From contig CP011215.1 in assembly GCA_001029775.1 (NCBI GenBank), positions 490,303 through 554,302 on the forward strand: a DNA stretch of 64,000 nt. Reading direction: 5' to 3'. The notes beneath the pieces are model-generated. The model made no database searches, had not been told where the DNA came from, and worked only from the letters and a program-made list of their open reading frames with translations. Source of the DNA: Candidatus Campbellbacteria bacterium GW2011_OD1_34_28. GTDB taxonomy: Bacteria; Patescibacteriota; Minisyncoccia; Phycocordibacterales; UBA12079. A program made the translations under genes and the position numbers. Below, piece by piece: positions 1 through 64,000 of this stretch (positions are counted from its first letter, which is position 1; the number at the start of each line of letters is the position of its first letter).

Positions 1-117
1 TCCATTTATGGAAACAGCAAAGTTTTTGATTAATTATTATGAAATACCGCCAGACAGATAATTTTGCAAAATTATCTGTCTGGCAAGTGCAAAGTAGTAA
101 GGAGTAAGTATTAAGTT

Positions 118-1389
118 ATGAAAAAGATTTTTAAAAAAGCAATAGTTTACATATTGATGCTCGAAGCCCGAGCGGTTCTTTGGAAGTACAAACCAAAGAT
201 TGTTGCTGTAACAGGAAGTGTCGGAAAGACAACCACCAAAGATACTATATATACTGTTTTAAGCTCTGCATTTTTTGTAAGAAAAAGCGAAAAAAGTTTT
301 AACAGTGAAATCGGAGTGCCTCTCAGTATTTTGGGTGTTCAAAATGGAGGGAATAATCCTGTTATTTGGCTTAAAAATATTTTTGAGGGATTGGTTTTGA
401 TTTTGTTTAAAAATCATTATCCGATGTGGTTGGTTTTGGAAGTAGGCGCTGATAAACCTGGAGATATAGAATATATTGCAAAATGGCTGAAACCAGATAT
501 CGCTGTAATAACTCGTTTTGCAGAGATTCCTGCTCATGTTGAATATTTTGAATCTCCAAAAGATGTGATTGAAGAAAAGAAAAAACTGGTTGAGTATATG
601 CAGAAAGATGGATTTTTGATTTTAAATTTTGACGACAAACAAGTTTTTGAAATAAAAGAAGAATACAACAGAAAGACTGTGACATATGGTATGGAAGATG
701 GCGCAGATATCAAAGGATCAAATAATTTGTTCTTGTACGAAGATAAAAAAGTTGTTGGGATCACTTTCAAAGCCAATCAAAACGGAACAAGTATCCCTGT
801 AAACATAAAAGGATCTTTGGGAGTTCAACATATTTATCCTGCGCTCTCTGCTTTTGCTGTGGGATTTTCTCAAGGACTTAATTTGGTTTCAATGTCGCAA
901 GCACTTTCTTCCGATCACAAATCACAACCAGGAAGAATGAAATTGATTGATGGAATAAATAACTCAACTATCATTGATGACTCATATAATTCTTCGCCTC
1001 TGGCTGTTCGTTGGGCACTAAGGACTGTAAAAGAAATTGAAACTAGTGGTAGAAAAATTGCTGTCCTTGGGGACATGATGGAGTTGGGAAAATATACTTC
1101 GGATGAACACAAAAAAATAGGAAATCTGACAGCCGATGTTTGTGATGTATTGATAGCGGTAGGATTGCGTTCGAAAAGCACGATTGAGGGTGCAGTGGAA
1201 TCTGGAATGAATGAAAAAAATATTTTGCATTTTGAAGACTCTGTTTTGGCAGGGGAATATATGAAAAATTTTGTTAAAGAGGGAGATGTTATTTTGGTAA
1301 AAGGTTCTCGTTGGGCGATGCGAATGGAGAGGGTAGTTGAGAGAATAATGGAGCATCCTGAAAAAGCAGACGAGTTGTTAGTTAGATAA
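118..1389 (+). CDS. murF: UDP-N-acetylmuramoyl-tripeptide--D-alanyl-D-alanine ligase
   Basis: 423-aa ORF; Mur-ligase ATP loop VTGSVGKTTTKD; MurF-like C-terminal region. Confidence 0.85.
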   Translation: MKKIFKKAIVYILMLEARAVLWKYKPKIVAVTGSVGKTTTKDTIYTVLSSAFFVRKSEKSFNSEIGVPLSILGVQNGGNNPVIWLKNIFEGLVLILFKNHYPMWLVLEVGADKPGDIEYIAKWLKPDIAVITRFAEIPAHVEYFESPKDVIEEKKKLVEYMQKDGFLILNFDDKQVFEIKEEYNRKTVTYGMEDGADIKGSNNLFLYEDKKVVGITFKANQNGTSIPVNIKGSLGVQHIYPALSAFAVGFSQGLNLVSMSQALSSDHKSQPGRMKLIDGINNSTIIDDSYNSSPLAVRWALRTVKEIETSGRKIAVLGDMMELGKYTSDEHKKIGNLTADVCDVLIAVGLRSKSTIEGAVESGMNEKNILHFEDSVLAGEYMKNFVKEGDVILVKGSRWAMRMERVVERIMEHPEKADELLVR

Positions 1390-1410
1390 AAAGCAGGTTT
1401 TTTGAGAAAA

Positions 1411-1450
1411 AGGCCGATTTTTGGAAAAAGCCCAAAAATCGGCCTTTTAT
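1411..1450 (+). terminator. intrinsic terminator after murF
   Basis: hairpin AGGCCGATTTTTGG/CCAAAAATCGGCCTT followed by T-run. Confidence 0.6.
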
Positions 1451-1560
1451 TGACCAAAAAACTTGACTTTTGAAAACTAATGTTTTATATTCAGAAGAGG
1501 AGTGTTCATTCATAAAACCCAATTTTTTCAACGATATTTTATTGTTCTAGGAGGAAAAAA

Positions 1561-2175
1561 ATGAAACGAATGTTTGAAGGAACCATGTCAATATTGCTTG
1601 CCATCGCCACTCTTTGGCTGATGTCGGATTTGTATCGACAAAGGATCGAGGGGAGAAAGGCAGAAAAGGCTGGTGTTGTTCAGTTGGAGGGAAAAACTGA
1701 GCAGACCCAACAAGGTCCAAAAATCCACGAAGTGGCGAAGGGGAACACTTTGTTTTCCATCGCTCAGCGCTACGCGGTTTCCGTTGAAGCACTGAAAAAA
1801 GCCAACGGATTTTCTCACAGTCGCGATACTTTGTATCCGCGACAACTTCTCGTCATTCCAAAAACAAAGTATGTGGACGAACAGGTTCTTGCTTCTTGGT
1901 ATGGACCAGGATTCCATGGACGGAAAATGGCGAATGGCAAACGGTTTGATCAAAACGATCCAACCGTCGCCGCACACAAAACTTTGCCCCTCGGGACGAA
2001 GTTGCGCGTGACCAGTAAGGACACGGGCAAAAGTATTATTGTTGAAGTTCAGGATCGTGGCCCCTATATTTGGGGTCGTGAACTTGATCTGTCTATGGCG
2101 GCGATGAGGAGAATCGAACCGTTACAGAAAGGGGTTGTTGAGGTGCAGATCGAGACAATTTATCCCAGAGGATAA
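1561..2175 (+). CDS. LysM domain + RlpA-like double-psi beta-barrel protein (septal lytic transglycosylase family)
   Basis: N-terminal TM; LysM (GNTLFSIAQRYAVSVEALKKANG); RlpA motif WYGPGFHGRKMANGKRFD...TAAHKTLPLGTKLRVT...VQDRGPY; GC clearly higher than neighbours; strong RBS AGGAGG. Confidence 0.7.
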   Translation: MKRMFEGTMSILLAIATLWLMSDLYRQRIEGRKAEKAGVVQLEGKTEQTQQGPKIHEVAKGNTLFSIAQRYAVSVEALKKANGFSHSRDTLYPRQLLVIPKTKYVDEQVLASWYGPGFHGRKMANGKRFDQNDPTVAAHKTLPLGTKLRVTSKDTGKSIIVEVQDRGPYIWGRELDLSMAAMRRIEPLQKGVVEVQIETIYPRG

Positions 2176-2195
2176 ATCGAAGTCTCGGTTTGTTA

Positions 2196-2230
2196 AAAAG
2201 CTCTGCGCTTGCGCAGAGCTTTTATTTTTT
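2196..2230 (+). terminator. intrinsic terminator
   Basis: AAAAGCTCTGCGC-TTGC-GCGCAGAGCTTTT + T-run. Confidence 0.65.
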
Positions 2231-2324
2231 CGTCGTTTTTAGATATCTTTTTTATTTTATAAAATAAAAAATTGAAAGTTTTAACGACCGTGGGTTAAAC
2301 ATATTAACTTGGTTGGTAAATTTT

Positions 2325-2400
2325 GTGCATTAAGAAACGATCGTTTCTTAATGCACAAAAGAAAATAGCTTTTATTTGCTATAGCAAATAAAAGCTATTT
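2325..2400. repeat. two adjacent perfect palindromes (32 nt and 38 nt)
   Basis: GTGCATTAAGAAACGATCGTTTCTTAATGCAC and AAATAGCTTTTATTTGCTATAGCAAATAAAAGCTATTT. Confidence 0.6.
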
Positions 2401-2566
2401 TTATAAAATTTATGTACCACAGGTTAAAGACAAAAAGTCTGTTGATAAAAAGGTAGAGGGCATTTGAATTATTTTTTAACTGGCAAATTTATCGTATTTA
2501 TGGTTATATTTTGTTAGATTAGTGTAGGAATCCAGCGTTAACCAATTTAGGGAGGTAAACAAACAT

Positions 2567-2764
2567 ATGGCTCTGATAATGATTCCGATTGAAGTTCCTG
2601 ATGAGGATGATTGTAAACACCCAAATGGTGAAGTCTGCCGACTTTTTCATTGGGGTCACGAAGATGAGCCTTTTTGTCGAGGATGGAAGGGCGAATTTAA
2701 GATTCAGAATTTCAAAAAACATTCTATGTGTAGAAACTCAACAATCAGAGCGAGGTTAGGATGA
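2567..2764 (+). CDS. small Cys-rich protein (paralog 1 of tandem pair)
   Basis: 65-aa ORF with RBS GGGAGG; motif C-x-H-x3-G-x2-C-x-LF-x-WG...C-x-GW shared with the next ORF. Confidence 0.4.
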   Translation: MALIMIPIEVPDEDDCKHPNGEVCRLFHWGHEDEPFCRGWKGEFKIQNFKKHSMCRNSTIRARLG

Positions 2765-2994
2765 AGATTCATGCAGAAGTAAATATTCCCTCGAGAAATA
2801 CTTGCCGGCATTCAAGTGGGCAGTTGTGTTGTCTTTTTAATCACGGAATTAATGGGCACCCTACTTGTTGGGGATGGAACAATTTGCCGATCATCGATCT
2901 GAAAAAGACCGTAGAGTGTTTGACCTACGGAGTCGAATCGTACAGACCGCGTGGTTTTTTAGACAAACATTATTCAAAACATCACGGTCAATAA
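2761..2994 (+). CDS. small Cys-rich protein (paralog 2, overlaps upstream stop by 4 nt)
   Basis: 77-aa ORF; same Cys/Gly/Trp motif as 2567..2764; followed by a strong terminator. Confidence 0.4.
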   Translation: MKIHAEVNIPSRNTCRHSSGQLCCLFNHGINGHPTCWGWNNLPIIDLKKTVECLTYGVESYRPRGFLDKHYSKHHGQ

Positions 2995-3001
2995 AATCAG
3001 T

Positions 3002-3040
3002 CCCGTGTCGTCTGCAAGCGACACGGGGCTTTATTTTTTT
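3002..3040 (+). terminator. intrinsic terminator
   Basis: CCCGTGTCG...CGACACGGG hairpin + TTTATTTTTTT. Confidence 0.7.
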
Positions 3041-3533
3041 AATCTATTCTTAAATAAATTTTTCTACCGGTTTCTTTTTCAAGATTACGCGCCAGATTGA
3101 GGCCTTCTTTTGATGTAGGCCAAGCAAATACTTTTAAATCTTTTGTTTTTTCAAATCTGCTGATTGCTTCTAATGTCATTTCTTTAGCATATCCTTTGTT
3201 CCTATATTCAGGAGCAGTGACAATTGCACATAAATACAAAGCATCGTATTCCGTATTTGGTTTTGTTTGTTCAAAAAGCTCTTTTTCGTTTATTTCTTTT
3301 GCAAGAAATTTGTCCATTATTTCTGTTGATGTTGGTATTGTAACAACCCATGAAATCAAATTTTCTTTTTCATCTATTTTATACAACAAAGAATCATCAC
3401 TTAACTTTTTAAGTTTTTTCCGACTTTCTTCATTAATAGGCATTTGGTTTGGGTCTTCTGCGGACTTGAAAATAGACTCGGCAATTTCTCGTGCCTGTTT
3501 AATAATTTTTTCGCTGGGTGAATTGGTTATCAT
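3039..3533 (-). CDS. putative GNAT-family acetyltransferase
   Basis: 164 aa; C-terminal segment LCAIVTAPEYRNKGYAKEM resembles GNAT acetyl-CoA binding motif; weak. Confidence 0.4.
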   Translation of the reverse strand: MITNSPSEKIIKQAREIAESIFKSAEDPNQMPINEESRKKLKKLSDDSLLYKIDEKENLISWVVTIPTSTEIMDKFLAKEINEKELFEQTKPNTEYDALYLCAIVTAPEYRNKGYAKEMTLEAISRFEKTKDLKVFAWPTSKEGLNLARNLEKETGRKIYLRID

Positions 3534-3674
3534 TTTGTAAGTTTTATTTTAATGACGATATAATATCACATGATAATAAATAGTCACTTTTTAAATATTG
3601 CATTGAAAAAGTTAAGTTTTCTGTTAATATTCTAATTATTAAATATTATGGTCCCGTTTTTTCTAATAACTAAA

Positions 3675-3718
3675 ACCTGCCTGCCGTGTCGTTGCTTTTC
3701 TTTCAGAAAAGAGGCAGG
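3675..3718. repeat. 44-nt exact repeat, copy 1 (hairpin-forming; second copy at 46239..46282)
   Basis: ACCTGCCTGCCGTGTCGTTGCTTTTCTTTCAGAAAAGAGGCAGG identical at both loci; outer CCTGCC/GGCAGG stem and inner CTTTTC/GAAAAG stem. Confidence 0.8.
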
Positions 3719-3741
3719 ACTAATGGCTATAAACTTAATAC

Positions 3742-3813
3742 GGCCCTATCGTCTAACGGTTAGGACATCGCCTTCTCAAGGCGGGAATCAGAGTTCGATT
3801 CTCTGTAGGGTCA
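3742..3813 (+). tRNA. tRNA-Glu (anticodon CTC)
   Basis: hand-folded cloverleaf: acceptor GGCCCTA/TAGGGTC, anticodon loop TTCTCAA, T-loop TTCGATT; no encoded CCA. Confidence 0.85.
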
Positions 3814-3827
3814 CAAATCGCAAAAAA

Positions 3828-3864
3828 GAAACGCCAGTTCGAAAGAACTGGCGTTTCTTTTTTA
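3828..3864 (+). terminator. intrinsic terminator after tRNA-Glu
   Basis: AAACGCCAGTTC-GAAA-GAACTGGCGTTT + TTTTTT. Confidence 0.7.
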
Positions 3865-4028
3865 GAAAAGCAAACTGCTTTGCTTTTCGGCGATTTGTGA
3901 AGCCGGAGGCATAATTTTTCGAGCATCACGAGAAAAATAGCCGAGGCGAGGTCGACAAGTACTTAGATATTTTAGAACCCGAAGGGTTTTTAAATATTTA
4001 GTAACTTGTGACCACACAGATTTAGTCA
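3865..4028 (+). repeat. tRNA 3'-flank structured repeat element (Glu-CTC copy)
   Basis: GCAAACTGCTTTGC hairpin, GATTTGTGA (inverted copy of tRNA 3' end/trailer), core GAAGCCGGAGGC, variable hairpin, ACTTAGATATTTT...AAATATTTAGT hairpin, terminal TTGTGACCACACAGA; very similar to 44340..44565. Confidence 0.6.
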
Positions 4029-4115
4029 GTATTGAATACTTGGAAATACTGTCTATATAGTTTTTGACTCAATGGCTCAACGAGTTGAGCCGTTGATATA
4101 TGATACAATTTTAAA

Positions 4116-4919
4116 ATGATTGGAAAAAATTATTATATTTATGTTCTTGCTTTGTTTGTCTTGGCAACTATTTTTTTATTTGGTTTGAAAGAAGAAAAAA
4201 ATTTTGAAAATATGACAACTATTGAAGAAATTGAAGCTCGTATCTCAGGCATAGGTATAAAAAATGAAAACAGAGGTTTTTGGTGGAATAGTGGGGATGG
4301 CTATAATATTTTTGTTCCTGCTGATGAATCTGTGACAATTATAAAGACGGGAGTAGCTCCTGTTGAAAGAGACCTCGTCGCGAGAAAATATTTTGATGAA
4401 GAAGGTTCTTTGGCTGATTTGGTTCTTATGAATCGTCATTTTATTTTCAATATAGAAAATTCTTCAACCAGTACCTCTGATAAAAAATTTTATGATTATG
4501 TTCAATCTTATGAAAATGGTGATGAAAAATGTTCGGTAATAGTAAATCCTGATTTTATGTCATATCCAAAAATTATTGATATGGGATACAGTATGTCGGT
4601 AGTTTGTGGAAATGATTTTGAAAAAGCGAAAGATGAACAGGCCCCTCTTATTGATTCTCTCGGTTTAAAAAATACGAAAAATGTTGTGATTTTGAAAAAC
4701 AGAATGGGAGATTTTTTGAAAGTTGGAATATCGAGTGTTAGAAGTGGGGGATATGCAATTTTAAAAAAAGAAGGAGAAAATTATCGGGTATTATTTAAGG
4801 GACAAGAGGACCCTTTTTGCAATCTGATTAAAGAAGAAAATATTCCAGAAAATATTTTAAAAAGTTTTGGCATCAACGGTTGTTTTATAGATGGTGCAGA
4901 ACATAAATTTTTTGAGTAA
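4116..4919 (+). CDS. hypothetical membrane-anchored/secreted protein
   Basis: 267 aa; N-terminal hydrophobic helix; no recognisable motif. Confidence 0.45.
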   Translation: MIGKNYYIYVLALFVLATIFLFGLKEEKNFENMTTIEEIEARISGIGIKNENRGFWWNSGDGYNIFVPADESVTIIKTGVAPVERDLVARKYFDEEGSLADLVLMNRHFIFNIENSSTSTSDKKFYDYVQSYENGDEKCSVIVNPDFMSYPKIIDMGYSMSVVCGNDFEKAKDEQAPLIDSLGLKNTKNVVILKNRMGDFLKVGISSVRSGGYAILKKEGENYRVLFKGQEDPFCNLIKEENIPENILKSFGINGCFIDGAEHKFFE

Positions 4920-4962
4920 ATTAATTTCAAGGAAAAACAAACCACTCACTACCAATTACAAA

Positions 4963-7900
4963 CTAGTCTAGTTTCTTAACACTATCCACAATCAAACTAG
5001 TTTCGCCATTTCGTTTGGAGATTTTTCCTTTTAGAGCGATTGTTGTGTCTTCTAAAATAATATCTTTGAATTGCTCGTATGTTTTTGGAAAGACAACAGT
5101 TTCCATCGTTCCTGTAAAATCAGAAATTCGCACAAATGCCATTTTTGAAGAACCTTTTTTGGTCAAAATTTCTTTTACTTCATCTACAAGTCCCGCCACA
5201 GCAGTTGTTGTCCCTTCGGGAACAGTTTCGGAAATACTTTTTATATTTTTTCCATCTTTCCCCAAAATATTTCTGTATTTATCCAACGGATGTCCCGAGA
5301 TATACAATCCCAACAATTCTTTTTCCCATGCCAATTTTTCTTTCATCTCGGCAGGGTCAGTCTTTTTTAACTTAAGTTGTGGAACATTACTGTCTTCTTG
5401 CATCAATCCAAACAAAGAGTCTTGATCTTTGTGTTGATGAGCTTTCTCTTTGTTGTATGCCAACAAGTCTTCCATGTTTGCAAGAATTTCTCCTCTTTCT
5501 CCAAAATTATCCATCGCTCCGCATTTTGTCAGCGCTTCTAGTGATTTCTTATTCAAATTTCTGTCTTGTATTCTTTCTAGGAAATCAGCGAGCGATTTAA
5601 ACTTTCCATTTTTTGTTCGCTCTTCAATAATCACATTGGCAATTCCTTCGCCAAAATTTTTGATTGTTTGTAATCCAAAACGAATTGCTTCACTTGGAAG
5701 ACCTGTTTCCAAGTCGGTGGTTTCTACAATAGTAAAGTCGGTAAAACTTTCGTTTATGTTAGGAGAAAGAACTGGGATTTTTAGTCTTTTACATTCACCA
5801 ATTATTTCGGCTACTTTTTCTGTGTCTCCCGAGTCCGCCATCAACAAGGCTGTCATATATTCAATAGGGAAGTTTGCCTTCATGTATGAAGTTTCGTAAG
5901 CCACTCGTCCATAACTGGCGGCGTGCGCTTTGTTAAATCCATAAGCGGCAAAGGTTTCAATCTTTGCCCAAAGCTCGTTGATTGTTTTTTCGCTCACACC
6001 GTTTGCTAAACATCCTTTGTAAAATTTTTCTTTTTGTTCTTGCATCAATTCTGGAATCTTCTTTCCGATTGCTTTTCTAAATTTGTCTACTTCCAACCAA
6101 GAATACCCCGCCAATTCAATCGCGGTTAAAAGAATGTCATCTTGATAGGTGATTACTCCAAAAGATTTATCCAAAATCTTTTCTAGCTTTGGATGTAGAT
6201 ATTTTATTTTTCTTGGATCATTTTTTCTCTCAATATACTCTGGGATAAATTCCATCGGACCTGGACGATACAAGGCAACAGCGGCGTTGATGTCGTTGAT
6301 GCTTGATGGTTTCATATCCATAATTACTTTTGTCATACCTCCACCTGACAACTGAAAACATCCAACAGTGTGTCCTTTGGCAAGCATTTCGTAAGTCTTT
6401 TCGTTGTTTAAATCTACATTATCCAAATCAACACTGATACCGCGGAATTTTTTTACCAATTCAACAGAGTTGGAAAGTATAGAAAGATTTTTGATTCCCA
6501 AGATATCAAATTTTGGTAGGTTTACGACACCGTCACGGTCTCCTGTATACATATCGTATTGAGTAATAATCTGTTCATCTTTATCAAACTGAACAGGACT
6601 GTAATCGTCTATACGAGTAGGGGAAATCAGCACACCAGCAGCGTGAGTAGAAATGTGTCTGGCACAACCTTCAATTTTTTTTGCATATTTAATTATCTCT
6701 TGAACATCTTTGTTTTCTTTATGAAGTTTTCTCAGATCTTCTTCCATCTCGAGAGCCCTTTCTATCGTCATTGGGAAACCCTGTGAACCCATCGGGATTA
6801 ATTTTGCTATCTGATCCCCCAATGTATAGGGGTGTCCCAAAGCACGGGTCACATCTCGCACCGCTCCGCGAGCTGCCATCGTACCGAATGTTCCTATCTG
6901 AGCAACCGCTTTTCCACCATATTTGCTCTTTAGATAGGCAATCACATCATCTCTACGAATGTCGGCAATATCCACGTCGATATCAGGAATACCAGGTCTT
7001 TGTGGATTCATAAATCTTTCAAAAGGTAGTTTTAATTCAAGAGGATTTACTTTCGTAATAAAGTTTAAATAAGAGACAAGACTTCCAGCAGCCGAACCTC
7101 TGGTGTTTGTATAAATACCCACACTTCTTGCGTGTTGAATTAAATCTGCCACGATTAAAAAGTAAGACGAGTAGCCTTTGTTTTTGATGATCTCCAATTC
7201 ATATTCAATACGATCAACAAGTTCTTGTGTTTTTTCTAAGCCTCTTTTTTCTATACCTGCATAGGTTTCTTTTTTTAGTTGTGTGTCATAAGTTTCGCCA
7301 TCTGGTATTGCGATGCTGGGAAAGGTCCAAGAGTCTAGGTCCAATTCCAAATAACACATCTTTAATATTTTTTCTATGTTTTCTATTGCATCGGGTGTGT
7401 CCTTAAAATATTCTTCTGCTTGTTTTGGAGTGATAAAAGAAAAATCGTCGTTTTCTCCACCAAAAGATTTTCCTGCCGATGTTTGTACCGACATTAAAAT
7501 GTTTCTTGCTCGACTGTCTTGTTTATCCAGATAATATACATCATGAGAGGCAACTAACGGGATATCCAATTTTTTTCCAAGATTGATTATTTTTTCTTTC
7601 AGTTCAAGAGACCCTTCTATTTCTGGGTGATGGGTGATTTCTAAATAAAAATTTTTAAATCTCTCCTGATACCATTTTGCGATTTCTTCTGCTTTCGTAA
7701 AGTTGTTTACTTTGAGAGCTTGAGAAATTTCTCCACTAAAATGAGGAGAGATACAAATCATTCCGGCGCTGTGATTTTCTATCAGCTCTTTGTCTATTCT
7801 GGGTTTGTAATAAAAACCTTCCAAATTGGATTTTGTTACCAGCTTGATCAAGTTTTTATAACCGCTTTCGTTTTTGGCAAGCATCACGAGACGACTTCTG

Positions 7901-8187
7901 CGGTTGTCTATTCCGGGTTCTTTGTCATGTCTGGTTCTAGTTGCTACATAAAAATCAACTCCAAGAATAGGAGTGATTCCTGCTTTTTTGCAGGCTTTGT
8001 AAAATTCTATCGTGCCGTACATATTTCCGTCGTCGGTCAAAGCCAAAGCTGTCATATTATTTTCTTTTGCTTTTTTAATTAAATCGGGAATCTGAGGAAG
8101 CGCATTCAAAAGACTATAGTGGCTGTGGGTGTGGAGATGGGTGAATTTTGACATAGGTCTATTATAAATTAAAAATTGAAATCTCAA
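4963..8187 (-). CDS. dnaE: DNA polymerase III alpha subunit
   Basis: 1074 aa; N-terminal PHP domain HLHTHSHYSLL; polymerase core and C-terminal OB domain. Confidence 0.9.
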   Translation of the reverse strand: MRFQFLIYNRPMSKFTHLHTHSHYSLLNALPQIPDLIKKAKENNMTALALTDDGNMYGTIEFYKACKKAGITPILGVDFYVATRTRHDKEPGIDNRRSRLVMLAKNESGYKNLIKLVTKSNLEGFYYKPRIDKELIENHSAGMICISPHFSGEISQALKVNNFTKAEEIAKWYQERFKNFYLEITHHPEIEGSLELKEKIINLGKKLDIPLVASHDVYYLDKQDSRARNILMSVQTSAGKSFGGENDDFSFITPKQAEEYFKDTPDAIENIEKILKMCYLELDLDSWTFPSIAIPDGETYDTQLKKETYAGIEKRGLEKTQELVDRIEYELEIIKNKGYSSYFLIVADLIQHARSVGIYTNTRGSAAGSLVSYLNFITKVNPLELKLPFERFMNPQRPGIPDIDVDIADIRRDDVIAYLKSKYGGKAVAQIGTFGTMAARGAVRDVTRALGHPYTLGDQIAKLIPMGSQGFPMTIERALEMEEDLRKLHKENKDVQEIIKYAKKIEGCARHISTHAAGVLISPTRIDDYSPVQFDKDEQIITQYDMYTGDRDGVVNLPKFDILGIKNLSILSNSVELVKKFRGISVDLDNVDLNNEKTYEMLAKGHTVGCFQLSGGGMTKVIMDMKPSSINDINAAVALYRPGPMEFIPEYIERKNDPRKIKYLHPKLEKILDKSFGVITYQDDILLTAIELAGYSWLEVDKFRKAIGKKIPELMQEQKEKFYKGCLANGVSEKTINELWAKIETFAAYGFNKAHAASYGRVAYETSYMKANFPIEYMTALLMADSGDTEKVAEIIGECKRLKIPVLSPNINESFTDFTIVETTDLETGLPSEAIRFGLQTIKNFGEGIANVIIEERTKNGKFKSLADFLERIQDRNLNKKSLEALTKCGAMDNFGERGEILANMEDLLAYNKEKAHQHKDQDSLFGLMQEDSNVPQLKLKKTDPAEMKEKLAWEKELLGLYISGHPLDKYRNILGKDGKNIKSISETVPEGTTTAVAGLVDEVKEILTKKGSSKMAFVRISDFTGTMETVVFPKTYEQFKDIILEDTTIALKGKISKRNGETSLIVDSVKKLD

Positions 8188-8269
8188 AATTTAAAGTCTT
8201 GTTTTGTTTTTTAATATTTAGTATATTTAATGATAAGGAAGTTGAAAATCTCTTCTAAATGCCAGAAAT

Positions 8270-8497
8270 AAGAGATGAGAGGGTAAATGCCCAGACCGAA
8301 TGCTAAGTACTCTGTTGATTGATGCCATTATGTAGAGAATGCTACTAGTGGCTTATATCATTGGAGACTAACGACGCATCGGACGATACCAAAGTTAGGT
8401 ACTGCTTTTTTCTTCGGATAGAGCAATCTGGCCCAATAACTTTGGATTGATGTCGTGGTACACTTCCTTTCTTTTGTAGACCGTCCTCTCGGGGACG
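8270..8497 (+). ncRNA. candidate structured small RNA (unclassified) with intrinsic terminator
   Basis: GC-richer, non-coding in all frames, in the divergent dnaE/rnhB intergenic region; ends with GACCGTCCTCTCGGGGACGGTTTTTTT; no RNase P, SRP or tmRNA motifs seen. Confidence 0.3.
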
Positions 8498-8597
8498 GTT
8501 TTTTTATTGTATGATTTTCAATGTTTAAATTTATTTCTTAAATCGCATCATAATTTAGTTTGGCTTATATTCATAGAAATAGTTATAATTTATCTCA

Positions 8598-9209
8598 ATG
8601 ACCAATTGTCGATATCTAATTGGAATAGACGAAGTGGGTAGAGGACCTGTTGCTGGCCCTGTGGCTGTTGGAGCGGTTTTGTTTTATGCAGAAAACAAAA
8701 CTGTCATGGAAGAAAGATTTTCTAACTTTAAAGATTCAAAAAAACTTTCTCCCAAAAAAAGAAATGAATGGTTTGAAAATATTAAAAAAGCAAAACATGA
8801 GGGACTATTAGATTACAAAGTTGTTTTTGTTGATAATAAAAAAATAGACGAGTTTGGAATTGCTCCATCAATCAGGTCTTGTATAAAAAATTCTTTACAA
8901 TCTCTGTGTAAGACGTCGGACGTCTTACATAAAGATTGTCTGGTGTTGTTGGATGGGGGATTAAGAGCACCAGAGGAATTTGTAAATCAAAAAACTATTA
9001 TTAAGGGGGATGAAAAAGAAATGGTAATTGCTCTTTCTTCAATCGTGGCAAAAGTCACCCGTGACAGTCTGATGTGCAAGTTAGCAAAAGAATACCCCCA
9101 ATATGGTTTGGAAAATCACAAGGGTTACGGAACAAAAGCACATATGACCGCAATAAAAAATAACGGTATCTCTGAAATTCATCGAAAAACTTATCTAAAG
9201 AATATTTAA
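8598..9209 (+). CDS. rnhB: ribonuclease HII
   Basis: IGIDEVGRGPVAGPVAVGAVL motif. Confidence 0.85.
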   Translation: MTNCRYLIGIDEVGRGPVAGPVAVGAVLFYAENKTVMEERFSNFKDSKKLSPKKRNEWFENIKKAKHEGLLDYKVVFVDNKKIDEFGIAPSIRSCIKNSLQSLCKTSDVLHKDCLVLLDGGLRAPEEFVNQKTIIKGDEKEMVIALSSIVAKVTRDSLMCKLAKEYPQYGLENHKGYGTKAHMTAIKNNGISEIHRKTYLKNI

Positions 9210-9289
9210 TATATGTCTTTACAAAATAAATAATATGATTTATAGTTTTGTGAGGATTTCTTATTTAACTCATATTTAGGAGGCACGTC

Positions 9290-9688
9290 ATGCACGATGA
9301 TTTGAAAGGGTTGGCCGAAGGATTCGGCGAGCTGTCGGGGTTTCTTGATTCTATTTTCGGTGGAAGCGAGGAAAAGGGAAGTAAGGAAGACTTGACTGAC
9401 GACGCTCTGGACAAGCTCCGCACCCTGATTGGTACCAACAATGTGATTCTCAAAAAGTTGGTCGCCGGTCTGCTTTTGGAATACTTTGTCGGCAAGCTGT
9501 CGTTTCAAGAGTTGGAATATTTTCTCCACTCTCGTGACAAGGACATTCAGATCGAGGCCGGCAAGGCCATTCTGGACTTCCACTGGAGGTCTCTCAATGT
9601 TAACATCCTACGCGAACTTCTCGCTCTTGAGGACGAAGAGATCAAACGAAAAATCAACGACTATCTCTCTTCAATGAAGAAGAAGTGA
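9290..9688 (+). CDS. hypothetical protein (GC-rich compositional outlier)
   Basis: 132 aa; RBS AGGAGG; own terminator; GC and codon third positions much higher than neighbours. Confidence 0.5.
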   Translation: MHDDLKGLAEGFGELSGFLDSIFGGSEEKGSKEDLTDDALDKLRTLIGTNNVILKKLVAGLLLEYFVGKLSFQELEYFLHSRDKDIQIEAGKAILDFHWRSLNVNILRELLALEDEEIKRKINDYLSSMKKK

Positions 9689-9699
9689 GTGTGGTCAAA

Positions 9700-9737
9700 A
9701 CAGCCCTTGGCAAAGCAATTTGCCAGGGGCTGTATTA
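9700..9737 (+). terminator. intrinsic terminator
   Basis: CAGCCCTTGGCAAA...TTTGCCAGGGGCTG hairpin. Confidence 0.6.
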
Positions 9738-9803
9738 AATTGAGTTTAGTCTGTTGCTTTTTCTGTAATAATGTAGTAAATTTATATCTGTTAATTTTAA
9801 AAA

Positions 9804-9838
9804 AGCTGTTAGCTGTTAGCTATCAGCTATTAGCTTCA
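9804..9838 (+). promoter_or_regulatory. five tandem AGCTNNT heptamers just upstream of rpmF
   Basis: AGCTGTT AGCTGTT AGCTATC AGCTATT AGCTTCA; ends 6 nt before the rpmF ATG; similar arrays at 11240 and 46218. Confidence 0.4.
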
Positions 9839-9843
9839 AAAAT

Positions 9844-10152
9844 ATGTCAGTAAGAATGAGACACACAAAGGGTCACACCCGTAATAGAAGATCACATCAT
9901 GCGCTAACAGCGCCTCGTATTTCTAGTTGCCCAGATTGTGGAGCTTCACATTTGAGACACAGAGTTTGTGAGACTTGTGGAAAATATAGAGGAAAGCAAG
10001 TTGTAGATGTTGTAGCAAAGATTGAAAAGAAAAATACTAGATTAAAAGACAAAGCTAGAAAAATGGGAATTGACCCAGGAGAAGCGAAAGAAAAAGAAGA
10101 AAAGAAAGAAAAGAAGGAAACTCCAAAAAAGAAAACAACTACTAAAAAATAA
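9844..10152 (+). CDS. rpmF: 50S ribosomal protein L32 with Lys-rich C-terminal extension
   Basis: N-terminus [17 protein letters not shown] and C-x2-C...C-x2-C zinc ribbon typical of bL32. Confidence 0.8.
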
Positions 10153-10164
10153 AATAAAATAAAA

Positions 10165-10196
10165 AACTGAGACATCCAATGTCTCAGTTTTTTATT
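10165..10196 (+). terminator. intrinsic terminator
   Basis: CTGAGACAT-CCA-ATGTCTCAG + TTTTTTATTTT. Confidence 0.7.
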
Positions 10197-10280
10197 TTGA
10201 CAAAGTTTTCCACTTCCGCTTTTAAAAATTTTGTGTTATTTTATAGAAAATAGTAAATAATCTAAATTTTAAATTTTGTC

Positions 10281-11201
10281 ATGTCAAACAGGCACCTTTC
10301 AAGAACAATAGTTTTACAATCGCTCTTCGAGTGGGATTTCTCTTCGAAAGATAATTCCGAAGTAGATTCAATTCTTGAATATAATACAAGAGAATTTTCA
10401 ACTGGAATGTGTGATTTTGAGTTTTCACAAAAGCTTATCAAGATTGTTGTTGAAAAAAAACCTGTGATTGATGACATTATTCAAAAAGCAGCTCCTCAAT
10501 GGCCGATAGAAAAAATATCGGTTGTAGATAGAAACATATTAAGAATCGGTCTTGCCGAATTGCTTTTTGCTGATAGAAAAGAAATCCCGCCAAAAGTAGC
10601 TATCAACGAAGCAATTGAATTGGCGAAAAATTTTGGCGGTGAAAATAGCGGCCGTTTTATAAGCGGTGTTTTGGGAACTATTTACAAAGAAATGGGCGAG
10701 CCCGATAAGGACCAATTTGGAAAAAAGAAAAAGAAAATAGAAGATATCCCCTATGACCAAATGTTGGTCGAGAAAAAATGTGGTGCTGTTGTTTACTCTA
10801 TAAAAAATGACGAAATCCATTTTGCCTTGGTTCATGACATTTTTGGACACTGGACTCTTTCAAAAGGAAGTGGTTTAGAAGGAGAAGATCCAGAAAAATG
10901 TACAGCGAGAGTCGTTAAAAAAGAAATGGGTGTTGATATAAGTGTAGAGGACAAATTGGGTGATAACGAATACATTGCTTATGACCCAGAAAAAGGAAAG
11001 ACAAGAAGACAGGTTCTTTATTATTTGGCAAAGACAGAATACGCACCACTTGTTTTGGAGGACGGAGAAGATGCTGGTGGTTTGGATCAAGTAAAATGGT
11101 TCAAGATGTCAGAGATACCAGATTTGAATTTTTATGATGATATTCTTCCTATTGTTACAAAAGCGATTGAAATTTTGAAGAACAAAAAAACTATCGCTTA
11201 A
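10281..11201 (+). CDS. nusB: NusB antitermination domain fused to NUDIX hydrolase domain
   Basis: N-terminal ~140 aa NusB-like (RNILRIGLAELLF); Lys-rich linker; C-terminal Nudix box GSGLEGEDPEKCTARVVKKEMGV. Confidence 0.7.
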   Translation: MSNRHLSRTIVLQSLFEWDFSSKDNSEVDSILEYNTREFSTGMCDFEFSQKLIKIVVEKKPVIDDIIQKAAPQWPIEKISVVDRNILRIGLAELLFADRKEIPPKVAINEAIELAKNFGGENSGRFISGVLGTIYKEMGEPDKDQFGKKKKKIEDIPYDQMLVEKKCGAVVYSIKNDEIHFALVHDIFGHWTLSKGSGLEGEDPEKCTARVVKKEMGVDISVEDKLGDNEYIAYDPEKGKTRRQVLYYLAKTEYAPLVLEDGEDAGGLDQVKWFKMSEIPDLNFYDDILPIVTKAIEILKNKKTIA

Positions 11202-11239
11202 TTTAAAAAATGCTTTGCTAATTTATTTGAAAAAATGTA

Positions 11240-11269
11240 AGCTATTGGTGGCTGTAGCTATTAGCTTGT
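11240..11269 (+). promoter_or_regulatory. AGCTNNT heptamer repeats upstream of rnc
   Basis: AGCTATT GGTGGCT GT AGCTATT AGCTTGT, ending 10 nt before the rnc ATG. Confidence 0.35.
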
Positions 11270-11278
11270 AATAAATAT

Positions 11279-11971
11279 ATGGATTTTTCAAAATTTGAGA
11301 AAAAAATAGAGGTTGAGTTTAAAGATAAAGATTTGCTTAAAAAAGCTTTTACTCATCGTTCTTATATAAATGAACATGGTGGTTCTTACTGGGATCACAA
11401 TGAAAGATTGGAGTATCTAGGAGATGCTGTTTTGGAATTGGTTGTTTCTAGACATCTATATGACAAATTTCCAGAAGAAAAAGAGGGGATACTTACTTCA
11501 TATCGTTCGGCTTTGGTTAATACAGTAACTATTTCTGATTCAGCTAGAAATTTGGACATGAATAGTTATCTTTTGTTATCAAAAGGAGAATCAAAAGATA
11601 CAGGTAGAGCCAGAAATTCTATTTTAGCGAATGCTTTTGAAGCTTTGATCGGAGCAATTTATTTAGACCAAGGATACGACACAGCTGAGCAGTTTATTGC
11701 GAATAATTTATTCCATCTAACAGATAATGTTATAAAAAATAGATCTTGGCAGGATTCAAAAAGTTTTTTCCAAGAAAAAGCACAAGATATTGTAAAAATT
11801 ACACCGTCTTATCAAGTGCTTGATGAGACAGGACCTGATCACGATAGAAAATTTAAGGTAGGTGCTTTTTTGGGTGAGGATAAGGCTGGGGAAGGTGTTG
11901 GAGCTTCTAAACAAATTGCCGAACAGGAAGCAGCAAAAGATGCTCTTAAAAATAAAGGTTGGGATAATTAA
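11279..11971 (+). CDS. rnc: ribonuclease III
   Basis: RNase III signature ERLEYLGDAVLELVVS; C-terminal dsRBD. Confidence 0.85.
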   Translation: MDFSKFEKKIEVEFKDKDLLKKAFTHRSYINEHGGSYWDHNERLEYLGDAVLELVVSRHLYDKFPEEKEGILTSYRSALVNTVTISDSARNLDMNSYLLLSKGESKDTGRARNSILANAFEALIGAIYLDQGYDTAEQFIANNLFHLTDNVIKNRSWQDSKSFFQEKAQDIVKITPSYQVLDETGPDHDRKFKVGAFLGEDKAGEGVGASKQIAEQEAAKDALKNKGWDN

Positions 11972-12000
11972 TCCAAATTTACTAAACTCTAAGCACTAAA

Positions 12001-12027
12001 CCCTGCCTGCCGGCAGGCAGGTTTAAA
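12001..12027 (+). terminator. perfect 21-nt palindrome terminator
   Basis: CCCTGCCTGCCGGCAGGCAGG + TTTAAATT; shares CCTGCCTGCC with the 44-nt repeat. Confidence 0.55.
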
Positions 12028-12089
12028 TTCTAAACAAGTCCAAATAATCAAAATTCAAAATACAAAGAATTGTTCACTGACCGTTTTTT

Positions 12090-12143
12090 GTATTTGTATC
12101 GCATTAGTATTATTCGTATCATTCGTATATTGGTATGTCTATC
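12090..12143 (+). repeat. AT-rich intergenic repeat, TATCATTCGTAT family, copy A
   Basis: TGTATCGCATTAGTATTATTCGTATCATTCGTATATTGGTATGTCTAT; matches rc of 16284..16345 over ~48 nt with few mismatches; related to 43296..43410. Confidence 0.6.
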
Positions 12144-12247
12144 TACAAGATTTGATTATTTTTTTATATTGATGTAAAGTTAAATTCCAGAGAAGTTCTC
12201 AAACATTTTTTATTTTTTTTTATCCAACTTTTCGCAAGGAGGCGATT

Positions 12248-12709
12248 ATGGAACAGACAAGTATTGTTGGAAGTGAAAACGGCCTCCGGCACAAGGTTTC
12301 AGTCCCCAATACTTTGGGGTTGAACGGACGGCTTGTAGAGGCGTTAGATCTCGGATTGAGGGGTCGGGATGAGACCATAGATTCAATTCAAAAATTCGGC
12401 GAAGAGATGGCCGATGTTGCTCGTCTTCGGGCGAGGTTGCCTTTGGTTATTGCTTTGGCAATCGTTGAACAGGTTCGTTACCCTGTTGTTTACAAAATTT
12501 CAATGGAAGACCCGTCTTTTCGGGAACTATTTCATCTGGATCATTTTGTGACAGATAAGCCCGGTGGTTTATTTGGGAAAACCCTTGAGATTTTCAATCT
12601 TATCAAAGGAGAGTCCATCAAGGGATATTCTTTGCCTGTGTGTCTCGTCTGTGGAGGAGGTTCTCCTTATATCAGTGTGGATATTGCTGGCATTTTGAAT
12701 ATTGGATAA
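12248..12709 (+). CDS. hypothetical protein (GC-rich compositional outlier)
   Basis: 153 aa; RBS AAGGAGG; own terminator; GC clearly higher than neighbours. Confidence 0.5.
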   Translation: MEQTSIVGSENGLRHKVSVPNTLGLNGRLVEALDLGLRGRDETIDSIQKFGEEMADVARLRARLPLVIALAIVEQVRYPVVYKISMEDPSFRELFHLDHFVTDKPGGLFGKTLEIFNLIKGESIKGYSLPVCLVCGGGSPYISVDIAGILNIG

Positions 12710-12715
12710 AAAAAC

Positions 12716-12746
12716 AAAAACCCGTCGCATCGAGCGACGGGTTTTA
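12716..12746 (+). terminator. intrinsic terminator
   Basis: AAAAACCCGTCGC-ATCGA-GCGACGGGTTTT. Confidence 0.7.
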
Positions 12747-12837
12747 AAATTTCTTAAACATTATAATCCTAATACCTCAAATTATATCCGAATACTACGA
12801 ATCTTCTCCATCAAGACTTCTAATCACAAAATGTCGT

Positions 12838-12926
12838 GGATTGCTTCGCTTCGCTCGCAAAGACGAATTTCCTTCGGAAATTCGTCAGTGTTGGTTCGTC
12901 TTTGCGAGCGAAGCGAAGCAATCCAG
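12838..12926. repeat. perfect 29-bp inverted repeat with nested 11-bp hairpin; carries GAGCGAAGCGAAG motif
   Basis: GGATTGCTTCGCTTCGCTCGCAAAGACGAA ... TTCGTCTTTGCGAGCGAAGCGAAGCAATCC; centre GACGAATTTCC-TTCG-GGAAATTCGTC; lies between convergent 12248 ORF and dprA. Confidence 0.7.
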
Positions 12927-13007
12927 AATCGTATTTCGTAATTTAAAATTTAAGAATTAATTAAAATTTTTATTTGTAGAATTCAGATTATATTTATTTT
13001 CTGCTTA

Positions 13008-13913
13008 CTACAAACTACTCACTAAACAAATTTCTCCACCCACTTCCTTAATCACACCTTTTATCTCTAATAAAGAAATAACAGAGTTCAATTCTGAAAT
13101 CGGTATCAAAGATTTTTGTGCTATCTCGTCTCGTGAAAGCGGTTCGTTTAATAAAAGTAAAATCTCTTTTTCTTCCTCGGAAAAATTTTCTAGCAATAAT
13201 ATTTTTTGCCCACTTTCTTTTTCAGAAGAGATTCCGAGTATTTCCAAAAGATCATCAGTGCATGTAATAGGGACAGCTCCTTGTCTTAACAATTTGTTTG
13301 ATCCTTTTGCCCCATCTATAAAAATTGAGGCAGGAACAACAGCAATTTCTTTATTATAATCAAGACCCATTCGGGCGGTTATCAATGTCCCCGATTTTTC
13401 TCCAGCTTCTATAACTAAAATAACATCGGATAAACCAGCCATAATTCTATTTCTCTGAGGAAAGCTCCACTGTGTTGCTTTGAAATTGTTTTCAAATTCT
13501 GACAACAAACATCCTCCCGAATTTACAATTTCTTCTGCCAAACTTTTGTTGATAGATGGATAGATGACAGAATTGTCCAGTCCAGAACCAGGTACTGCAA
13601 TAGTTTTTAAATTATTTTTCAATGCACTTCTGTGTGCGATGGAATCAATTCCAACCGCCAATCCGGATATTATTGTTATGTTGTGTCCCTTTAGCCCAGA
13701 AATTATTTTTTCGCAAACTTCTTTTCCGTATGATGTGTATTTTCGTGAGCCTATTACGGTTACAAATTTTGTATCATCCCAATTTGGTATTTCACCTTTT
13801 ACAAAAATTTGTTTTGGAGGCTGGGGAATTTCAAGAAGCTTTTCAGGGAAATATTCTTTTGATAGTTTTTTTATTTCATAATCCATAAAATGATTATAAC
13901 AAGACAAAAACAT
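13008..13913 (-). CDS. dprA: DNA processing protein DprA (Smf)
   Basis: Rossmann-like DprA core VIGSRKYTSYGKEVCEKI...SGLAVGIDSIAHRSAL; C-terminal winged helix. Confidence 0.8.
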   Translation of the reverse strand: MFLSCYNHFMDYEIKKLSKEYFPEKLLEIPQPPKQIFVKGEIPNWDDTKFVTVIGSRKYTSYGKEVCEKIISGLKGHNITIISGLAVGIDSIAHRSALKNNLKTIAVPGSGLDNSVIYPSINKSLAEEIVNSGGCLLSEFENNFKATQWSFPQRNRIMAGLSDVILVIEAGEKSGTLITARMGLDYNKEIAVVPASIFIDGAKGSNKLLRQGAVPITCTDDLLEILGISSEKESGQKILLLENFSEEEKEILLLLNEPLSRDEIAQKSLIPISELNSVISLLEIKGVIKEVGGEICLVSSL

Positions 13914-14113
13914 TCAGACACCCTGATAGATGCCGGAATGTTGATAATGCTTTTTTTCTTATCTTTTTTCTGCTACGATATTATCAATGTTATTAAATGG
14001 TTTAATTGAAAAAAAGTCTACTTCAAACAGCCCAGCTGTAGCGTAGGGTTGGTTGAATATATGGCTGGGCGGAAAATACTAAGGACTAATTACTAAAAAC
14101 TAAAAACTAAACT

Positions 14114-15379
14114 ATGTTAGATATAAAATTCATAAGAGAAAATAAAGATTTAATTGATATGGCTGCTAAGAAAAAGCATATCAATTTTGATGTGGAAAAA
14201 CTTATTTTGGCGGATGATAAAAGAAGAGACATTGTTGGGAAAATAGACGCTCTTCGAGCAGAACAAAATATTTTAAGCGACAAGATACCTTTGATTACCG
14301 ATAGTGCAGAAAGAAACACTGTTGTTGAACAATCAAAAGAAATAAAAGCAAAATTACAGGCACTAGAAGACAGTTCAAAAGAAATCATAAAAGAGTGGAA
14401 ACTTTTGATGTTACAAGTTCCAAATATTCCCGATATGTCTGTTCCTGACGGAGACAGTGATGCTGACAATCAAGAAATAAAAGCATGGGGCGAAAAAACA
14501 AAATTTGATTTTGAGCCAAAGTCACATGTGGATATTATGCAAAATCTTGATATGGTAGATTTTGAAAGAGGAGCAAAGGTGCACGGGTTTCGAGGGTATT
14601 ATTTGAAAAACGACGGGGCAAGATTGTCTTGGGCAATTTGGAATTATGCCAATGAATTTTTTGGAGCAAAAGGCTTTATTCCAATACTTCCTCCTGCAAT
14701 TGTAAAAAAAGAAAATCTTTATGGAACAGGACACCTGCCAAATGATGCGGAAGATGTTTACAATACCCAAGACGAAGATTATTTGATTGGAACAGCAGAA
14801 GTACCTGTTACTGGATATCACTCGGGAGAAGTTTTGTCACAAGCAGAATTACCTAAAAAATATTTGGGATTTTCTCCTTGTTTCAGAAGGGAAGCAGGGT
14901 CTTATGGAAAAGATACAAAAGGACTTATTCGTGTTCACGAATTTTATAAGGTGGAACAGGTGATTTTATGTGAGGCTAGTCATCAAGAATCTGTAAAATG
15001 GCACGAATGGATAAATAGAAATACAGAAGAATTTATTGAATCTTTGGGGATTCCTTATCATACAGTAATAAACTGCGGAGGTGATTTGGGACAAGGTCAG
15101 GTAAAAAAATATGATATTGAATTGTGGGTGCCAATGGAAGAAAAGTACAGAGAGATTTCTTCGGCCTCATATTTCCACGATTTTCAAGCCAGGAGATTTA
15201 ATATTAGATACAAAAATAATGAGGGCAAAGTGGAATATATTCACACCTTAAATTCTACAGCGATTCCGACACCCCGAATTTTGGTTTCTTTGGTTGAAAA
15301 TTTTCAACAGGCAGATGGATCAATTAAGATTCCTGAACCTTTGAGAAAGTACATGAACAAAGATACAATCAGTTTATAA
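14114..15379 (+). CDS. serS: seryl-tRNA synthetase
   Basis: N-terminal coiled-coil tRNA-binding arm; class II core motifs. Confidence 0.9.
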   Translation: MLDIKFIRENKDLIDMAAKKKHINFDVEKLILADDKRRDIVGKIDALRAEQNILSDKIPLITDSAERNTVVEQSKEIKAKLQALEDSSKEIIKEWKLLMLQVPNIPDMSVPDGDSDADNQEIKAWGEKTKFDFEPKSHVDIMQNLDMVDFERGAKVHGFRGYYLKNDGARLSWAIWNYANEFFGAKGFIPILPPAIVKKENLYGTGHLPNDAEDVYNTQDEDYLIGTAEVPVTGYHSGEVLSQAELPKKYLGFSPCFRREAGSYGKDTKGLIRVHEFYKVEQVILCEASHQESVKWHEWINRNTEEFIESLGIPYHTVINCGGDLGQGQVKKYDIELWVPMEEKYREISSASYFHDFQARRFNIRYKNNEGKVEYIHTLNSTAIPTPRILVSLVENFQQADGSIKIPEPLRKYMNKDTISL

Positions 15380-15382
15380 AAT

Positions 15383-15430
15383 AAAAACAACTCTTAAATT
15401 TTTATAAAAATTTAAGAGTTGTTTTTATTT
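15383..15430 (+). terminator. intrinsic terminator
   Basis: AAAACAACTCTTAAATTTT-TATAA-AAATTTAAGAGTTGTTTTTATTTT. Confidence 0.7.
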
Positions 15431-15464
15431 TATCGCTATCAACCACTCATTATCAATTATTTAC

Positions 15465-16283
15465 TTGCTACCAGTTACTTGCTACTTTATACTATTTCCA
15501 ATGGCCAAGTACACATCATCACAATTTACACAAAGAAAGAGAAAAGATTTTTTGATAAAAACAGGCTTGCTTCTCGTTTTTGTTGTTGTGGTTTTTCTTT
15601 GTATCTCAGAAATTTTCAAATTTAATTTTGCAAACATAAAAGAGGTAAATATTAGTGGAAATAAAATTGTAAAAACTTCGGATATTCAAAATATTGTTCT
15701 AGAAAACTTGGAGGGGAATTACTTTTGGAAATTTTTTCCTAAAAGAAATATTTTAATTTACCCACGAGAAAATTTAACTGCAGAATTGTTTGAAAAAAAA
15801 CCAAGAATTAAAGAAATTGATTTAAAATTGAAAGATTTTAATAATTTGATTGTGAAAATAAAAGAGAGAGATCCTTTTGCTTTTTGGTGTCAGGAAAATG
15901 AATTGATTGATGAATGTTTTGTAGTAGACAGTGAGGGTTTGATTTTTGACAAAGAAAGAGGAGAGGACTTGTTCAAATACTATGTAGACTTGAACGATAA
16001 AAAAATAATTGGTAAAAGCGTTTTTGAATTTGAAAAATTTAAAGAAATTGATTCAATAATTAAGTTTGTTACCAATTTAAAATTGGAACCATATAAGTTG
16101 GTTCAAAAAGAAAACAAGCTTGAAATACATATATTAGATGGAAGCAAAATTATTTTTAACAAAGATCAGTCTGCCCAAGAAGTTATTACAAATTTGCAGT
16201 CTGTTATGAATATGAAAGATTTTGATATAACAAAAATCGGGTATGTAGATTTTTCTTTTGGGAATAAAGTTTTTTACAAATAA
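15465..16283 (+). CDS. FtsQ/DivIB-like cell-division protein (POTRA domain); probable true start near 15501
   Basis: single TM then POTRA-like IKEVNISGNKIVKTSDIQNIV. Confidence 0.5.
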   Translation: MLPVTCYFILFPMAKYTSSQFTQRKRKDFLIKTGLLLVFVVVVFLCISEIFKFNFANIKEVNISGNKIVKTSDIQNIVLENLEGNYFWKFFPKRNILIYPRENLTAELFEKKPRIKEIDLKLKDFNNLIVKIKERDPFAFWCQENELIDECFVVDSEGLIFDKERGEDLFKYYVDLNDKKIIGKSVFEFEKFKEIDSIIKFVTNLKLEPYKLVQKENKLEIHILDGSKIIFNKDQSAQEVITNLQSVMNMKDFDITKIGYVDFSFGNKVFYK

Positions 16284-16345
16284 AAATATAAACATACCAA
16301 TATACAAATGATACTAATAATACAAATGCGATACGAATAATATGG
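16284..16345 (-). repeat. AT-rich intergenic repeat, TATCATTCGTAT family, copy B (reverse orientation)
   Basis: rc = CGTATCGCATTTGTATTATTAGTATCATTTGTATATTGGTATGTTTAT, close match to copy A. Confidence 0.6.
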
Positions 16346-16369
16346 CAAAGAATTTCTGGAATAAAATTA

Positions 16370-16420
16370 AAAAAGCGTTCAATTCTGATTTTTAAAATCA
16401 AAATTGAACGCTTTTTATTA
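16370..16420. terminator. bidirectional terminator between convergent genes
   Basis: AAAAGCGTTCAATT...AATTGAACGCTTTTTATT. Confidence 0.6.
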
Positions 16421-16421
16421 T

Positions 16422-16757
16422 TTATAAATGACAGTCGTCATCCATATATTCTTTAAATGTTTTTACAAATCTAAAGCCCATTTTTTCTAAATTAGAATCA
16501 AATTTTGTCGTGCAAAAATACATGGCCCTTGTTTTTTTGTGCCCGTTGATATCGAAAAGCCAACCCCATGCTACCATTTTATTGCTTTCATGCATTTTAA
16601 AATTTTTATCATCTACGCCACGTCCTATTCCTGCTACGCGAAATATACAATCATCATTTGTGACGATATCGTCAGGCTTAAAACCACAAATTTTTTTGCA
16701 TTTCTCTGGGTCAGTATCGACATCAATAAGCTGTCTCTGAAAGGTTGTTATTTTCAA
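16422..16757 (-). CDS. hypothetical protein
   Basis: 111-aa ORF; no motif recognised. Confidence 0.4.
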   Translation of the reverse strand: MKITTFQRQLIDVDTDPEKCKKICGFKPDDIVTNDDCIFRVAGIGRGVDDKNFKMHESNKMVAWGWLFDINGHKKTRAMYFCTTKFDSNLEKMGFRFVKTFKEYMDDDCHL

Positions 16758-16800
16758 GGTATACCTCTTTCTGATTTTTATTTGAAAACTGTATCTAAAA

Positions 16801-17832
16801 GTGATAGTATCAAAAAACTATAATCAATACAATATGTCAAAGAATTTTTGGAATAAAATTAAAAAAAGACCATTTTTTGTTTTGGCTCCGATGGCCGATG
16901 TTACAGATGTTTCTTTTAGACAAGTCGTGGCCAAATATGGAAAGCCAGATGTTTTCTGGACAGAATTTGTCGCTTGTGACGGTCTTTGTTCTGTGGGGCA
17001 AGAAAAGTTGGTAAAAAATTTGTTGCAATTTAGCGAAAAAGAGCGACCGATAGTGGCACAACTTTTTGGTTCCAATCCAGAAAATTTTGAAAAGTCTGCG
17101 AGACTTATAAAAAAACTTGGATTTGATGGAATTGATATCAATATGGGTTGCCCACAAAAAAATATTTTGAAACAAGGTGCTGGTGCAGAACTGATAAAAA
17201 GTACAAAGCTCGCAAAAGAAATAATAAGAGCGACAAAAAAAGGAGCGGGCGGTTTGCCTGTTTCTGTAAAAACTAGAATTGGATATAACAAAAATGAAAT
17301 AGAAACTTGGATACCAGCTATTTTAGAAGAAGAACCTGTGGTGCTAACAATACACGGACGAACAAAAAAAGAGATGTCAAAAGTTTCTGCTCATTGGGAT
17401 ATTATAAGAGATGTCGTTGATATAAGAGACAGGATGAAAAGCAAAACTTTGGTGATAGGAAACGGAGATATTTTTTCTTTTAAAGATGGTCTAGAAAAAG
17501 CAAAGATGAGTGGTGTAGATGGAATAATGGTGGGCCGAGGCATTTTTGGTAACCCTTGGTTTTTTTCTGGAAAAAATCCAACAATAAAAGAAAAAATGAA
17601 AGTAGCTTTGGAACACACAAAATTGTTTGAAAAAATATTTGGTGAAACGAGAGAAAATAAAAAGATATTTGGCGGTCGCGCAAGAAATTTTGCTTTGATG
17701 AAAAAACATTACAAAGCCTATATAAATGGTTTTGATGGAGCGAAAGAATTGCGAATAAAATTGATGGATGCTGATTCTTTAAAAGAAGTAGGGGATATAA
17801 TTGTTCAAAAAATAAAAACTCTTGAAAAATAA
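16801..17832 (+). CDS. tRNA-dihydrouridine synthase (Dus family); probable start at 16831
   Basis: FVLAPMADVTDVSFRQ and TIM-barrel FMN-binding motifs. Confidence 0.8.
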   Translation: MIVSKNYNQYNMSKNFWNKIKKRPFFVLAPMADVTDVSFRQVVAKYGKPDVFWTEFVACDGLCSVGQEKLVKNLLQFSEKERPIVAQLFGSNPENFEKSARLIKKLGFDGIDINMGCPQKNILKQGAGAELIKSTKLAKEIIRATKKGAGGLPVSVKTRIGYNKNEIETWIPAILEEEPVVLTIHGRTKKEMSKVSAHWDIIRDVVDIRDRMKSKTLVIGNGDIFSFKDGLEKAKMSGVDGIMVGRGIFGNPWFFSGKNPTIKEKMKVALEHTKLFEKIFGETRENKKIFGGRARNFALMKKHYKAYINGFDGAKELRIKLMDADSLKEVGDIIVQKIKTLEK

Positions 17833-17891
17833 TTCTGTTGCTGATATATTGTTTTGAGGAATTTTAGTTAAATTTTGAAAAAGGTGGTGTT

Positions 17892-18083
17892 ATGACGAAT
17901 GAAATAATTTTGGAAAAGGATCACCCCGCAGGAACCCGTCTGGTTGTAGGAGGTTTTTCTCTTGTTTTGGGGTGTATGGGCGCGGACATTCATCTGAAAG
18001 CAAAAAAGCAGATTGAAGCTACTCCCGAAGGTACTCCTAATCGTGAAGAAGCACTTCGTCTCATCAATCGTTATTGCAACTAA
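17892..18083 (+). CDS. small hypothetical protein (GC-richer)
   Basis: 63 aa; RBS AAGGTGG; own terminator 18092..18130. Confidence 0.4.
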   Translation: MTNEIILEKDHPAGTRLVVGGFSLVLGCMGADIHLKAKKQIEATPEGTPNREEALRLINRYCN

Positions 18084-18091
18084 TATCAATA

Positions 18092-18130
18092 GGGCAAGGA
18101 AACCGGAGGTTTTCTTGCCCTATATTTATT
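18092..18130 (+). terminator. intrinsic terminator
   Basis: GGGCAAGGAAACCGGAGGTTTTCTTGCCC + T-rich. Confidence 0.6.
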
Positions 18131-18174
18131 TTGAGAGTATTATTCTTTCAGATTAAAAATTAATTTATTTTTTT

Positions 18175-18465
18175 ATGGTGAAAACAATTTCAAGAGAAGA
18201 ATTTAAACAAAGATTGGATTTGGGAGAATACATTTTAATTGATGTCAGAACTGAAGCAGAAAATTTGCTTGCGAATATTCCCGAGTCATTAATACTAGAT
18301 ATTAGCCAGCCTGATTTTGCTCAGAAAATTTTATCACTAGATAAAGATAAGAAATATTTGATATATTGTGCAAGCGGGAATAGATCATCTTATGCACTTT
18401 CATTTATGGAACAATCAGGTTTTAAAGAAGTATATGAATTGGAGGGTGGAATAATGAATTGGTAA
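18175..18465 (+). CDS. rhodanese-domain sulfurtransferase
   Basis: active-site loop YCASGNRS. Confidence 0.75.
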   Translation: MVKTISREEFKQRLDLGEYILIDVRTEAENLLANIPESLILDISQPDFAQKILSLDKDKKYLIYCASGNRSSYALSFMEQSGFKEVYELEGGIMNW

Positions 18466-18471
18466 TAATTG

Positions 18472-18507
18472 CTTGGGGGCTCGACCTCCAAGTTTTTATT
18501 TTTTTAT
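18472..18507 (+). terminator. intrinsic terminator
   Basis: CTTGGGGGCTCGACCTCCAAG + TTTTTATTTTTTT. Confidence 0.65.
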
Positions 18508-18587
18508 ATAAATTTGAATTTTAGAAATAATCTGATATTATCGGTATCAGAAATGTTTTTATAAATTTTTTCTGTGGGAGAAACATT

Positions 18588-18770
18588 ATGGGTGCTGGTG
18601 AAAATTGTGGTTTTACTCCGATGGACGAAGGGAGTGAAGATGAATCGCCACGTAAAAAACCGTTAGGAATTCCGTTAACGCCGGATATAAAGCGTTTTAG
18701 AGAAGAAATAATAGAACCATGGAAAAAAGCCGGCAGAGATGCCGGTGAAGAAGGGAAATATCCCTGTTAA
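18588..18770 (+). CDS. small hypothetical acidic protein
   Basis: 60 aa; own terminator 18778..18810. Confidence 0.35.
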   Translation: MGAGENCGFTPMDEGSEDESPRKKPLGIPLTPDIKRFREEIIEPWKKAGRDAGEEGKYPC

Positions 18771-18875
18771 TTTTTTAAAGCTCTGTCTTACGACAGGGCT
18801 TTACTGTTTTTAATAAATATTGTATTGTTTTATCTAGAAAATATATCTTTTAAACCAAGTATATAAGAGGGAAAT

Positions 18876-19247
18876 ATGAAGAGTTTATTTTTGGGAATAT
18901 TTTTTGCTTTGTTTATATCGGGGTGTTCAGAAAGAGTAATTTCTGGCCACGGATATTCTAGGACAGTTTTTCAATGTCGTCTTTATGATGGAACAATTAT
19001 TTATGTTGATAATCTTGAAGAGTGCAAGCAAGATAACAAAATAACAGAGGAAGTGATCGCAGGAGAACCATTGTCGATTCATGAAAGTCACGAAGAATCT
19101 CTTTCAAAAGAAGTAGAAGATATAAAAGAACAATATCAAACAGAGGGATGTAATAGTTTCAGAAATTCTGACCCCAAAGGGTGGTGTCGCAGTAGTTGTC
19201 GCAAGGCATACAGCGACACCGGTTTCTGTATGTTATTTGACCCTTAA
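18876..19247 (+). CDS. Cys-rich lipoprotein
   Basis: lipobox LFISGC after signal peptide; own terminator 19247..19276. Confidence 0.55.
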   Translation: MKSLFLGIFFALFISGCSERVISGHGYSRTVFQCRLYDGTIIYVDNLEECKQDNKITEEVIAGEPLSIHESHEESLSKEVEDIKEQYQTEGCNSFRNSDPKGWCRSSCRKAYSDTGFCMLFDP

Positions 19248-19326
19248 AAAAAGGCCGAGCAATCGGCCTTTTACTTATTCACCTTATTCCTTTTGTGTTT
19301 ATATTTAATATCTTATAATTATAAAT

Positions 19327-19641
19327 ATGAAAAATTTTATAAAAATATTATCTTTGGGAGTATTTATGTTTCCGGCAATGGCCCTTGCCGCAGCTCCTAC
19401 AAGTTTACAAGATTTAATAGGAAGATTTCAGGAAATTATCAATATGCTGGTTCCTTTGGCAATGGGATTGGCGGTCTTGGCTTTTATATGGGGCCTTGTC
19501 GTTTATATTTATAACGGAAGTAACCCCGCAAAGAGGAGTGAGGGGTATATGTTTATGGTGTATGGAATCATCGCTTTGTTTGTAATGACAACGATGTGGG
19601 GATTGGTAGCAATTCTTAATGGTACAATTTTAGGTGCATAA
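19327..19641 (+). CDS. VirB2/TrbC-like small membrane protein, paralog 1
   Basis: signal peptide (AMALA|AAP) then two hydrophobic helices with FIWGL and YGIIALFVM motifs shared by the next two ORFs. Confidence 0.5.
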   Translation: MKNFIKILSLGVFMFPAMALAAAPTSLQDLIGRFQEIINMLVPLAMGLAVLAFIWGLVVYIYNGSNPAKRSEGYMFMVYGIIALFVMTTMWGLVAILNGTILGA

Positions 19642-19743
19642 TCGGGTGTAAAACATTATCCACACTTGCCTATCGTTTAGAATTGTTTAGTTTGGTATTA
19701 TTAAGGTAAATTTATAAATTAATATTAATAAATAGTAAAAATT

Positions 19744-20088
19744 ATGAAAAAGTTTTTAGTTATGGGTGGTGTGTCATTGTTGATGCCAGCAGTTGTATTA
19801 GCTGCGGATCTTACAACAATTTTGACAAAGGTTCAACAAATTATTGGTTTGATTGTTCCTATCGTTATTTCTCTTGCTGTTATACTTTTCCTTTGGGGAC
19901 TTATTGGTTTCATCACAAAAGCAGGAGCAGACCAAAAAGCAGCTAGAGAACAAATGATCTGGGGGATCATCATTTTGTTCGTGATGGTGTCTATCTGGGG
20001 ATTGGTGGCTTTGATCCAAAATACATTTGGAATAAGAGGTACAGAAGGAACTGTAACAAATCCGTTGGATAAAATTGAGAACTTCTAA
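19744..20088 (+). CDS. VirB2/TrbC-like small membrane protein, paralog 2
   Basis: signal peptide (VVLA|ADL); FLWGL and WGIIILFVM motifs. Confidence 0.5.
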   Translation: MKKFLVMGGVSLLMPAVVLAADLTTILTKVQQIIGLIVPIVISLAVILFLWGLIGFITKAGADQKAAREQMIWGIIILFVMVSIWGLVALIQNTFGIRGTEGTVTNPLDKIENF

Positions 20089-20093
20089 TTTTT

Positions 20094-20372
20094 ATGGGAG
20101 CAACATCACAATTTGTATCTAATATGAACGAATTTATCATAATACCACTTATTGGATTATTGATAAGTTTGGCAACACTGATATTTGTTTGGGGACTGGT
20201 TGAGTTTATACATGGATCGGGAAGTAACCCAGCAGCCAGAGAGACAGGGAAAAAACATATGATGTGGGGAATTATTGGATTGTTTATAATGGTTTTTGCG
20301 AAAGCAATTATTTCTTTGTTCATAAATTCTTTTGGAATTGATACTGCTCCGATAGATAACGCCTTGCTTTAA
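20094..20372 (+). CDS. VirB2/TrbC-like small membrane protein, paralog 3 (no signal peptide)
   Basis: FVWGL and WGIIGLFIM motifs; begins 6 nt after paralog 2. Confidence 0.45.
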   Translation: MGATSQFVSNMNEFIIIPLIGLLISLATLIFVWGLVEFIHGSGSNPAARETGKKHMMWGIIGLFIMVFAKAIISLFINSFGIDTAPIDNALL

Positions 20373-20390
20373 ATCAGGACTATTTAAACA

Positions 20391-20425
20391 AAAAACCACC
20401 GATAAATTTATCGGTGGTTTTTTGT
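20391..20425 (+). terminator. intrinsic terminator
   Basis: AAAAACCACCGATAAATTTATCGGTGGTTTTTTG. Confidence 0.75.
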
Positions 20426-20506
20426 TTGAAATTATTTAATAAATTTGGTACTATTATGCTCAAATCAATTTTGACTTTTGATTTTTAACTTTTAAATTTC
20501 TATAAT

Positions 20507-20640
20507 GCCGAGGTGGCGAATTGGATTAAAAACAAACTGCTTTGTTTTTAATCCGGTTCTGAGCGAAGCGAAGAAATTTCCGTTATCGAGTGAAGCGAGA
20601 TAGGAAATAGGTGGAAGACGCACTAGCCTCTGGTTAAATG
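20507..20640 (+). pseudogene. disrupted tRNA-Leu copy with repeat-module insertion
   Basis: starts GCCGAGGTGGCGAATTGG like the real tRNA-Leu; then AAACAAACTGCTTTGTTT hairpin plus GAGCGAAGCGAAG/GTGAAGCGAG insert; resumes AGACGCACTAGCCT. Confidence 0.55.
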
Positions 20641-20659
20641 AAGCAGGATTGAAAAATAG

Positions 20660-20741
20660 GTAATATAATGCCGAGGTGGCGAAATTGGTAGACGCACTAG
20701 CCTTAGGAGCTAGCGGGGCAACCCATGGAGGTTCAAGTCCT
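20660..20741 (+). tRNA. tRNA-Leu (anticodon TAG), class II
   Basis: acceptor GCCGAGG/CCTCGGC, anticodon loop CTTAGGA, long variable arm, T-loop TTCAAGT. Confidence 0.85.
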
Positions 20742-20746
20742 CTCCT

Positions 20747-20786
20747 CGGCACAAAAACCAGACCTGAAAGCGACAGCTTTCAGGTC
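20747..20786 (+). terminator. intrinsic terminator
   Basis: CCAGACCTGAAAGC...GCTTTCAGGTCTTTGG + TTTTTG. Confidence 0.65.
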
Positions 20787-20790
20787 TTTG

Positions 20791-20966
20791 GTTTTTGTAG
20801 CCAGAGGAGAGGACTTGAACGGCGGAGGCGGTATACAAGACGAGCGAAGCGAGGGCTTGTCGCCGAGCCGCGTCCAGCAGTACTTAGGCTTTCGGAATCC
20901 GTAGCGAAGCGAAGGATGAGCGAAAGACTTAGTAACTGCGGGACAAGTCCTAACTTTTTAGCACAA
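20791..20966 (+). repeat. tRNA 3'-flank structured repeat element (Leu-TAG copy)
   Basis: GAGGAGAGGACTTGAAC (inverted copy of tRNA-Leu 3' end), core GAACGGCGGAGGCGG, hairpin with GAGCGAAGCGAGG, arm GCCGAGCCGCGTCCAGCAGTACTTAGGC ... AGACTTAGTAACTGCGGGAC, degenerate terminal CAAGTCCT. Confidence 0.6.
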
Positions 20967-20974
20967 AAACTTAG

Positions 20975-21010
20975 ACCCAGAAGCACCAGCTTCTGGGTCT
21001 TTGGTTTTTG
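20975..21010 (+). terminator. intrinsic terminator
   Basis: CCCAGAAGC-ACCA-GCTTCTGGG + TCTTTGGTTTTTG. Confidence 0.6.
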
Positions 21011-21087
21011 TAGTCACAAAACATTTGCTAAATCATTAATTTGTGAAATAATTATAATAATTAAAAATTAATTTAATTCAAAAAAAA

Positions 21088-21648
21088 ATGACTACTATTT
21101 TATTTATTATTTTGGGAATAATTGCCGTTATTGCAGGATGGATTGCAATGACCTATAACGGTTTTATTACTTTAAAAAACAGAACAGAAGAAGCGTGGGC
21201 AGACATTGATGTTCAACTAAAGAGGAGATATGATCTTATTCCAAATTTGGTTAACACAGTAAAGGGATACATGACTCACGAGGCAAGTACTTTTGAAAAG
21301 ATTACCGAGGCTCGTTCAAACGCAATGAATGCACAAGGAGTTGAGGCAAAAGCACAATCAGAAAATATGTTATCAGGCGCTTTGAAATCTCTTTTTGCTG
21401 TTGCCGAAAGTTACCCAGACTTGAAAGCCAATCAAAACTTTTTGGAATTACAAAAAGAATTGTCAGACACGGAAAACAAAATTCAATCAGCAAGAAGATT
21501 TTACAACGGCAATGTGAGAGATTTGAATACAAAGATAGAATCTTTTCCATCAAATGTAATTGCAAATATGTTCAAATTTGTTAAGAGAGAATTCTTTGAG
21601 TTGGAAGAGGGATCGGAAGAAAAAGAACCCGTAGAAGTAAAATTCTAA
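21088..21648 (+). CDS. LemA family protein
   Basis: N-terminal TM then conserved LemA region NGFITLKNRTEEAWADIDVQLKRRYDLIPNLV. Confidence 0.8.
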   Translation: MTTILFIILGIIAVIAGWIAMTYNGFITLKNRTEEAWADIDVQLKRRYDLIPNLVNTVKGYMTHEASTFEKITEARSNAMNAQGVEAKAQSENMLSGALKSLFAVAESYPDLKANQNFLELQKELSDTENKIQSARRFYNGNVRDLNTKIESFPSNVIANMFKFVKREFFELEEGSEEKEPVEVKF

Positions 21649-21662
21649 CAATTAAATAAAGC

Positions 21663-23456
21663 ATGCAAAATAAAAGCATTAAATCATATTTAATTTTTGG
21701 CTTGCTGTTTTTTCTTTTCGCAGCTCCTATAAATGCAGAGGAACAAAATAGAAGTTATCTCTATGATTCTTTTAAGGTAGATATTGTCATAAACAAAGAT
21801 TCTACTTTGGATATCACCGAGAGGCAGACCTTTAATTATAAAGGTAGATATAACAAAGGATGGCGTTCTATTCCTCTAGATAAAATTTCTGATATTACAG
21901 ATGTAAAAGTTATCGACGGAGCTACTGGTCTGGAATTAATCCATTCTTCTAAAATTTTAGAAAAAACTGATCCTGATAGTTGGGGTAAATATACATTTTA
22001 CAAACAAAATGGTGCTATAAATATCGAGTGGTATTACGATTTGGCTGATACTTCTCATGAATGGATTATTGAATATAAGGTTTATGGTGGTATTGGTTTT
22101 TATAATGATCATGATGAAGTTTACTGGAATCTATTCACAGATTTCGACGTACCAATTAATCATTTAGAAGTTTTAATTACCTTACCCTCTAATAATTTCT
22201 CAGAAGATGATATAACAGAAACTTTTTACAGTGATGCTGGGGGTCAATATTATTTGAAGAAGATGGAGGGTTCTGGGGTATTTTACTCTAAAGAAAATAT
22301 ACCCGTAAAAGCAGATGTAACTGTCGCTGTTGGTTGGCCAAAGGGTTTAATAAATCAAAGTTCATTTTGGTTGGGTTGGATAAAAATAAATATTCTCCTT
22401 ATCGTCTCGAGTCTTATTATTTTCCTTTGTTTAATAACTGGCTTTGTTTATTGGTATAGGAGTGAAAGAATGAATCAAGGTAGGGGAACAATCATTCCAC
22501 AATATGAACCACCTCAAAATCTACGTCCTGCTATGGCTGAAATAATTTGCAGAGAGGGTATAACCCCAAAGGCATGGCCTGCTACAATCGTCGATCTCGC
22601 AGTAAGAGGTTATATAACTATAACGGATAACACTAAAAAATTTCTTATATTCAAGACTCCTGATTTTGTCTTAGAGAAAAAGAAGAATTTTTTGAATGAA
22701 GATGGATTAGAAGATTATGAAAGAGAATATCTAACTATATTATTTTCATACGGAAAAGAAGGAAAGTTTTCTACAAGAGAAATGAATAAATCTTCTGATA
22801 CTATAAAGAGAGATATGTACAAGAAAATAAAGAAATTGGAGGAACATTTAATTAAAGAAACAGAAATTGATACAGGCGCTTTTGAGAAACTTCTTTCAAA
22901 AGAGAAAAAAATGTTTAGATGGATTATATTTTTAATTGTTTTCATCGCTTTTTCCGCGGAATATTCTATTTATCTTGTCACTGAACATTTACTTTCTACT
23001 AGTTTATTTTTGGTAATTAGTGCTGTGATTATTTTAATCTTTTTTATCAAGTATGAGGCTCGTTTAAATAAAAAAGGACAAATTTTGAAGGAAGATTGGC
23101 TTGGCTTTAAAATTTTCTTGGAAACCACAGGAAAAGATAGAATGCAAAATTTAACTCCAGAAATTTTTGAAAAATATTTACCATATGCCATGATTTTTGG
23201 GATAGAAAAACAATGGGCGAAAAAATTTGAAGGTATACACATGGTTCCTCCTGTTTGGTACCACAATACTGGTGCTATGATTGCTAGCAGTAGTTCGCTT
23301 GGTAACAGCGCTTCCAACTTTTCTCCTTCTGCTTTCTCTTCTTCTTTCTCGTCTGCTTTTTCGTCTGCCTTTTCTAGTTCAGCTGGTGGAGGTGGTGCTG
23401 GAGGTGGCGGGGGTGCCGGAGGCGGTGGAGGAGGTGGTGGAGGAGGCGCCAGCTAG
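21663..23456 (+). CDS. DUF2207-like membrane protein with Ser/Gly-rich C-terminal tail
   Basis: signal peptide, central TM segments, motif QYEPPQNLRPAMAEII, C-terminal SSFSSAFSS...GGGGAGGGGG tail; downstream of LemA. Confidence 0.65.
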   Translation: MQNKSIKSYLIFGLLFFLFAAPINAEEQNRSYLYDSFKVDIVINKDSTLDITERQTFNYKGRYNKGWRSIPLDKISDITDVKVIDGATGLELIHSSKILEKTDPDSWGKYTFYKQNGAINIEWYYDLADTSHEWIIEYKVYGGIGFYNDHDEVYWNLFTDFDVPINHLEVLITLPSNNFSEDDITETFYSDAGGQYYLKKMEGSGVFYSKENIPVKADVTVAVGWPKGLINQSSFWLGWIKINILLIVSSLIIFLCLITGFVYWYRSERMNQGRGTIIPQYEPPQNLRPAMAEIICREGITPKAWPATIVDLAVRGYITITDNTKKFLIFKTPDFVLEKKKNFLNEDGLEDYEREYLTILFSYGKEGKFSTREMNKSSDTIKRDMYKKIKKLEEHLIKETEIDTGAFEKLLSKEKKMFRWIIFLIVFIAFSAEYSIYLVTEHLLSTSLFLVISAVIILIFFIKYEARLNKKGQILKEDWLGFKIFLETTGKDRMQNLTPEIFEKYLPYAMIFGIEKQWAKKFEGIHMVPPVWYHNTGAMIASSSSLGNSASNFSPSAFSSSFSSAFSSAFSSSAGGGGAGGGGGAGGGGGGGGGGAS

Positions 23457-23488
23457 GATATTTTTTAAATTATAATATACTCTTACAT

Positions 23489-24394
23489 ATGGCAACACTT
23501 TATACTCATCAAGATTCAAATATTAGGAAAACATGGTTTTTAATGACCGTGTTTTTCGTCATTATAATTTGTCTTGGTTGGGCGTTTAGTTATTATTTTG
23601 AAAATCCGGCAATTTTATCATTTGCAATTATATTCAGTATTTTGATGAATATTACCAGCTATTGGTATTCTGATAAAATTGCACTGAAAATGTCAGGAGC
23701 AATTCCGGCTGACGAAATAAAATTTCAAGATCTTCACAACATTGTTGAAAATCTTTCCATCACAGCGGGCCTTCCAAAACCAAGAGTTTATATAATAAGC
23801 GACCCTTCTCCAAATGCTTTTGCAACAGGTAGAAACGCAAAAAATTCTGCCGTTGCTGTTACCACAGGTCTTTTAGATATTTTGGAAAAGAGCGAACTAG
23901 AAGGTGTGATTGCGCATGAACTCTCCCACATAGGAAACAGAGATATTTTGGTTTCTACTGTTGTTGTGGTACTGGTTGGCTTTATTGCCTTGCTGTCGGA
24001 TATGTTTTTAAGAATGGCTATTCATGGTGGGGGCAGAAGCAATGATTCTGGGAACAAGGGCAAGGCTATTATCCTCGTAATTGGGCTAATTTTGGCCATT
24101 TTAGCACCTATTGCATCTACTTTGATACAATTAGCAATATCTAGAAAAAGGGAGTTTCTGGCCGATGCGTCGGGGGCTCTCTTAACTCGTTATCCAGAAG
24201 GCTTGGCAAATGCTTTAAAGAAAATATCCGCCAATCCAAATCAGTTACAAAAAGTAAGCAAGGCGACTGCTCATATGTTTATTGCGAACCCATTTAAAGG
24301 GAAAAACATCTCTAATCTATTTATGACACATCCCCCGGTAGAAGAAAGAATTAAAGCATTATTAGGTAAAAATAATCCGAATGACCCGAATTAA
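23489..24394 (+). CDS. htpX: M48-family zinc metalloprotease HtpX
   Basis: HELSHIGNRD (HExxH) plus TM helices. Confidence 0.8.
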   Translation: MATLYTHQDSNIRKTWFLMTVFFVIIICLGWAFSYYFENPAILSFAIIFSILMNITSYWYSDKIALKMSGAIPADEIKFQDLHNIVENLSITAGLPKPRVYIISDPSPNAFATGRNAKNSAVAVTTGLLDILEKSELEGVIAHELSHIGNRDILVSTVVVVLVGFIALLSDMFLRMAIHGGGRSNDSGNKGKAIILVIGLILAILAPIASTLIQLAISRKREFLADASGALLTRYPEGLANALKKISANPNQLQKVSKATAHMFIANPFKGKNISNLFMTHPPVEERIKALLGKNNPNDPN

Positions 24395-24459
24395 ATCCTA
24401 ATTCCCCGAATTATCGAATCATCCGAATTTTATCACTTGTAATTCGTATTCGTAATTAT

Positions 24460-25404
24460 TTGGGGCATTCGGATATAATTTGTAGATTCGGATTATATCT
24501 TATGAAAGAAAATACCCATCTTTATTTTGCGGAAAAGGTTTTTGATTGTTTAGAAAATAAAAATCTTAGAAAAATTTTAAAAGAAAATTTTGATTATTAT
24601 GTTTTAGGAAGTGTTTTTCCTGATATTTTTTATCATAATAAAAAAACATCTGAAATATCCCAGATTATCCACGGAAGGGAATTGGAAAAAACCAATGAAT
24701 TGATATTTGATTTCTTAAATTATGCGAAAGAAAAGCAGGATGAAAAAAGTTTGGCCTTTACATTGGGATATATTTCTCACTATGTTTTGGATTCAAAATT
24801 GCATCCAATTGTTTATTTTTTGACAGGAAATTATTATGACAAAGATCAAACAAAAAGATTTTCTGCAATGTTACGTCACCGTCAATTAGAGACATTTTGG
24901 GATAAAAAACTAACAAAAGGATTTTCTCTTTGTAAAAAAGTAAAAATATCTTCGTTAAATGATCTAAGTCTGACGAATATAATTTTTGAAAAATACGAAA
25001 TAAATAAAAAGACTTTCATCTCTATTTTTAAGCAGTGCAAAATAAATAATAGGTTGTTTAGAAGTTATACGACTTATCTATTGTTTATTTTTTTGATTAA
25101 AGTCGGTTTATACAAAAACAAAACTGTTGATGGATTTTTTTTGTTCACCAAAAACAAAAATCTAGAAAACATAAGTAATGATTTAAGTTACAGAGATTTA
25201 ATTACAGGTGAACACAAAAAAGAAAATCTTTTGGATTTGATGAAAAAAACAGAGTTTTATTCAAAGGATTTGTTGGAATCAGCGTATGAATATTATTTGG
25301 GGAAAATAAGCATATTGGAATTGGAGAGAACAATTCCAGGCGTCAGTCTGGATACTGGTAAAATAGATTTTTCTGTCGAAAGTATTGTCTATACTAAATA
25401 TTGA
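24460..25404 (+). CDS. hypothetical protein, possible metal-dependent hydrolase (zinc phospholipase C-like His/Asp pattern); probable start near 24503
   Basis: H..YFAEK, GSVFPDIFYH and GYISHYVLDSKLHP motifs; weak. Confidence 0.3.
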   Translation: MGHSDIICRFGLYLMKENTHLYFAEKVFDCLENKNLRKILKENFDYYVLGSVFPDIFYHNKKTSEISQIIHGRELEKTNELIFDFLNYAKEKQDEKSLAFTLGYISHYVLDSKLHPIVYFLTGNYYDKDQTKRFSAMLRHRQLETFWDKKLTKGFSLCKKVKISSLNDLSLTNIIFEKYEINKKTFISIFKQCKINNRLFRSYTTYLLFIFLIKVGLYKNKTVDGFFLFTKNKNLENISNDLSYRDLITGEHKKENLLDLMKKTEFYSKDLLESAYEYYLGKISILELERTIPGVSLDTGKIDFSVESIVYTKY

Positions 25405-25406
25405 TT

Positions 25407-25940
25407 TTATTCAACAAAAGTAAAAGATGAGACAATTTGAAGAAGGTCTTTTTTGATTATTTTGTCTTCCATATTCCAAGCAACAAACAAAAATTCATAA
25501 TTGTCTTTTGATGTAGTATAAACTTCACCATCGTTATAATTCATACCTTTTTGGTTTGCAACAAGGATCTCTTCTTTTGAAAATGGATCCATTCCACTTG
25601 GAGGAGCGAGACTGTCATCGCTATTTTCTACTTTTGCGATATTAACCAAAATTTCTTTTTGAGAACTGTTTGTTAGTTGGATTGTTTGGATAACACCTCC
25701 TGGTTGATCTCCATCGTTCCATTTGAAATCTTTTATTTTGTAATTTTTAGGATAATCAAATTTGAATCCATATTCTTGGTTTTGATATGTTCTTGTCTCA
25801 ATAATAGTTTTTTGTTCTTTCTGGATAGGGACATTTTCAGCAGTGGCTTTTTCAATGTTTTTGTTTTTAACAAATAAAAATGCAACAAAAGATGCCAATA
25901 TCAAAGCTATTATGGAAATAAGAATTATAAATTTTTGCAT
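25407..25940 (-). CDS. hypothetical membrane-anchored protein
   Basis: 177 aa with N-terminal TM helix. Confidence 0.45.
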   Translation of the reverse strand: MQKFIILISIIALILASFVAFLFVKNKNIEKATAENVPIQKEQKTIIETRTYQNQEYGFKFDYPKNYKIKDFKWNDGDQPGGVIQTIQLTNSSQKEILVNIAKVENSDDSLAPPSGMDPFSKEEILVANQKGMNYNDGEVYTTSKDNYEFLFVAWNMEDKIIKKDLLQIVSSFTFVE

Positions 25941-26016
25941 GGGTTAGATTTTAACATATTTTGATTCTTTTTATAAATTTTTTTTCCTGCGATATAATTA
26001 TTTTTTGTAAAAATAA

Positions 26017-26628
26017 TTATAAAGCTATTGTAGAAAGAACTGCTTGAAGATCAGTATCCTTTTTTTGTACCTCTATCGTAGGATAGCCGTATTTTTCGGC
26101 TTCTGCTCTAAGTTTATGACTAAAATCCAGCACCCACTCTATTTCTTTTGGTTTGAGGTCATCTGAATATTTTTTTGCATCATCCCAAAGTCCACGATTG
26201 TATATAACATCTTTTATTCTGTCTGCATCTTCATCCACTAAAAATACAGACGTAATTTCTTTGTTATTAGAAAAGTCTTTGGCTACTAGATGCGGTAATA
26301 TACCAACCCCTTCCATCACAAACCCTTTTTTCCATGTGTAATCATTTTCAATAAATTTTTTAATACCAACCCATACTGCCTCACTTTGTTCTAATTCTAT
26401 ATCTGCTATTTCTGAAGCAGAAAATTCAGTCAGAAATTTTTGAGCGTCATAACCTTCAATATTGAATAGTTTTGGATAATCTTCTCTTCGAGCAACGAGA
26501 CGCATGGTTTCTCGTATTTGGTCGGTAGAAATCCAAGGTAGATTCAAATGTTTTGCAACCAAAGCAGCCATAGTTGATTTACCAGTTGTGGGCGCTCCTC
26601 CTATAAGAATAATTTTTTTTGTTTTCAT
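26017..26628 (-). CDS. P-loop NTPase, nucleotide-kinase-like
   Basis: Walker A IGGAPTTGKST at the N-terminus. Confidence 0.55.
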   Translation of the reverse strand: MKTKKIILIGGAPTTGKSTMAALVAKHLNLPWISTDQIRETMRLVARREDYPKLFNIEGYDAQKFLTEFSASEIADIELEQSEAVWVGIKKFIENDYTWKKGFVMEGVGILPHLVAKDFSNNKEITSVFLVDEDADRIKDVIYNRGLWDDAKKYSDDLKPKEIEWVLDFSHKLRAEAEKYGYPTIEVQKKDTDLQAVLSTIAL

Positions 26629-26644
26629 GGTTTGAATTATTATT

Positions 26645-26844
26645 TTGCGGAGGGTACGAGATTCGGCGCCAGTTCTAAATAAAATTTTCGTCCTGCAGAC
26701 TTAATTTTATTAAGAACTCGCTGCCCCCGCTCACTCGTGTTCGTCGCTTCGCTCCTCCATACTCGCTCGGTTCGAATCTCTTCCCCTCGGTGTAACGACA
26801 CAAAACAAAAACAGTGCATTGGTACTGTTTTTGTTTTGGTCGTG
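26645..26844 (-). repeat. tRNA 3'-flank structured repeat element (Ser-GGA copy)
   Basis: minus strand: terminator, GAGGGGAAGAGATTCGAAC (inverted tRNA-Ser 3' end), CGAGCGAG...GGAGCGAAGCGACG core, hairpin GCGAGTTCTTAATAAAATT/AATTTTATTTAGAACTGGCGC, terminal direct repeat CGAATCTCGTACCCTCCGCA. Confidence 0.6.
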
Positions 26845-26929
26845 CGGAGGGTACGAGATTCGAACTCGTGAAGGCTTTCACCTTGCCGCCTTTCCAAGAC
26901 GGTGCACTCGACCGCTATGCGAACCCTCC
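26845..26929 (-). tRNA. tRNA-Ser (anticodon GGA), class II
   Basis: acceptor GGAGGGT/ACCCTCC, anticodon loop TTGGAAA, long variable arm, T-loop TTCGAAT. Confidence 0.85.
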
Positions 26930-26959
26930 AATGAGAGTGATTATAACAAAATAAAAAAA

Positions 26960-27003
26960 ATAGCCCAGCATGGATTGTCTTGCAACAATCTTTGCTGGGC
27001 TTT
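26960..27003. terminator. bidirectional terminator
   Basis: AGCCCAGCA...TGCTGGGCT with T-runs on both strands. Confidence 0.6.
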
Positions 27004-27005
27004 TT

Positions 27006-27287
27006 TTACTTGATCTCTGCCGTGATTTTGGCGGTGAGTTTTTTCAGATAATTTTTTGCCTTGGTGTCATAATGCTCTGGTATTGATTGATTCATCAACG
27101 CTATGGCGATGACGATCTCGTCGATTTTGTCACTGGGGAGTTTGCTCTCCCGAAGAATCGTACCGTATTTACGCATGTCGGCTTCTGCCTGAGCCGTCGG
27201 CAGATGTTCGATCTGTTCGCGCATTTTGCCGAGAATGACCTCGTGAAATGGTTGTTTTTTGCCATTTTTTTTCTCACTCATTTGCAT
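27006..27287 (-). CDS. small hypothetical protein (GC-rich; second gene of two-gene operon)
   Basis: 93 aa; overlaps the upstream ORF by 10 nt; GC clearly above neighbours. Confidence 0.45.
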   Translation of the reverse strand: MQMSEKKNGKKQPFHEVILGKMREQIEHLPTAQAEADMRKYGTILRESKLPSDKIDEIVIAIALMNQSIPEHYDTKAKNYLKKLTAKITAEIK

Positions 27288-27586
27288 TCCTCCTTTACCA
27301 GATTAGAAAGTGCAGAAATTGCCTCTGACAACTCGTTGATTGTTTGCAACGCATCGTCGTTTCTGAATGGTTGTATCTTGATTCTCATCTCGACTAATTT
27401 TGAAATAATAATTTCAATACTCTTTGTGTCTTTGGGCGGACACTCAGATAAATACCGACATACTCTTGCCACTAACTCTCTGTTTTTGGGAGCACAGGTA
27501 GCAAAAATTATGCCGTTGACATCTTTCTCCATATCACCAAGCATAATCTGGTATATGGGTGCTAAACTGTCTTTTCGGCACATCAA
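27278..27586 (-). CDS. small hypothetical protein (GC-rich; first gene of two-gene operon)
   Basis: 102-aa ORF. Confidence 0.45.
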   Translation of the reverse strand: MMCRKDSLAPIYQIMLGDMEKDVNGIIFATCAPKNRELVARVCRYLSECPPKDTKSIEIIISKLVEMRIKIQPFRNDDALQTINELSEAISALSNLVKEECK

Positions 27587-27729
27587 AACCTCCTTGTCAA
27601 AAAATGGTTAATCTTGAATTTCTGACAAAATACTACATTTTTTGAATAAAAAAGACAAGGGATTTGACTTTAAGGCAAGTTTCCTGTTAAATCTTGCTAG
27701 AAAGATTAATTTAAAAGAGGAATATACTA

Positions 27730-28269
27730 ATGAATATTTATAAGGTAATAGCCAATTGTTTAAGTGCTTCAAGATTTTTAATTCCCATAATTCTTTTTGG
27801 ACCGCTAGGTTCTGTGGTTCAAAAAATTGTTGTTGTCATTGTTTTGATTTCCACGGATTTTGTGGACGGATGGTTTGCCAGAAAAGGAGGATCTCCTGCT
27901 CGTTTGGGGGAAATTCTTGATCATACATCTGACAAAGTTGCTTCGCTATCTGTTGGAATTTTTATTTTGTTAAATAATTTTGTTGTTTTCCCTGTAATAT
28001 TTACGGCTCTTGTTTCAGAAACCTTAATATTTTTGTTGTCAGCTTTGTTGGTTAGATTAAATGGTAACTTGATTATTACCAAGATCGGCAGAACAAAAAT
28101 GTTGTTTTTTTGTGCAGGGTTTGTTTTTATTTTTTTAAATCAAATCGATCCGAGACAAATTTTTGAAACGTTGATTTTTGTAAGTTTAGTAATAGGAATT
28201 TTGTTATCAATCATTTTAAATTTTTTTTACTCAACAAAAATTTTACAGCTTGCCATCTGTGGCAAGTAA
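27730..28269 (+). CDS. CDP-alcohol phosphatidyltransferase family protein (PgsA-like)
   Basis: motif DFVDGWFARKGGSPARLGEILDHTSDKV (D-G-x2-AR...G-x3-D-x3-D); multiple TM helices. Confidence 0.7.
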   Translation: MNIYKVIANCLSASRFLIPIILFGPLGSVVQKIVVVIVLISTDFVDGWFARKGGSPARLGEILDHTSDKVASLSVGIFILLNNFVVFPVIFTALVSETLIFLLSALLVRLNGNLIITKIGRTKMLFFCAGFVFIFLNQIDPRQIFETLIFVSLVIGILLSIILNFFYSTKILQLAICGK

Positions 28270-28300
28270 AAAGCGGTGTAAGACACCGCTTTTTTTATTT
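28268..28300 (+). terminator. intrinsic terminator
   Basis: AAAAGCGGTGTAAGACACCGCTTTTTTT. Confidence 0.75.
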
Positions 28301-28416
28301 TTTAAATTTACATTTTATGAAAAATATTTTCTAAATCTTTATCCACAAATAGATTTGAAAAAAAGAGAGTAGAATTTTAGTAAATTCATTATTAATTTAT
28401 TAAAAAAGTCTTCAAA

Positions 28417-30699
28417 ATGGTAAAAAAAGTTCAAAAAGTTGGAAAAACATCCGATTTTATTAAAAAAGTACAAAAAAGAGACGGAACAGTTGTTTCTTTC
28501 AACGAAGAAAAAATTGTAAATGCTGTTTACAAGGCAATGCTTGTAACAAAAGAAGGATCTGAAAAAGATGCAAGATATATTGCTCACAAGGTTTATGTAG
28601 ATTTGTTGAAAATCGCTAAATTACATAAGACTTTTATTCCTACTATTGAGGGGATTCAAGACTCCGTGGAATCCGAGCTCATTTTGGGAGATTATGTAAA
28701 GACTGCAAAAGCATATATTCTTTACAGAAGAGAAAGAGAAAAATTGAGACAACAGGGGGTTAAGGTACCTGAAAAGGTAAAAATATTGACAGAGGAAAGT
28801 AAAAAGTATTTTAAAAATCCTTTGGCAGAATTTGTTTATTATCGATCTTATTCAAAATGGATAGAAGGAGAAGGTAGAAGAGAGACTTGGGTTGAGACAG
28901 TGGATAGATATATGGGTTTTATGCAAAAAAATCTTGGAAATAGTCTAAAACCTGCAGAATATAAAAAAATAAAAGAATTTATTTTGAGTCAAAAAACAAT
29001 GCCCTCAATGAGATTGATGTGGAGTGCTGGCAATGCTGCAGAAAAGTCTAATGTAACTGGTTACAACTGTTCTTTTATTGCACCTTCAAAACCAGAAGAT
29101 TTTGGAGAAATAATGTATCTATCAATGTGCGGTGCAGGGGTTGGTTTTAGTGCAGAAAGTCATAGCGTTCAAAAATTTCCTCAGATTCAAAAACAAACAG
29201 GAAAGAAGAGACCTTCTTATTTAGTTCCTGACAGTAAAGAGGGTTGGGCTGACGCTTTCGTCTTGGCGGTAAAAACATGGATGGCGGGAGAGGATATCGA
29301 CTTTGATTATTCACAGGTTAGACCAAAGGGGGCAAAACTTAAAACAATGGGTGGAAAAAGTTCGGGACCAGAACCTCTTATGGAATTGATGAGTTTTGCA
29401 AAAGAAAAGATTTTAAGAAAACAGGGGAGAAGATTGAGCAACTTGGATGTCCACGATATTGTTTGCAAGATTGGAGAAATTGTTGTTTCTGGAGGAGTGA
29501 GAAGGACTGCTTTGATATCGTTGTCTGATTTGGACGACAAAGATATGAGATCTGCAAAATTTGGACAATTTTATATTACAGAACCACAAAGAAGTATGGC
29601 AAATAATTCTGCCATCTATAATGAAAAACCAACAAATGTTGAATTTATGGATGAGTGGATAGCCTTGATGAAAAGCGGTTCGGGAGAAAGAGGCATCTTT
29701 AATAGAGGGTCTTTAAAAAACCAAATGCCTGATAGAAGATGGAAGGTTTTTGAAAAAGATTTGGATAGTTGTGGGACAAATCCTTGTGGTGAAATTGTCT
29801 TGAAATCCAAACAATTTTGTAATTTGTCTGAAATAGTTGCTCGTGCGGAAGACACAGAAGCTATTCTTATGGAGAAAGCAAGAATTGCAGCAATTTTGGG
29901 AACTTATCAGTCAACACTGACCAACTTTGGATATCTTTCAAAAGAATGGAAAAAGAATTGTGAGGACGAAAGATTGCTCGGAGTATCAATTACAGGACAG
30001 TGGGATTGTAAGATTTTGAAAGATAATGCAAAACTTTTGCAAAAATTAAAAAATGAAGTTATCAAAACCAACAAAGACTATGCAAAAAGATTTAAAATAA
30101 ATCAGTCTACTTGTACGACTTGTGTAAAACCTTCTGGAACAGTTTCTCAATTGGTAGACGCTTCATCAGGAATGCATCCTCGGCACTCAGAATATTATAT
30201 TAGAAGAGTGAGAATTTCTGCGACAGATAGTTTGTTCAAGATGCTAAAAGATCAAGGAGTTTTGTATCATCCAGAAGTAGGGCAGTCATATGAGAATGCC
30301 AATACTTATGTTTTGGAATTTCCCGTTAAGGCGCCTGCAAAATCTGTTTTCAAAAATGATTTAACAGCAATAGAGCAGTTGGAACACTGGAAATTGGTAA
30401 AAACAAATTATACAGAACACAATCCGTCAGTAACAATTTCTGTTGGTGAAGGTGAATGGATTGAAGTGGGGAATTGGGTTTATTCAAATTGGGATATCGT
30501 CGGGGGGCTTTCGTTTTTACCAAGATCAAACCATGTTTACAAGCTGGCTCCGTATGAAGAAATTGATAAAAAAAGATATGATGAGATGTTGAAGCGATTT
30601 AAAAATATTGATTTCTCAAAGATTGTGACTTATGAAAGAGCCGATGAAACTGAAGGAGCAAAAGAATTGGCTTGTATGGGGGGAGTGTGCGAACTTTAA
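28417..30699 (+). CDS. nrdJ: ribonucleotide reductase, likely class II (B12-dependent)
   Basis: N-terminal ATP-cone (VQKRDGTVVSFNEEKIVNAV); RNR catalytic barrel with active-site Cys; C-terminal CMGGVCEL. Confidence 0.7.
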   Translation: MVKKVQKVGKTSDFIKKVQKRDGTVVSFNEEKIVNAVYKAMLVTKEGSEKDARYIAHKVYVDLLKIAKLHKTFIPTIEGIQDSVESELILGDYVKTAKAYILYRREREKLRQQGVKVPEKVKILTEESKKYFKNPLAEFVYYRSYSKWIEGEGRRETWVETVDRYMGFMQKNLGNSLKPAEYKKIKEFILSQKTMPSMRLMWSAGNAAEKSNVTGYNCSFIAPSKPEDFGEIMYLSMCGAGVGFSAESHSVQKFPQIQKQTGKKRPSYLVPDSKEGWADAFVLAVKTWMAGEDIDFDYSQVRPKGAKLKTMGGKSSGPEPLMELMSFAKEKILRKQGRRLSNLDVHDIVCKIGEIVVSGGVRRTALISLSDLDDKDMRSAKFGQFYITEPQRSMANNSAIYNEKPTNVEFMDEWIALMKSGSGERGIFNRGSLKNQMPDRRWKVFEKDLDSCGTNPCGEIVLKSKQFCNLSEIVARAEDTEAILMEKARIAAILGTYQSTLTNFGYLSKEWKKNCEDERLLGVSITGQWDCKILKDNAKLLQKLKNEVIKTNKDYAKRFKINQSTCTTCVKPSGTVSQLVDASSGMHPRHSEYYIRRVRISATDSLFKMLKDQGVLYHPEVGQSYENANTYVLEFPVKAPAKSVFKNDLTAIEQLEHWKLVKTNYTEHNPSVTISVGEGEWIEVGNWVYSNWDIVGGLSFLPRSNHVYKLAPYEEIDKKRYDEMLKRFKNIDFSKIVTYERADETEGAKELACMGGVCEL

Positions 30700-30883
30700 T
30701 AATCAAATTTAAATTTGATTATTAAAGTTCAAGTAGTAAGGTATAAGTAATAAGGTGTAAGCAAAGCAAAAACTTGGGGGGAAATCTCCAGGTTTTTGTT
30801 TTGACAATTTGTTAGAAAAATGTTAAAAATACTGTTAGAAAAAGGACAGCGGGTGTCCTTGTAATTTAAGCAAAGAGGAAATC

Positions 30884-31033
30884 ATGACACTTGAAAAAAG
30901 GTTGCAGAATGGTAAAAGGGTTGTTTCGTTTAAACCCAGTATGGATCTCTTGAACAAGGGTTTCAAGCCAATTTCGCCTCCGGCGATTATGAAGAGTCGC
31001 GGTCGTATCAGTCAAGACAAGAAAGGACGCTGA
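30884..31033 (+). CDS. candidate 49-aa basic sORF or structured leader upstream of rplU
   Basis: GC-rich; RBS AGAGGA; MTLEKRLQNGKRVVSFKPSMDLLNKGFKPISPPAIMKSRGRISQDKKGR; own terminator 31042..31072. Confidence 0.25.
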   Translation: MTLEKRLQNGKRVVSFKPSMDLLNKGFKPISPPAIMKSRGRISQDKKGR

Positions 31034-31041
31034 ACGACAGC

Positions 31042-31072
31042 AAAAAGGGGACCTTGTAAGGCCCCCTTTAAT
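31042..31072 (+). terminator. intrinsic terminator/attenuator ahead of rplU
   Basis: AAAAAGGGGACCTTGTAAGGCCCCCTTTAATTT. Confidence 0.55.
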
Positions 31073-31123
31073 TTGTCTATAATTAGTTGAAATTTTTAAA
31101 TAATAGTGTAATATATAGTAATT

Positions 31124-31435
31124 ATGAAATTCGCAGTAATAGAAACAGGAGGAAAGCAATACAAAGTCTCAGAAGGAGATGTTGTTAAAATTGAAAAGCT
31201 TTCTGATTATAAAAAAGACGGTAAAGTAACTTTTGATAAAGTACTTCTTATTGATGATGGTAAAACAACAGAAGTAGGAGCGCCATATATCAAAGGAGCA
31301 AAAATTTCCGCTGTCTTCGAAGAAGAAGGAAAAGGAAAAAAAGTTCACATTGTAAAATTTAAATCAAAGAGTAACTATTCAAAGAAGATTGGTCACAGAC
31401 AACCATTTAACAAAATAAAGGTTGAAAAGATATAA
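31124..31435 (+). CDS. rplU: 50S ribosomal protein L21
   Basis: MKFAVIETGGKQYKVSEGDVVKIEKL. Confidence 0.85.
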   Translation: MKFAVIETGGKQYKVSEGDVVKIEKLSDYKKDGKVTFDKVLLIDDGKTTEVGAPYIKGAKISAVFEEEGKGKKVHIVKFKSKSNYSKKIGHRQPFNKIKVEKI

Positions 31436-31436
31436 A

Positions 31437-31466
31437 AAAAGCACCCCTAGGGGTGCTTTTTTAGTC
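31437..31466 (+). terminator. intrinsic terminator
   Basis: AAAAAAGCACCCCTAGGGGTGCTTTTTTAG. Confidence 0.75.
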
Positions 31467-31649
31467 GTAGATGTGTAAATATGCTTTGGCAATCTCCCTT
31501 TCCTCGGGAGGCATTTCTTTCATTTTATCAAGAAGATGAGATGTGTTTCCGGTGGAATTTCTTCCGCTAAGAAGACCAAGATGTCTTCTTTCACATACTG
31601 TATGCGGGTAGATTTTCTTGACTGTCTTTTCCGGTTTTTTAGGAGTCAT
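31461..31649 (-). CDS. small basic hypothetical protein
   Basis: 62-aa ORF; family not recognised. Confidence 0.3.
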   Translation of the reverse strand: MTPKKPEKTVKKIYPHTVCERRHLGLLSGRNSTGNTSHLLDKMKEMPPEEREIAKAYLHIYD

Positions 31650-31764
31650 TTTGATTTCTTCCTTTTAGCAAAATTTAAACTTTGTGAACGAATCTGAGAT
31701 AAATTTTAGCATATTTAAATAAATTTAAAATTGTTTGTTAGCAAGTCTTGAGTAGCAAATTTAA

Positions 31765-32313
31765 CTACTCTACGATTTGTAACTTAGGCCATTTCGAAAG
31801 CCATTGTTTTTTGTTTACTCGATTTATAAAATAATCACGCCCATCTCCAAAATTGGGGGTCATTCTTAGTTTAAGAGAAAATAAATCATCTAAACCGTGA
31901 GGAGCTATTATTTTTAAAGAATCGTCTGGCAACATTACAACTCCAATAGCTGTCGCTGTTTCTGGCCAATGTGTGATAGCATCTGTCGACGAAATATAAT
32001 CAGCCCCCTGATTGTTTATTTTCCCCATTCTTGCTTGATTGGTAACAGACCAATCAGCTTCTAATTTTTCTGAAAGAATCCTTTCGTATTTTTTTTCTGT
32101 CTCTTCTGATAAGTCATTTGGATCAAAATATATAACATCAATATCTGTCATATGTGGTTTGTTTTTAAAATTATGTAATGCATCCCAAACAGGGTTACGG
32201 ACAAATCCAGCTCCGATCAACCAATCAGGAAGATTTAATGTGCGAACAGTTCTTAAGATATCCATTCTCCAAGGATCGTTTTTTATTATATTGACGATAA
32301 AATCTTCGTTCAT
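31765..32313 (-). CDS. nucleotidyltransferase-family protein
   Basis: WLIGAGFVRNPVWDALH motif. Confidence 0.5.
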   Translation of the reverse strand: MNEDFIVNIIKNDPWRMDILRTVRTLNLPDWLIGAGFVRNPVWDALHNFKNKPHMTDIDVIYFDPNDLSEETEKKYERILSEKLEADWSVTNQARMGKINNQGADYISSTDAITHWPETATAIGVVMLPDDSLKIIAPHGLDDLFSLKLRMTPNFGDGRDYFINRVNKKQWLSKWPKLQIVE

Positions 32314-32329
32314 TTTTAAAAGTATATCA

Positions 32330-32470
32330 TTTATATTTTTTACGAAAAGCGTGGGGGCGCTTTTCTTTGACTATGATGACTCGACTTCCAGTTCTAATCG
32401 AAAATTTCGTCTTCACTTCGTTACAACTCATTTTCGATAAGAACTCGCTGTCCCGTCGCTCATATTTTTC
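32330..32470 (-). repeat. solo/degenerate copy of tRNA-flank repeat module (no adjacent tRNA)
   Basis: rc: GAGCGACGGGACAGCGAGTTCTTATCGAAAAT...ATTTTCGATTAGAACTGGAAGTCGAGTC; same hairpin module as the Ser copy. Confidence 0.45.
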
Positions 32471-32549
32471 TATATACAAAACACCTAGAATTTTTGTTAA
32501 TTTTGTAATATAATTCAAGATATTTTAAGTTTTTAACTTTTGATATTTG

Positions 32550-32621
32550 GGCGTAGTGGCGAAGTGGAAACGCTGTGGTCTGCAAAACCACCATGCGCCG
32601 GTTCGATTCCGGCCTACGCCT
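32550..32621 (+). tRNA. tRNA-Cys (anticodon GCA)
   Basis: acceptor GGCGTAG/CTACGCC, anticodon loop CTGCAAA, T-loop TTCGATT. Confidence 0.8.
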
Positions 32622-32627
32622 CAAAAT

Positions 32628-32709
32628 GCCTGGGTGGCGGAATTGGTATACGCGCACGACTTAAAATCGTGTCTCGCAAGAGATGCGGGTTCGACTCCCG
32701 CCCTAGGCA
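32628..32709 (+). tRNA. tRNA-Leu (anticodon TAA), class II
   Basis: acceptor GCCTGGG/CCTAGGC, anticodon loop CTTAAAA, long variable arm, T-loop TTCGACT. Confidence 0.85.
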
Positions 32710-32748
32710 CATTGAAATTTTTTGAAATTTCAATACAATAGTGTATTA

Positions 32749-32992
32749 TCCGCTCGTAGCTCAGCTGGATGAGAAGCGTTGAAGCTTCGAATCCGAGCGA
32801 AGCGAGGTGGAAGAGTATTCCTTTGAAATGTAAGAGTCGGATGCTAATACACTTAGCATGGACTTCAGAGGTTTTACACAAAAGTAAAAGTAGAGATATC
32901 CGCTCGTAGCTCAGCTTCTGCCAAAGGCAGACAGGGTCCGAGCAACAATCATTGAGACAGACAAGTCTGTAAAATCATCATGGATTTAGTAT
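32749..32992 (+). pseudogene. two truncated 5' copies of tRNA-Lys each followed by unrelated structured sequence
   Basis: TCCGCTCGTAGCTCAGCT(GG) occurs at 32749, 32899 and 32991; only the third continues into a full tRNA; copy 1 is followed by CTTCGAATCCGAGCGAAGCGAGG. Confidence 0.55.
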
Positions 32993-33065
32993 CCGCTCGT
33001 AGCTCAGCTGGTAGAGCATCCGACTCTTAATCGGCAGGTCGAAGGTTCGATCCCTTCCGAGCGGA
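32993..33065 (+). tRNA. tRNA-Lys (anticodon CTT)
   Basis: acceptor CCGCTCG/CGAGCGG, D-arm GCTCAGCTGGTAGAGC, anticodon loop CTCTTAA, T-loop TTCGATC. Confidence 0.8.
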
Positions 33066-33157
33066 CAAGTAGACCCGAAGGAGGGTAAACGAATTATTAG
33101 ATAATTTTATATTTCTCGTTTTGAATATATTTCAATTTTGAGATTTAAATTTTTAAC

Positions 33158-33307
33158 ATGTCACAAGATCAATTGATAAAACTGGCTTGTCAGAGTTGTA
33201 AAAGAATCAATTACTGGAGCAGAAAAAATAAAAAACTGGTTCAAAAAAAGATTGAATTGAAGAAAAGATGTAAATGGTGTGATAAGCAAACAGTTCACAA
33301 AGAAGTA
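33158..33307 (+). CDS. rpmG: 50S ribosomal protein L33
   Basis: 49-aa ORF absent from the ORF track: MSQDQLIKLACQSCKRINYWSRKNKKLVQKKIELKKRCKWCDKQTVHKK with two CxxC pairs. Confidence 0.7.
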
Positions 33308-33325
33308 AAAAAATAATTTCAAAAT

Positions 33326-33355
33326 TTAGTCGATACTTTATAAACTTTTAACTTT
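33326..33355 (-). repeat. short TTTATAAAGT-type repeat, reverse copy of 55137..55160
   Basis: rc GTTAAAAGTTTATAAAGT matches 55140..55160. Confidence 0.45.
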
Positions 33356-33374
33356 ATAAACTTTCGACTAATTT

Positions 33375-33447
33375 GGGCCTATAGTTTCAATTGGTAAAAC
33401 AGTGGTCTCCAAAACCATCGTTCGAGGTTCGAGTCCTCGTGGGCCCG
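33375..33447 (+). tRNA. tRNA-Trp (anticodon CCA)
   Basis: acceptor GGGCCTA/TGGGCCC, anticodon loop CTCCAAA, T-loop TTCGAGT. Confidence 0.85.
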
Positions 33448-33681
33448 CAAAAAGAAGACCCGCAAGGGTTTTTCTTTTTGTTGGGTCCACGAACAAAGCA
33501 ATCTAAATTGCTTTGTGTAGGACGAGAACGGCGGAGCGGTTTACAATTTTAGTAAAATTTTCCAACAAAGAAAATCTTACTAAAATTGTCGCGAGCCGCG
33601 TCCAGCGATACTTAGACTTTTTGAAACACGAAGTGTTTCAAAAAGACTTAGTAATCGCGGGACAGTCCTCGTGGGCCCGCA
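33448..33681 (+). repeat. tRNA 3'-flank structured repeat element (Trp copy)
   Basis: terminator hairpin, GTAGGACGAGAACGGCGGAGCGG core, variable hairpin, arm GCGAGCCGCGTCCAGCGATACTTAGAC + long hairpin TTTTTGAAACACGAAGTGTTTCAAAAAG + AGACTTAGTAATCGCGGGAC, direct repeat AGTCCTCGTGGGCCCGCA of the tRNA-Trp 3' end. Confidence 0.65.
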
Positions 33682-33683
33682 AT

Positions 33684-33718
33684 TTAAAAACTCTCCACAA
33701 AAGTGGAGAGTTTTTAAA
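33684..33718. terminator. bidirectional terminator
   Basis: AAAAACTCTCCAC-AAAA-GTGGAGAGTTTTT. Confidence 0.7.
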
Positions 33719-33720
33719 TT

Positions 33721-34047
33721 CTAGATCTTATGAGATATTTCATCAATACGTTGTCTATTTTTTTCACCTCTGTCAATTTCAAAATCAAAGAAGGGAATCC
33801 TTTTCATTCTTACCTTTGGTTTGATGAATTCTTTGAAGTCTCTTCTTTTTCTTTTTAAAAAATTAATTACAGATTCTTCACTTGTTTCAGGATAAACGGT
33901 AACAAAAATAGTGGCTCTTTTAAAGTCTTTTGAAACACTGGCATCGGTTACAGTTATTAGGGAAGTATAGTTTGATTCTTCCTGTAAAAATTGAGCCGCT
34001 TGATTTCTTATTAGTTCTTTTACTTTGTCCTGTCTTAAATCAGTCAT
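33721..34047 (-). CDS. rbfA: ribosome-binding factor A
   Basis: KH-like RbfA fold, RVQELIRNQ-type N-terminus, C-terminal basic tail. Confidence 0.8.
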   Translation of the reverse strand: MTDLRQDKVKELIRNQAAQFLQEESNYTSLITVTDASVSKDFKRATIFVTVYPETSEESVINFLKRKRRDFKEFIKPKVRMKRIPFFDFEIDRGEKNRQRIDEISHKI

Positions 34048-34056
34048 ATATAAATT

Positions 34057-35622
34057 TTATTCTTCTATTAGTATATACGCTTCTATATAATCTCCAGGTG
34101 CGAGATCTTTTTTGGCTTCAATCATTGATCCAAATTCGTCTCCTTCTCTAACCTCTTTTGCTTCTATTTTTTGAGTTTGAAGACCTAAAATTTTTCCTTT
34201 TTCTAATTCAAAATCTCTTCTCGATATTTTTATATTGGCATTTACAGAGATTGCACCTTCTGTTACTTTTCCTCCAATAACTTGTTTGTTTTTTGTTTTG
34301 TTAAATATTTTTAATATCTTTGCTTTTCCGATTATTTTTTCTGTTACAATTTTTGGAGTTTTATTTATAATTTGTTCTTCCAACCATTCTGTCAATTTAT
34401 AAATAATATCAAAGTTTTCAATTTTTATATTATTTTTTTCCGCCAAATCTTTTGCTCCTCGATCAACTTTTACGTTGAACCCGACGATCAGTGTGTTTTT
34501 GTCTCCACCCGCAGTTTGAATATCATTTTCTGTGATATTTCCAACGCCTGTATGGATTGTCTTTAAAATTATTCTGTCAGATTTTATTATGTCTTCTTTT
34601 TTTACAAGTTTTCCAATCTCATTTTGGATAGCTTCAATTGTTCCTAAAACATCTGCTTTGATTATCAAAGGCACAATAACCTTTGAGCTATCTTTTTCAG
34701 AAATATTTTTATCTTTGTTTTTTATTTCTGAACCTATAATTTCTTTGTATTCCTCAACCATTTTTTCTGCTTCTTTTTTTGAAGAAACTATTTTAAATTC
34801 TGCACCAACATTTGGAATTTCTTTAAAACCGACTATTTGAACAGGGCTTGAAAAAGTAGCCGTGCTAACTGTTTCTCCCAAGAAATTTTCCAGTGTTCTT
34901 ATTGAAGCAAATTTATCTTCGCTTGCTATAAAAGATCCAGTTTTCATCGAGCCATCTTTTATTATCAAGGTTGTGCAAACTCCTTTTTGGGCATCCAATT
35001 TTGTTTCCAAAATGTAACCTTCTGCGGGTTTTTCTGCGTCTCCTTGCAATTCTTCCATTTCTGCAATAAGTAGAACCATATCAAGAAGTTCTGGCACTCC
35101 TTGGCCTGTTTTGGCTGAAATAGGGGCCCATGGTATATCTCCTCCGTATCCTTCTATATAAATAGCATTTTCTATTAACTGTGTTTTTGTTTTTTCAATA
35201 TTTGCTCCAGGTTTATCAATTTTGTTGATTGCAACAATAAAAGGAATTCCTGATTTTTTAATTGATTCCAATGCTTCCAAAGTCTGAGGCTTTGGACCTT
35301 CTTCGGCTGAAATTATCAAAATTGCGATGTCAGCAATATTGGCTCCTCTGTGTCGCATTGCTGTGAAAGCAGCATGTCCAGGAGTATCCAAAAATGTTAT
35401 TTTTTTATCACCATTTTTTGATTTGTGAACAACTTCGTAAGCAGAGATGTGTTGGGTAATTCCACCAGCCTCACCTGCAACAACATTTGATTTTCTAATG
35501 TAGTCCAAAAGAGCTGATTTTCCATGATCAATATGACCCATCACAGCTATGATAGGAGGTCTTTCTATTGTATTTTCACTGTGTGTTTTATTTTCCATGT
35601 TGATAAATTTATTACGAAACAA
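34057..35622 (-). CDS. infB: translation initiation factor IF-2 (short N-terminus)
   Basis: G domain AVMGHIDHGKSALLD, DTPGH, NKID; C-terminal IF2 domains. Confidence 0.85.
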   Translation of the reverse strand: MFRNKFINMENKTHSENTIERPPIIAVMGHIDHGKSALLDYIRKSNVVAGEAGGITQHISAYEVVHKSKNGDKKITFLDTPGHAAFTAMRHRGANIADIAILIISAEEGPKPQTLEALESIKKSGIPFIVAINKIDKPGANIEKTKTQLIENAIYIEGYGGDIPWAPISAKTGQGVPELLDMVLLIAEMEELQGDAEKPAEGYILETKLDAQKGVCTTLIIKDGSMKTGSFIASEDKFASIRTLENFLGETVSTATFSSPVQIVGFKEIPNVGAEFKIVSSKKEAEKMVEEYKEIIGSEIKNKDKNISEKDSSKVIVPLIIKADVLGTIEAIQNEIGKLVKKEDIIKSDRIILKTIHTGVGNITENDIQTAGGDKNTLIVGFNVKVDRGAKDLAEKNNIKIENFDIIYKLTEWLEEQIINKTPKIVTEKIIGKAKILKIFNKTKNKQVIGGKVTEGAISVNANIKISRRDFELEKGKILGLQTQKIEAKEVREGDEFGSMIEAKKDLAPGDYIEAYILIEE

Positions 35623-35742
35623 TATCTAATTTCTAATTACTAATTTCTAATAAAATGTCCAATTCTTAAATTTTAAAATTTGATATTTAGATTTTTGTTG
35701 GGTATTGGATATTGGTAATTAGAAATTTTAAAAAATAATTTT

Positions 35743-36204
35743 TTATTTTCTTGCTTTTGCTTTTTCCAACACCTCTTTTTCTTCTTCTGTCATTTCGTAT
35801 TCACATTTCCAATTTATTATTGGTTTTGCAAAAACGCTTACTTTTTCTCTCGAGTAAAGAGAAGACAAAATCACTCCGTTTCCATCTTTGTCTACCAATG
35901 CAGTAGCAAAACTCTGATTTCCACCGATACCGTCTCCTTTGAAAGGATTAAATCTTATTGTTTCAATCCCTTGAATAGTATCTCTTATTTCATTATTTAT
36001 AGAAATAATATTTAATTCGGTCTTATCTTTAAATTTAATTAGTTCCGATGTGTCTTCTTCCAATTTTTTTAATCTATCATTTACGATCTTGTCGCTTTTT
36101 ACAGAAGGCAATTTTTTGAATTTTGTTTCAAGCAAAGCAACCCAAGCTATCAAAACAGCCACAATAAAAACCAATATGTAAATAATGAATTGATCGCTAG
36201 ACAT
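35743..36204 (-). CDS. hypothetical membrane-anchored protein
   Basis: N-terminal TM helix then coiled-coil-like region. Confidence 0.4.
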   Translation of the reverse strand: MSSDQFIIYILVFIVAVLIAWVALLETKFKKLPSVKSDKIVNDRLKKLEEDTSELIKFKDKTELNIISINNEIRDTIQGIETIRFNPFKGDGIGGNQSFATALVDKDGNGVILSSLYSREKVSVFAKPIINWKCEYEMTEEEKEVLEKAKARK

Positions 36205-36252
36205 AGATTTATCTCAAATTATATATAATAAATAGCCTTTTAGAGGCTTACT

Positions 36253-37218
36253 TTGAGAGATTATACCTTTTGTGACCCAAATAGTAAACCAATTTTAGTG
36301 TGTTATAATTTATCCCAAATGTTTGGATTTGGTGATAAAAAAATAATATTTGCTACTCACAGTAATCGTTTTCATACCGACGATGTTTTTGCTACGGCCG
36401 TCTTGATGTTGTTTCTAAAAGACAAGGAAATTGAGATAGTTAGAACCAGAGATGAAGAAATAATAAAATCTGCCGATTATGTTTACGATGTTGGTGGTAT
36501 TTACGACGAAAGTCTAAACCGGTTTGACCATCATCAAGAGGGAGGAGCGGGGACAAGAAAAAATGGAATCCCGTATTCATCTTTTGGTTTGGTTTGGAAA
36601 AAATTTGGTAAAGAACTTTGTGGTTCCCAAGAAGTTGCAGATTTTTTGGATAAAAAAATTGTTCAGTTTGTAGATGCAATGGATAACGGAATAAAAACTT
36701 TTAAAGAAGATGACGACGAGACAAAGACATATCTGTTCATAGATGCTGTTGATGCTTTCAATCCTTTTTGGCCAGAAGAAGAAAAATTTGATGAAAGATT
36801 TTTAGAAATTGTTGAATTTGCAAAAAGAATTTTGCAAAGAGAAATTGAAAGAGCAAAAAATCTAGAAGATGCAAAATCAATCTTGAAGAAAATTTATGAT
36901 GAGACAGATGACAAGAGAATTATTTATTTAGACAAAAATTATCCTTGGGAAAATATTTTGAACAAATATCCAGAACCTGTTTTTGTAGTAAAAAGTAGGG
37001 GTGAAGGAATGTGTTCTGTAAATTCAGTAAGAGACAATATATATTCTTTTGAAACTAGAAAATTATTTCCAGAAAGTTGGGCAGGGAAGAGTGGCAAGGG
37101 ATTGGCGGATATTACAGGCGTAGAAGATGCTATTTTTTGTCACAATAAACTTTTTATTTGTTCAGCAAAATCAAAAGATGGAGCAGTTAGACTTGCCCAA
37201 TTAGCCCTTGAAGAATAA
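36253..37218 (+). CDS. MYG1/UPF0160-family metal-dependent hydrolase (start probably 36319)
   Basis: IFATHSNRFHTDDVFATAVLMLF resembles the MYG1 N-terminal signature. Confidence 0.5.
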   Translation: MRDYTFCDPNSKPILVCYNLSQMFGFGDKKIIFATHSNRFHTDDVFATAVLMLFLKDKEIEIVRTRDEEIIKSADYVYDVGGIYDESLNRFDHHQEGGAGTRKNGIPYSSFGLVWKKFGKELCGSQEVADFLDKKIVQFVDAMDNGIKTFKEDDDETKTYLFIDAVDAFNPFWPEEEKFDERFLEIVEFAKRILQREIERAKNLEDAKSILKKIYDETDDKRIIYLDKNYPWENILNKYPEPVFVVKSRGEGMCSVNSVRDNIYSFETRKLFPESWAGKSGKGLADITGVEDAIFCHNKLFICSAKSKDGAVRLAQLALEE

Positions 37219-37233
37219 ATTTGATTCTAAAAC

Positions 37234-39723
37234 CTAGCCCAACTTATTTATCCAATACCTATATTGATCACTTTTGTCTTTATAATTTTTAAACAGATTA
37301 AAGCTGGCGGCGGCGTTTGATAATAGACAGATTCCTTTTCCGTTTTCATAAGCTTTACTGACCGCATTTTTCATATTGTTTACTTCAAAAATATTTCTAT
37401 TCTTTACATATTTAACCATTTCTTTTCCTGTTTCCGGAAAGATTATAAAGTTTTTTATCTCCGTTTTTGTTAGATATTTTGCAAAATTATCCAAAGGAAT
37501 ATTTCTGTTTAATCCGCCTAAAATTATTGTATTTACATTTTTTAGAGATTTTATTGATTCAATCGTTGCTTCTGGAATTGTTGCCAGTGAATCATCATAA
37601 AAGATTACACCTTTTTTTTCCATCACTTTTTCTAATCGCAGAGGTAAAGGCTTGAAGGTTTTTATAGAATCTTTTATTTTTTTGTCTGATAGCCCAAATT
37701 GTCTAGCGACGGTATAAGCAATAAAACAATTAAGTTGATTATGTTCTCCCTTCAATTCCGTCTTAAATTTTATTGGTGATTTTTTAAATTTTAATATTTG
37801 AGCTTTTGTTTTGTAATTATGATCGCTTGTATTGATGAATAAATTATTTTTGTTTTGGAAATTTGTGATGTTAAATTTTGCGTCTTTGTATTCATTAAAA
37901 TTTTCGTGATGATTAAGATGGTCGTGAAAAATATTAGTGAGGACTGCAATCTGGGGAGATTTTTCTAAGTGTTCACACTGAAAACTACTCATCTCATAAA
38001 TATAGACATTTTCTTTTTTGTTGTTCTTGTTTTCTAGAAAATTTAGTCCTGTTGTTCCTATATTCCCGATAAGGTATGAACCTTTTAAGATGTGATTAAT
38101 TAAACTTGATATAGTGCTCTTGCCTTTTGTCCCTGTAATTCCAATAACACTTCCTTTAATATTTTCCATAAAGAGGTTCGTGAGGCTTGATATTTTTGTG
38201 TTTTTTGATTTGATTTTTAATTTTATAGTTGGAATTCCGGGAGATTTATAAACAATTTTAAAATCAGCGGGAATTATTAGATTGTTATGAAAATTAATAT
38301 TACTTGGAAATCCTTCCCTCAAATGATCCTCGTCAAATATATGAATTTCTGTGTTTGGTCGTTTTTTAAAATATTCGTACAATGCCTTGCCTTCTGTTCC
38401 GAATCCGGCTATTGCAATTTTTTCTTTTAAAAATTTATTAGGAACCAGATGTTCTGTAGTTTCAGATGTTAAAATTTTGGAGTAATTGCTAGCTTTATCC
38501 GTATTTATTTTTTGTAAGATAGATGGAAGTTTTTTATATTTTTGTTTGGCTAAGTGAAGAGCGAGAAGTGTTTCTTCAATTGTCCCAACACAATCAAAAG
38601 GTTTGTTGTCTTTTTGTCCAACTAATTCTCTATACAAAGGTAATAGAGATTTATCTTTAAATAAATTTTTCCCAAAAATTTGTTCTGTGGTTTTTGAATC
38701 AATGAACGCATTTAATCCCGCAAATACAAAACCGCATTTAGCACATTTCCCACACCATTTTCCTGTTTTTAAACCAGGGTTACAACTTATAAATGAATTA
38801 AAATATTGTGGATATTCAACAAATTTTTTCATTATCTGAATATCATATAAATTTCTTAAAAGAGAAAAATAATTTATATCCGGGGATATGTATTTCTGTA
38901 TATATTCGTGTATTTGTTTTTCAAATTCAAAACTTTTTGAATATTGATGGTTTATTTCTACTCCCAAATATTTTAAGTTGCCTGTGTTAGCACTTCTTTC
39001 ATTCGATAATATTATGTATTTAAAACCATATATTTGAGCCACTAGCGTAGCACTAAATGCGTAAACTGAGGATATCGGGACATGCCCGTTGTAAGCACCT
39101 TTTTTGTTAAGGTTTGTTATTTCTTTGAAGTTTTTTTGTACATCTCTACCTAGAAATATTTTTTTATTATTTTTTGATGTTTTAATGACTTGTTTTGTTG
39201 CTTTATTTGGCTCTATCGCAAACCAAGTAAAATCAAAACCTTTTTCTCTGAGTATTTCTGCACTTACAATACTGTCTTTACCTCCTCCGATTGGAAGCAG
39301 GACGCTCTCTCTTTTGGGGGACATCCGATGCCCCCCAATTTTTAAGTGAGGTGCTTTTGGATCAATCTTTATGTTTATTAAATTTCTGAAATCAATTTTA
39401 TTTTTATAAAAAAATTCACCCAAACCTTTTTCGTAGAGATTTTCCCAGAACTTTATTTGGACTTTATCTAGATACCCAGCTTTTATTGTGATTTTTGGAG
39501 AGCAATATGCTTTGTAGAAACTGGGCAATTCTGCCATCCCTAAATTAAATACAGCTGATGCAATTTTTGATGTATTTTTAACCTTGCTTAAATCTATTTT
39601 TATTTCTGGATTAAAATAAATTTTGTCGTCAAAAGAATAATGAAAAACTATTCTATTTTTCTTTTTATTTATATTAAATCCGTGAAATATGAATTCTTTA
39701 TAGGTTTCTTTTGATTCAGACAT
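37234..39723 (-). CDS. murD: MurD (UDP-MurNAc-L-Ala--D-Glu ligase) fused to an N-terminal QueC/Dph6-like PP-loop ATP-pyrophosphatase domain
   Basis: C-terminal ~430 aa shows MurD motifs (KIVYKSPGIP, GITGTKGKSTI, YEMSSFQCE, DDSLATIPEAT, LSNAAASFNLFKNY); N-terminal ~400 aa has PP-loop PIGGGKDS and a C-x9-C-x2-C-x2-C zinc ribbon ~170 aa downstream. Confidence 0.7.
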   Translation of the reverse strand: MSESKETYKEFIFHGFNINKKKNRIVFHYSFDDKIYFNPEIKIDLSKVKNTSKIASAVFNLGMAELPSFYKAYCSPKITIKAGYLDKVQIKFWENLYEKGLGEFFYKNKIDFRNLINIKIDPKAPHLKIGGHRMSPKRESVLLPIGGGKDSIVSAEILREKGFDFTWFAIEPNKATKQVIKTSKNNKKIFLGRDVQKNFKEITNLNKKGAYNGHVPISSVYAFSATLVAQIYGFKYIILSNERSANTGNLKYLGVEINHQYSKSFEFEKQIHEYIQKYISPDINYFSLLRNLYDIQIMKKFVEYPQYFNSFISCNPGLKTGKWCGKCAKCGFVFAGLNAFIDSKTTEQIFGKNLFKDKSLLPLYRELVGQKDNKPFDCVGTIEETLLALHLAKQKYKKLPSILQKINTDKASNYSKILTSETTEHLVPNKFLKEKIAIAGFGTEGKALYEYFKKRPNTEIHIFDEDHLREGFPSNINFHNNLIIPADFKIVYKSPGIPTIKLKIKSKNTKISSLTNLFMENIKGSVIGITGTKGKSTISSLINHILKGSYLIGNIGTTGLNFLENKNNKKENVYIYEMSSFQCEHLEKSPQIAVLTNIFHDHLNHHENFNEYKDAKFNITNFQNKNNLFINTSDHNYKTKAQILKFKKSPIKFKTELKGEHNQLNCFIAYTVARQFGLSDKKIKDSIKTFKPLPLRLEKVMEKKGVIFYDDSLATIPEATIESIKSLKNVNTIILGGLNRNIPLDNFAKYLTKTEIKNFIIFPETGKEMVKYVKNRNIFEVNNMKNAVSKAYENGKGICLLSNAAASFNLFKNYKDKSDQYRYWINKLG

Positions 39724-39778
39724 AATTTTATGCGATAATTGTTGTAATTATATACCAGTAAAGAATAAAAGATAAATT

Positions 39779-40948
39779 ATGTTTTTTAAAAAGAAAGAAA
39801 GAAGGGTTTTTTTGGATCACGCTACAACTACGCCTGTTAGAAAAGAAGTCTTGAAAGTAATGGAACCTTATTGGAATGAAAAATTTGGAAATCCAGGTAC
39901 AATTCACAGGTTTGGGGTAGAAGCCAAAAAAGCACTAGATGAATCAAGAAAAAAGATTTCTCAGATTTTAAAATGTCACAGCGATGAAGTGATTTTTACT
40001 GCGAGTGGAACAGAATCAAACTCGTTGGCGATTTTTGGTTTCCTAGACAAACAAGAGGAAAATGGAGCCGATTTTAAAAAAATGCATATTATTACAACAA
40101 AGATGGAACATCCGTCTATTCTTGCTTGGTTTGCACGTTTTGAAAGAAAAGGTATAAAAGTTTCTTATATTGATATTGATAAAGAGGGGATTGTTGATTT
40201 AAAACAATTTAGAAAATTGCTTACTCCCGAGACAATTTTTGTTTCTGTAATGTGTGTAAACAACGAAATAGGAACAGTTCAGCCGATTTCAAAAATAGCA
40301 CATATTATAAAAGATTTTAATCGCGACAATAAAGCAAAAATAATTTTACATAGTGACGCTAGTCAGGCACCTTTGTATTTGAAATTGGATGTACATAGTT
40401 TGGGCGTGGATATGCTGACAATAGATGGACAAAAAATCTATGGACCAAAGGGGGTAGGGGCTTTGTTCAAAAAAAGAGGTATTGAAATCAATCCCTTGTT
40501 GGCAGGAGGCAGTCAAGAAATGGGACTTCGTGCAGGAACAGAAAATATTCCTTTGGTTGTTGGTTTGGCAAAAGCTTTTGAATTGGCGGAAAATGAAAGA
40601 GAAAAAGAATCAGAGAGATTGATAAAATTGAGAGACAAATTTATTGATAGAATTTTAATAGAAATCCCAGGATCAGTTTTGAACGGAAGTAAAACCGAAA
40701 GAATCCCAAGTAATGTAAATATTTCTATTCCTAATATTGATAGTGAATACATGATAATCAAGCTAGATGCAAAAGGAGTTGCTTGTTCTTCAAAGAGTGC
40801 GTGTATGGGAAGAATAAAAAGTGCTTCTTATGTGATAGAAGCATTGGGTAACGACATGGGCAATTCTTTGCGATTTAATTTGGGAAAAAGTACAACAGAA
40901 AAAGATATTGATTATGTTGTTGATATGATAAAACAAAGCATTAAGTAG
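39779..40948 (+). CDS. cysteine desulfurase (class V aminotransferase)
   Basis: PLP-fold; active-site region IDGQKIYGPKGVGALF; C-terminal catalytic Cys loop. Confidence 0.8.
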   Translation: MFFKKKERRVFLDHATTTPVRKEVLKVMEPYWNEKFGNPGTIHRFGVEAKKALDESRKKISQILKCHSDEVIFTASGTESNSLAIFGFLDKQEENGADFKKMHIITTKMEHPSILAWFARFERKGIKVSYIDIDKEGIVDLKQFRKLLTPETIFVSVMCVNNEIGTVQPISKIAHIIKDFNRDNKAKIILHSDASQAPLYLKLDVHSLGVDMLTIDGQKIYGPKGVGALFKKRGIEINPLLAGGSQEMGLRAGTENIPLVVGLAKAFELAENEREKESERLIKLRDKFIDRILIEIPGSVLNGSKTERIPSNVNISIPNIDSEYMIIKLDAKGVACSSKSACMGRIKSASYVIEALGNDMGNSLRFNLGKSTTEKDIDYVVDMIKQSIK

Positions 40949-40953
40949 TTTTT

Positions 40954-41307
40954 ATGAACAAAGAAAAAATTTTTAAAAATCATAGAGCCGAGCCGTATTT
41001 TACTTTTGTTAAAAAAGGAATAAAAACAGTAGAAGGTAGATTGAACAAAGGAAAATATAAAGAGATTCAACCCAAAGACCATATTGTTGTTTTTAATAAT
41101 GAGGAAACAGAAAGTTTTGAAGTTGTCGTCGTTGGCGTGAGAAATTATTTTTCTTTCAAAGAGTTGTTAGAAAAAGAGGGATTAAAAAAAGTTTTACCAA
41201 ATGCAGAAACTTTGGAAGAGGGAAGTAATATTTATCGAGAATTTTATTCAGAAGAAGATGAAAAAAATTTTGGCGTGGTGGCTATTGAAGTGGAAGTTGT
41301 TAAATAG
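40954..41307 (+). CDS. ASCH-domain protein
   Basis: EPYFTFVKKGIKTVEGR beta-barrel motif. Confidence 0.55.
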   Translation: MNKEKIFKNHRAEPYFTFVKKGIKTVEGRLNKGKYKEIQPKDHIVVFNNEETESFEVVVVGVRNYFSFKELLEKEGLKKVLPNAETLEEGSNIYREFYSEEDEKNFGVVAIEVEVVK

Positions 41308-41344
41308 TGTGAGGTGTTTGACACCTTGAATAAGAAAAGTAATA

Positions 41345-41372
41345 AAAAAAGCACCACATGGGTGGTGCTATA
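41345..41372. terminator. bidirectional terminator
   Basis: AAAAAAAGCACCACATGGGTGGTGCT. Confidence 0.65.
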
Positions 41373-41818
41373 TATGTGGATCCTGTGTTGCTAAGCAACT
41401 GGGATCCGAATGAGCTATAAAGGACTGGTTGAGAGCGAAAGTTTAGTTTTTATTTCTTCCTCTCTCACTTATATTGTAGCAAGCGGTCACTTTTTGTCAA
41501 GTATTTTTTGACGATTTTTTGTTGGGATTGGAGACAAAACCTCTCTTATTTTGCTAGTGGTAACAGAGGTAATATTTGAATGGAAACCTTCTGTAATTTT
41601 TCCGTGATGTCCTTCGCCAAAAAATACTTTTTTCTTTTTCATACAGGAATCTCCTCGTTGTTATCGTATTTTGGTTTATATTTACCTAAACAAAGATTAT
41701 CTGAAAAAAATTGTAAATACAAGTCTGCTTCAGTCTTATTGACACAAAAGGAAATTTTGCGTAACCTTGTTGAAGGTGTTTGTTATTGTAATAATACTAG
41801 GAAAAAAAGGAGATAAAA

Positions 41819-42037
41819 ATGAATAAAGGTAGCGCTGGATATGAAATAGCAAAATATTTACAGGATAAAGGAGGAAAAGATTCGTTTATTAATATCGTCG
41901 ATTCGCTTAAATGGGACACTGGATTCACAAATGCTGTGGTTCGAGACATGAAAGATCTTCGTAAAACGATTGAAGTCAAAGGTGGCATGGTTTATTTAAC
42001 AGATGTAGGTGTCGCCGAATTGGCAAGATTACAATAA
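41819..42037 (+). CDS. small hypothetical protein
   Basis: 72 aa; RBS AAAGGAG; terminator 42052..42080. Confidence 0.4.
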   Translation: MNKGSAGYEIAKYLQDKGGKDSFINIVDSLKWDTGFTNAVVRDMKDLRKTIEVKGGMVYLTDVGVAELARLQ

Positions 42038-42051
42038 AATGGTTTTTTGTA

Positions 42052-42080
42052 TAAAAAACCCTCCTTCTTGGAGGGTTTTT
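42052..42080. terminator. bidirectional terminator
   Basis: AAAAAACCCTCCTTCTTGGAGGGTTTTTA. Confidence 0.7.
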
Positions 42081-43290
42081 ATAATGCCAAATTTCCTTCT
42101 GCTCTGATCTTTCCCGTTTTGTTTGGTAGTAGAATCTTGTTATCTAAATATCTAAAATAACTCGCAATTCCTATCATCACGGCATTGTCAGTAGAGTGTT
42201 TTGCATCGGGTATCAAAATATTAATACTCAATTCTTTTTCCAATTTTTTAAATTCTTTTCGTATTTTTTTATTTGCGGTTACACCACCTCCCAAAATCAA
42301 TGTCTTTATATCATTTTTTGCGATAGCTTTTTTTGTTTTTAAAAGTAGTACATCTACAACTGCATCTTCAAATTCTGCACAAATTTCTTTTTTTATTTCG
42401 GGCGTCACTTTTTTAATATTTTTGACGGTATACAAAACAGCCGTTTTTAATCCGGAAAAAGAAAAATCAAAGTCGTTTGTATGAAGCATTGGACGAGGTA
42501 GAGTAAAGTTTTTAGTTTTTAGTTTTAAGTTTTTAGAGAATTCTTCGGAAAGTTTTGATATTTCAGGACCGCCTGGGTAGGGGAGGCCGAGCATTCTTGC
42601 TACTTTGTCATAAGCTTCACCGACAGCATCATCTCTGGTTTGACCGATCAATTTATAATCCATCCAATCCTTAATCAGCACTAACTCTGTATGACCTCCA
42701 CTTATCAATAAACCAAGAGCAGGAAACTCAACTCCTTTATACTTGCTACTTGTTACTTTTGACTTGAGGAGCGAAGCGACGAGGTGTCCTTCCATATGAT
42801 TAACAGGAATAAAAGGTTTGTCCCACGCCAGTGCCAAAGCTTTTGCAAAATTTATTCCTGTCCAAAGAGCCGGTTCCAACCCTGGTCCTTGTGTCACAGC
42901 GATTGCATCAATTTTGGGAATTTTGTGTGTTTTAACAAATTCTAACAACGGTTCGGCTATCTCAATTTCTCTTTCTAGTATTTTATGTATCTTATTTGTT
43001 GTTTGTTTGGAAATTGGAAATTGGAAATTGAAAATTTTATTTTTGGAATTGCTTACGGGATTTAATAGACCCCCTTTTTTTAATGTTGTTAAAAGAATCG
43101 GTAATAAATTCTTAGTGTGCTCCCTTTTTGCGAGAGCAGGGAAGACACCCCCATACTCTTTGTGGATATTTATTTGAGAAATAATAGTATCAGCAATAAT
43201 CTTGAACTGAGGTTTTTTTAATCCTCCTTTTGCTTCAATTATGCTAATTGCTGTTTCATCGCAACTTGTTTCTATTGCTAATATCTTCAT
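42079..43290 (-). CDS. tsaD: tRNA N6-adenosine threonylcarbamoyltransferase TsaD (Kae1/Gcp) with ~50-aa insertion
   Basis: MKILAIETSCDETA, HMEGH and GGVAAN-type motifs; insertion carries tandem GGAAATT heptamers (43010..43050). Confidence 0.8.
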   Translation of the reverse strand: MKILAIETSCDETAISIIEAKGGLKKPQFKIIADTIISQINIHKEYGGVFPALAKREHTKNLLPILLTTLKKGGLLNPVSNSKNKIFNFQFPISKQTTNKIHKILEREIEIAEPLLEFVKTHKIPKIDAIAVTQGPGLEPALWTGINFAKALALAWDKPFIPVNHMEGHLVASLLKSKVTSSKYKGVEFPALGLLISGGHTELVLIKDWMDYKLIGQTRDDAVGEAYDKVARMLGLPYPGGPEISKLSEEFSKNLKLKTKNFTLPRPMLHTNDFDFSFSGLKTAVLYTVKNIKKVTPEIKKEICAEFEDAVVDVLLLKTKKAIAKNDIKTLILGGGVTANKKIRKEFKKLEKELSINILIPDAKHSTDNAVMIGIASYFRYLDNKILLPNKTGKIRAEGNLAL

Positions 43291-43295
43291 AAAAT

Positions 43296-43410
43296 TAATA
43301 TACTAATATACGAATTATACTAATAATACAAATGAATACAAATTTTGGCGGTCCTTATTCGTAAATATTTGTATCATTCGTAACATTTGTATATTTGTAT
43401 GTTTACCTCG
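43296..43410. repeat. AT-rich intergenic repeat, TATCATTCGTA family, copy C (both orientations around a central spacer)
   Basis: ATATACGAATTATACTAATAATACAAATGAATACAAAT ... ATTTGTATCATTCGTAACATTTGTATATTTGTATG; arms similar to copy B and copy A. Confidence 0.55.
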
Positions 43411-43596
43411 GTTATGCACATTTCTTTTTTAGAAAAATGTTATATTCTTTTATATGGAAACAGTACGATATGTTTATATTTTTTCAGGCAGAAAAAAATA
43501 GACATTAAAATTTATTGGCTTGTTAGACACAGGCCTACACAAAAACAAAAATCCTCTCGCAATGAGAGGATTTTTGTTTTTGAGAACCAATAAAAT

Positions 43597-44328
43597 TTAA
43601 GATCTAAAGTCCAAAATAAAAGTTGATTGTATTATATAGTCTGAATTTTTTAACGTCTCTTTTGTTTTTTTTGCGTCGTTATCCTGAAGAGAATATTTTT
43701 CTATTAGTAATTCCGCCAAGCCATTAATTTTTCTACTTTGAATAATTTTATATTTAATATTTTCTTTTTTTAATATACCCTCAATTTCTGCTTCTGTACT
43801 AAAATAAAAATCTTTTCTTTCAAGAAGTTCCACTATTCCACTAAATAATTTATGAGAAGAAATTTGAAGTTCATCCGGATTTTTTTTATCCGCACCTTGA
43901 TGTTGAATAATTGCAATTCCTTTTGTTAGCCTCTTTATTTCAGAGATAATTTTAATTTGATCTTCTAACGAATTCCATGCCAAGACATATCTCGAAATGG
44001 TCATATCAAATTTTTTATTTTCTAATGGAATTTGTTTTGCATCACTTATAATTTTATAATCAGCAATGTTTTTGTCTAAGTCTAGGTTATCTAAGTCTAT
44101 TGCGGTAGTGTTAAAATCATATTCTGTCAAATTCAACATTAAATCTCGCAAAAGTTCTCCTTTGTGGCTTCCAATATCTAACAGCATATATTTCCCTTTT
44201 TTAAACTCATTTTTTATTATGTCAGAAAATAATTTTGAAGACTCTCCATAAATTAATTTTATGGTTTTATTGGTAGAAAATCCGTGAAATAACTTTTCAG
44301 AAAAAGCTCCTTGTATTTTTTGAAACAT
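43597..44328 (-). CDS. class I SAM-dependent methyltransferase
   Basis: motif I LLDIGSHKGELL. Confidence 0.55.
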   Translation of the reverse strand: MFQKIQGAFSEKLFHGFSTNKTIKLIYGESSKLFSDIIKNEFKKGKYMLLDIGSHKGELLRDLMLNLTEYDFNTTAIDLDNLDLDKNIADYKIISDAKQIPLENKKFDMTISRYVLAWNSLEDQIKIISEIKRLTKGIAIIQHQGADKKNPDELQISSHKLFSGIVELLERKDFYFSTEAEIEGILKKENIKYKIIQSRKINGLAELLIEKYSLQDNDAKKTKETLKNSDYIIQSTFILDFRS

Positions 44329-44339
44329 GATATGAGATT

Positions 44340-44565
44340 ATTTATAATCTAGAGGATTCTTATTTTGCTTGTTTAGGAATGCTTCGCATACTAAATCTGT
44401 GTGGACACAAATCACTAAATATTTTTTTCGCCCTTTGGGCTCAAAAATATCTAAGTGTTTGTCGTCCTCGGCTCGCGGTTTTTGTCTCTTTGTGAGAGAC
44501 AAAAACATTGCTCCGCCTTCACAAAGCTAAAAAAGCAAAGCAGTTTGCTTTTTCTTAACGCTTTG
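44340..44565 (-). repeat. tRNA 3'-flank structured repeat element (Glu-TTC copy)
   Basis: minus strand: GCAAACTGCTTTGC terminator, CTTTGTGAAGGCGGAGC core, hairpin GTTTTTGTCTCTC/GAGAGACAAAAAC, CGCGAGCCGAGGACGAC...ACTTAGATATTTTTG...AAAAATATTTAGT, terminal TTTGTGTCCACACAGA; close to the Glu-CTC copy. Confidence 0.6.
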
Positions 44566-44637
44566 TGACCCCACAGAGAATTGAACTCTGGTTAACAGAT
44601 TGAAAACCTGCTGTCCTAACCACTAGACGATGGGGCC
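44566..44637 (-). tRNA. tRNA-Glu (anticodon TTC)
   Basis: acceptor GGCCCCA/TGGGGTC, anticodon loop TTTTCAA, T-loop TTCAATT. Confidence 0.8.
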
Positions 44638-44724
44638 AACAATGAATTTCTAATAAGAAAATCACGTTCAAAATTATACCAACTTTTTTAAAAAATGCAA
44701 AAAAGTGTTAAACTATTTGCCGAT

Positions 44725-44811
44725 GGAAGTGTGGCTGAGTGGCTGAAGGCATCGCTTTCGAAAAGCGACATGCGGGAAACCGCATCAGGGGTTCGAATCC
44801 TCTCACTTCCG
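44725..44811 (+). tRNA. tRNA-Ser (anticodon CGA), class II
   Basis: acceptor GGAAGTG/CACTTCC, anticodon loop TTCGAAA, long variable arm, T-loop TTCGAAT. Confidence 0.85.
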
Positions 44812-44825
44812 CACAACTAAAACAA

Positions 44826-44856
44826 AAAAGTCCTCTCATTGCGAGAGGACTTTTTG
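44826..44856. terminator. bidirectional terminator; reverse-complement copy of the hairpin at 43546..43580
   Basis: AAAAGTCCTCTCATTGCGAGAGGACTTTTT. Confidence 0.7.
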
Positions 44857-44860
44857 TTTT

Positions 44861-45415
44861 TTAAATTGTTTTGTTTTTAAATTTAGAAACGTCTTGTTTT
44901 TCAATGAGTTCCATAAATTCTAGAATTTCACCTGTGTAAGAGGGAATAACTGAACCATTGTAATGATACAATTTTTCTTCTGTTGTTGTTCCTTCGTAAT
45001 AATGAGATGTATTTTTATTATTTCCTCCTAGGTTGTGAGCGATTGTTTCTATCGCTGTATCCCAAGATTCAAATTTTATTTTACATGATCCCCATCCAAA
45101 TGGGTTATAACCGCAAGCAAACTTTCCACCTGTGGATTCTTTGATAGCAATGGCTGGAACCAATCTCCAGTCAAGGTCATTTTTTTCTGCTTCGGTCACC
45201 ATTTTTTCACCGTAACCTTCCAAGGGCATACCTCGTTGGGCAAAATAAGCATCAATTTTTTCTGCACGCTCTATGTTGATTGATACAGAAGTCTCGACAG
45301 CTTTATCTTGCGATTTGCTCATTGTCTGTTGATAAAGAGCCATGAACGGGGAAACGATTGAGAAGATAGGAATAAATGTTAACCCTTGTGCATACCTAAT
45401 TATTTTATTTTCCAT
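44861..45415 (-). CDS. hypothetical secreted protein, possible GH73/FlgJ-like glucosaminidase
   Basis: N-terminal hydrophobic segment; AIAIKESTGGKFACGYNPFGW resembles a GH73 catalytic Glu region; weak. Confidence 0.3.
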   Translation of the reverse strand: MENKIIRYAQGLTFIPIFSIVSPFMALYQQTMSKSQDKAVETSVSINIERAEKIDAYFAQRGMPLEGYGEKMVTEAEKNDLDWRLVPAIAIKESTGGKFACGYNPFGWGSCKIKFESWDTAIETIAHNLGGNNKNTSHYYEGTTTEEKLYHYNGSVIPSYTGEILEFMELIEKQDVSKFKNKTI

Positions 45416-45748
45416 AATATAGCGGTTTCGCTCCGCAAACTCCTTAATGAAATATCAGGGCTTACTAAATAAAAGAAAAGTCCTATATAGGACCGCCAAG
45501 ATATTGCGTATATACTACTATGAACAATATAAAAAGTCAATGATTTTTGGCATTATTTTTGTATGAAATCATTAAAAAAACCAATAATATTAAGGCTTTT
45601 TTGGTATTATAAAAGAAGCTGATAGCGAAGACGAACCATCGTCGTCTTTGCGAACCGGAGGTGAAGCAATCCACTTTATTTCATGATTCAAAATAAATTA
45701 GGGTAAGTTTGTGGATATAAAAATTTAATCATTTGCTATAATTTATTT

Positions 45749-46207
45749 ATGAATAAAACACTTAAATTAATATCTGTGATTTTGATTTGTCACATGGCAG
45801 GTATTTTGGGAGCATTTTTTACGACACCACAAATAGATGGTTGGTACAGCATTCTGATAAAACCATCTTTTAACCCACCTAGTTGGATTTTTGGACCCGT
45901 ATGGCTGACTCTCTATACTTTGATGGGGATTTCTTTATTTTTAATTTGGCAAAATAAAGGAAACAAAAAAGCGGTAAATTGGTTTTATTTACAGCTTTTA
46001 TTAAATGCTAGCTGGTCCATTATTTTCTTCGGCGCTCATGAATTGTTTTTGGCTTTTATAATTATCTTGGCATTAATTCTTTCTGTTATAAAAACAATGT
46101 TGGAATTTTGGAAAATAAACAAAACATCTGTTTATTTACTTGTTCCATATTTATTGTGGATTTCTTTCGCAGGATTTTTGAACTACAGTATTTGGATACT
46201 CAACTAG
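45749..46207 (+). CDS. tspO: TspO/MBR family tryptophan-rich membrane protein
   Basis: five TM helices; Trp-rich motifs GWYSILIKPSFNPPSWIFGPVWLTLY. Confidence 0.75.
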   Translation: MNKTLKLISVILICHMAGILGAFFTTPQIDGWYSILIKPSFNPPSWIFGPVWLTLYTLMGISLFLIWQNKGNKKAVNWFYLQLLLNASWSIIFFGAHELFLAFIIILALILSVIKTMLEFWKINKTSVYLLVPYLLWISFAGFLNYSIWILN

Positions 46208-46217
46208 AAAAATGAAA

Positions 46218-46238
46218 AGCTGCTAGCTTGTAGCCAAT
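46218..46238 (+). promoter_or_regulatory. AGCTNNT heptamer triplet
   Basis: AGCTGCT AGCTTGT AGCCAAT directly preceding the 44-nt repeat. Confidence 0.3.
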
Positions 46239-46282
46239 ACCTGCCTGCCGTGTCGTTGCTTTTCTTTCAGAAAAGAGGCAGG
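46239..46282. repeat. 44-nt exact repeat, copy 2
   Basis: identical to 3675..3718. Confidence 0.8.
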
Positions 46283-46534
46283 GTTGATAGTGGTAATCAA
46301 AATGAGTTTACAGTTTACAGCAAAGACGGAAGAATTTTGGCAAAGCCAAAATTCTTCCGCACTTGCTACTTGATACTAGCTACTTTATACTTGGTTCAGT
46401 GTATTGGGCAAAAGTGTGCTGTTACCATCACGGCCAAAACTCTCCAGCGCGCATCTCTTTTATTTGCCTTTTTACACAAAACCCGCCATTCGGCGGGTTT
46501 TTTTACTTGCTACTTATTACTCAGCACTTTTTAC

Positions 46535-47461
46535 TTATTTTGTTCTTATATAAATATAAATATCTTCCAAAGCTTTTATAGCATCTCCCGAAGCAATATT
46601 GTTTTGATGATATAAACCGTCGGTACAATCTCCAGCTGCCCAAACACCCTCTGCAGAGGTTCTTTGTGTTTGATGATCAACAACGATAGATTTGTAGTCG
46701 TTCAGTTTGACCAATTCAGAAACAAATCCTGTTGTTGGTTCTGCACCAATTTCTACAAAGATTCCATTTGTAGAAACTTCTTTTTCTTCGCCTGTGTGAA
46801 TATCAATATATCTCAAACCAGTGACAAATTTTTCTCCTAATATTTCTTTTGTCTCGGCATTTGATATCAGTTTGAAATTTGGATGTGAGGAAACTTTTTT
46901 GACGGTTATTTCATCTGCTTTAAATTTTCCATTTTTGTGTAGCAGAGTGACGCTCTTGGCATATGCTAAAAGTTGGGAAGCGGTTTCAAATCCTGCATTA
47001 CCGCCACCAATAACCATTACATCTCTTCCTGTGTATAGAGGGCCATCACAGGTAGCACAGTAAGTAATTCCGCGATGTTCCAAGACATCAGCATTTTTTG
47101 CTTGTAATCTTCTTCGGTGACTTCCTGTTGTTACCAAGACTGTCTTTGCTTTGTATAAATTATTTTTTGTTTTTATTTCAAAGCCATCAACTTTATTTCC
47201 ACTTATCAGCTCTACTTTTTCACCTTCTTTAATATCAACAATATCGCCAGCATATTCTTTTAAGTGACTTTCCAGATTTTTTGATAGCTCTTGTCCCGAA
47301 ATAGATTTTGTTCCAACCCAGTTTTGAATATCATCGGACACAATACTTTGTCCGCCAAAAGAGTCTGCAATTAAAACAGTTTTTAATTTTTTTCTTGCAG
47401 CGTATATTCCTGCGCTGATTCCTGCGGGACCTCCGCCAATGATTGCCAGTTCGTATATCAT
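46535..47461 (-). CDS. trxB: thioredoxin reductase
   Basis: FAD motif IIGGGPAGISAGIYAAR; redox CATCDG; NADPH motif VIGGGNAGFE. Confidence 0.85.
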   Translation of the reverse strand: MIYELAIIGGGPAGISAGIYAARKKLKTVLIADSFGGQSIVSDDIQNWVGTKSISGQELSKNLESHLKEYAGDIVDIKEGEKVELISGNKVDGFEIKTKNNLYKAKTVLVTTGSHRRRLQAKNADVLEHRGITYCATCDGPLYTGRDVMVIGGGNAGFETASQLLAYAKSVTLLHKNGKFKADEITVKKVSSHPNFKLISNAETKEILGEKFVTGLRYIDIHTGEEKEVSTNGIFVEIGAEPTTGFVSELVKLNDYKSIVVDHQTQRTSAEGVWAAGDCTDGLYHQNNIASGDAIKALEDIYIYIRTK

Positions 47462-47630
47462 AGTTTTTAGTCGTTAGTTTTTAGTTTATAGATAATTTCA
47501 AATTTTAACAGTTTTTGTTTAATAAGTAAAAATTTATGTAGTTTGAAAAAGCAAAGAAAAAACCCGTATTAATAATTACGGATTTTTTCTTTAAATTGGC
47601 GATGAAATGTGCCAAATTTGGGTTAATTTT

Positions 47631-48827
47631 TTATTTATTTCTTCTTAAAAATGAAGGTATAGCATCCCAAGTATCTTCTTCCTCCTCTTGTGCTGGCGGT
47701 TGCTGTGTAGGAGTTGGGTTGATTGGTTTTTGTGGAGTTTTAATTTCTTCTTTCTTTGTTCCTATTGTGTTGTGAATTTTATTTTTTTTATCGTCTATAA
47801 TAACTTTTCCAATAGGGGATAATCCAAACCCTGTTGCAATAACAGTAATTTTTATTTCGTTCTTTTTCAATTTGTCGTCTTTGATTGTTCCAAATTTTAC
47901 CTTTGCATCTGGATCAATTGATTCTGTAATAATATTTGCTGCTGTTTGGATTTCGTCCATTCTCAAATCGTCACCACCTGCAATTGTAAACAAAACTCCT
48001 TTTGCTCCGTGAATTGAAACATCCAATAGGGGAGAGCTGATTGCTTTTTTAGCGGCTTCTTCGGCTCTTTTTTCTCCAGTTGCTTTTCCTACTCCCATAA
48101 GAGCAGAACCAGAGTTTTCCATGATGGCGCTGATGTCTGCAAAGTCCACGTTGATTCTTCCAGGGGATGTAATAAGGTCTGAAATGCCCTCTACGGCCTC
48201 TCTTAATACCTCATCGCTCATAGCAAAGGCACTATCCACTGTCATTCCTTTTGGAGCAATACTCAAGATGCGATCGTTAGGGATAATAATCACAGCATCT
48301 ACCGCTCTCTGTAAATCGTTTAATCCGGCTTCTGCCAATTTCATTCTTTGATTTCCTTCAAAAGAAAATGGTTTTGTTACAACAGCAACTGTTAGGATGC
48401 CAAGTTCTTTTGCCATCTTTGCAATCACAGGGCTAGCACCTGTTCCTGTTCCTCCCCCCAATCCTCCGGTGATAAAGACCATGTCAGATCCTTTCAAAGT
48501 TTCTTGAATTTCTTCACGAGTTTCTTCTGCCGCTCTTTGTCCCAAGTCTGCGTTCATTCCTGTACCAAGTCCACGAGTTAGATTTTTTCCGATATGAATT
48601 TTTTTGTTTGCAAGAGAGTGATGCAAATCTTGTGCATCTGTATTCATAACAATAAATTCAACTCTGTCTACTTTAGACTTGATCATATAGTTGGTTGCGT
48701 TTTTTCCAGAGCCTCCTACTCCAATCACTTTTATTCTGGCGAATGCTTCAACCTCGGGGTTTATTTTCGGCATATTAGTATAAAAATTATTTGTTAAATT
48801 AAAATAAAATACAGAGCGCTTTTTCAA
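47631..48827 (-). CDS. ftsZ: cell division protein FtsZ
   Basis: tubulin signature GGGTGTG; T7 loop. Confidence 0.9.
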
Positions 48828-48996
48828 GTCCGCACCGGTCTTTTAAACCATTTTTAAAAGTCATTACTATAATACCAAAAAGAAAAGCAAAATCAAAATT
48901 GATTAAAAGAGGCCTTTTTTGAATTTTATCCGAGATCCGACCTCGGGTAAATAAAAATCCCCCAGGCCGAAGCTTGGGGGTTGAAAGGGTTATATG

Positions 48997-49200
48997 TTAG
49001 AGAATCACCTGAATTCCCTTTGCCTCTAATTCTCTCCGAATTTTGAGAGGATCAGAGGTCTCTCCCACAACAACAAGAGGGTTGTTGGGGTGAGTGATGT
49101 TCCAGCCACGCTTGTCGTCCCTACGGACAACAGCGACTTCTTTCAGGTCGTACTTACGACCGTTCTCTGTTTGGAAAGTCATTTTTTTATCCTCTTTCAA
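48997..49200 (-). CDS. small hypothetical protein between ftsA and ftsZ (GC-rich outlier)
   Basis: 67-aa ORF with GC-rich third codon positions; own terminator hairpins at 48900..48990. Confidence 0.4.
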   Translation of the reverse strand: MKEDKKMTFQTENGRKYDLKEVAVVRRDDKRGWNITHPNNPLVVVGETSDPLKIRRELEAKGIQVIL

Positions 49201-49427
49201 TTTTTTTTAGGTTGTCCTCCCTATAGACAACCTTATTCTTATATTATTATATAACTATATAATACAAGTGTCAATAGAGTAAAAACCTTTTAAAAACAAG
49301 CTAAAATAGGGAAGTGAGATACAATAAGATTATATGTTGTTTGTGTCAATATAGCGTAATAATTCAAAACAAAAAACGGAAAATTTTGTTTCAACAAAAT
49401 TTTCCGTTTTTAATATTTAAATTGCAA

Positions 49428-50594
49428 TTATATTGAAAACATTCGAAGCCATCCAAACAATTTTTCTTTGATATTCTTGAATCCACGAGAGATTCCGCCT
49501 TCATCTTTTGAATTTAATCCCAAGACACACAATCCATAGGCGACAGTCCAAGTAGAGTCTTTTATTTTTGCATTTGTATTAGTAATTAGGTTAATAGAAG
49601 CAACTTTTGAAGGCAATTTCAAATATGCTTTTGCGATGTCTTCTATTGTGGTAATACCGGATCCACCCCCTGTCAAAATAATTCCCCCTGGTAACAGTCC
49701 ATTTCTACCGATTTTTTTAAGGTGTGCCTCGATTAGCTGGAAAATACCTGCCAATCTTGAAAAAATAATATCGTCTAATTTCTTTTTTGGGTAAGATGTA
49801 TTGCTGATTACTCCTGTTTTTATTTTTTCCGCTTCCTCCAAAGAAATCTTTAGACCCAAAGCAATGTCGTTTGTTATATTAGTTGATCCAATAGGGAATA
49901 TTTCTAAGGAAATAGGAGTGTTGTTTTCGTAAACTATTATTGAGACAGTTTCTGATCCTAAATTTGCCAAAACACAGCCCGGCATCTTTTGAGATTTTGT
50001 TAGGGTTACGATTCCTGCTGCTATCGGAGCAGCAACAATGTCTTCTACTTCAATACCAATTTCTTCAACCGCATTTATCAAATCTTCCAAATGTTGTTTT
50101 AGATATGTAATAAATAAAACTTCTATTTCCATTTTTTTCCCCTTTATTCCCTGTGGTCTGCCGAATACTTTTTGTCCATCTATTTTATATGAAAGGGGAA
50201 CACGATGAATAATTCTTTTGTTTAAAAGCTGAACATTGTTTTCTGCTGAACGGATTGCTTTTTGTATATCAAGTTCTGTTATTTCATAATCTCCTTTTGT
50301 TGAGATAGTAGAACCGACGGTAGTGATCCCTTCTAGAGAAACTCCTCCTATCGATAGGTATGCTTTTTTAATTTTTATACCCGAAGATCTTTCTGCTTGT
50401 TTAACCGCTCTTTCTAGACTTTTTGATACATCACTTTGATTTATGATATAGCCGTGACGAAGACCTTTTGATTCAGAAGAACCTCTCCCAATAATCCTTG
50501 GAATGTCTTTTGATTTCTCTTTTATCAATTCAGCAACAACCACCTTTATTTGGTGTGTTCCGATGTCTATTCCCACTGAATTTTTTTTAGACAC
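49428..50594 (-). CDS. ftsA: cell division protein FtsA
   Basis: actin-like ATPase VGIDIGTHQIKVVVAE; C-terminal amphipathic helix. Confidence 0.85.
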   Translation of the reverse strand: MSKKNSVGIDIGTHQIKVVVAELIKEKSKDIPRIIGRGSSESKGLRHGYIINQSDVSKSLERAVKQAERSSGIKIKKAYLSIGGVSLEGITTVGSTISTKGDYEITELDIQKAIRSAENNVQLLNKRIIHRVPLSYKIDGQKVFGRPQGIKGKKMEIEVLFITYLKQHLEDLINAVEEIGIEVEDIVAAPIAAGIVTLTKSQKMPGCVLANLGSETVSIIVYENNTPISLEIFPIGSTNITNDIALGLKISLEEAEKIKTGVISNTSYPKKKLDDIIFSRLAGIFQLIEAHLKKIGRNGLLPGGIILTGGGSGITTIEDIAKAYLKLPSKVASINLITNTNAKIKDSTWTVAYGLCVLGLNSKDEGGISRGFKNIKEKLFGWLRMFSI

Positions 50595-50649
50595 TTTTAA
50601 AAATCAATAATTAATAATTATTAAATCAGAAAATTATTTTTTGCAGAAA

Positions 50650-51042
50650 TTAAAGATTAAAAAATTTTCTAATTTTATCTTCTTGTTCCTCCATTCTACT
50701 ACTATGTTCAAAACCTTTCAAATGGATAAGTCCGTGTATAAATAGGAATCCTATAAAATCGGAAAATTCTCTCTCGTATTTTTTTGCTTGTTTTTCGGCT
50801 AGTTTATAATTTATAAAAATTTCTCCAGAATCTTCTGAAAGTGGAAAACTTAGAATATTTGTCGGGCTGTTTTTTCCTCGGTATTGTGTATTTAGTCTTT
50901 TTGATAATTTATCTCCAATAAACACCAAACTTAATTCATATTTTTTACCTAATGCCTTATTTTTGATATTTTCAAAAGGCAAGCTGGGAAGCTTGCCTTT
51001 TGTTTGGTTTTTTATATTGATTGTTTCTTCTGATTTTTTCAA
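50650..51042 (-). CDS. ybeY: rRNA maturation endoribonuclease YbeY
   Basis: HGLIHLKGFEH zinc-binding H-x3-H-x5-H. Confidence 0.8.
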   Translation of the reverse strand: MKKSEETINIKNQTKGKLPSLPFENIKNKALGKKYELSLVFIGDKLSKRLNTQYRGKNSPTNILSFPLSEDSGEIFINYKLAEKQAKKYEREFSDFIGFLFIHGLIHLKGFEHSSRMEEQEDKIRKFFNL

Positions 51043-51046
51043 AGTC

Positions 51047-51277
51047 TTACTTCTTTGCGGGAGCTTTTCCCATCTTAATCATTTGATCAATTTCAGCTTT
51101 TCTTGTTATTGATTTAAGAGTTCTCTTTTTTCTTGTGTATTTTGATTCATCTCTTTGGTGGTATCTGATAGAACGCACTCTAGCGATGATTCCCGAGCTC
51201 TTTACTTTCTTGCTGAATCTTCTAATCAAACCAAGGTTATTTTCGTTATTATTCTTTGTTAACTCAATGTTTATCAT
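51047..51277 (-). CDS. rpsU: probable 30S ribosomal protein S21
   Basis: LIRRFSKKVKSSGIIARVRSIRYHQ matches the bS21 RRF.K..G....R..Y pattern; start taken at internal Met. Confidence 0.45.
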   Translation of the reverse strand: MINIELTKNNNENNLGLIRRFSKKVKSSGIIARVRSIRYHQRDESKYTRKKRTLKSITRKAEIDQMIKMGKAPAKK

Positions 51278-51498
51278 GGCTGTTAGAATAACATAATTTA
51301 TTTTTTTATGCAAAGAAAAAACGCCTTCCCGGGGGAAGGCGTTGAAAGAAGGTTGTAATCGTTGGAAGTTTTCCTGATTATTTGTTTGGGAGGGAAGCCC
51401 AAACCCAATCGATTACATTAATAGTATACATTTAAATTTATCATTGTCAATCCCACACTTTTTGTTTTTGTAGAAACAATCCGCCTGTCTTTAATGGT

Positions 51499-52656
51499 TT
51501 AAACAAACTTTATTTTTTTCAAATATTGAGGAAGTTTGTTTATTTTTACAATTTCATAAGAAACATTATGTGTATTTTTGAAAATAACTTCGTCTTCAAG
51601 CGCTTCTTTTTGGCCGATTATTATCATATAAGGAACGCGTGTTTTTTTTGCGCTGATAAACTGATCGCTTAGCTTGTTTTTATATAGTTTTTGATGAACT
51701 GTGATTTTTTGTCTTCTCAAGATATCAATTACCTCAAAACTTTTTAGTTTTGCTTTGAATCCAAATTGAATCAAAAATATTTGAGGGGTGTTTATTTTGT
51801 TTGAGTAAGCAGGAGTAAATCCATTTTTCTTGTAAATCATAGAAAGACCAACTGCGGGTAGATTTCTTTTTCCGATGATTTTGTTTACTACATCATCATA
51901 TCTTCCTCCTCTTGCCAAGATTAATTCTGTAGAGTCTTCTCCTAATGTTTTAATTTCAAAGACTGTTTTTGAATAATGGTTGTCTTCTACAACAAGGTCA
52001 CTGTTGATTCGGTAGGGAAGACGCATGTCTTCTAGATATTCCAAAACCTCTTTAAAGTGTTGGCGGCTTTTTTCTGTTAAGTAGTTTATTGGTCGCGGAG
52101 CATTTTCTATCAATTCTCTGCAGTTTTCGTTTTCACAAGAGGTTGCTAAGAAATTTTTCTTATCAATTTTATATTTACAACTACAATTGAAAGAACCAGA
52201 ATGTTTTTTATAATAATTACCTACTTCCTCTATAAATTTGTTTAGAGAGTCTTTATCACCTGTACAATTTATATCTATAAAAAAATTTTTATAACCTTCT
52301 TCACTTAGAATTTTTGAAGCCGTATTTATAAGCATTGCTTCGGCGATACTATTTTGAACTCCGATAATATCAAGGCTTAAGACTTTGTGAGTTTTTAAAT
52401 TAGGAATTTGTTTTTTGTTTATCAAAATAGGACGATCAAAATAAAGCATTAGTGGTTGTGAGTTTGCACCTTTTCCACTCATTTTTCCATATGTTTTTAA
52501 TACATGGTGTTTTTCTTCAGGGTGAAGAGGAGTATTTTTGTTTGTGTAGGCGGTTGGGATTTCTTCAAATCTAAAACCATGGTGAAGTGCTATTTCGTCA
52601 GCTTTGTCTAATCTTTTTTTGAGGATTTTAATGTCCATATTTTTGTTAAAAAACAA
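51499..52656 (-). CDS. hisS: histidyl-tRNA synthetase (atypical N-terminus, Cys-rich insertion)
   Basis: LSLDIIGVQNSIAEAMLI, motif 3 GGRYDDVV, C-terminal anticodon-binding domain. Confidence 0.65.
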   Translation of the reverse strand: MFFNKNMDIKILKKRLDKADEIALHHGFRFEEIPTAYTNKNTPLHPEEKHHVLKTYGKMSGKGANSQPLMLYFDRPILINKKQIPNLKTHKVLSLDIIGVQNSIAEAMLINTASKILSEEGYKNFFIDINCTGDKDSLNKFIEEVGNYYKKHSGSFNCSCKYKIDKKNFLATSCENENCRELIENAPRPINYLTEKSRQHFKEVLEYLEDMRLPYRINSDLVVEDNHYSKTVFEIKTLGEDSTELILARGGRYDDVVNKIIGKRNLPAVGLSMIYKKNGFTPAYSNKINTPQIFLIQFGFKAKLKSFEVIDILRRQKITVHQKLYKNKLSDQFISAKKTRVPYMIIIGQKEALEDEVIFKNTHNVSYEIVKINKLPQYLKKIKFV

Positions 52657-52682
52657 TTTATTAATGATATTTAATTTGATGA

Positions 52683-53231
52683 TTAATAATCAAAATTTCC
52701 TGGCAATACATCTATCTTATTAATTGGCAGAAGTCTTAAGAAGGCTTTTCCTACTATCATATCTTTGGGCAATGCCCCCCAAAATCTTGAGTCCGAGCTA
52801 TTTCCTCGGTTGTCTCCCATAACAAAATATTCATTTTCTCCTAATTCAACCCGCGTGTTTTCCAGAGATCCTTTTTCAACATAATTTTCTTTTAGATTTA
52901 AACCTTCTGGTTTGTTGATATTGTAGATTGTTACCTTTCCGTTCTTAATTTCTACTGTTTCGTTTGGTAATCCGATAATTCTTTTTATAAAGAAACGACT
53001 TGGATCTTTGGGATATTTGAAAATTATTACTTCGCCTCTTTGAGGGTCTTCTATTCGGTAAGAAATTTCATCAACAATGAGATAGTGACCTGTTTCAAAT
53101 GTCGGACTCATCGATGCGCCATCAACAATAAATGGTTTTGCGACGTACATTCTGAAAGGAAGCACAATAAGTAAAGTAAGTAGTGAGAACTTTAAAACTT
53201 CTACAAAAAAGTTTTCTTTAGAATTATTCAT
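52683..53231 (-). CDS. lepB: signal peptidase I
   Basis: S26 catalytic Ser motif VDGASMSPT and Lys box GDNRGNSSDSR. Confidence 0.8.
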   Translation of the reverse strand: MNNSKENFFVEVLKFSLLTLLIVLPFRMYVAKPFIVDGASMSPTFETGHYLIVDEISYRIEDPQRGEVIIFKYPKDPSRFFIKRIIGLPNETVEIKNGKVTIYNINKPEGLNLKENYVEKGSLENTRVELGENEYFVMGDNRGNSSDSRFWGALPKDMIVGKAFLRLLPINKIDVLPGNFDY

Positions 53232-53385
53232 TGCAGATATCTTATCACAAACAAAAATTCAAATGCAAAGAAAAATTTATCGGAAAATTTTTTATTTCTC
53301 TCGTCAATAGGATTTTTTCTGGTGTTTTAAAAAATTTATGTGTTATAATTTATCGGAATTAATTATAAATTTAAAATTTTTTTAT

Positions 53386-53622
53386 ATGAACAAAGTAACA
53401 ATTTATACAACACCGACTTGTACTTATTGTTTGATGGCAAAAGATTTTTTTCAAAGCAACGATGTTGACTATGAAGAAGTTGATGTTGCTGGCAATCAAG
53501 AAAAAATACAAGAGCTGTTGGAGTTGACCGATGGTCAAATGGGAGTGCCTGTTATCGTAATTGATGGGGAAGTAGTCTTTGGTTTTGACAAAAGCAGAAT
53601 CGAAGAGCTTTTGGGAATTTAA
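53386..53622 (+). CDS. glutaredoxin/NrdH-like redoxin
   Basis: VTIYTTPTCTYC (CxxC) and GVPVIVIDGE. Confidence 0.7.
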   Translation: MNKVTIYTTPTCTYCLMAKDFFQSNDVDYEEVDVAGNQEKIQELLELTDGQMGVPVIVIDGEVVFGFDKSRIEELLGI

Positions 53623-53647
53623 AAACAACAATAAAATTTTAAATAAA

Positions 53648-53683
53648 AAACCCCGTATAAATTTTATTTACGGGTTTTTTTAT
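53648..53683 (+). terminator. intrinsic terminator
   Basis: AAAAAACCCCGTATAAATTTTATTTACGGGTTTTTTT. Confidence 0.75.
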
Positions 53684-53738
53684 TTATTAAACATTAAATT
53701 GAATAAAAAACATTATAATGATATCTTAGAGAATAAAT

Positions 53739-53810
53739 GCTCTCATAGTTAAATGGATATAACGACTCCGTCCTAAGGAGTAATTCTAGGTTCGATTCCT
53801 GGTGAGAGCA
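53739..53810 (+). tRNA. tRNA-Arg (anticodon CCT)
   Basis: acceptor GCTCTCA/TGAGAGC, anticodon loop GTCCTAA, T-loop TTCGATT. Confidence 0.85.
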
Positions 53811-54056
53811 CAAAATAAAAACAGGTGTAGCGAAAGCTCCGCCTGTTTTTATTTTGTGTTCTCACAGAAAGCAAACTGCTTTGCTTTCGTCAGGAATCGA
53901 ACGGTGGAGCATGTCGCACGCAAGTTATTTTCTCCCACAAAGAGAAAATAACGAGTACGACAGCGAACCGCGTCCAGCGATACTTGGGATTTTTTGAAAC
54001 ACGAAGTGTTTTGAAAAAGACTTAGTAATCGCGGGACGATTCCTGGTGAGAGCACA
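53811..54056 (+). repeat. tRNA 3'-flank structured repeat element (Arg copy; best-preserved)
   Basis: GCAAACTGCTTTGC hairpin; GTGTTCTCAC..TCAGGAATCGAAC = rc of tRNA 3' half; core GAACGGTGGAGC; variable hairpin; CGAACCGCGTCCAGCGATACTTGGG + long hairpin + AGACTTAGTAATCGCGGGAC; terminal direct repeat CGATTCCTGGTGAGAGCACA. Confidence 0.7.
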
Positions 54057-54106
54057 TATTAAAAACAAGTTTACTTTGATGTTTTTTTTGATATACTTTT
54101 GTTTAT

Positions 54107-54227
54107 GGATCCCGTTAGAGATAGCGAACGCATAGCGGGATAAACAACAGAATCAATTTATTAATATAATTTAAATAGATAGAACGTGTGATTATATAAA
54201 GTTCGCGTCCTATCTCTAACGGGATGG
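54107..54227 (+). promoter_or_regulatory. long-range inverted repeat whose 3' arm ends at the start codon of ORF 54224
   Basis: GGATCCCGTTAGAGATAGCGAACGC ... GTTCGCGTCCTATCTCTAACGGGATGG; at least 16 perfect bp across a ~70-nt loop; ATG at 54224. Confidence 0.45.
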
Positions 54228-54505
54228 AATATTTTGATCCAGAATTACAAAATTTGATGAGGGAAAATCTCAAAGTTGCTAATGAGAACAATGAATTGCT
54301 TCACAAAATTTGGAGAGATGTTCAATATAAGAGATTTCTCAAATTTTTTTATTGGGGAATAATAATTGCCATTACTTTTGGTGCATATTATTATATCCAA
54401 CCAATCATAGATTCAATTTCTGAAAATTATGGTAGTTTGAGAGGAGGACTTGATGTAGGTATCAAAAATTTTCAAAAAATAAATGATTTGATTCCCAAGA
54501 TTTAA
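54224..54505 (+). CDS. small hypothetical membrane protein
   Basis: 93 aa; central TM helix FFYWGIIIAITFGAYYYI. Confidence 0.4.
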   Translation: MEYFDPELQNLMRENLKVANENNELLHKIWRDVQYKRFLKFFYWGIIIAITFGAYYYIQPIIDSISENYGSLRGGLDVGIKNFQKINDLIPKI

Positions 54506-54531
54506 AAATTTAAATTTTTAACTTTAAATAT

Positions 54532-54604
54532 GTCGAGGTAGCTCAGTTGGTAGAGCATTCGCCTGAAGAGCGAAGGGTCGGCGGTTCGAGCCCGCCCCTC
54601 GACA
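54532..54604 (+). tRNA. tRNA-Phe (anticodon GAA)
   Basis: acceptor GTCGAGG/CCTCGAC, anticodon loop CTGAAGA, T-loop TTCGAGC. Confidence 0.85.
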
Positions 54605-54636
54605 CATATAAAAAATCAGCCTGAATAAGGCGTAAA

Positions 54637-54672
54637 AAAATGCAGAGGCCTTGCCTCTGCATTTTTTGTTTT
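54637..54672. terminator. bidirectional terminator
   Basis: AAAAAAATGCAGAGGCCTTGCCTCTGCATTTTTTG. Confidence 0.7.
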
Positions 54673-55126
54673 ATTGAAAAAGTTTTTCCACTACTTCTTT
54701 TACATCTCCTCCGTCTGCCTTATCTTTTAATTCTTTTATTATTGCTCCCATCAACATTCCCATCTTGGACTTATCCGTTAGCCCCATTTCATCTTTCTTA
54801 ACGATGGCAATTTTCAGGATCTCTTCTTTGCTCATTGTTGCTGGAAGATATTCACCTAATATTGCGAGCTCCTTTTCTTCGTTTTGTGCCAAATCCTCGC
54901 GATTTCCTTTTTTAAATAGTTCTATAGAATCTTTTCTTTGTTTAACCATTTTTTTGATCACATTAAGGGCATCTGCATCAGGTAGTTCTTCGCTCGGTTT
55001 TTTTCTTTGTGCAACTAATTCATTTGTGAATCCAGCAAGTAGACCTTTTAAAACGAGAGTTCTTACTTCGTCTCTTGCTTTCATAGATTCTTTTAACTGT
55101 TCTTTGATTTGATTTTGTATTGTCAT
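54671..55126 (-). CDS. GatB/YqeY-domain protein
   Basis: YqeY-like N-terminus MTIQNQIKEQLKESMKARD..RTLVLKGLL. Confidence 0.7.
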   Translation of the reverse strand: MTIQNQIKEQLKESMKARDEVRTLVLKGLLAGFTNELVAQRKKPSEELPDADALNVIKKMVKQRKDSIELFKKGNREDLAQNEEKELAILGEYLPATMSKEEILKIAIVKKDEMGLTDKSKMGMLMGAIIKELKDKADGGDVKEVVEKLFQ

Positions 55127-55136
55127 ATAAACAAGT

Positions 55137-55200
55137 ATAAAGTTAAAAGTTTATAAAGTCTATAAAGTTCATAAAGTTTTTAAAGTATAAAGTTAAAGTA
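55137..55200 (+). repeat. tandem TATAAAGT-type repeats
   Basis: AAAGTTAAAAGTTTATAAAGTCTATAAAGTTCATAAAGTTTTTAAAGTATAAAGTTAAAGTACATAAA. Confidence 0.5.
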
Positions 55201-55505
55201 CATAAAAAAATAATTTATAACCCTATATGTTCTTTACATTTGCAGTCATATAATCATAAGTAACAAAAGCTATTTGAATAGAAGTTTTCAAAAAAGAATA
55301 TCCTATTATAAGGGTACAAACAAAAAGAAATCCTAACAGGAAATCATAATGGTATTCTTTTTTAGAAGTTTTCTCGATCATTGTTTTTAAACAAGGTGTG
55401 ATACACACAAAGAGAAATTTTACACCATCTTTCTGAAAAGTAAAATGTGGAAAACCCAATATTTTTATTAAATAAACTAATAAAAAATTTTGTTATAATT
55501 GTTTT

Positions 55506-58178
55506 ATGATAAAAAAACAATTATGGCACCATCTTTCAATAAAAGAGATTGAAAAATATTTAAATACCGATTTAGATGTTGGTTTAAAATCTTCGGATAT
55601 TCAAAATATTCAAAAAAAGTTTGGAAGAAATTTGTTTGATAAGAAAAAAGATTTTGGATTGTTAGGAAAAATATTTTCTCAATTTAAAAGTCCTTTAATT
55701 TTTATTTTACTAGTTGCGGGAATTGCCACATTTTTTCTTAAAGAGTATTCCGACTCAATTGTTATTTTTTTGGCTTTACTTATAAATACAGCAATTGGGG
55801 CATTTCAAGAAAATAAAGCATCTAATGCCTTTGATAAACTAAGCGAGTTACAACAAAAACAAGCTACGGTTATTAGAGATGGAAAGAAAAGCGTGATTTT
55901 GGCAGAAGATTTGGTTCCTGGTGATTTGGTTGTGTTGAATTCTGGAATGTTTGTCCCTGCCGATTTAAGATTAATAGAAGAAAAAAATCTATTGATAAAT
56001 GAATCTGTTTTAACTGGAGAGTGGGCTGATGTTGTAAAAGAAACAAAGGTAACAACAAGTTCTTTGGCGGACAGGTCTTTGAACAAGCAAATTAACATGG
56101 TTTGGATGGGTACAACAGTTTCTTCTGGTAATGCATTAGGAGTTGTCGTAGAGATCGGAGATAAAACTGAAATTGGAAAAATTGCACAGAGTTTAAATTT
56201 GGTAAAGGAGGAAAAGACACCTATTAAAGAAAGTCTGGAAAAATTGGCAAGATTTTTATCAGTTTTGGTTTTGATTGTTTTAGTTGTTATTTTTTTCTTG
56301 GGACTCGCTCGCGGAGAATCTGTAACAGAAATGTTGATTGTTGCTATTGCAATGGCTGTTGCTGTAATGCCAGAGGGTTTGCCTATTGCTGTGACATCTG
56401 TCTTGGCGGTTGGAATGAGTAACATCTTAAAAAAAGGTGGTTTGGTTAGAAATTTGTTAGCAGCAGAAACTTTGGGTAGCACTACTTATATTCTGACAGA
56501 TAAAACAGGTACACTCACAGAAGCAAAAATGCATTTAGACAAAGTTTACACTTGGAATTTTATTAACGATGGAGGAGATCAAGACGATGAAGATTTGATA
56601 AAAATGGCAGTGTTGTCATCGGATGCTTTTATCGACGAAGGTAATCAAGCCCCAGATAATTTGATTGTGAGAGGTCGTCCTATCGAGAAAGCAATTATAT
56701 TGGCAGGAATAGAACACGGATTTACTCAAGATGATTTATTTAATGAGAGGGAAAGGTTGGATTTTCATTCTTTTGAATCCAAAAATGGTTTTAGTGCTTC
56801 ACTGAACAAAGATAAAAAAAGGAATAAATTGTATGTCAGCGGTATTCCAGAAATGATTTTGGAAAAATCAAAATTTATTTACCACAACGGTAAAGAGAAA
56901 AAAATGACAAAAAAAGCATTGGAACATTTTTTGAAAGTACAAAAACAAAAAAGTTTAGATGGCGTGCGTTTTATTGCTCTTTCTTATAAAAAAGTTGATT
57001 GGGAAAAAATTCCTAATTTAGAAAAGCAAGAAAACCAAGAAGATTTGAGCGATTTAGTTTTTGTCGGCCTTCTTGCTTTTTCTGATCCAATAAGAGCGGA
57101 TGTGAAAGAAGCAATAAAAAAAGCTCAAATGGCAGGAGCTCATGTTGTGATGGTAACAGGAGACAATCCCAATACTGCCTCAAAAATTGCAGAAGAGGTT
57201 GGTATTATAAAAAAGGGAGACAAAATTTTGACAGGCATAGAGATTGAGAAAATGAAAGACAACGAATTATTTGAAGAATTAAAAACCGTAAGAGTTTTTG
57301 CAAGGATGAATCCTTCTCAAAAATTAAGACTTTCAAAAATTTTACAAAAAAATGGAGAGGTGGTGGCAATGACAGGAGATGGTGTAAATGATGCCCCTGC
57401 TTTGCAAGGGGCGGATATTGGTATCGTAATGGAAAGTGGAACAGAAGTATCAAAAGAGGCATCGGATCTGATTTTGTTAGGTGGGGATTTTTCAACAATA
57501 ATTTTTGCGATAGAAGAAGGAAGAAGGTTGATCGATAATTTAAAAAAGATACTGGGATATTTATTATCTACAAGTTTTGCCGAATTTTTGATAATTGGCG
57601 GAGCTTTGCTGGTTGGGCTTCCTTTGCCCATTCTTCCGACTCAGATTCTTTGGTCAAATATAATTCAAGAAGGGTTAATGAATTTTGCTTTTGTTTTTGA
57701 ACCAGGTGAAAAAGATTTAATGAAAAGAAAACCTGGTTCAATGAAAAAAAATAATATCCTGACAAAAGAATTAAAGATGATGATTTTTACAGTTGGATTA
57801 TCTGCGGGAATATTTTTGCTTTTGGTTTATTTGTTTATTATGCAAACAAATATGACAATGGAAAAAATAAGAACAATAATGTTTGCTTCTGTTTCTTTGG
57901 GGACTGTCTTTTTCAGTATTTCTTTCAAATCTTTTCACTTAAGTTTTTGGAAAATAAATATCTTTTCCAATAAATATCTTATTTTTTCTTTGCTAATCAG
58001 CCTCTTATTCTTGGCTGTCGCTTTGTTTGTTCCTCCTGTGAGAGATATGCTTTCGTTAGTTAAATTGACGGGAGGAGAAATAATTTTGCTCGGAATTATA
58101 GGTATTTTCAATTTTGCCATAATTGAACTGTCTAAATATTTTGTGTTTAGAGGGGAGAGATTGTCTAATGCGGTATAG
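55506..58178 (+). CDS. cation-transporting P-type ATPase (P2-type)
   Basis: phosphorylation motif DKTGTLT, hinge TGDGVNDAPAL, ten predicted TM helices. Confidence 0.85.
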   Translation: MIKKQLWHHLSIKEIEKYLNTDLDVGLKSSDIQNIQKKFGRNLFDKKKDFGLLGKIFSQFKSPLIFILLVAGIATFFLKEYSDSIVIFLALLINTAIGAFQENKASNAFDKLSELQQKQATVIRDGKKSVILAEDLVPGDLVVLNSGMFVPADLRLIEEKNLLINESVLTGEWADVVKETKVTTSSLADRSLNKQINMVWMGTTVSSGNALGVVVEIGDKTEIGKIAQSLNLVKEEKTPIKESLEKLARFLSVLVLIVLVVIFFLGLARGESVTEMLIVAIAMAVAVMPEGLPIAVTSVLAVGMSNILKKGGLVRNLLAAETLGSTTYILTDKTGTLTEAKMHLDKVYTWNFINDGGDQDDEDLIKMAVLSSDAFIDEGNQAPDNLIVRGRPIEKAIILAGIEHGFTQDDLFNERERLDFHSFESKNGFSASLNKDKKRNKLYVSGIPEMILEKSKFIYHNGKEKKMTKKALEHFLKVQKQKSLDGVRFIALSYKKVDWEKIPNLEKQENQEDLSDLVFVGLLAFSDPIRADVKEAIKKAQMAGAHVVMVTGDNPNTASKIAEEVGIIKKGDKILTGIEIEKMKDNELFEELKTVRVFARMNPSQKLRLSKILQKNGEVVAMTGDGVNDAPALQGADIGIVMESGTEVSKEASDLILLGGDFSTIIFAIEEGRRLIDNLKKILGYLLSTSFAEFLIIGGALLVGLPLPILPTQILWSNIIQEGLMNFAFVFEPGEKDLMKRKPGSMKKNNILTKELKMMIFTVGLSAGIFLLLVYLFIMQTNMTMEKIRTIMFASVSLGTVFFSISFKSFHLSFWKINIFSNKYLIFSLLISLLFLAVALFVPPVRDMLSLVKLTGGEIILLGIIGIFNFAIIELSKYFVFRGERLSNAV

Positions 58179-58262
58179 GGACCAGAGGTGTGTGAAAAAA
58201 CCATATCCTCTAATTCCTAACTCTAAATACACTTTTTAATTAAAAATGTTATCATTGAATCA

Positions 58263-59321
58263 ATGGAAATTATTCTTACAGCACTCATTATTTTGTTGGT
58301 TTTAGCCGTTGCGGTGATGGCATATTTTTTGTACAAACTTTCTCTCAAAGGCAACGAAAAAAAAGATGACAACAGTTTTTTGTTGATTCAAAACCAATTA
58401 AATGAATTGACCAGAACTTTGGATTCAAGGATAGGGGAGTCATCAAAAATGATGAATGATTCAGTTAAAACACAATTTAGTGAATCACAAAAATTGATTA
58501 AAGAGATTACCCAAGAATTGTCCAGTGTCAAAGAAACCAGTCGTCAGGTAGTTGGTTTTGCTGATCAACTTAAAAATTTGCAGGACATTTTAAAAAATCC
58601 AAAACAAAGAGGTGTGCTAGGAGAGTATTATTTGGAGACAGTTTTAAAAAATGTTTTACCACCGGAAAGATTTCAAATGCAATACAAATTTGAAAACGGA
58701 GAAATAGTAGACGCGGTTGTTTTTTTGGATAAAAACAAATTTCTTCCCGTTGATTCAAAATTTTCTTTGGAAAATTATAATAAAATAGTTAGCACTAACG
58801 ACCCTCAAGAGAAAGAAAGATTGGAAAAAGTATTTAAACAAGATTTGAAAAACAGGATTGATGAAACAGCAAAATATATTCGTCCAAAAGAGGGAACAAT
58901 GGATTTTGCCTTTATGTTTATTCCATCAGAAGGAATTTATTATGATTTGCTCATTAATCAGGTAGGTGCAGTAAAGACTTCTACAATTGACCTGATAGAG
59001 TATGCATTCCAGCAAAAAAAGGTAATTATCGTCTCTCCTACGTCATTTTTGGCTTATTTACAGACTGTTTTGCAAGGATTAAGGTCTCTTCAGATTGAAG
59101 AAAAAGCTCAGGATATCATCAAGAGGGTGGGTCAATTGGATAAACATATGAACAATTTTGGTCAGTTTATGGAAAAATTAGGAAGCTCTCTATCAACGAC
59201 CGTAAATCATTTCAATCGTTCACATAAAGAATTTCAGCAAATAGACAAAGATGTTTTAAGAATTACAGGTGAATCATCAGGAGTTGAGTCTATTATTATT
59301 GATAAACCAGCTATTGATTAA
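58263..59321 (+). CDS. rmuC: DNA recombination protein RmuC
   Basis: N-terminal TM, coiled coil, RmuC motifs KQRGVLGEYYLETVL and FMFIPSEGIYYDL. Confidence 0.7.
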   Translation: MEIILTALIILLVLAVAVMAYFLYKLSLKGNEKKDDNSFLLIQNQLNELTRTLDSRIGESSKMMNDSVKTQFSESQKLIKEITQELSSVKETSRQVVGFADQLKNLQDILKNPKQRGVLGEYYLETVLKNVLPPERFQMQYKFENGEIVDAVVFLDKNKFLPVDSKFSLENYNKIVSTNDPQEKERLEKVFKQDLKNRIDETAKYIRPKEGTMDFAFMFIPSEGIYYDLLINQVGAVKTSTIDLIEYAFQQKKVIIVSPTSFLAYLQTVLQGLRSLQIEEKAQDIIKRVGQLDKHMNNFGQFMEKLGSSLSTTVNHFNRSHKEFQQIDKDVLRITGESSGVESIIIDKPAID

Positions 59322-59324
59322 TTT

Positions 59325-59573
59325 ATGTCTAATCATATAAGAGTATTTTTTTCAAAATTATTTTATTGTCCAGGATTTTTCTGGGGAATTTTTGTCGCAG
59401 GTAGTTATCTTATATTTACTCAATATGAATTCATCGGTTGGCAGTTGCTTTTGTTATGTGCGTTGATACTTTCTTGGATAAAAGAATTAGAAAGAAAAAA
59501 TATTTATGAAGAATGTTATGGAAGAAAGCTTTTCAAAAAATGTTTTAGAAAGAATGATAGACATGAAAAATAA
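59325..59573 (+). CDS. small hypothetical membrane protein
   Basis: 82 aa with two hydrophobic segments. Confidence 0.3.
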   Translation: MSNHIRVFFSKLFYCPGFFWGIFVAGSYLIFTQYEFIGWQLLLLCALILSWIKELERKNIYEECYGRKLFKKCFRKNDRHEK

Positions 59574-59633
59574 AAAACAGCCAGTCGGAGGGACTGGCTG
59601 TTTTGCTGTAATTATTCATCCGACTCAAATCTA

Positions 59634-60035
59634 CTAAAACATAAAACAAGAATCATCTTCAAAAATATTGAATGTTCTTTCATAGCCAGAAAGTCGTGCC
59701 GTTCGGCGTATGCAATACCCGTTGGCATTTTCTGAATCAATACAATAAGATATTTCAATATGAGGTTCTTCGTTGTCCTGGAGAGACCCTATGTAGTCAT
59801 ACGGGATCAAATCTCGCTCTATGAGTTTTTCAGCCAACCCCGGATGTCCATTTTTGGGCAAAAGATTACAATTCTCATCTATATAAATTTTTTCAACAAT
59901 GGTCTTTGCTCCAGTTTTTTTAATCTCGGCATATATTTTTTTGTCTATTCTTTTATTGAATAACCTCAAGATTAATATTAATACAAGTATAGCAAAAAAA
60001 ATTATAGCTATAGCCGTTATAATTTGTTGTGGCAT
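59634..60035 (-). CDS. hypothetical membrane-anchored protein
   Basis: N-terminal TM helix; 133 aa. Confidence 0.4.
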   Translation of the reverse strand: MPQQIITAIAIIFFAILVLILILRLFNKRIDKKIYAEIKKTGAKTIVEKIYIDENCNLLPKNGHPGLAEKLIERDLIPYDYIGSLQDNEEPHIEISYCIDSENANGYCIRRTARLSGYERTFNIFEDDSCFMF

Positions 60036-60190
60036 AAGACTTTTCCTCCTTTCAAAAAATTGATGTTTAACCCCATGTTTTTTCTGTTGATAAATATACT
60101 TAAAATTTAAAATAAAGTCTAGTTTTTAAAATCTTAGAGTTTTGATGGTCGTCAGAATTTTAAGATTTTGTTTCATTAAAAAATCGTAGC

Positions 60191-60814
60191 TTAGCTACGA
60201 TTTTTTAATGCGTTTTTAAGAGTGTCGTCGTCTGAATATTCCAACTCGCTTCCTGTAGACAATCCTTTGCCCAGTGTAGACATTTTGAAGGAGTATTTTT
60301 CTTGCAGAGGTTTCAATATCTGTTGAATATGATATATGGTATTTTCTCCTTCTGGGTTGAGACTTAACGCCAAGATAATTTCTTTCAATGTTCCTTTTTC
60401 CAACTCTCTCTCAATCAGTTTAAAAAGTTCTTTTGATCGTACCCAACTGGCACTGTTTTTTAAAATAGGCAAGTATCCTCCAAGAATAAAATATCTACCA
60501 TTATAAATATTATTTTTTTCTATATTTTCCATATCAGCGTCTTTTCCGACAATCATAAAGACAGAGTCGTCTCTGGTGGTGTCTCTGCAAATATCACATT
60601 GAGTTTTTGCCGTAGGATTTTTTGATTGAAAGTAACAAAAACAGATTTGACAGATATTTACTGATTTTTTTAGACTTAAAATATTTTCTGATAATTCTTT
60701 TAGGTATTGATCGTCTCGGGTAAGCAAAAAATACACAAATCTTTTTGATTGCCTTGGCCCTATTCCGGGGAATTTTGAAAAATATTCAGCTAATTTGTCT
60801 ATATTATTCGACAT
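60191..60814 (-). CDS. recR: recombination protein RecR
   Basis: HhH N-terminus, C4 zinc finger CQICFC...CDICRD, Toprim domain. Confidence 0.85.
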   Translation of the reverse strand: MSNNIDKLAEYFSKFPGIGPRQSKRFVYFLLTRDDQYLKELSENILSLKKSVNICQICFCYFQSKNPTAKTQCDICRDTTRDDSVFMIVGKDADMENIEKNNIYNGRYFILGGYLPILKNSASWVRSKELFKLIERELEKGTLKEIILALSLNPEGENTIYHIQQILKPLQEKYSFKMSTLGKGLSTGSELEYSDDDTLKNALKNRS

Positions 60815-60866
60815 AATAAAATTTTATTTTTTAAAATTTATATTTTGGAAATTGTTTAGAATTTTA

Positions 60867-62255
60867 TCAGAAGGCGTCATCGTCACCTACTTCTGTGAGA
60901 GCAAAATCGTCAAAGGCGTTGGTGTCAATTTCTTGGAAGGTTGCCTTCTTGTCATCAAAATTAAGAGTTATCCTGCCTGTTGGACCATTTCTGTGCTTTT
61001 CAATAAGTATTTCTGTAACATTAGATTTTTCACCGTCGTCATTTTTGTCTCTGTGAATAAACATAACCACATCGGCGTCTTGTTCAATAGATCCAGAGTC
61101 TCGGAGGTCTGAAAGTTTTGGTCTACCTCCGCGTGACTCAATAGCACGGCTTAGCTGTGAAAGAGCAATAACGGGTACATCTAACTCTCTCGCCAAATGT
61201 TTTAGTGATCTAGATATTTCTGTCACTTGTTGAACAACATTGTCGGATGATTTTGTCTGTGTCGGAGCCATCAACTGGAGATAGTCCACAATAATCAATT
61301 CCAAACCGTGTTGTCTTTTTAATTTTCTCGCCATAGAACGCATTTTAAGGATATTGTTTGCAGGCTGGTCATCTATAAAAATAGGGGCCTTTGAAAGATT
61401 GTTCAAAGATTCTCTAATCAAATCAAACTCCTCTTCTTTGTTCAATTTTCCTGTGCGAAGTTTCCACGCATCTACTTTTGAATCGGCGGCGAGCATTCTA
61501 TCAACTAATTGCTGAGAACTCATTTCCAAAGAAAAAATAGCCACAGGTTTTTTGTGTTCTATTGCTACTCTTCTTGCAATGTCCAAGGCAAAAGCGGTTT
61601 TACCCATAGAAGGACGAGCTGCCAAAATAATAAGATCTGATTTTTGAAAACCAGAAAGTTTGTTATCCAAACTTTTAAATCCAGAAGGAACACCTCTCAT
61701 CTTGTCTGTAGATTCGTGAAGACGACTAAGCCTCTCAAAGGCTTCGCCCAATGCATCCTTTATCTCAATAAATTTATTTGAAAGTAGTGATGTTGTTACT
61801 TCATAAATACTTTTTTCTGCTTTATCTAGTGATTCATCCAAATCGTCTACTTCGTTGTATCCCAATTCTGAGATTCTTTCAGAAGATTCAATTAATCTCC
61901 TTAACATATATTTTTTATGAACGATTTTGGCATAGTATTCAATGTTTGCAGAAGAAGGAACTGTGTTGACTAGCTCTGTCAGGTAATCACTCCCACCAAT
62001 CTGATCAAAGACTTGTTTGTTTTTTAATTTGTTTGAAAGAGTAAGGACATCAATCGGCTCTTTTTTTGAAAACAATTCAAGCATTGCTTTGAAAACAAGT
62101 CTATGCTTTTCGGCATAAAAACATTCAACTGAAATGAAATCCATAATTTCAAAAAGTGCGTCTGCTTTTAACATAACAGAACCTAAAAGAGCTTTTTCTG
62201 CATCAATATCTTGAGGAGGAATTCTTAATTTATGAGGATTATTTTTTTCTGCCAT
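60867..62255 (-). CDS. dnaB: replicative DNA helicase DnaB
   Basis: Walker A ARPSMGKTAFAL; DnaB N-terminal domain. Confidence 0.9.
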   Translation of the reverse strand: MAEKNNPHKLRIPPQDIDAEKALLGSVMLKADALFEIMDFISVECFYAEKHRLVFKAMLELFSKKEPIDVLTLSNKLKNKQVFDQIGGSDYLTELVNTVPSSANIEYYAKIVHKKYMLRRLIESSERISELGYNEVDDLDESLDKAEKSIYEVTTSLLSNKFIEIKDALGEAFERLSRLHESTDKMRGVPSGFKSLDNKLSGFQKSDLIILAARPSMGKTAFALDIARRVAIEHKKPVAIFSLEMSSQQLVDRMLAADSKVDAWKLRTGKLNKEEEFDLIRESLNNLSKAPIFIDDQPANNILKMRSMARKLKRQHGLELIIVDYLQLMAPTQTKSSDNVVQQVTEISRSLKHLARELDVPVIALSQLSRAIESRGGRPKLSDLRDSGSIEQDADVVMFIHRDKNDDGEKSNVTEILIEKHRNGPTGRITLNFDDKKATFQEIDTNAFDDFALTEVGDDDAF

Positions 62256-62605
62256 AGGGGAATTTTAACACGAGAGTTACTTTCAAAGAAAACCTCGTTT
62301 GGTTGAGAAGGTGGGGAAGTGTTGGGGATAAAGATACAGCATTCTGCTTCGCAGAATACTCAAAAAGAGTTAATTTAAGTAAAGTGATTTACAGGTCAAT
62401 ACTCATGTGTTATTTTAAAAAGAGATAAGTTGATTTCAACATTGTGATAAAGGAGGAACTATGAAAAAGGAATGTTCTTTCAGGGATATTTTAAACCGAT
62501 TTTTTATTTTTATAACAGCAACGGCCATATCTCTTTTTATTTTTGAGTTTTTTCTTCCTTTTCCCAAGTAAAAAAGTTGGCGGTCTGACCGCCAACTTTT
62601 TATTT

Positions 62606-63988
62606 TTAAATTTTGTGGATTTTTTGTCCGTCAGGAGTGTCTTTTATTTCAAACCCAAGTTTTTCTATTTCATTTCTCAAATGATCGGCTTCTGCGTAGT
62701 TTTTATTATCTCTTGCCTCTTTTCTTTTTTCCATCAGCATGACAATGTTGTGAGGAATTATTTCTTCAGAGAATATTTTTGGTGCCATAGATTTTGAATT
62801 TTTTAAATCTAATCCTAATACTCTATCAAAATCTAAAATCGTTGCTAATTTGTCTTTATTATTTAGATCAGATTTCAACAAATCAGACACGACAGCTAGA
62901 GCTTGTGCCGTATTAAAATCATCTTCCAATTTTTCTGTAAATTTTTTCTTGTAATCAATATTTATTTTCCCTTTGGGAGAAAAGATCTTTTTAAAGAGAG
63001 ATGTATTGTTATCAAGTTTTGCTACTTGCCCATATAAATTAATCAGACCTGTTTGAGAAGCTCTCAGCGCATCCCAAGTAAAATTTTGTTGGGAACGATA
63101 GTGTGCTTGCAAGAAAAAATATCGCAATGACAGTGGTCTATACCCTTTACTCTTTATATCAGAAACGCTAAAAGAAGTTCCTTGTGATTTTGACATTTTT
63201 CCACCATCAACCAAAAGATGTTCGTTGTGTATCCAATAATTTACAAATTTTGTATCGTTTGCTGATTCACTTTGTGCAATTTCGTTGGTATGGTGAACAG
63301 GAATATGTTCTACTCCTCCCATATGAATATCTACAGTATCTCCAATAAATTTTTTACTCATTGCAGAACATTCTATATGCCAACCAGGGAAACCTTGGCC
63401 CCAAGGAGATTTCCATGTTTGGATAGCATTTTCGTGAACTCCTTTTTTGAAAAACCAAAGAGCAAAATCGGAATTATTTTTCTTTTGTGCGTCAGTCACA
63501 TTTCCAGAACCTGCTCCTTGAATATTTTTTTCAAGAGACTGCCCTGAAAGTTGCGTGTAATTTTTTGCTTTTGATATATCAAAATAAATTGCCAAATCTG
63601 TTTGATAGGCGAAACCTTTATCAATCAATGTCTGTATCATACTTACAATTTCTGGAACTGTTTCTGTCGCTTTTGGACGATGGGTGGGGGAAAGGGTGTT
63701 TAGTTTTTTTACATCCTCTTCAAATATTTTTATGTATTTTTCAGAAATTTGTTGGGGGGTTAGGTTTTCTCTTTTTGCGCCTTTTTCCAGCTTGTCTTCG
63801 CCCTCATCCTCATCGCTTGTAAGATGTCCGACATCGGTATAATTGCGAACAAAGTTTACTTCGTAACCTAAATATCCAAATGTCCTAACAATGACATCAG
63901 ACATTACCATAGCGCGAATATTACCCAAGTGTTGTGTCCAATAAACAGTTGGTCCGCATTGATAAAAACCGACCCTTTTTTCTTCCAA
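62606..63988 (-). CDS. cysS: cysteinyl-tRNA synthetase
   Basis: CGPTVYWTQHLGNIRA (HIGH-type), GGKMSKSQGT (KMSKS), zinc-binding Cys. Confidence 0.85.
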   Translation of the reverse strand: MEEKRVGFYQCGPTVYWTQHLGNIRAMVMSDVIVRTFGYLGYEVNFVRNYTDVGHLTSDEDEGEDKLEKGAKRENLTPQQISEKYIKIFEEDVKKLNTLSPTHRPKATETVPEIVSMIQTLIDKGFAYQTDLAIYFDISKAKNYTQLSGQSLEKNIQGAGSGNVTDAQKKNNSDFALWFFKKGVHENAIQTWKSPWGQGFPGWHIECSAMSKKFIGDTVDIHMGGVEHIPVHHTNEIAQSESANDTKFVNYWIHNEHLLVDGGKMSKSQGTSFSVSDIKSKGYRPLSLRYFFLQAHYRSQQNFTWDALRASQTGLINLYGQVAKLDNNTSLFKKIFSPKGKINIDYKKKFTEKLEDDFNTAQALAVVSDLLKSDLNNKDKLATILDFDRVLGLDLKNSKSMAPKIFSEEIIPHNIVMLMEKRKEARDNKNYAEADHLRNEIEKLGFEIKDTPDGQKIHKI

Positions 63989-64000
63989 AGGTTTAAATTC

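Follow-up and report, generated by a model that had tools for sequence, protein, structure and literature searches.

The window referred to throughout is the whole stretch of DNA that was analysed, 64,000 nucleotides in length. Within it, a tRNA-Glu(CTC) gene on the plus strand and a tRNA-Glu(TTC) gene on the minus strand are each followed directly on the 3′ side, on the strand of the tRNA, by a folded segment of about 190 nt; the two segments are called copy 1 and copy 2 here. Their features are listed below, with the basis of each assignment in brackets. R1 is a covariance model that was built from 27 cores of related elements, with no Glu copy among them.

Copy 1, plus strand:
3742 to 3814, plus: tRNA-Glu(CTC), the host gene of copy 1 (ARAGORN; Rfam tRNA, 58.8 bits)
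3822 to 3863, plus: T1, a perfect palindromic, terminator-like hairpin (A-tract, GNRA loop GAAA, T-tract) that forms the spacer between tRNA and element (sequence)
3866 to 3887, plus: hp1, the hairpin AAAAGCAAACTGCTTTGCTTTT, common to the Glu(TTC) and Arg copies (MFE)
3889 to 3900, plus: 5′ strand of helix P1, GGCGATTTGTGA (sequence, MFE)
3899 to 4012, plus: conserved core, as matched by R1 (39.4 bits, E 1e-7)
3902 to 3947, plus: P2, a junction helix with a variable hairpin (MFE; compensatory changes)
3950 to 4013, plus: P3, a conserved hairpin (GGTCGACAAGTACTTAG ... TTTAGTAACTTGTGACC) with the TACTT/TTAGTRA motif (MFE; GGUC/GACC exchanged for GGAC/GUCC and G.U for A-U; family-wide)
4005 to 4025, plus: terminal motif CTTGTGACCACACAGATTTAG, composed of the 3′ strands of P3 and P1 in that order, which the earlier note had called inverted and tRNA-like (pairing, covariation)
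4027 to 4051, plus: 3′ hairpin CAGTATT...AATACTG (sequence)

Copy 2, minus strand:
44565 to 44637, minus: tRNA-Glu(TTC), the host gene of copy 2 (ARAGORN; Rfam)
44529 to 44554, minus: hp1 of copy 2, which is without a separate T1 (sequence, MFE)
44519 to 44528, minus: 5′ strand of P1, AGCTTTGTGA (sequence, MFE)
44403 to 44520, minus: conserved core, with P2 at about 44470-44517 and P3 at about 44403-44467 (R1, 33.1 bits, E 3.6e-6; MFE)
44390 to 44419, minus: terminal motif TTTAGTGATTTGTGTCCACACAGATTTAGT, made up of the 3′ strands of P3 and P1 (sequence, covariation)
44379 to 44389, minus: 3′ mini-hairpin ATGCGAAGCAT with a C-GAA-G triloop (sequence)

A pairwise alignment of positions 3865-4028 with the reverse complement of 44340-44565 gave 128 identical positions out of 165 (78%), the aligned part of the second segment being the reverse complement of 44392-44556. 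The local score was 136, compared with 16.8 ± 2.4 for shuffled sequences (z about 50). The homology covers the whole length and extends beyond the hairpins, and all the common words that the earlier note had named were found in both copies. Fold stability measured against shuffles gave z values of −6.1 and −7.2. The alignment and the R1 matches confirm that the two copies are true close relatives inside a tRNA-linked family with multiple copies. The repeat is small, non-coding and folded, and the two are sister copies of it.

The boundaries of the two copies required some adjustment. Copy 1 extends over about 3822-4051, which takes in both the hairpin between tRNA and element and the 3′ hairpin. 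For copy 2, which had been placed at 44340-44565, the part from about 44379 to 44556 belongs to the element, while 44340-44378 lies outside it. As had been noted, both Glu copies differ from the Arg, Trp and Ser copies of the window in that they are without the direct copy of the tRNA T-arm and acceptor at the 3′ end; this distal direct repeat of the tRNA 3′ end is present in the Trp, Arg and Ser copies. The statement that the Glu copies are each other's closest relatives holds within the window, where they are much closer to one another than to the Trp, Arg, Leu and Ser(GGA) copies, but not in a wider sample. There, the TTC copy of the window is 83% and 78% identical to tRNA-Glu(CTC) copies of other organisms and 69% identical to the CTC copy of the window, and in a neighbour-joining tree it clusters with the CTC copies of the other organisms rather than with that of the window. 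The Glu subtype therefore does not follow the anticodon.

A tRNA-anchored family and its fold

Screening of the window with R1 gave exactly six copies in 64 kb, all of them adjoining tRNAs, so that 6 of the 11 tRNA genes carry the element. In addition to the two Glu copies, these are as follows.

20753 to 20965, plus: copy at tRNA-Leu(TAG), with T1, an antisense arm (20800-20820), the core (20817-20944) and a decayed sense arm (20945-20965) (R1, 96.8 bits)
33449 to 33681, plus: copy at tRNA-Trp, with the core (33526-33663) and an 18-nt direct copy of the tRNA end (33664-33681) (R1, 97.8 bits)
53812 to 54056, plus: copy at tRNA-Arg(CCT), with the core at 53899-54037 (R1, 93.3 bits)
26646 to 26843, minus: divergent copy at tRNA-Ser(GGA), with the core at 26665-26773 (R1, 27.3 bits, E 9e-5)

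An exact-pattern scan in which each species was represented by one genome returned 33 loci, all of them in MAGs of Patescibacteria (CPR). These MAGs belong to Campbellbacteria, Paceibacterota/Parcubacteria, Yonathbacteria and Woesebacteria, together with bins labelled 'Saccharibacteria'. R1 gave 60 matches on the fetched loci, a few of which are opposite-strand overlaps of the same copies. A tRNA gene was found within 700 nt for 51 of the 58 copies analysed, and in 51 of 51 the element lies downstream of the tRNA and shares its strand, with no variation in the orientation of the core. Sixteen amino-acid specificities are represented among these 51 copies.

At the Rfam gathering score, the whole window gave only the 11 tRNAs and no match to the element, and at E ≤ 10 two of the copies gave chance-level matches only, with no match to HEARO or another family. 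The tRNA and tmRNA models of Rfam likewise match only the 11 true tRNAs, and ARAGORN finds no tRNA inside the elements. Searches with two core patterns in viral contigs, and by blastn against phage and plasmid collections, returned nothing, and a phage or plasmid origin was rejected on this basis. A full-text literature search gave no description of the element, which does not prove that none exists. The family appears to be an undescribed, CPR-wide family of tRNA-anchored structured elements.

Family members are 150-250 nt in length, with a core of about 120 nt, and the typical order of parts is as follows. The tRNA is followed by T1, an antisense arm (AS), GGCGGAG with the variable hairpin (P2), CGAGCCGCGTCCAGC with P3, GCGGGAC and a direct copy (S). 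T1 is typically a perfect palindrome composed of an A-tract, a stem, often a GNRA loop, and a T-tract. In most subtypes, AS reverse-complements the tRNA from its T-loop through the 3′ end and continues into the trailer, and S is a direct tRNA copy that runs from C56 to N73-CA. In many variants, AS is split by hp1 exactly at the junction of acceptor and T-stem (AG-hp1-CGT), and the variants that are without hp1 have a conserved GTAG bulge. P3 is a conserved irregular hairpin (TACTT...TTAGTAA) with a T.T mismatch, a bulged A and an A.G mismatch. Several subfamilies can be distinguished by the end of the core (GCGGGAC|, CTCGTGAC|C, GGAGGT|C and GGCGCC|), all of which go on with C56-GA(A/T)TC.

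The pairing of AS with S closes a three-way junction of P1, P2 and P3. In the consensus structure, 95.3% of the cells are paired and 12 pairs have changes on both sides, a result that was reached by none of 500 shuffles. At tRNA-specific positions of the proximal units, AS matches the local tRNA in 93% and S in 84% of cases, and the arms fit their own tRNA far better than they fit other tRNAs (p about 1e-15).

Two other readings of the arms were considered and rejected. AS might have been a copy of the 5′ strand of the tRNA, as would be the case for a degenerate tRNA gene whose T-loop had received an insertion, but the arm runs on into the complement of the discriminator, CCA and trailer (locus L004). 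A reading of the arm boundaries as a 3-nt staggered cut was dropped because GTTC (53-56) does not vary among tRNAs, which leaves the boundaries ambiguous and open to a symmetric placement.

The Glu subtype and its terminal motif

A metagenome scan for the Glu-type end TTAGTRAYTTGTGWCCACAYAGATTT returned 19 loci, of which L043 and L040/L046 are the window's own. Every adjacent tRNA that could be identified was a tRNA-Glu (CTC or TTC), and in loci with upstream sequence but no identified tRNA the 3′ end of a tRNA-Glu (..GGGTCAC) is visible. The genome scan gave one further Glu-type copy, which is the second unit of a tandem array behind tRNA-Arg (L001:4837-4950). In Yonathbacteria, a tRNA-Glu gene is followed by an element of the standard type, complete with a direct S arm (L030:1493-1613). 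The T-arm and acceptor arm scores of the Glu copies are at background, which defines a subtype and does not exclude these copies from the family. Our data indicate that the Glu copies are a tRNA-Glu-specific subtype of the family. Within this subtype, the outer sequence of T1 is conserved while the inner stem differs, and most loci have a small hairpin after the terminal motif.

The earlier note had taken the terminal segment of the Glu copies for an inverted piece of tRNA-Glu, and had concluded that the family may insert or recombine in either orientation. Neither proposal agrees with the comparison of loci. All of 11 distinct copies of the Glu subtype have the same terminal motif, TTGTGWCCACAYAGATTT, while the 3′ strand of the T-stem varies over eight distinct tRNA-Glu genes (CTCTG, CCCGG, CTCCG and CCGCG). 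When the end segment is compared without gaps to the local tRNA-Glu 3′ end in reverse complement, both window copies give 13 of 18 identical positions, and four of the eight loci give 9-11 of 18. The last 10 nt of the motif match at 2-6 of 10 positions across the eight loci, and at 2-4 of 10, which is chance level, where the 18-nt match drops. The match of 13 of 18 in the window arises because the T-stem of this organism happens to be CTCTG. The ungapped comparison was used in place of a gap-tolerant score, which was discarded because shuffled sequences reached 11.5 of 18 with it.

The behavior of the variable positions accounts for the motif in another way. In TTGTGWCC-ACAYAGATTT, the leading TTGTGWCC (8 nt) forms the 3′ side of the base of P3, and the W position covaries with the 5′ strand of P3, GGUC/GACC being exchanged for GGAC/GUCC (7 versus 4 sequences). 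The pairs neighbouring this position alternate between A-U and G.U. The ACAYAGA that follows is the 3′ strand of P1, its partner is an invariant UUUGUG, and the Y position gives either G-C or G.U. Overall, 22 of 41 pairs within the Glu subtype have a compensatory change. Since its variable positions covary with their P3 and P1 partners, the terminal motif is the 3′ strand of these two helices. The apparent flipped tRNA piece is therefore part of the element's own fold and says nothing on the orientation of insertion. Elements at Gly, Asn, Arg and Pro tRNAs likewise have GTGAC(C) as the last bases of the core. As for orientation itself, no copy was found on the strand opposite to the tRNA (0 of 51), and insertion or recombination of the family in either orientation finds no support.

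An inverted piece that is truly derived from the tRNA end does exist in the Glu copies, and it lies on the 5′ side (GCGATTTGTGA in copy 1 and AGCTTTGTGA in copy 2), as in every family member. The subtype has a short P1 helix, in which the 5′ strand complements TCAC and the local trailer and the 3′ strand is the constant CACAYAGAT. In copy 1, GCGATTTGTGA reverse-complements TCACAAATCGC (3811-3821), which consists of the tRNA end and the trailer, and in copy 2, GCTTTGTGA is complementary to the corresponding sequence TCACAAAGC. Four trailer variants are tracked in this manner by the 5′ side, the other two pairs being CGCTTTTGTGA-TCACAAAAGCG and ACATTTTGTGA-TCACAAAATGT. In practical terms, the outcome for the Glu copies is a correction: they form a subtype bound to tRNA-Glu, and their 'flipped' piece belongs to their own fold.

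Strand asymmetry, turnover and candidate explanations

In 55 of 62 cores, the more stable fold is that of the tRNA-sense strand and not that of its complement, with a mean difference of 4.8 kcal/mol (p 7e-9). Isolated mismatches within helices are strongly biased, with 53 A.G/G.A compared to 2 C.T/T.C and 12 G.T compared to 5 A.C, and the alignment of the Glu subtype likewise has many G.U cells and few A.C cells. The presence of G.U with almost no A.C, the purine-purine mismatches and the more stable folds of the top strand together demonstrate that a single-stranded form of the tRNA-sense strand is under selection.

In terms of whether this form is RNA or DNA, the evidence points both ways. 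For RNA, there are the fixed co-orientation with a strongly transcribed gene, the purine-rich internal loops, and the lack of any promoter-like site between tRNA and element at the two Glu copies. For DNA, there are the hairpin tips and the strong hairpin that usually lies ahead of the element. The tips are mostly C-GNA-G triloops (GAA 25, GTA 10 and GCA 6), which is the motif of the unusually stable DNA mini-hairpins of the d(GCGAAGC) type, and their prevalence fits such hairpins at least as well as it fits RNA. The strong palindromic hairpin that is usual between tRNA and element argues against abundant read-through RNA.

A filled and an empty site could be compared at tRNA-Lys. The Campbellbacteria contig MFAE01000014 (locus L016) is syntenic with the window at 32.5-33.7 kb, where the order is tRNA-Cys, Leu(TAA), Lys, a small ORF and Trp. 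An element follows tRNA-Lys in MFAE01000014, and none does so in the window (no R1 match); the spacer from tRNA to ORF is roughly 165 nt longer in the former. No target-site duplication was found at this pair, and the tRNA-Lys proximal hairpin resembles the native hairpin of the empty site. At the orthologous tRNA-Trp, the P2/P3 variant of MFAE01000014 differs from that of the window. Separately, tRNA-Leu(TAA) of MFAE01000014 is followed by two units of a different element that is built on the same logic. For the Glu copies, an empty site was sought through homologues of the downstream ORF at 4116-4919, which were few and gave no conserved synteny.

Across the family, P3 variants tend to be specific to the genome and not to the tRNA. 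Truncated units and decayed S arms are common, as are tandem units that belong to different subfamilies, and the arrays of locus L030 read as repeats of [S][T][AS][core], in which identical S-T-AS modules flank a core. One core and T1 variant occurs at five or more tRNA types in at least five MAGs, with arms that fit each local tRNA. In the variant without hp1, the homology extends to T1, which has a mean identity of 72% between copies at Leu, Ile, Arg, Ala and Glu tRNAs in at least five MAGs. T1 is therefore part of the repeated unit, whereas the arms that flank it fit each local tRNA and must have been rewritten repeatedly.

The 56 ORFs of the window contain no integrase, transposase, RT, recombinase or HUH gene by Pfam, and those with assignments are housekeeping genes (DnaE, MurC-like, RNase HII, NusB, RNase III, IF-2, TsaD, DprA, SerRS, FtsZ/FtsA, RecR, DnaB and others). 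Among the fetched loci, cargo-bearing or autonomous versions were sought as orphan 5′ motifs far from a 3′ motif, and only truncated or fused copies were found. Mobility is thus read from the distribution of the copies. Gene conversion of the core (concerted evolution) combined with unequal crossing-over could imitate part of the pattern, and the wide conservation of the P3 sequence could instead mean a host function.

We lean towards the view that the Glu segments are subtype copies of a Patescibacteria-wide non-coding family at tRNA 3′ ends, and that this family is selfish, non-autonomous and duplicative, with arms rewritten from the local tRNA. Under this explanation, the repeat would spread to and among tRNA 3′ ends, and the simplest route for the rewriting of the arms would be palindrome-directed template switching, nucleated by T1 and the universally conserved T-loop. 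T1 may nucleate a fold-back of the nascent strand, such that the 3′ half of the tRNA would be copied into AS until the conserved T-loop sequence allowed the strand to switch back. By the same process, AS could serve as the template for S on the far side of the core, and arrays would grow via unequal crossing-over between direct copies. The Glu subtype would represent a lineage that became fixed at tRNA-Glu genes, with arms that cover only the tRNA terminus and trailer. Because there is no promoter-like site of their own at the two Glu copies, expression of the element, if any, would probably occur by transcription that reads through from the tRNA. It is not obvious how template switching would give rise to hp1, which lies inside AS, or to the conserved GTAG bulge of the variants without hp1. 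A folded att site of single-stranded DNA and a tRNA-mimic RNA of the host, both described below, are to be taken seriously as rivals.

Known repeats offer partial parallels to such an element. MITEs, REP/BIME, ERIC, Correia and the IS200/IS605-derived PATEs are likewise short, multi-copy, intergenic, hairpin-forming and non-autonomous, with lineage variants and terminator-like hairpins. Unlike them, the element is strictly tRNA-linked and strand-fixed, and its 'terminal inverted repeats' copy the adjacent tRNA instead of being constant. It differs from a MITE in that its arms vary with the tRNA, the tRNA-Lys pair lacks a target-site duplication and the window has no transposase. No parent IS, RAYT or TnpA was found for it, and the 64-kb window has no gene for a Y1 HUH transposase, as would go with a PATE or a REP/RAYT system. 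The bridge or seek RNA of IS110 and the omega RNA of IscB/TnpB resemble the element in that a structured scaffold is joined to target-complementary segments that vary by copy. In contrast to these RNAs, the element has no adjacent recombinase or nuclease gene and no Rfam match, and its target-matching segments pair with one another and do not lie in open internal loops. As with bridge and omega RNAs, assignment to the retron msr-msd class is opposed by the lack of a recombinase, nuclease or RT gene in the window and of any meaningful Rfam match.

If this picture of the family is correct, Patescibacteria carry an abundant, undescribed class of tRNA-anchored structured repeats, with arms that mirror the adjacent tRNA at 16 or more specificities, and the family is relevant to tRNA annotation and to the mapping of integration sites in their genomes. 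The rewriting of the arms is the interesting point, as it raises the question of how a gene-less element of 150-250 nt gains sequence that matches its target. Tentatively, and as a conjecture that may well be wrong, the element could be self-retargeting, in that the core moves among tRNA genes and the arms are rewritten to the antisense/sense pair of each new neighbor. This would amount either to target-templated (programmable) homing that is unlinked to an enzyme, or to a genome-wide set of bespoke tRNA mimics with which these reduced bacteria control tRNA processing, and the Glu subtype would then be a lineage that became fixed and whose arms are minimal.

It is possible, though unlikely, that the element is instead a tRNA-mimic RNA of the host. 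It would be co-transcribed with the tRNA, with P1 as a 12-bp minihelix of acceptor and T-stem that ends in discriminator-CA and is cut by RNase P and the 3′ enzymes. In it, hp1 would replace the D and anticodon arms and P2/P3 the T-loop, and such an RNA might act in tRNA metabolism, for example as a decoy or regulator of an enzyme that recognises the acceptor/T helix. The selection on the tRNA-sense strand with its G.U pairs and purine-rich internal loops, the constant position downstream of and co-oriented with a strongly transcribed gene in the absence of a promoter-like site at the two Glu copies, the placement of hp1 exactly at the acceptor/T junction and the high conservation of the P3 motif over phylum-level distances are all in keeping with this possibility. 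It does not readily explain why the element is found at only 6 of 11 window tRNAs, why its presence differs between close relatives, or why tandem and decayed copies and often degenerate sense arms occur; furthermore, the Glu subtype has no acceptor/T mimic at all, and a generic mimic has no need to fit the adjacent tRNA. Known tRNA-like RNAs (the tRNA-like domain of tmRNA, viral TLS, bacterial YrlA and mascRNA-type processing signals) are resembled by the P1 of the standard subtypes, an acceptor and T-stem minihelix ending in discriminator-CA, but they differ from an element that has P2/P3 instead of a T-loop, copies whichever tRNA adjoins and, in the Glu subtype, has no mimic.

An improbable explanation is that the element moves as single-stranded DNA. 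The order [tRNA 56-76][T1][antisense][core] would then form a rod or dumbbell of the top strand, with a stem that reproduces the 3′ end of the tRNA gene as a duplex and serves as a folded att site, and a recombinase or HUH enzyme of the host, or one encoded in trans, would insert it at the T-loop and thereby provide a new tRNA 3′ end and terminator. The C-GNA-G triloops typical of stable DNA mini-hairpins would suit this mode of transfer, as would the irregular P3 hairpin, since its T.T mismatch, bulged A and A.G mismatch are of the kind read by ssDNA recombinases. The inclusion of T1 in the repeated unit, the [S][T][AS][core] arrays, in which a core of L030 lies between two identical S-T-AS modules, and a distal sense copy that decays like a displaced tRNA end are consistent with it as well. 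Against it are the lack of a recombinase or HUH gene in the 64-kb window and the resemblance of the tRNA-Lys proximal hairpin to that of the empty site. Moreover, an element that carries its own tRNA end is hindered from moving to another tRNA, and yet one core and T1 variant is found at no fewer than five tRNA types. The integron attC site and the attP(+) of the CTX phage share with the element two inverted target-like copies that anneal to a target mimic, an irregular helix with mismatches or a bulge, and arrays of units, but the element is without an IntI- or Xer-type core sequence and without a cassette ORF, and its stem copies the end of a tRNA gene. The attC core sites, RYYYAAC ... GTTRRRY, are not found at its junctions, which read ...ATTCGAAC / CGAAT...; the T-loop sequence GTTCGAA departs from the integron core at its fourth base, where a C breaks GTTRRRY.

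The idea of an inverted tRNA-Glu piece with insertion in either orientation is very unlikely to hold in view of the constancy of the motif, its covariation and the single orientation of the copies, although the restriction of the subtype to tRNA-Glu leaves room for an ancient Glu-derived origin of TTGTGACC.

Least credible, and again very unlikely, are scars of tRNA-targeting integrative elements or prophages (attL/attR remnants after island loss), because the same covarying core of about 120 nt lies at 16 tRNA specificities in many MAGs and is absent from viral contigs, phage records and plasmids, no integrase is nearby, and a scar would conserve neither fold nor antisense arm, even though in most subtypes a direct tRNA repeat from T-loop to 3′ end flanks the inserted DNA, which is the classic signature of tRNA-targeting integrases. 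Islands and prophages of this type do resemble the element in their site at the tRNA 3′ end, the T-loop-to-end direct repeat of most subtypes, the retention of a working tRNA and tandem occupancy; the element differs from them in being only 150-250 nt long with no integrase, and in having an extra antisense copy of the tRNA end and a covarying three-way-junction core.

Unit arrangements in other loci

Three further arrangements were found in other loci, and their positions are as follows:
L016 (Campbellbacteria MFAE01000014) 6086-6485: two tandem 'core-B' units after tRNA-Leu(TAA)
L030 (Yonathbacteria) 6420-6790, minus strand: duplicated module at tRNA-Val
L029 (another Patescibacteria locus) ~4213-4290: head-to-head fusion of two element 5' parts at the P2 hairpin

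The core-B unit is a different element from the main family with the same building plan, consisting of a palindromic hairpin, the antisense T-arm GGGAGTCGAAC, a core of two hairpins and CTCCCGCCCTAGGCACA as the direct copy. The L016 region is orthologous to window ~32711-32990, and comparison of the two showed that core-B units are absent from the window's tRNA-Leu(TAA) site.

At the L030 tRNA-Val, an identical module composed of tRNA positions 56-76, a hairpin and the antisense arm lies on either side of one core. The core of the second unit has been lost, with GAAC-AGAAAG-GAC as the remnant, and the arrangement looks like a young tandem duplication. The fusion in L029, which reads ..GGGATTCGAACGGCGGAGCAT..ATGCTCCGCCGTTCGCTTCC.., is an inverted junction that joins units of two different tRNAs.

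Repeated tRNA-Lys ends and tRNA gene 3' ends

Repeats of the 5' end of tRNA-Lys are present in direct orientation at three window positions:
32747-32766, direct: tRNA-Lys 5'-end repeat
32897-32916, direct: tRNA-Lys 5'-end repeat
32990-33011, direct: tRNA-Lys 5'-end repeat

The repeated sequence, TATCCGCTCGTAGCTCAGCT, represents the first ~20 nt of tRNA-Lys; besides its place in the real gene, it occurs upstream of that gene. The first unit also contains TTCGAATCCGAGCGA, which resembles a T-loop and 3' end. These repeats look like decayed fragments of pseudo-tRNA-Lys or, alternatively, like a counterpart of the 3' elements on the 5' side.

CCA is not encoded by the tRNA genes inspected in the window (9 of 11 inspected). 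With the exception of tRNA-Ser(GGA), the inspected genes continue with N73-C-A and then an A-rich trailer. This CA is also the point immediately after which the direct copies in the arms end. In L004, a locus from another Patescibacteria genome, tRNA-Phe encodes CCA and TGG is present in the antisense arm.

Sequences flanking the Glu and Arg genes

Two flanking regions were also noted in the window:
3603-3741: region upstream of tRNA-Glu(CTC)
54109-54124 and 54210-54225: perfect 16-nt inverted repeat, ATCCCGTTAGAGATAG / CTATCTCTAACGGGAT

The best promoter-like site predicted for tRNA-Glu(CTC) is located ~110 nt upstream of the gene, and the leader holds a GCCTGCC...GGCAGG hairpin. The inverted repeat, with 85 nt between its arms, lies just 3' of the element at tRNA-Arg(CCT) and extends to the start of an ORF (54224-54505).

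What the first reader, a model, noticed from the sequence alone, without database searches (positions are those of the whole stretch)
19327..20372. Three tandem paralogs of ~100-aa, two-helix membrane proteins resembling VirB2/TrbC-type pilins, next to a Cys-rich lipoprotein
ORFs 19327..19641, 19744..20088 and 20094..20372 share a signal peptide (the first two), a first hydrophobic helix ending in F(I/L/V)WGL, a short polar loop and a second helix with WGII(A/I/G)LF(V/I)M. This is the size and topology of T4SS pilins (VirB2/TrbC), not type IV (PilA) or Flp pilins. No VirB4, VirB6 or VirD4 genes are in this window. They are preceded by a lipoprotein (18876..19247), which might be a VirB7-like partner, but that is speculative. 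Surface-appendage or T4SS components matter for epibiotic lifestyles if this is a Patescibacterium.
Basis: partly seen in the sequence, partly recalled or inferred. Interest (0 to 1): 0.55.

Follow-up and report, generated by a model that had tools for sequence, protein, structure and literature searches.

The report
VirB2-like pilin trio in Campbellbacteria

Summary
The three ORFs exist exactly as described and are true paralogs (BLASTP E 1e-12 to 2e-19). All three pass the curated cut-off of Pfam PF18895 (T4SS_pilin). A profile of the family aligns with TrbC/VirB2-positive relatives (hhalign 97.6%), and its best solved-structure match is the pKM101 VirB2 pilin TraM. AlphaFold models show a two-helix hairpin.

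The window is 100% identical to Candidatus Campbellbacteria assembly GCA_003456895.1 over 20.3 kb. A 2025 survey lists that assembly as VirB4-positive. I found no T4SS machinery gene within 84 kb of the array.

Tandem VirB2-like pilin arrays in Patescibacteria are already published (Wang 2023; Quinonero-Coronel 2025), so this is a new member of a known kind.

- **Conserved order:** the trio keeps the order of a wider Paceibacteria array, ending in a short leaderless member (57 of 82 arrays).
- **Distance from virB4:** none of the 80 related loci has a VirB4-like gene within 10 kb.
- **Local synteny:** in this clade the trio is followed by tRNA-Leu and lemA.
- **Lipoprotein:** it is lineage-specific, absent from related arrays, and separated from the pilins by a terminator-like hairpin. 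The VirB7 idea is not supported.

The parts
19327..19641 (+). p1: VirB2-like pilin (PF18895) with a predicted Sec signal peptide (about residues 1-21) and a two-helix hairpin
   Evidence: PF18895 33.5 bits against a cut-off of 26.6. AF2 model pLDDT 85.5 with helices 2-21, 27-62 and 67-100. dN/dS 0.20.
19744..20088 (+). p2: VirB2-like pilin (PF18895) with a predicted signal peptide, a hairpin and a 20-residue polar C-terminal tail
   Evidence: PF18895 26.9 bits, just above the cut-off. It scores 128 bits against the family HMM built here. dN/dS 0.23.
20094..20372 (+). p3: short leaderless VirB2-like pilin. It is the conserved terminal member type of these arrays.
   Evidence: PF18895 41.4 bits. 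AF2 model pLDDT 85.3 with helices 2-44 and 46-79. In 57 of 82 arrays the last member cannot hold a signal peptide, against 24 of 204 other members. dN/dS 0.08.
20383..20430 (+). Intrinsic terminator closing the pilin transcription unit
   Evidence: A 20-22 bp stem followed by a T run; -29.3 kcal/mol, z -9.3.
19314..19319 (+). TATAAT -10-like box 8 nt before the p1 start codon. It may be the trio's own promoter, giving a leaderless mRNA (inferred).
   Evidence: Read from the sequence. Only 10 of 50 window genes have a Shine-Dalgarno motif, and many have TATAAT 6-12 nt before the ATG.
19249..19272 (+). Terminator-like hairpin directly after the lipoprotein stop codon, separating that gene from p1
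   Evidence: -15.7 kcal/mol, z -5.5, followed by UUUU.
18876..19247 (+). Cys-rich lipoprotein (lipobox FISGC). It is an adjacent, lineage-specific gene and is probably not a component of the pilin system.
   Evidence: No Pfam, NCBIfam, PHROGs or PDB match. Only one homologous cluster among 1.84 billion representatives. Absent before the same trio in L054, L092 and L093.
20670..20752 (+). tRNA-Leu(UAG), a conserved downstream neighbour of the trio in this Campbellbacteria clade (a synteny marker, not a functional part)
   Evidence: ARAGORN and Rfam. The same tRNA follows the array in L010, L054, L092 and L093.

Best explanation
The three genes encode VirB2-like pilin subunits of the Patescibacteria-type (monoderm, MPF-FATA-related) type IV secretion system.

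Shown here:
- They belong to Pfam PF18895.
- They are homologous to TrbC/VirB2-positive pilins.
- They fold as two-helix hairpins joined by a short, positively charged loop.
- They are conserved under purifying selection.
- They form one terminator-bounded unit.

Inferred mechanism:
- p1 and p2 are exported through Sec, and signal peptidase I removes their leaders.
- All three sit in the cytoplasmic membrane with the loop inside and both ends outside.
- A VirB4-powered T4SS encoded elsewhere in the genome extracts and polymerises them into a pilus or conduit that contacts a host cell.

The fixed gene order and the conserved leaderless last member suggest specialised roles, for example major subunits plus a base or initiator subunit, rather than interchangeable variants.
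For: - **Pfam:** PF18895 is above the gathering cut-off for all three proteins.
- **Homologues:** 471 were found, almost all PF18895, from Patescibacteria. NCBI names several of them 'pilin'.
- **Solved structures:** the best PDB match of the family profile is TraM, the pKM101 VirB2 pilin in a pilus structure (8cw4, E 0.0027). The match covers the leader-peptidase site and the first helix.
- **Bridge to TrbC/VirB2:** array members upstream in related genomes hit both PF18895 (39 of 39) and PF04956 TrbC (31 of 39). They align with the window-type profile at 97.6% probability, E 3.5e-12, over 93 columns.
- **Fold:** AF2 models are hairpins with pLDDT about 85. The loops carry 2-3 K/R residues.
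- **Outward-facing N-terminus:** related arrays hold pilin domains fused after Big_5 or other large N-terminal domains, consistent with an extracellular N-terminus and an adhesive surface structure.
- **T4SS in the same genome:** the source assembly is listed as VirB4-positive.
- **Experimental precedent:** in Southlakia the predicted pilin series inside the T4SS cluster is essential by Tn-seq.
- **Selection:** dN/dS is 0.08-0.23.
- **Conserved architecture:** order and the leaderless terminal member recur across arrays.
Against: - No T4SS machinery gene lies within 84 kb of the array.
- None of the 80 related array loci has a VirB4-like neighbour within 10 kb.
- I did not see the VirB4 gene of this genome myself. 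Its presence rests on a published table.
- PF04956 itself is not matched by p1-p3, and p2 clears the PF18895 cut-off by only 0.3 bits.
- Foldseek against the PDB gave no significant or pilin-specific match, because helical hairpins are not distinctive folds.
- The TraM match covers only the leader and the first helix.
- p3 has no signal peptide, unlike classical VirB2, TrbC or TraA.
- None of the papers read here reports a filament made of PF18895 proteins; they describe the pilus as a possibility.
Confidence: 0.65

Rival explanations
1. The proteins are homologous to T4SS pilins but work independently of the T4SS. They would be membrane-resident hairpin proteins, for example small envelope or membrane-organisation subunits, possibly working with neighbours such as the sugar-binding-protein-like anchor in other Paceibacteria.
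For: The arrays are consistently far from virB4, both here and in 80 related loci. In 70 of 82 loci the array follows an N-anchored SBP_bac_1/8 protein and a methyltransferase, not secretion genes. In this clade the trio is always followed by tRNA-Leu and lemA-htpX. No pilus has been demonstrated.
Against: In Saccharimonadia the same kind of pilin series lies inside the T4SS cluster and is essential. In 1135 of 1948 VirB4-positive assemblies a VirB2-like gene lies near virB4. Fusions to Ig-like extracellular domains suggest an exposed structure. Scattered components are common in small genomes, so distance from virB4 is weak evidence.
Confidence: 0.2
2. The three paralogs are interchangeable alternative major pilins, kept for host-range or antigenic variation. 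This is what has been proposed for VirB2 paralog arrays in Bartonella and Anaplasma, and suggested for Patescibacteria.
For: The paralogs share only 38-41% identity. The published survey offers this interpretation. Copy number of the signal-peptide-bearing members varies from 1 to 4 among genomes.
Against: The order is conserved. The commonest last-three pattern is p1-like, p2-like, p3-like, and the last member is a distinct leaderless type in 57 of 82 arrays. p3 is the most constrained gene (dN/dS 0.08). One terminator-bounded unit implies co-expression rather than a choice among genes. No repeat or recombination cassette was seen.
Confidence: 0.12
3. They are holins, bacteriocin-immunity proteins or other unrelated two-helix membrane proteins, and the pilin match is a hydrophobic-composition artefact.
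For: Small two-TM proteins attract weak matches to many families, for example Phage_holin_2_4 at E 0.29 and CrgA at E 0.04. Foldseek is non-specific for this fold.
Against: No PHROGs holin or other annotated phage family matches, and there is no phage or toxin context. PF18895 is the only family above its cut-off for all three. The profile-profile match with TrbC-positive proteins covers the whole hairpin at E 3.5e-12. Conserved polar and aromatic positions (F53, W55/G56, M77, G80) are shared by 103 homologues.
Confidence: 0.03

Closest known systems
VirB2-like pilin arrays of Patescibacteria T4SS (Southlakia epibionticum SEML1_0006-0019, Wang et al. 2023, PMC10633639; survey by Quinonero-Coronel et al. 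2025, PMC12102498)
   Same: Same Pfam family (PF18895), same phylum, and tandem divergent paralogs. The published within-array identity is a mean of 25% and a maximum of 54%; here it is 38-41%. The genome carries VirB4 according to that survey.
   Different: The published arrays were scored near virB4 (legend of Fig. S9). This trio has no T4SS gene within 84 kb. It is a three-gene version lacking the Cys-rich and TrbC-like members that precede such genes in most related Paceibacteria arrays.
Classical conjugative pilins VirB2 (Ti plasmid), TrbC (RP4), TraM (pKM101) and TraA (F); Pfam PF04956 TrbC/VIRB2
   Same: Size of about 70-90 mature residues, a cleavable leader (p1, p2), a two-helix hairpin with a basic loop, and a weak but top-ranked sequence match to TraM.
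   Different: No direct PF04956 match. The host is a monoderm with no VirB7/9/10 outer-membrane core. One member is leaderless. They are not encoded next to virB3/virB4. Cyclisation or lipid co-assembly is unknown.
Pilin-like small proteins of monoderm mobile elements: Maff2 (PF12750) and the Mbov_0395/MMCAP2_0565 ICE pilin-like protein (NF045849)
   Same: Weak similarity for p3 to Maff2 (E 3.4e-4) and for all three to NF045849 (E 1.7e-4 to 6e-3). Both families are two-helix proteins of Gram-positive-type conjugation systems.
   Different: All scores are below the curated cut-offs. There is no mobile-element context, and tblastn of p3 found no plasmid match.

Membership tests
Pfam PF18895 T4SS_pilin | Whole-protein HMM score at or above the gathering cut-off (26.6 bits) | tested here: met
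   33.5, 26.9 and 41.4 bits for p1, p2 and p3. p2 is marginal, but it scores 128 bits against an HMM of 103 homologues.
Pfam PF18895 T4SS_pilin | Helical hairpin of about 70 residues: two hydrophobic helices joined by a short polar loop | tested here: met
   AF2 models with pLDDT 85.5 and 85.3; hydropathy segments and loops.
TrbC/VirB2 conjugative pilins (PF04956) | Direct match to the PF04956 profile | tested here: not met
   No PF04956 hit at E <= 1 for any of the three.
TrbC/VirB2 conjugative pilins (PF04956) | Homology detectable through intermediates or solved pilins | tested here: met
   hhalign gives 97.6% probability, E 3.5e-12, to array members of which 31 of 39 hit PF04956. The top PDB match is TraM 8cw4 at E 0.0027.
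TrbC/VirB2 conjugative pilins (PF04956) | N-terminal Sec leader removed by signal peptidase I | tested here: inconclusive
   p1 and p2 have a hydrophobic leader with A-x-A-like sites, judged by eye and hydropathy because no SignalP was available. p3 has none.
TrbC/VirB2 conjugative pilins (PF04956) | Encoded with VirB3, VirB4 and VirB6 machinery | tested here: not met
   None in the window or 10 kb beyond either end. VirB4 is reported elsewhere in the assembly only by literature.
TrbC/VirB2 conjugative pilins (PF04956) | Assembles into an extracellular pilus filament | not testable with these tools
   This needs cryo-EM or cryo-ET, or surface proteomics.
Patescibacteria VirB2-like pilin array (Wang 2023; Quinonero-Coronel 2025) | Two or more tandem, sequence-divergent VirB2-like genes in a VirB4-positive Patescibacteria genome | tested here: met
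   Three tandem PF18895 genes. The window is identical to GCA_003456895.1, which is listed as VirB4 'Yes'.
Patescibacteria VirB2-like pilin array (Wang 2023; Quinonero-Coronel 2025) | Array located near virB4 (within 20 genes) | tested here: not met
   No VirB4-like ORF across about 84 kb around the array.
VirB7 lipoprotein (for ORF 18876-19247) | Small lipoprotein conserved with the T4SS, partnering the VirB9/VirB10 outer-membrane core | tested here: not met
   A lipobox is present, but there is no family match. Only one homologous cluster was found worldwide. The gene is absent before the same trio in L054, L092 and L093, and a terminator-like hairpin separates it from p1. Patescibacteria are monoderm, so no VirB9/10 core is expected (literature).
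Type IV (PilA) and Flp pilins | Class III leader with G/(F,M)TLxE processed by a prepilin peptidase, and a single N-terminal helix | tested here: not met
   No such motif in the sequences, and each protein has two hydrophobic helices.
Phage holins | Match to a holin family, or a lysis-cassette context | tested here: not met
   No PHROGs hit of known function. Pfam Phage_holin_2_4 reaches only E 0.29. The context is housekeeping genes.

The most novel reading that the evidence does not exclude
In Paceibacteria the VirB2-like genes may form an ancient operon with a fixed order, kept at chromosomal sites far from virB4. The order is a Cys-rich member that is sometimes fused to an adhesin-like domain, then a TrbC-like member, then one to four leader-bearing members, then a leaderless terminal member. 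It is usually preceded by an anchored sugar-binding-protein-like gene. Its products would build a filament of several subunit types with specialised tip, shaft and base roles, or even a structure that does not depend on the T4SS. They would not be interchangeable variants. The Campbellbacteria trio in this window would then be a minimal shaft-plus-base version, moved to a new site next to tRNA-Leu and lemA.
Probability: 0.25. Interest if true: 0.6.

Novelty: new member of a known kind. Interest (0 to 1): 0.3.

Why it matters
Pilins on a Gram-positive-type T4SS are one of the unusual traits of Patescibacteria, and in the one species tested genetically they are essential for epibiotic growth. 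This locus adds a clean Paceibacteria example. It also shows that in this class the pilin genes form a conserved, ordered array encoded far from virB4, ending in a leaderless member. That points to specialised subunit roles and gives concrete targets for proteomics, cryo-ET or genetics. It does not change the current picture.

Tried and rejected
- **Foldseek against the PDB:** I searched both AF2 models, p1 full length and the leaderless p3. There was no hit at E <= 0.001, and the top hits were unrelated helical hairpins such as chemoreceptors, channels and pore-forming toxins. This does not discriminate.
- **Direct PF04956 (TrbC/VirB2) match:** absent for p1-p3.
- **Other libraries:** NCBIfam gave only sub-threshold hits to the Mycoplasma ICE pilin-like family. 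PHROGs gave nothing useful. tblastn of p3 against 72,556 plasmids found nothing.
- **B-type profile against the PDB:** no match.
- **Lipoprotein:** Pfam, NCBIfam, PHROGs and PDB were all empty. An exhaustive HMMER search of 1.84 billion representatives found one relative only. The VirB7 idea is rejected.
- **Search for T4SS ATPases:**
  - Pfam on all unassigned larger window ORFs found a Mur-ligase-like protein, MYG1, RmuC, a methyltransferase, an FtsQ-like protein and a LysM-DPBB protein.
  - Extending 10 kb beyond both window ends found none.
  - I could not fetch the rest of the genome. The paper's component table was truncated in storage, so the position of VirB4 is unknown.
- **Operon idea:** I first thought the lipoprotein and the pilins formed one operon, because the scan found terminators only at 18776-18803 and 20383-20430. 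Folding then showed a stable hairpin plus U-run right after the lipoprotein stop, so I dropped that idea.
- **Rfam on the tRNA-Leu to lemA spacer:** only chance-level hits.

Full report
**Observation**

The three ORFs are at the stated coordinates on the + strand: 19327-19641 (p1, 104 aa), 19744-20088 (p2, 114 aa) and 20094-20372 (p3, 92 aa).
- They align over nearly their whole length at 38-41% identity, with pairwise BLASTP E-values of 2.4e-19, 1.2e-12 and 3e-13.
- p1 and p2 carry an N-terminal hydrophobic leader ending in A-x-A-like sites. p3 starts 5 nt after the p2 stop and has no leader.
- Against an 88%-identical relative (L010) the genes show purifying selection: dN/dS is 0.20, 0.23 and 0.08 for p1-p3 and 0.24 for the upstream lipoprotein. 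All four are therefore real genes.

**Family assignment**

- All three proteins pass the curated cut-off of Pfam PF18895 'T4SS_pilin' (33.5, 26.9 and 41.4 bits against 26.6). No other family comes close.
- NCBIfam gives only sub-threshold hits to the Mycoplasma ICE 'pilin-like conjugal transfer protein'. PHROGs gives nothing of known function.
- A profile search of 5.8 billion proteins found 471 relatives. Almost all carry PF18895 and come from Patescibacteria, and NCBI names several of them 'pilin'.
The link can still be made in two ways.
  - A profile of 103 family members has as its best solved-structure match TraM, the VirB2 homologue of pKM101 in the pilus structure 8cw4 (E 0.0027). The aligned part covers the leader-peptidase site and the first helix.
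  - In related genomes the same arrays contain an upstream member type. All 39 sampled copies hit PF18895 and 31 of 39 hit PF04956. That type aligns with the window-type profile at 97.6% hhalign probability, E 3.5e-12, across the whole hairpin.

**Structure**

- AlphaFold2 with these alignments gives confident models (pLDDT 85.5 and 85.3). p1 is a leader helix plus a hairpin of helices 27-62 and 67-100. p3 is a hairpin of helices 2-44 and 46-79.
- The connecting loops carry 2-3 Lys/Arg residues. By the positive-inside rule this places the loop in the cytoplasm and both termini outside, as in VirB2 and TraA (established knowledge).
- Foldseek against the PDB returned no significant or pilin-specific match for either model. 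I read this as non-informative, since two-helix hairpins are not distinctive folds.

**Organism and the rest of the secretion system**

- Window positions 9327-29641 are 100% identical to 20,315 nt of contig DMOL01000003.1 of GCA_003456895.1, Candidatus Campbellbacteria (class Paceibacteria), from groundwater.
- Table S1 of Quinonero-Coronel et al. 2025 (PMC12102498) lists this assembly (736,375 bp, 751 CDS) with 'Presence of VirB4: Yes'. I could not see that gene myself.
- Within the window I found no VirB4, VirB6 or VirD4.
  - The unassigned larger ORFs are a Mur-ligase-like protein, MYG1, RmuC, a methyltransferase, an FtsQ-like protein and a LysM-DPBB protein.
  - The 10 kb beyond each end hold only housekeeping genes.
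  - HMMs of both pilin types find only p1-p3 across these 84 kb.

**Context in relatives**

A scan of one genome per species returned 80 loci, each with an array of 3-8 pilin-like ORFs. Clustering the neighbours shows one dominant arrangement:
- gyrA, in 57 loci;
- a UbiE-like methyltransferase, in 67 loci;
- a protein of about 434 aa with an N-terminal anchor and an SBP_bac_1/8 domain, closest to sugar-binding proteins, in 70 of 82 loci;
- a Cys-rich pilin, sometimes fused behind a Big_5 or larger domain;
- a TrbC-like pilin;
- one to four leader-bearing PF18895 pilins;
- a short final member;
- rbfA and infB on the other strand.

No locus has a VirB4-like neighbour. The final member is a distinct type. 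In 57 of 82 arrays it cannot hold a signal peptide even when read back to the previous stop codon, against 24 of 204 other members. It is most similar to p3 in 49 of 79 complete arrays, and the commonest last-three pattern is p1-like, p2-like, p3-like.

The window therefore holds the last three positions of this conserved order, without the upstream members or the SBP-like gene. None of those occurs anywhere in the 64 kb. In the 35%-GC Campbellbacteria clade (L010, L054, L092, L093) the same trio is always followed by tRNA-Leu(UAG) and lemA, while the upstream side varies between rhodanese and mreBCD-PBP2.

**The lipoprotein**

ORF 18876-19247 has a lipobox and seven cysteines.
- It matches no Pfam, NCBIfam, PHROGs or PDB entry.
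- It has a single homologous cluster among 1.84 billion representative proteins.
- It is missing before the same trio in L054, L092 and L093.
- A stable hairpin with a U-run (19249-19272, -15.7 kcal/mol, z -5.5) follows its stop codon. A TATAAT box lies 8 nt before the p1 ATG.
- It is a recent, lineage-specific neighbour, not a VirB7-like partner. The Patescibacteria T4SS is of the monoderm type, which lacks the VirB7/9/10 core.

The pilin trio itself has no significant structure between p1 and p2, and a 5-nt gap between p2 and p3. It ends in a strong terminator (20383-20430, -29.3 kcal/mol).

**Mechanism**

What is shown: family membership, hairpin fold, conservation, co-linear organisation and the published VirB4 call for the genome.

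What is inferred:
- Sec export and leader cleavage of p1 and p2;
- membrane insertion with the loop in the cytoplasm;
- extraction and polymerisation by a VirB4-driven, MPF-FATA-like machine encoded elsewhere, giving a pilus or conduit towards a host cell.

In Southlakia epibionticum the predicted pilin series inside the T4SS cluster is essential for epibiotic growth. Reviews treat a pilus on this monoderm system as likely but unproven. Three points suggest specialised subunit roles rather than interchangeable variants: the conserved order, the leaderless and most constrained last member, and the fusions to extracellular domains in relatives. I put 0.65 on T4SS-dependent pilin function, 0.2 on a T4SS-independent membrane role, 0.12 on interchangeable variants and 0.03 on unrelated two-helix proteins such as holins.

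**Comparison and novelty**

Tandem VirB2-like pilin arrays in Patescibacteria are published: 441 arrays of 2-11 genes in 383 assemblies, with a mean within-array identity of 25%. Those arrays were scored near virB4. This locus is a new member of that known kind.

Three points appear to go beyond the papers read here: the arrays in Paceibacteria lie far from virB4, their order is fixed with a leaderless terminal member, and an SBP-like gene is a frequent upstream neighbour. These are modest extensions and rest on 80 loci with only 10 kb of flank each. Interest 0.3.

Noticed in passing
window 20753-21010 (+), between tRNA-Leu and lemA: A GC-rich, strongly structured element (-123.9 kcal/mol, z -10.2) with no Rfam match. 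Two near-identical terminator-like hairpins (20760-20787 and 20973-21000) flank a core closed by a long-range helix AGGACTTG...CAAGTCCT. The 3' strand of that helix copies the T-arm and 3' end of the adjacent tRNA-Leu. The helix and position are conserved in L010, L092 and L093, while the interior varies. It could be a tRNA-derived small RNA or an integration scar.
   Followed up: partly
window, all gene starts (e.g. 8598, 13886, 16834, 19327, 45749, 55506): Only 10 of 50 genes have a Shine-Dalgarno-like motif. Many have a TATAAT-like box 6-12 nt before the ATG, which suggests widespread leaderless mRNAs in this Campbellbacteria genome.
   Followed up: partly
L033:4510-7815 and 69 other loci (e.g. 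L025, L052, L053): The conserved Paceibacteria block runs gyrA, UbiE-like methyltransferase, a 434-aa N-anchored SBP_bac_1/8 protein (closest solved relatives are oligosaccharide-binding proteins), then the pilin array. No ABC permease gene is apparent among the recurrent or called neighbours. An orphan sugar-binding protein directly upstream of the pilin genes is unexplained.
   Followed up: partly
L025:5330-6325; L047:1472-4261 and 4242-6407; L022:4722-6347: Pilin hairpins sit at the C-terminus of much larger secreted proteins: a Big_5 Ig-like domain in L025, and 541-929 aa proteins elsewhere. These could be adhesin-bearing or tip pilins.
   Followed up: partly
L063:7905-8942; L067:2494-3540; L031:581-1453: Single ORFs of 285-342 aa score 182-246 bits against the pilin HMM and have 6-8 hydrophobic segments. 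They look like two or three pilin units fused in one reading frame, either real fusions or assembly frameshifts.
   Followed up: no
window 18588-18770 (+): A 60-aa acidic ORF ending in a Cys has an SD motif and lies between two terminator-like hairpins. A 58-60 aa gene is called at the same position, between rhodanese and the pilin array or lipoprotein, in L001-L006 and L093, though absent from L054. No family match.
   Followed up: no
window 37234-39723 (-): An 829-aa protein whose Mur-ligase middle and C-terminal domains occupy only residues 529-793. The first ~500 residues match no Pfam family.
   Followed up: no
table (P0001, P0003): Pilin clusters matching p2 and p3 (P0003 carries the same 92-aa length and an adjacent locus tag from this assembly) are recorded on a contig of 1,443,026 bp, about twice the 736-kb size of this genome's assembly. 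This may be a chimeric or concatenated assembly, or a larger relative.
   Followed up: no

Follow-up and report, generated by a model that had tools for sequence, protein, structure and literature searches.

A 143-base non-coding, hairpin-rich element without a real ORF lies 3' of the tRNA-Ser(GGA) gene in the 64-kb Candidatus Campbellbacteria window (the whole stretch of DNA that was analysed), bounded by an inverted copy (X') and an exact direct copy (X) of the tRNA-Ser 3' end. It belongs to a family that is found behind many different tRNA genes across the Patescibacteria (CPR bacteria) and is apparently undescribed so far, full-text literature searches having returned no description of such tRNA-linked elements. 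Most likely, with a probability that we put at roughly 0.45, the family consists of non-autonomous mobile (integrative) DNA elements that target the T-loop/3' end of tRNA genes; this reading has a serious rival in a functional RNA that is transcribed together with the tRNA.

The tRNA-Ser(GGA) gene was located at 26844..26929 on the minus strand by ARAGORN (with its edge at 26844/5) and by the Rfam tRNA model (50 bits). CCA is not encoded, and CA follows the discriminator G. Between the tRNA 3' end and X' lies an AT-rich, terminator-like but weak hairpin (26801..26838, minus strand), for which the repeat search gave a perfect 15-bp stem (26801-26815/26824-26838) with an 8-nt loop and flanking A- and T-tracts, and which was not called by a simple terminator scan. 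X' (GAGGGGAAGAGATTCGAAC, 26770..26788, minus strand) repeats tRNA positions 53 to ~71 imperfectly and in inverted orientation. The repeat search aligned it with 26847-26865 over 19 nt at 89% complementarity, and a 3'-end probe scan gave 15/19 matches, with 12/13 in the T-part. It terminates in GAAC, the complement of G53-T54-T55-C56, a rule common to all family members. The original prediction had described just such an inverted tRNA 3' end after tRNA-Ser and its terminator, and the strings that it quoted for this copy read exactly so on the minus strand.

The direct repeat that it had reported proved equally exact. X (26646..26665, minus strand) is a 20-nt direct copy of the tRNA 3' end, the sequence TGCGGAGGGTACGAGATTCG being found by the repeat search at both 26646-26665 and 26843-26862 with 100% identity. 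Given a probability of 4^-20 per position pair, an exact 20-nt repeat within 200 nt is far above chance. X spans the segment from mid T-loop (about C56/G57) through the T-stem 3' strand, the acceptor 3' strand and the discriminator, plus CA. It pairs with X' at 14/16 positions; the first acceptor pair is unable to form and the T-loop is absent, and the element was not called as a tRNA by ARAGORN or the Rfam tRNA model.

The structured body between X' and X (26666..26769, minus strand) is composed of P2 and P3. According to the covariance-model alignment, the P2 region (CGAGCGAGTATGGAGGAGCGAAGCGACGAACACGAGTGAGCGGGG) occupies 26725..26769 (minus strand) and contains the recurrent module GGAG-(GCGAAGC mini-hairpin)-CGAAC. 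The sequence GAGCGAAGCGA is over-represented in the window, with 9 sites against 0.39 expected; its site at 42769 was considered as an insertion and rejected, being ordinary TsaD coding sequence (HMEGHLVASLL). The P3 hairpin (GCAGCGAGTTCTTAATAAAATT...AATTTTATTTAGAACTGGCGC, 26666..26724, minus strand) was recovered by RNA folding, by the covariance-model alignment and by the repeat search (26668-26686/26703-26721, 19 nt, 89%). It carries a T.T mismatch in a CTTAA/TTTAG context and an apex of the C-GNA-G type. The P3 stem known from the Trp, Arg and Leu copies appears here in a 'type 2' version, which has homologues at loci L021, L023, L008, L005, L015 and L034. Outside the element, the ORF list contains a P-loop kinase-like gene (26017..26628, minus strand; Pfam AAA_28 and Cytidylate_kin2), whose ATG lies 18 nt downstream of X on the same strand. 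A promoter scan found no sigma-70-like promoter between tRNA-Ser and this gene, so the element is probably part of the kinase transcript.

Six family elements were found in the window, behind Ser-GGA, Glu-CTC, Leu-TAG, Trp, Glu-TTC and Arg-CCT, i.e. at 6/11 of its tRNAs, which bears out the proposal of a tRNA-linked family with inverted and direct 3'-end copies. The original prediction, which offered no mechanism, had not named the two tRNA-Glu loci among its copies. The elements are ~130-230 nt long and share the order tRNA, A-tract/hairpin/T-tract, X' with its terminal GAAC, P2 stem, P3 stem and X. The Ser copy shows all four defining features: a position 3' of a tRNA on the same strand, an X' ending in GAAC, the P2/P3 fold and an X starting from the T-loop. 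Three members have the type 1 body. In the tRNA-Leu(TAG) member (20799..20975, plus strand; model match at 20808-20954 with 116.9 bits, as a training copy), X shows partial decay and is followed at 20966-21012 by another copy of the terminator with three compensated stem changes. The tRNA-Trp member (33483..33682, plus strand), recognized from its sequence and by the model, has a small hairpin inserted in X' at the acceptor/T-stem junction, and its X is identical to tRNA-Trp over 19 consecutive nt. The tRNA-Arg(CCT) member (53858..54057, plus strand), supported by sequence, probe scan, fold and model, likewise has an X' with an inserted hairpin and an X that is an exact 19-nt copy of the tRNA; both the Arg and Trp copies fold as an acceptor-like helix plus a side hairpin. 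The remaining two members are divergent. In the tRNA-Glu(CTC) member (3892..4023, plus strand; 29.8 bits, E 1.4e-6) the antisense segment, at 3890-3901, corresponds to the trailer plus the final three bases of the tRNA and leaves out the T-arm, and the tRNA-Glu(TTC) member (44393..44529, minus strand; 31 bits, E 5.9e-7) has the same short-antisense layout.

In addition, the 'solo copy' at 32330..32470 (minus strand), which had been said to match the Ser module, does so, both carrying CAGCGAGTTCTTA...TTAGAACTGG. The tRNA-Trp array has a second element, of type 2, and the solo copy is the 3' part of it, comprising the P2 3' arm, P3, a decayed tRNA-Trp-type X ('tcgagtc...') and the terminator. 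A rearrangement has cut it off from its own 5' part, which a 99%-identical strain retains beside the Trp element. The same genome also contains a classical MITE at 54103-54232, with the TIR CCCGTTAGAGATAG and a 5-bp duplication.

As a check that the original prediction had suggested, a covariance model was built on the commoner type 1 body from the Trp and Arg copies and 24 foreign copies, with Leu also in the training set, and was searched against the window and loci fetched from other Patescibacteria genomes. The Ser copy, with its type 2 P3, was matched over the full length of the model at 26655-26782(-) with 34 bits (E 8.5e-8), which bears out the view that its hairpin module is a diverged version of that in the Trp and Arg copies. 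A total of 55 copies were detected. A tRNA lies upstream on the same strand in 46/55 and on the opposite strand in 0/55; the remainder comprise 7 at locus edges and 2 without a nearby tRNA. The tRNA-linked copies represent 24 isoacceptors, and the spacing from the tRNA to the first element is 36-82 nt. Across all loci analysed the layout is present at 38/64 tRNAs, a fraction that is biased upward because the loci were picked for containing elements.

A genome scan with the body pattern returned 27 stretches, every one of them from Patescibacteria or an unclassified MAG. No Rfam family was matched by the whole window or by two elements alone, either at the gathering threshold or at permissive E-values, where only tRNAs and chance matches appeared; the best chance-level match of the elements was sR16 (21 bits against a 70-bit threshold). 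Scans of viral contigs gave 0 matches to the P3 pattern and 5 to the P2 pattern, all of them by chance in 61-67% GC contigs without tRNAs, and revealed no episomal or viral copy of the elements.

Both ends of every copy match its own neighbouring tRNA, so that X' and X vary by locus. X' is the reverse complement of positions 53 to 73 of this tRNA plus the trailer, often with a 25-nt hairpin inserted exactly at the acceptor/T-stem junction, and X is a direct copy from mid T-loop towards the 3' end. Across the family X' always ends at the complement of G53 and X begins at positions 55-57; the boundary of the element therefore lies in the T-loop, which is the classical crossover place of tRNA-integrating elements. 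The T-part of X' retains 92% identity, and the acceptor part of X is bimodal, being either identical to the tRNA (8/8) or near random, the pattern expected of a displaced copy on which no selection acts. The complementarity of X' is kept at 82-92% while X decays. At its outer side X' carries on with TTGT.., which complements the genomic trailer, and not with TGG.

These ends recall the tyrosine-integrase islands and prophages that integrate into tRNA genes, in which the att identity block begins in the T-loop or the anticodon loop and extends as far as the tRNA 3' end. As in those elements, a direct repeat of the tRNA 3' segment bounds the insert, identity starts from the T-loop, the tRNA is intact, arrays arise by repeated insertion and the displaced copy decays. 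Unlike them, the family has no integrase or any other gene, measures only 130-230 nt, carries an inverted tRNA copy and combines one scaffold with ends for many tRNAs. A search of 30 window ORFs and of 20 ORFs adjoining elements in other genomes revealed no integrase, transposase or reverse transcriptase, and the element loci lie in housekeeping neighbourhoods without mobile-element genes. The natural-transformation protein DprA, a point in favour of mobility, and RNase III are both encoded in the window. It is very unlikely that the Ser copy is the decayed attL/attR scar of an ordinary integrase-carrying island or prophage once integrated in tRNA-Ser. Its direct repeat from the T-loop is the classical integration signature, and the locus varies, in that the gene cassettes upstream of the element differ among strains whose kinase is 99% identical; but the 143 nt between the repeats form a conserved fold common to other tRNAs and genomes, the inverted copy X' is not found in ordinary att scars, and the ORF list and Pfam gave no integrase remnant at the Ser locus. 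The family evidence largely refutes this explanation.

A replication error could also leave a direct-inverted-direct triplication, if the template were switched twice, at the terminator palindrome and at a palindromic T-loop (TTCGAA), and hairpin modules later gathered at the centre. The layout has exactly this order, with junctions in the terminator loop and the T-loop, and the palindrome is often unbroken from the tRNA 3' end through the trailer and terminator into X'. The duplication may even reach the trailer and terminator, which also counts for the mobile-element reading, as in the Leu copy with its second terminator and at locus L023 with its duplicated trailer, and small hairpin modules recur elsewhere in the window. 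Against this, the X' boundary stays fixed even with non-palindromic T-loops such as TTCAAGT, the body is not random filling, its P2/P3 sequence being conserved and its structure covarying across distant Patescibacteria, and independent accidents would not repeatedly produce one scaffold at 24 isoacceptors. We consider such a by-product quite unlikely, if somewhat less so than an att scar.

The fold of the body is conserved with covariation: 91% of cells are paired against 78% in shuffles, and 0/500 shuffles were as good. The modules have been reshuffled, as they do not track tRNA identity; the nearest relatives of each P2/P3 are always at other tRNA species, sometimes in other genomes, and P3 apexes are 94-97% identical across different tRNAs within one genome. 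P3 carries mismatches and a bulge (A.G, bulged A, T.T). Among 60 predicted hairpin loops, 28 are triloops, 17 of these GNA, and none is a GNRA tetraloop; C-GNA-G loops are typical of stable DNA mini-hairpins, not of structured RNAs. In most copies P3 folds more stably on the tRNA strand, with summed energies of -849 vs -749 kcal/mol. A strand test based on G-U versus A-C pairs seemed decisive at first, with 22 vs 6 in whole P3 folds, but was set aside as equivocal, because one lineage shares a tandem wobble and the counts on the alignment are balanced (18 vs 14 in P1, 2 vs 4 in P2 and 5 vs 3 in P3). Several known motifs were rejected by inspection: a kink-turn for the recurrent GA...GAA internal loop, which has no 3-nt bulge in the right polarity, and, on conserved positions, group II intron domain V (GAGCCG...) and the hammerhead core.

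A functional structured RNA also has to be weighed seriously. Such an RNA would arise when transcription of the tRNA reads through the weak hairpin, and would combine a P2/P3 scaffold with a locus-specific antisense X', which could pair with the tRNA 3' end and trailer, or with X as a tRNA-like acceptor/T helix. As a processing signal, either an RNase P/Z 't-element' or a site for RNase III, whose gene is in the window, it could release the tRNA from the RNA downstream; it could also be a regulator or sensor of the tRNA 3' end. We hold this to be possible. The strict same-strand linkage and fixed spacing behind 24 isoacceptors in housekeeping contexts argue for it, as do the complementarity of X' maintained despite the decay of X, the target-matching segments interleaved with conserved scaffold, and the absence of a promoter-like site before the kinase gene. 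The strong covariation, the folding scores (z = -11.7 for Arg and -4.2 for Ser, whose sense strand folds better than the antisense) and the greater stability of P3 on the tRNA strand, with more G-U pairs, point the same way. Moreover, the optional hairpin sits where the 5' strand of a real tRNA exits the acceptor/T helix, a structural and not a sequence rule.

X'-X with the discriminator and CA imitates an acceptor/T-stem helix, and the side hairpin lies where the D and anticodon arms would leave it, as in plant mitochondrial t-elements, mascRNA-type mimics and RNase P guide duplexes; but in the elements the T-loop either is paired or gives way to a large body, degeneracy of the acceptor part is frequent and tRNA models are silent. 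The Ser copy has neither the first acceptor pair nor a T-loop. The family has not preserved the outer part of P1; in many copies the acceptor part of X is random, and G-U and A-C are about equally frequent in P1. X' follows the genomic trailer instead of the mature CCA end and is therefore not tuned to the mature tRNA. The lack of GNRA tetraloops and of a matching Rfam family also speaks against a functional RNA, for which arrays, truncated copies and strain rearrangements would be atypical.

Tandem arrays and truncated copies or fragments are in fact common in the family, and strains that are ~99% identical differ at the elements. One such difference is a 100-nt insert in the body of the Ser element; another is an inversion with its breakpoint inside the P2 loop of an element, and the inversion between the window and strain L039 was not derivable as a single event. 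Such strains also differ in a 93-nt unit that lies between 18-nt repeats of the tRNA-Lys 5' end; this 5'-side unit is the only clean presence/absence seen. Strains L034 and L035 have rearrangements at the Ser locus. For the 3' elements, comparison of strains and distant loci gave no clean pair of filled and empty sites. The kinase homologue loci L030-L033 have another context and no element, and a metagenome scan with the tRNA-Ser 3' end for empty sites returned only two distant loci with the same 3' end and no element, which say nothing on the boundaries.

As mobile DNA, the family resembles MITEs, REP, BIME, Correia and BOX repeats and IS200/IS605-derived PATEs in being small, non-coding, multi-copy, hairpin-forming and modular, often co-transcribed with neighbours and polymorphic between strains. 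It differs from MITEs in that there are no fixed terminal inverted repeats, the ends copying the local tRNA 3' end, and no short target-site duplication; in the Ser copy nothing is duplicated but the 20-nt tRNA segment, which itself forms an arm of the inverted repeat. With integron attC sites and CTX phage attP(+) the elements share imperfect hairpins with conserved mismatches and bulges, and their inverted copy could make a recombination site double-stranded within one strand. The attC core boxes (RYYYAAC/GTTRRRY) are absent, X' ending in ..TTCGAAC but X of the Ser copy beginning with CGAAT and not GTT, and an attC identity was rejected when the conserved positions were inspected. A link with IntI or Xer would be hypothetical, as would single-strand activity. 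X' also resembles retroviral/LTR primer-binding sites, which lie at the 5' edge of their element and are complementary to ~18-24 nt at the 3' end of a tRNA, except that its complementarity follows the genomic trailer and not CCA, and reaches G53, and that no reverse transcriptase was found.

The architecture, the fold, the tRNA linkage, the locus-specific ends, the arrays, the strain rearrangements and the reshuffling of modules are all observed. On the mobile-element reading, we infer insertion by site-specific recombination, an enzyme to carry it out and a single-stranded DNA or RNA as the active form. The elements would insert at, or recombine with, the segment from the T-loop to the 3' end of a tRNA gene, leaving the tRNA intact, and the duplicated 3'-end segment X would be att-like and mark the far boundary. 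X' turns this segment, with the tRNA 3' end and the terminator, into a long palindrome, and the folded single strand may present a target-like site as a duplex, comparable to folded attC or CTX phage attP.

How a single scaffold comes to have ends matching many different tRNAs is not accounted for by a simple integrase model, nor is the placing of target-matching segments between conserved scaffold (acceptor part, hairpin, T part, body, X), an interleaving that looks more like the guide segments of an RNA. The presence of elements at more than half of the tRNA loci, in housekeeping settings, would also fit a host function. It is conceivable, though doubtful, that the elements are programmable like guide RNAs. 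The P2/P3 scaffold with a two-part antisense, split by a scaffold hairpin, would then recognise the 3' end of one tRNA gene or transcript and lead to insertion or retention, or to tRNA-specific processing or quality control. If true, this would be a previously unknown system of tRNA-partner RNAs, with one RNA for each tRNA and confined to the reduced genomes of Patescibacteria.

Whichever reading holds, the family is a marker of rearrangement hot spots among near-identical strains and accounts for many 'partial tRNA' signals in CPR genomes, and the covariance model can be used for its annotation. If the elements are functional RNAs, Patescibacteria would have dedicated structured RNAs attached to individual tRNAs, with a bearing on tRNA maturation or control with a reduced RNase set. 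If they are mobile, they would represent a new lifestyle of selfish DNA at tRNA genes: gene-free, shorter than 250 nt, with ends that copy whichever tRNA adjoins, and occupying more than half of the tRNA loci in very small genomes. The questions would then be which enzyme moves the elements and how their ends become matched to each new tRNA.

Behind the tRNA-Ser(GGA) gene (26929..26844, minus strand), an AT-rich hairpin whose 15-bp stem is perfect (26838..26801) is followed on the same strand by an inverted copy of the tRNA 3' end, X' (GAGGGGAAGAGATTCGAAC, 26788..26770), a body made of the helices P2 and P3 (26769..26666), and a direct copy of the tRNA 3' end, X (CGAATCTCGTACCCTCCGCA, 26665..26646). 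The ATG of a P-loop kinase-like gene lies 18 nt past X, also on the minus strand. All sequence strings quoted in the original prediction were found as stated on this strand, and the claimed identity with the tRNA 3' terminus was borne out, since X reproduces the tRNA exactly from C56 in the T-loop to two bases past the discriminator. X' is the reverse complement of tRNA positions 53 to ~71 with 4 mismatches in 19, and it pairs with X at 14 of 16 positions. The tRNA-Ser/element region is identical to the window at every base in GCA_000990865.1 and GCA_003456895.1, and the kinase shows 100% identity to proteins named Campbellbacteria. A promoter scan of the stretch from tRNA-Ser to the kinase gene found no sigma-70-like promoter, and the AT content of the hairpin between the tRNA and X' is too high for a simple terminator rule to call it. 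The Ser element thus probably shares a transcript with tRNA-Ser and the kinase mRNA.

The same layout follows tRNA-Leu(TAG), tRNA-Trp and tRNA-Arg(CCT) in the window, and both ends of each copy fit its own tRNA. The body of these three copies (type 1) consists of GAAC / GGYGGAG, a variable hairpin (P2) and GAGCCGC on the P2 side, and of GTCCAGCRRTACTTAG, a variable hairpin top and CTTAGTAAYYGCGGGAC on the P3 side, followed by X; its RR/YY positions covary (GA/TC, AG/CT, GG/CC). Scanning one genome per species for the exact pattern gave 27 stretches, all from Patescibacteria (Campbellbacteria, Paceibacterota, Yonathbacteria, Woesebacteria and ‘Saccharibacteria’ MAGs) or unclassified MAGs, nearly all with the order tRNA, terminator, X', body, X, and with ends that fit the local tRNA. 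A covariance model trained on 27 type-1 copies, including the window Leu, Trp and Arg copies, gave three more matches in the window: the Ser element over the full model length (26655-26782(-), 34 bits, E 8.5e-8), and the elements behind tRNA-Glu(TTC) (31 bits) and tRNA-Glu(CTC) (29.8 bits). This search, which had been proposed as a check, places the Ser copy in a tRNA-linked family, as predicted, and the family is larger than first listed, with an element behind six of the 11 tRNA genes of the window.

In the model alignment, the Ser body combines a diverged P2 with a P3 of another type, AGCGAGTTCTTAAT...ATTTAGAACTGGCGC (type 2), in agreement with the earlier description of its hairpin module as a diverged version of the Trp and Arg one; the solo copy at 32330-32470 (-), to which the module had also been matched, is another type-2 homologue. 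Close type-2 homologues stand behind other tRNAs in other Patescibacteria genomes (loci L021, L023, L008, L005 and L015). Arrays and the Glu copies contain a third P3 type, GGTCG.GAG.ACTTA...TTAGT.ACT.GTGACC, and a central T.T mismatch in a CTTAR/YTTAG context is kept in the P3 helix of all three types. The divergent Glu elements (3815-4023 (+) and 44393-44564 (-)) lie behind both tRNA-Glu genes; in each, a small AAAGCAAACTGCTTTGCTTT hairpin precedes an antisense segment that covers only the last three tRNA bases and the trailer (GCGATTTGTGA / GCTTTGTGA), and no clear X was found after this segment.

Across the window and the fetched loci, 46 of the 55 model matches have an upstream tRNA on the same strand and none has one on the opposite strand, while seven lie at a locus edge and two have no tRNA within 1.2 kb. 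The matches involve 24 isoacceptors, and that of the first element starts 36-82 nt past the tRNA. X' was found within 140 nt of 38 of the 64 tRNAs in all loci examined, a proportion biased upward by the choice of loci containing elements; the model had no match in the five kinase-homologue / tRNA-Ser loci without evident elements. X' always ends in GAAC (sometimes GAAA or GAAG), the complement of G53-T54-T55-C56, with any T-loop sequence, and X starts at tRNA positions 55-57. X' usually runs past the tRNA into the trailer complement, so that a single long palindrome, in many cases perfect, spans the tRNA 3' end, trailer, hairpin, trailer' and X', and X' matches the gene or primary transcript rather than the CCA-tailed mature tRNA. 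None of the 11 window tRNA genes encodes CCA; all 11 have CA after the discriminator, usually as CAAA or CACA, and the X copies include this CA. At no fewer than 11 loci, including the window Trp and Arg copies, a hairpin of ~25 nt (AG-stem-loop-stem-CGT) is inserted in X' exactly between the complements of positions 66 and 65, that is, at the acceptor/T-stem junction. Identity to the tRNA is 92% in the T-part of X', at least 82% in its acceptor part and 90% in the T-part of X. Values for the acceptor part of X are bimodal, with copies at 8/8 or close to random (mean 55%); the window Ser, Trp and Arg copies belong to the intact group.

Many loci have tandem arrays or fragments (for example in L003, L008, L014, L020, L023 and L029). 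The closest P2 or P3 top of every copy lies at a different tRNA species, the variable modules being independent of tRNA identity. For some copies this relative belongs to another genome, as with L021 Pro for window Arg (80% and 92%), L005 Phe for window Trp (80% and 86%), and L007 Ala for window Leu (85% in P2), and P3 tops across different tRNAs of one genome are 94-97% identical; this likeness points either to copying from one tRNA locus to another or to gene conversion among copies. A tRNA-Ser(GGA) gene near an M48 peptidase gene is present in three Patescibacteria genomes; the element behind it has a type 2 body in the window (23489-26929) and a type 1 body in L004, and in L023 a type 2 body is joined by an array. 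Since the locus is occupied in all three with differing bodies, it stays filled while its occupant turns over.

The strain represented by L039 (~99% identity to the window) has no counterpart of a 93-nt unit that precedes tRNA-Lys in the window, where it lies between 18-nt direct repeats of the tRNA-Lys 5' end. Between the two strains, the tRNA-Cys..Trp block with the Trp element is inverted relative to its flanks; one pair of junctions (window 32483-32491 / 33716-33724) carries the 9-nt inverted repeat CTAGAATTT, and the other breakpoint falls within the P2 loop of a second Trp element. Beside its Trp element, L039 retains the 5' part of this second, type-2 element, broken at the P2 loop, and the solo copy is the matching 3' part, with a decayed X of the tRNA-Trp type. 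L039 also lacks the NTP_transf_6 gene region at this block, and no derivation of the inversion as a single event was found. In L034 and L035 (kinase 99% identical), the Ser element body is ~100 nt longer than in window 26640-26850, and no tRNA-Ser lies beside it (positions 1473-2000), other element-like hairpins standing upstream instead. Also upstream are two unrelated gene cassettes whose divergence point is one and the same base, directly ahead of AGCCCGCCC, which matches the tRNA-Phe T-arm over 9 nt; the match is only a lead, and the divergence point may be an integration hot spot.

We tentatively favour, at a probability of about 45%, a non-autonomous mobile or integrative element, because four of the features observed are marks that integration in the T-loop of a tRNA leaves: the direct repeat begins in the T-loop, the displaced tRNA-end copy decays, the duplication may take in trailer and terminator, and arrays form. 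The inverted copy and the tRNA-like segment would build a duplex within one strand, and the element might recombine as a folded single strand, by analogy with attC sites or CTX phage; arrival by natural transformation is conceivable. The hardest point for this reading is that a single scaffold has ends fitted to many tRNAs, with the fitted segments interleaved with the scaffold. Both points are easier to grasp if X' is a selected guide-like RNA segment, and a functional co-transcribed RNA (a tRNA-like processing signal, an RNase III site or a tRNA-specific partner) therefore stays a strong rival, though on balance rather unlikely. We see a small but real chance that the family is a programmable tRNA-specific RNA system, further removed from known kinds.

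The Arg copy is predicted to fold into an acceptor-like helix, a side hairpin, a T-stem-like helix and a junction with P2 and P3 (-94.6 kcal/mol, z = -11.7); the fold of the Ser copy is similar and weaker (z = -4.2, against -3.0 for the complement strand). In the 27-sequence alignment, 91% of P1/P2/P3 cells are paired compared with 78% in column shuffles, part of P3 having been fixed by the search pattern, so that its invariant columns are uninformative and the covarying columns are free positions and stem tops. None of 500 shuffles and no slid register came near this value, and 19 pairs show changes on both sides. A pure replication-error origin would leave this conserved body unexplained and is very unlikely; an ordinary island scar fails in the same respect and is the most improbable of the origins considered. 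P3 stability favours the tRNA strand in the majority of copies (summed energy -849 vs -749 kcal/mol), and G-U pairs in P3 folds are commoner on it (22 vs 6, several wobbles coming from one lineage), while alignment-based counts of G-U vs A-C are balanced (P1 18 vs 14, P2 2 vs 4, P3 5 vs 3). Triloops make up 28 of 60 predicted hairpin loops, 17 of them GNA (GCGAAGC, GTCC-GTA-GGAC etc.), and none of the 60 is a GNRA tetraloop, whereas several terminators adjoining elements have GAAA or GCAA loops. C-GNA-G loops are a hallmark of unusually stable DNA mini-hairpins, and here they are a lead toward, not proof of, a single-stranded DNA form.

Related modules were also seen elsewhere in the window. 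Upstream of tRNA-Leu(TAG) and tRNA-Lys(CTT), 5'-side counterparts (20507-20669 and 32739-32992) have direct copies of the tRNA's first ~18 bases; after these come hairpin modules, which interrupt the D-loop (GAGCGAAGCGA motifs, then ...GGTGGAAGA), and more tRNA-derived sequence. The Lys counterpart holds an antisense copy of the anticodon-arm region (TAAGAGTCGGATGC), and one of its units is the 93-nt unit missing from L039. A long near-perfect intergenic palindrome at 12830-12925, with GAGCGAAGCGA on both arms (CGTGGATTGCTTCGCTTCGCTCGCAAAGACGAATTTCC...), carries the same module as the tRNA-linked elements but has no nearby tRNA. Several tRNA transcription units (Cys, Trp, Phe, Leu(TAG) 5' copy) share a TTTTTAACTTT-like motif 10-25 nt upstream, which may be a local promoter element; at Leu(TAG) it stands before the 5' pseudo-copy rather than before the functional tRNA. 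GGAGCGAAGCGACGAGG at 42765-42781 was rejected as an element motif, since it encodes LVASLL after the conserved HMEGH in the TsaD gene (42079-43290, minus); motif matches inside ORFs can thus be coincidence.

No Rfam family matched the elements, a viral contig scan found no viral copy, and a full-text literature search found no description of such elements. The genes adjoining them are housekeeping genes, and RNase III and DprA are encoded in the window. No integrase, transposase or reverse transcriptase was found among 30 window ORFs or 20 ORFs beside elements in other genomes. A classical MITE of ~117-130 nt occurs in the same genome (window 54103-54232; L039 2683-2800), with a TIR (CCCGTTAGAGATAG...) and a 5-bp TTCAT duplication, in contrast to the tRNA-linked elements; a second copy, in L039, lies right at the L21 start codon and is missing from that site in the window (about 31124). 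If mobile, the tRNA-linked elements would work like tRNA-integrating elements but without an integrase, and they look like MITEs but without family-wide terminal repeats or a short target duplication. The family would then consist of small non-coding elements that target tRNA genes, with the inverted copy as its new feature.
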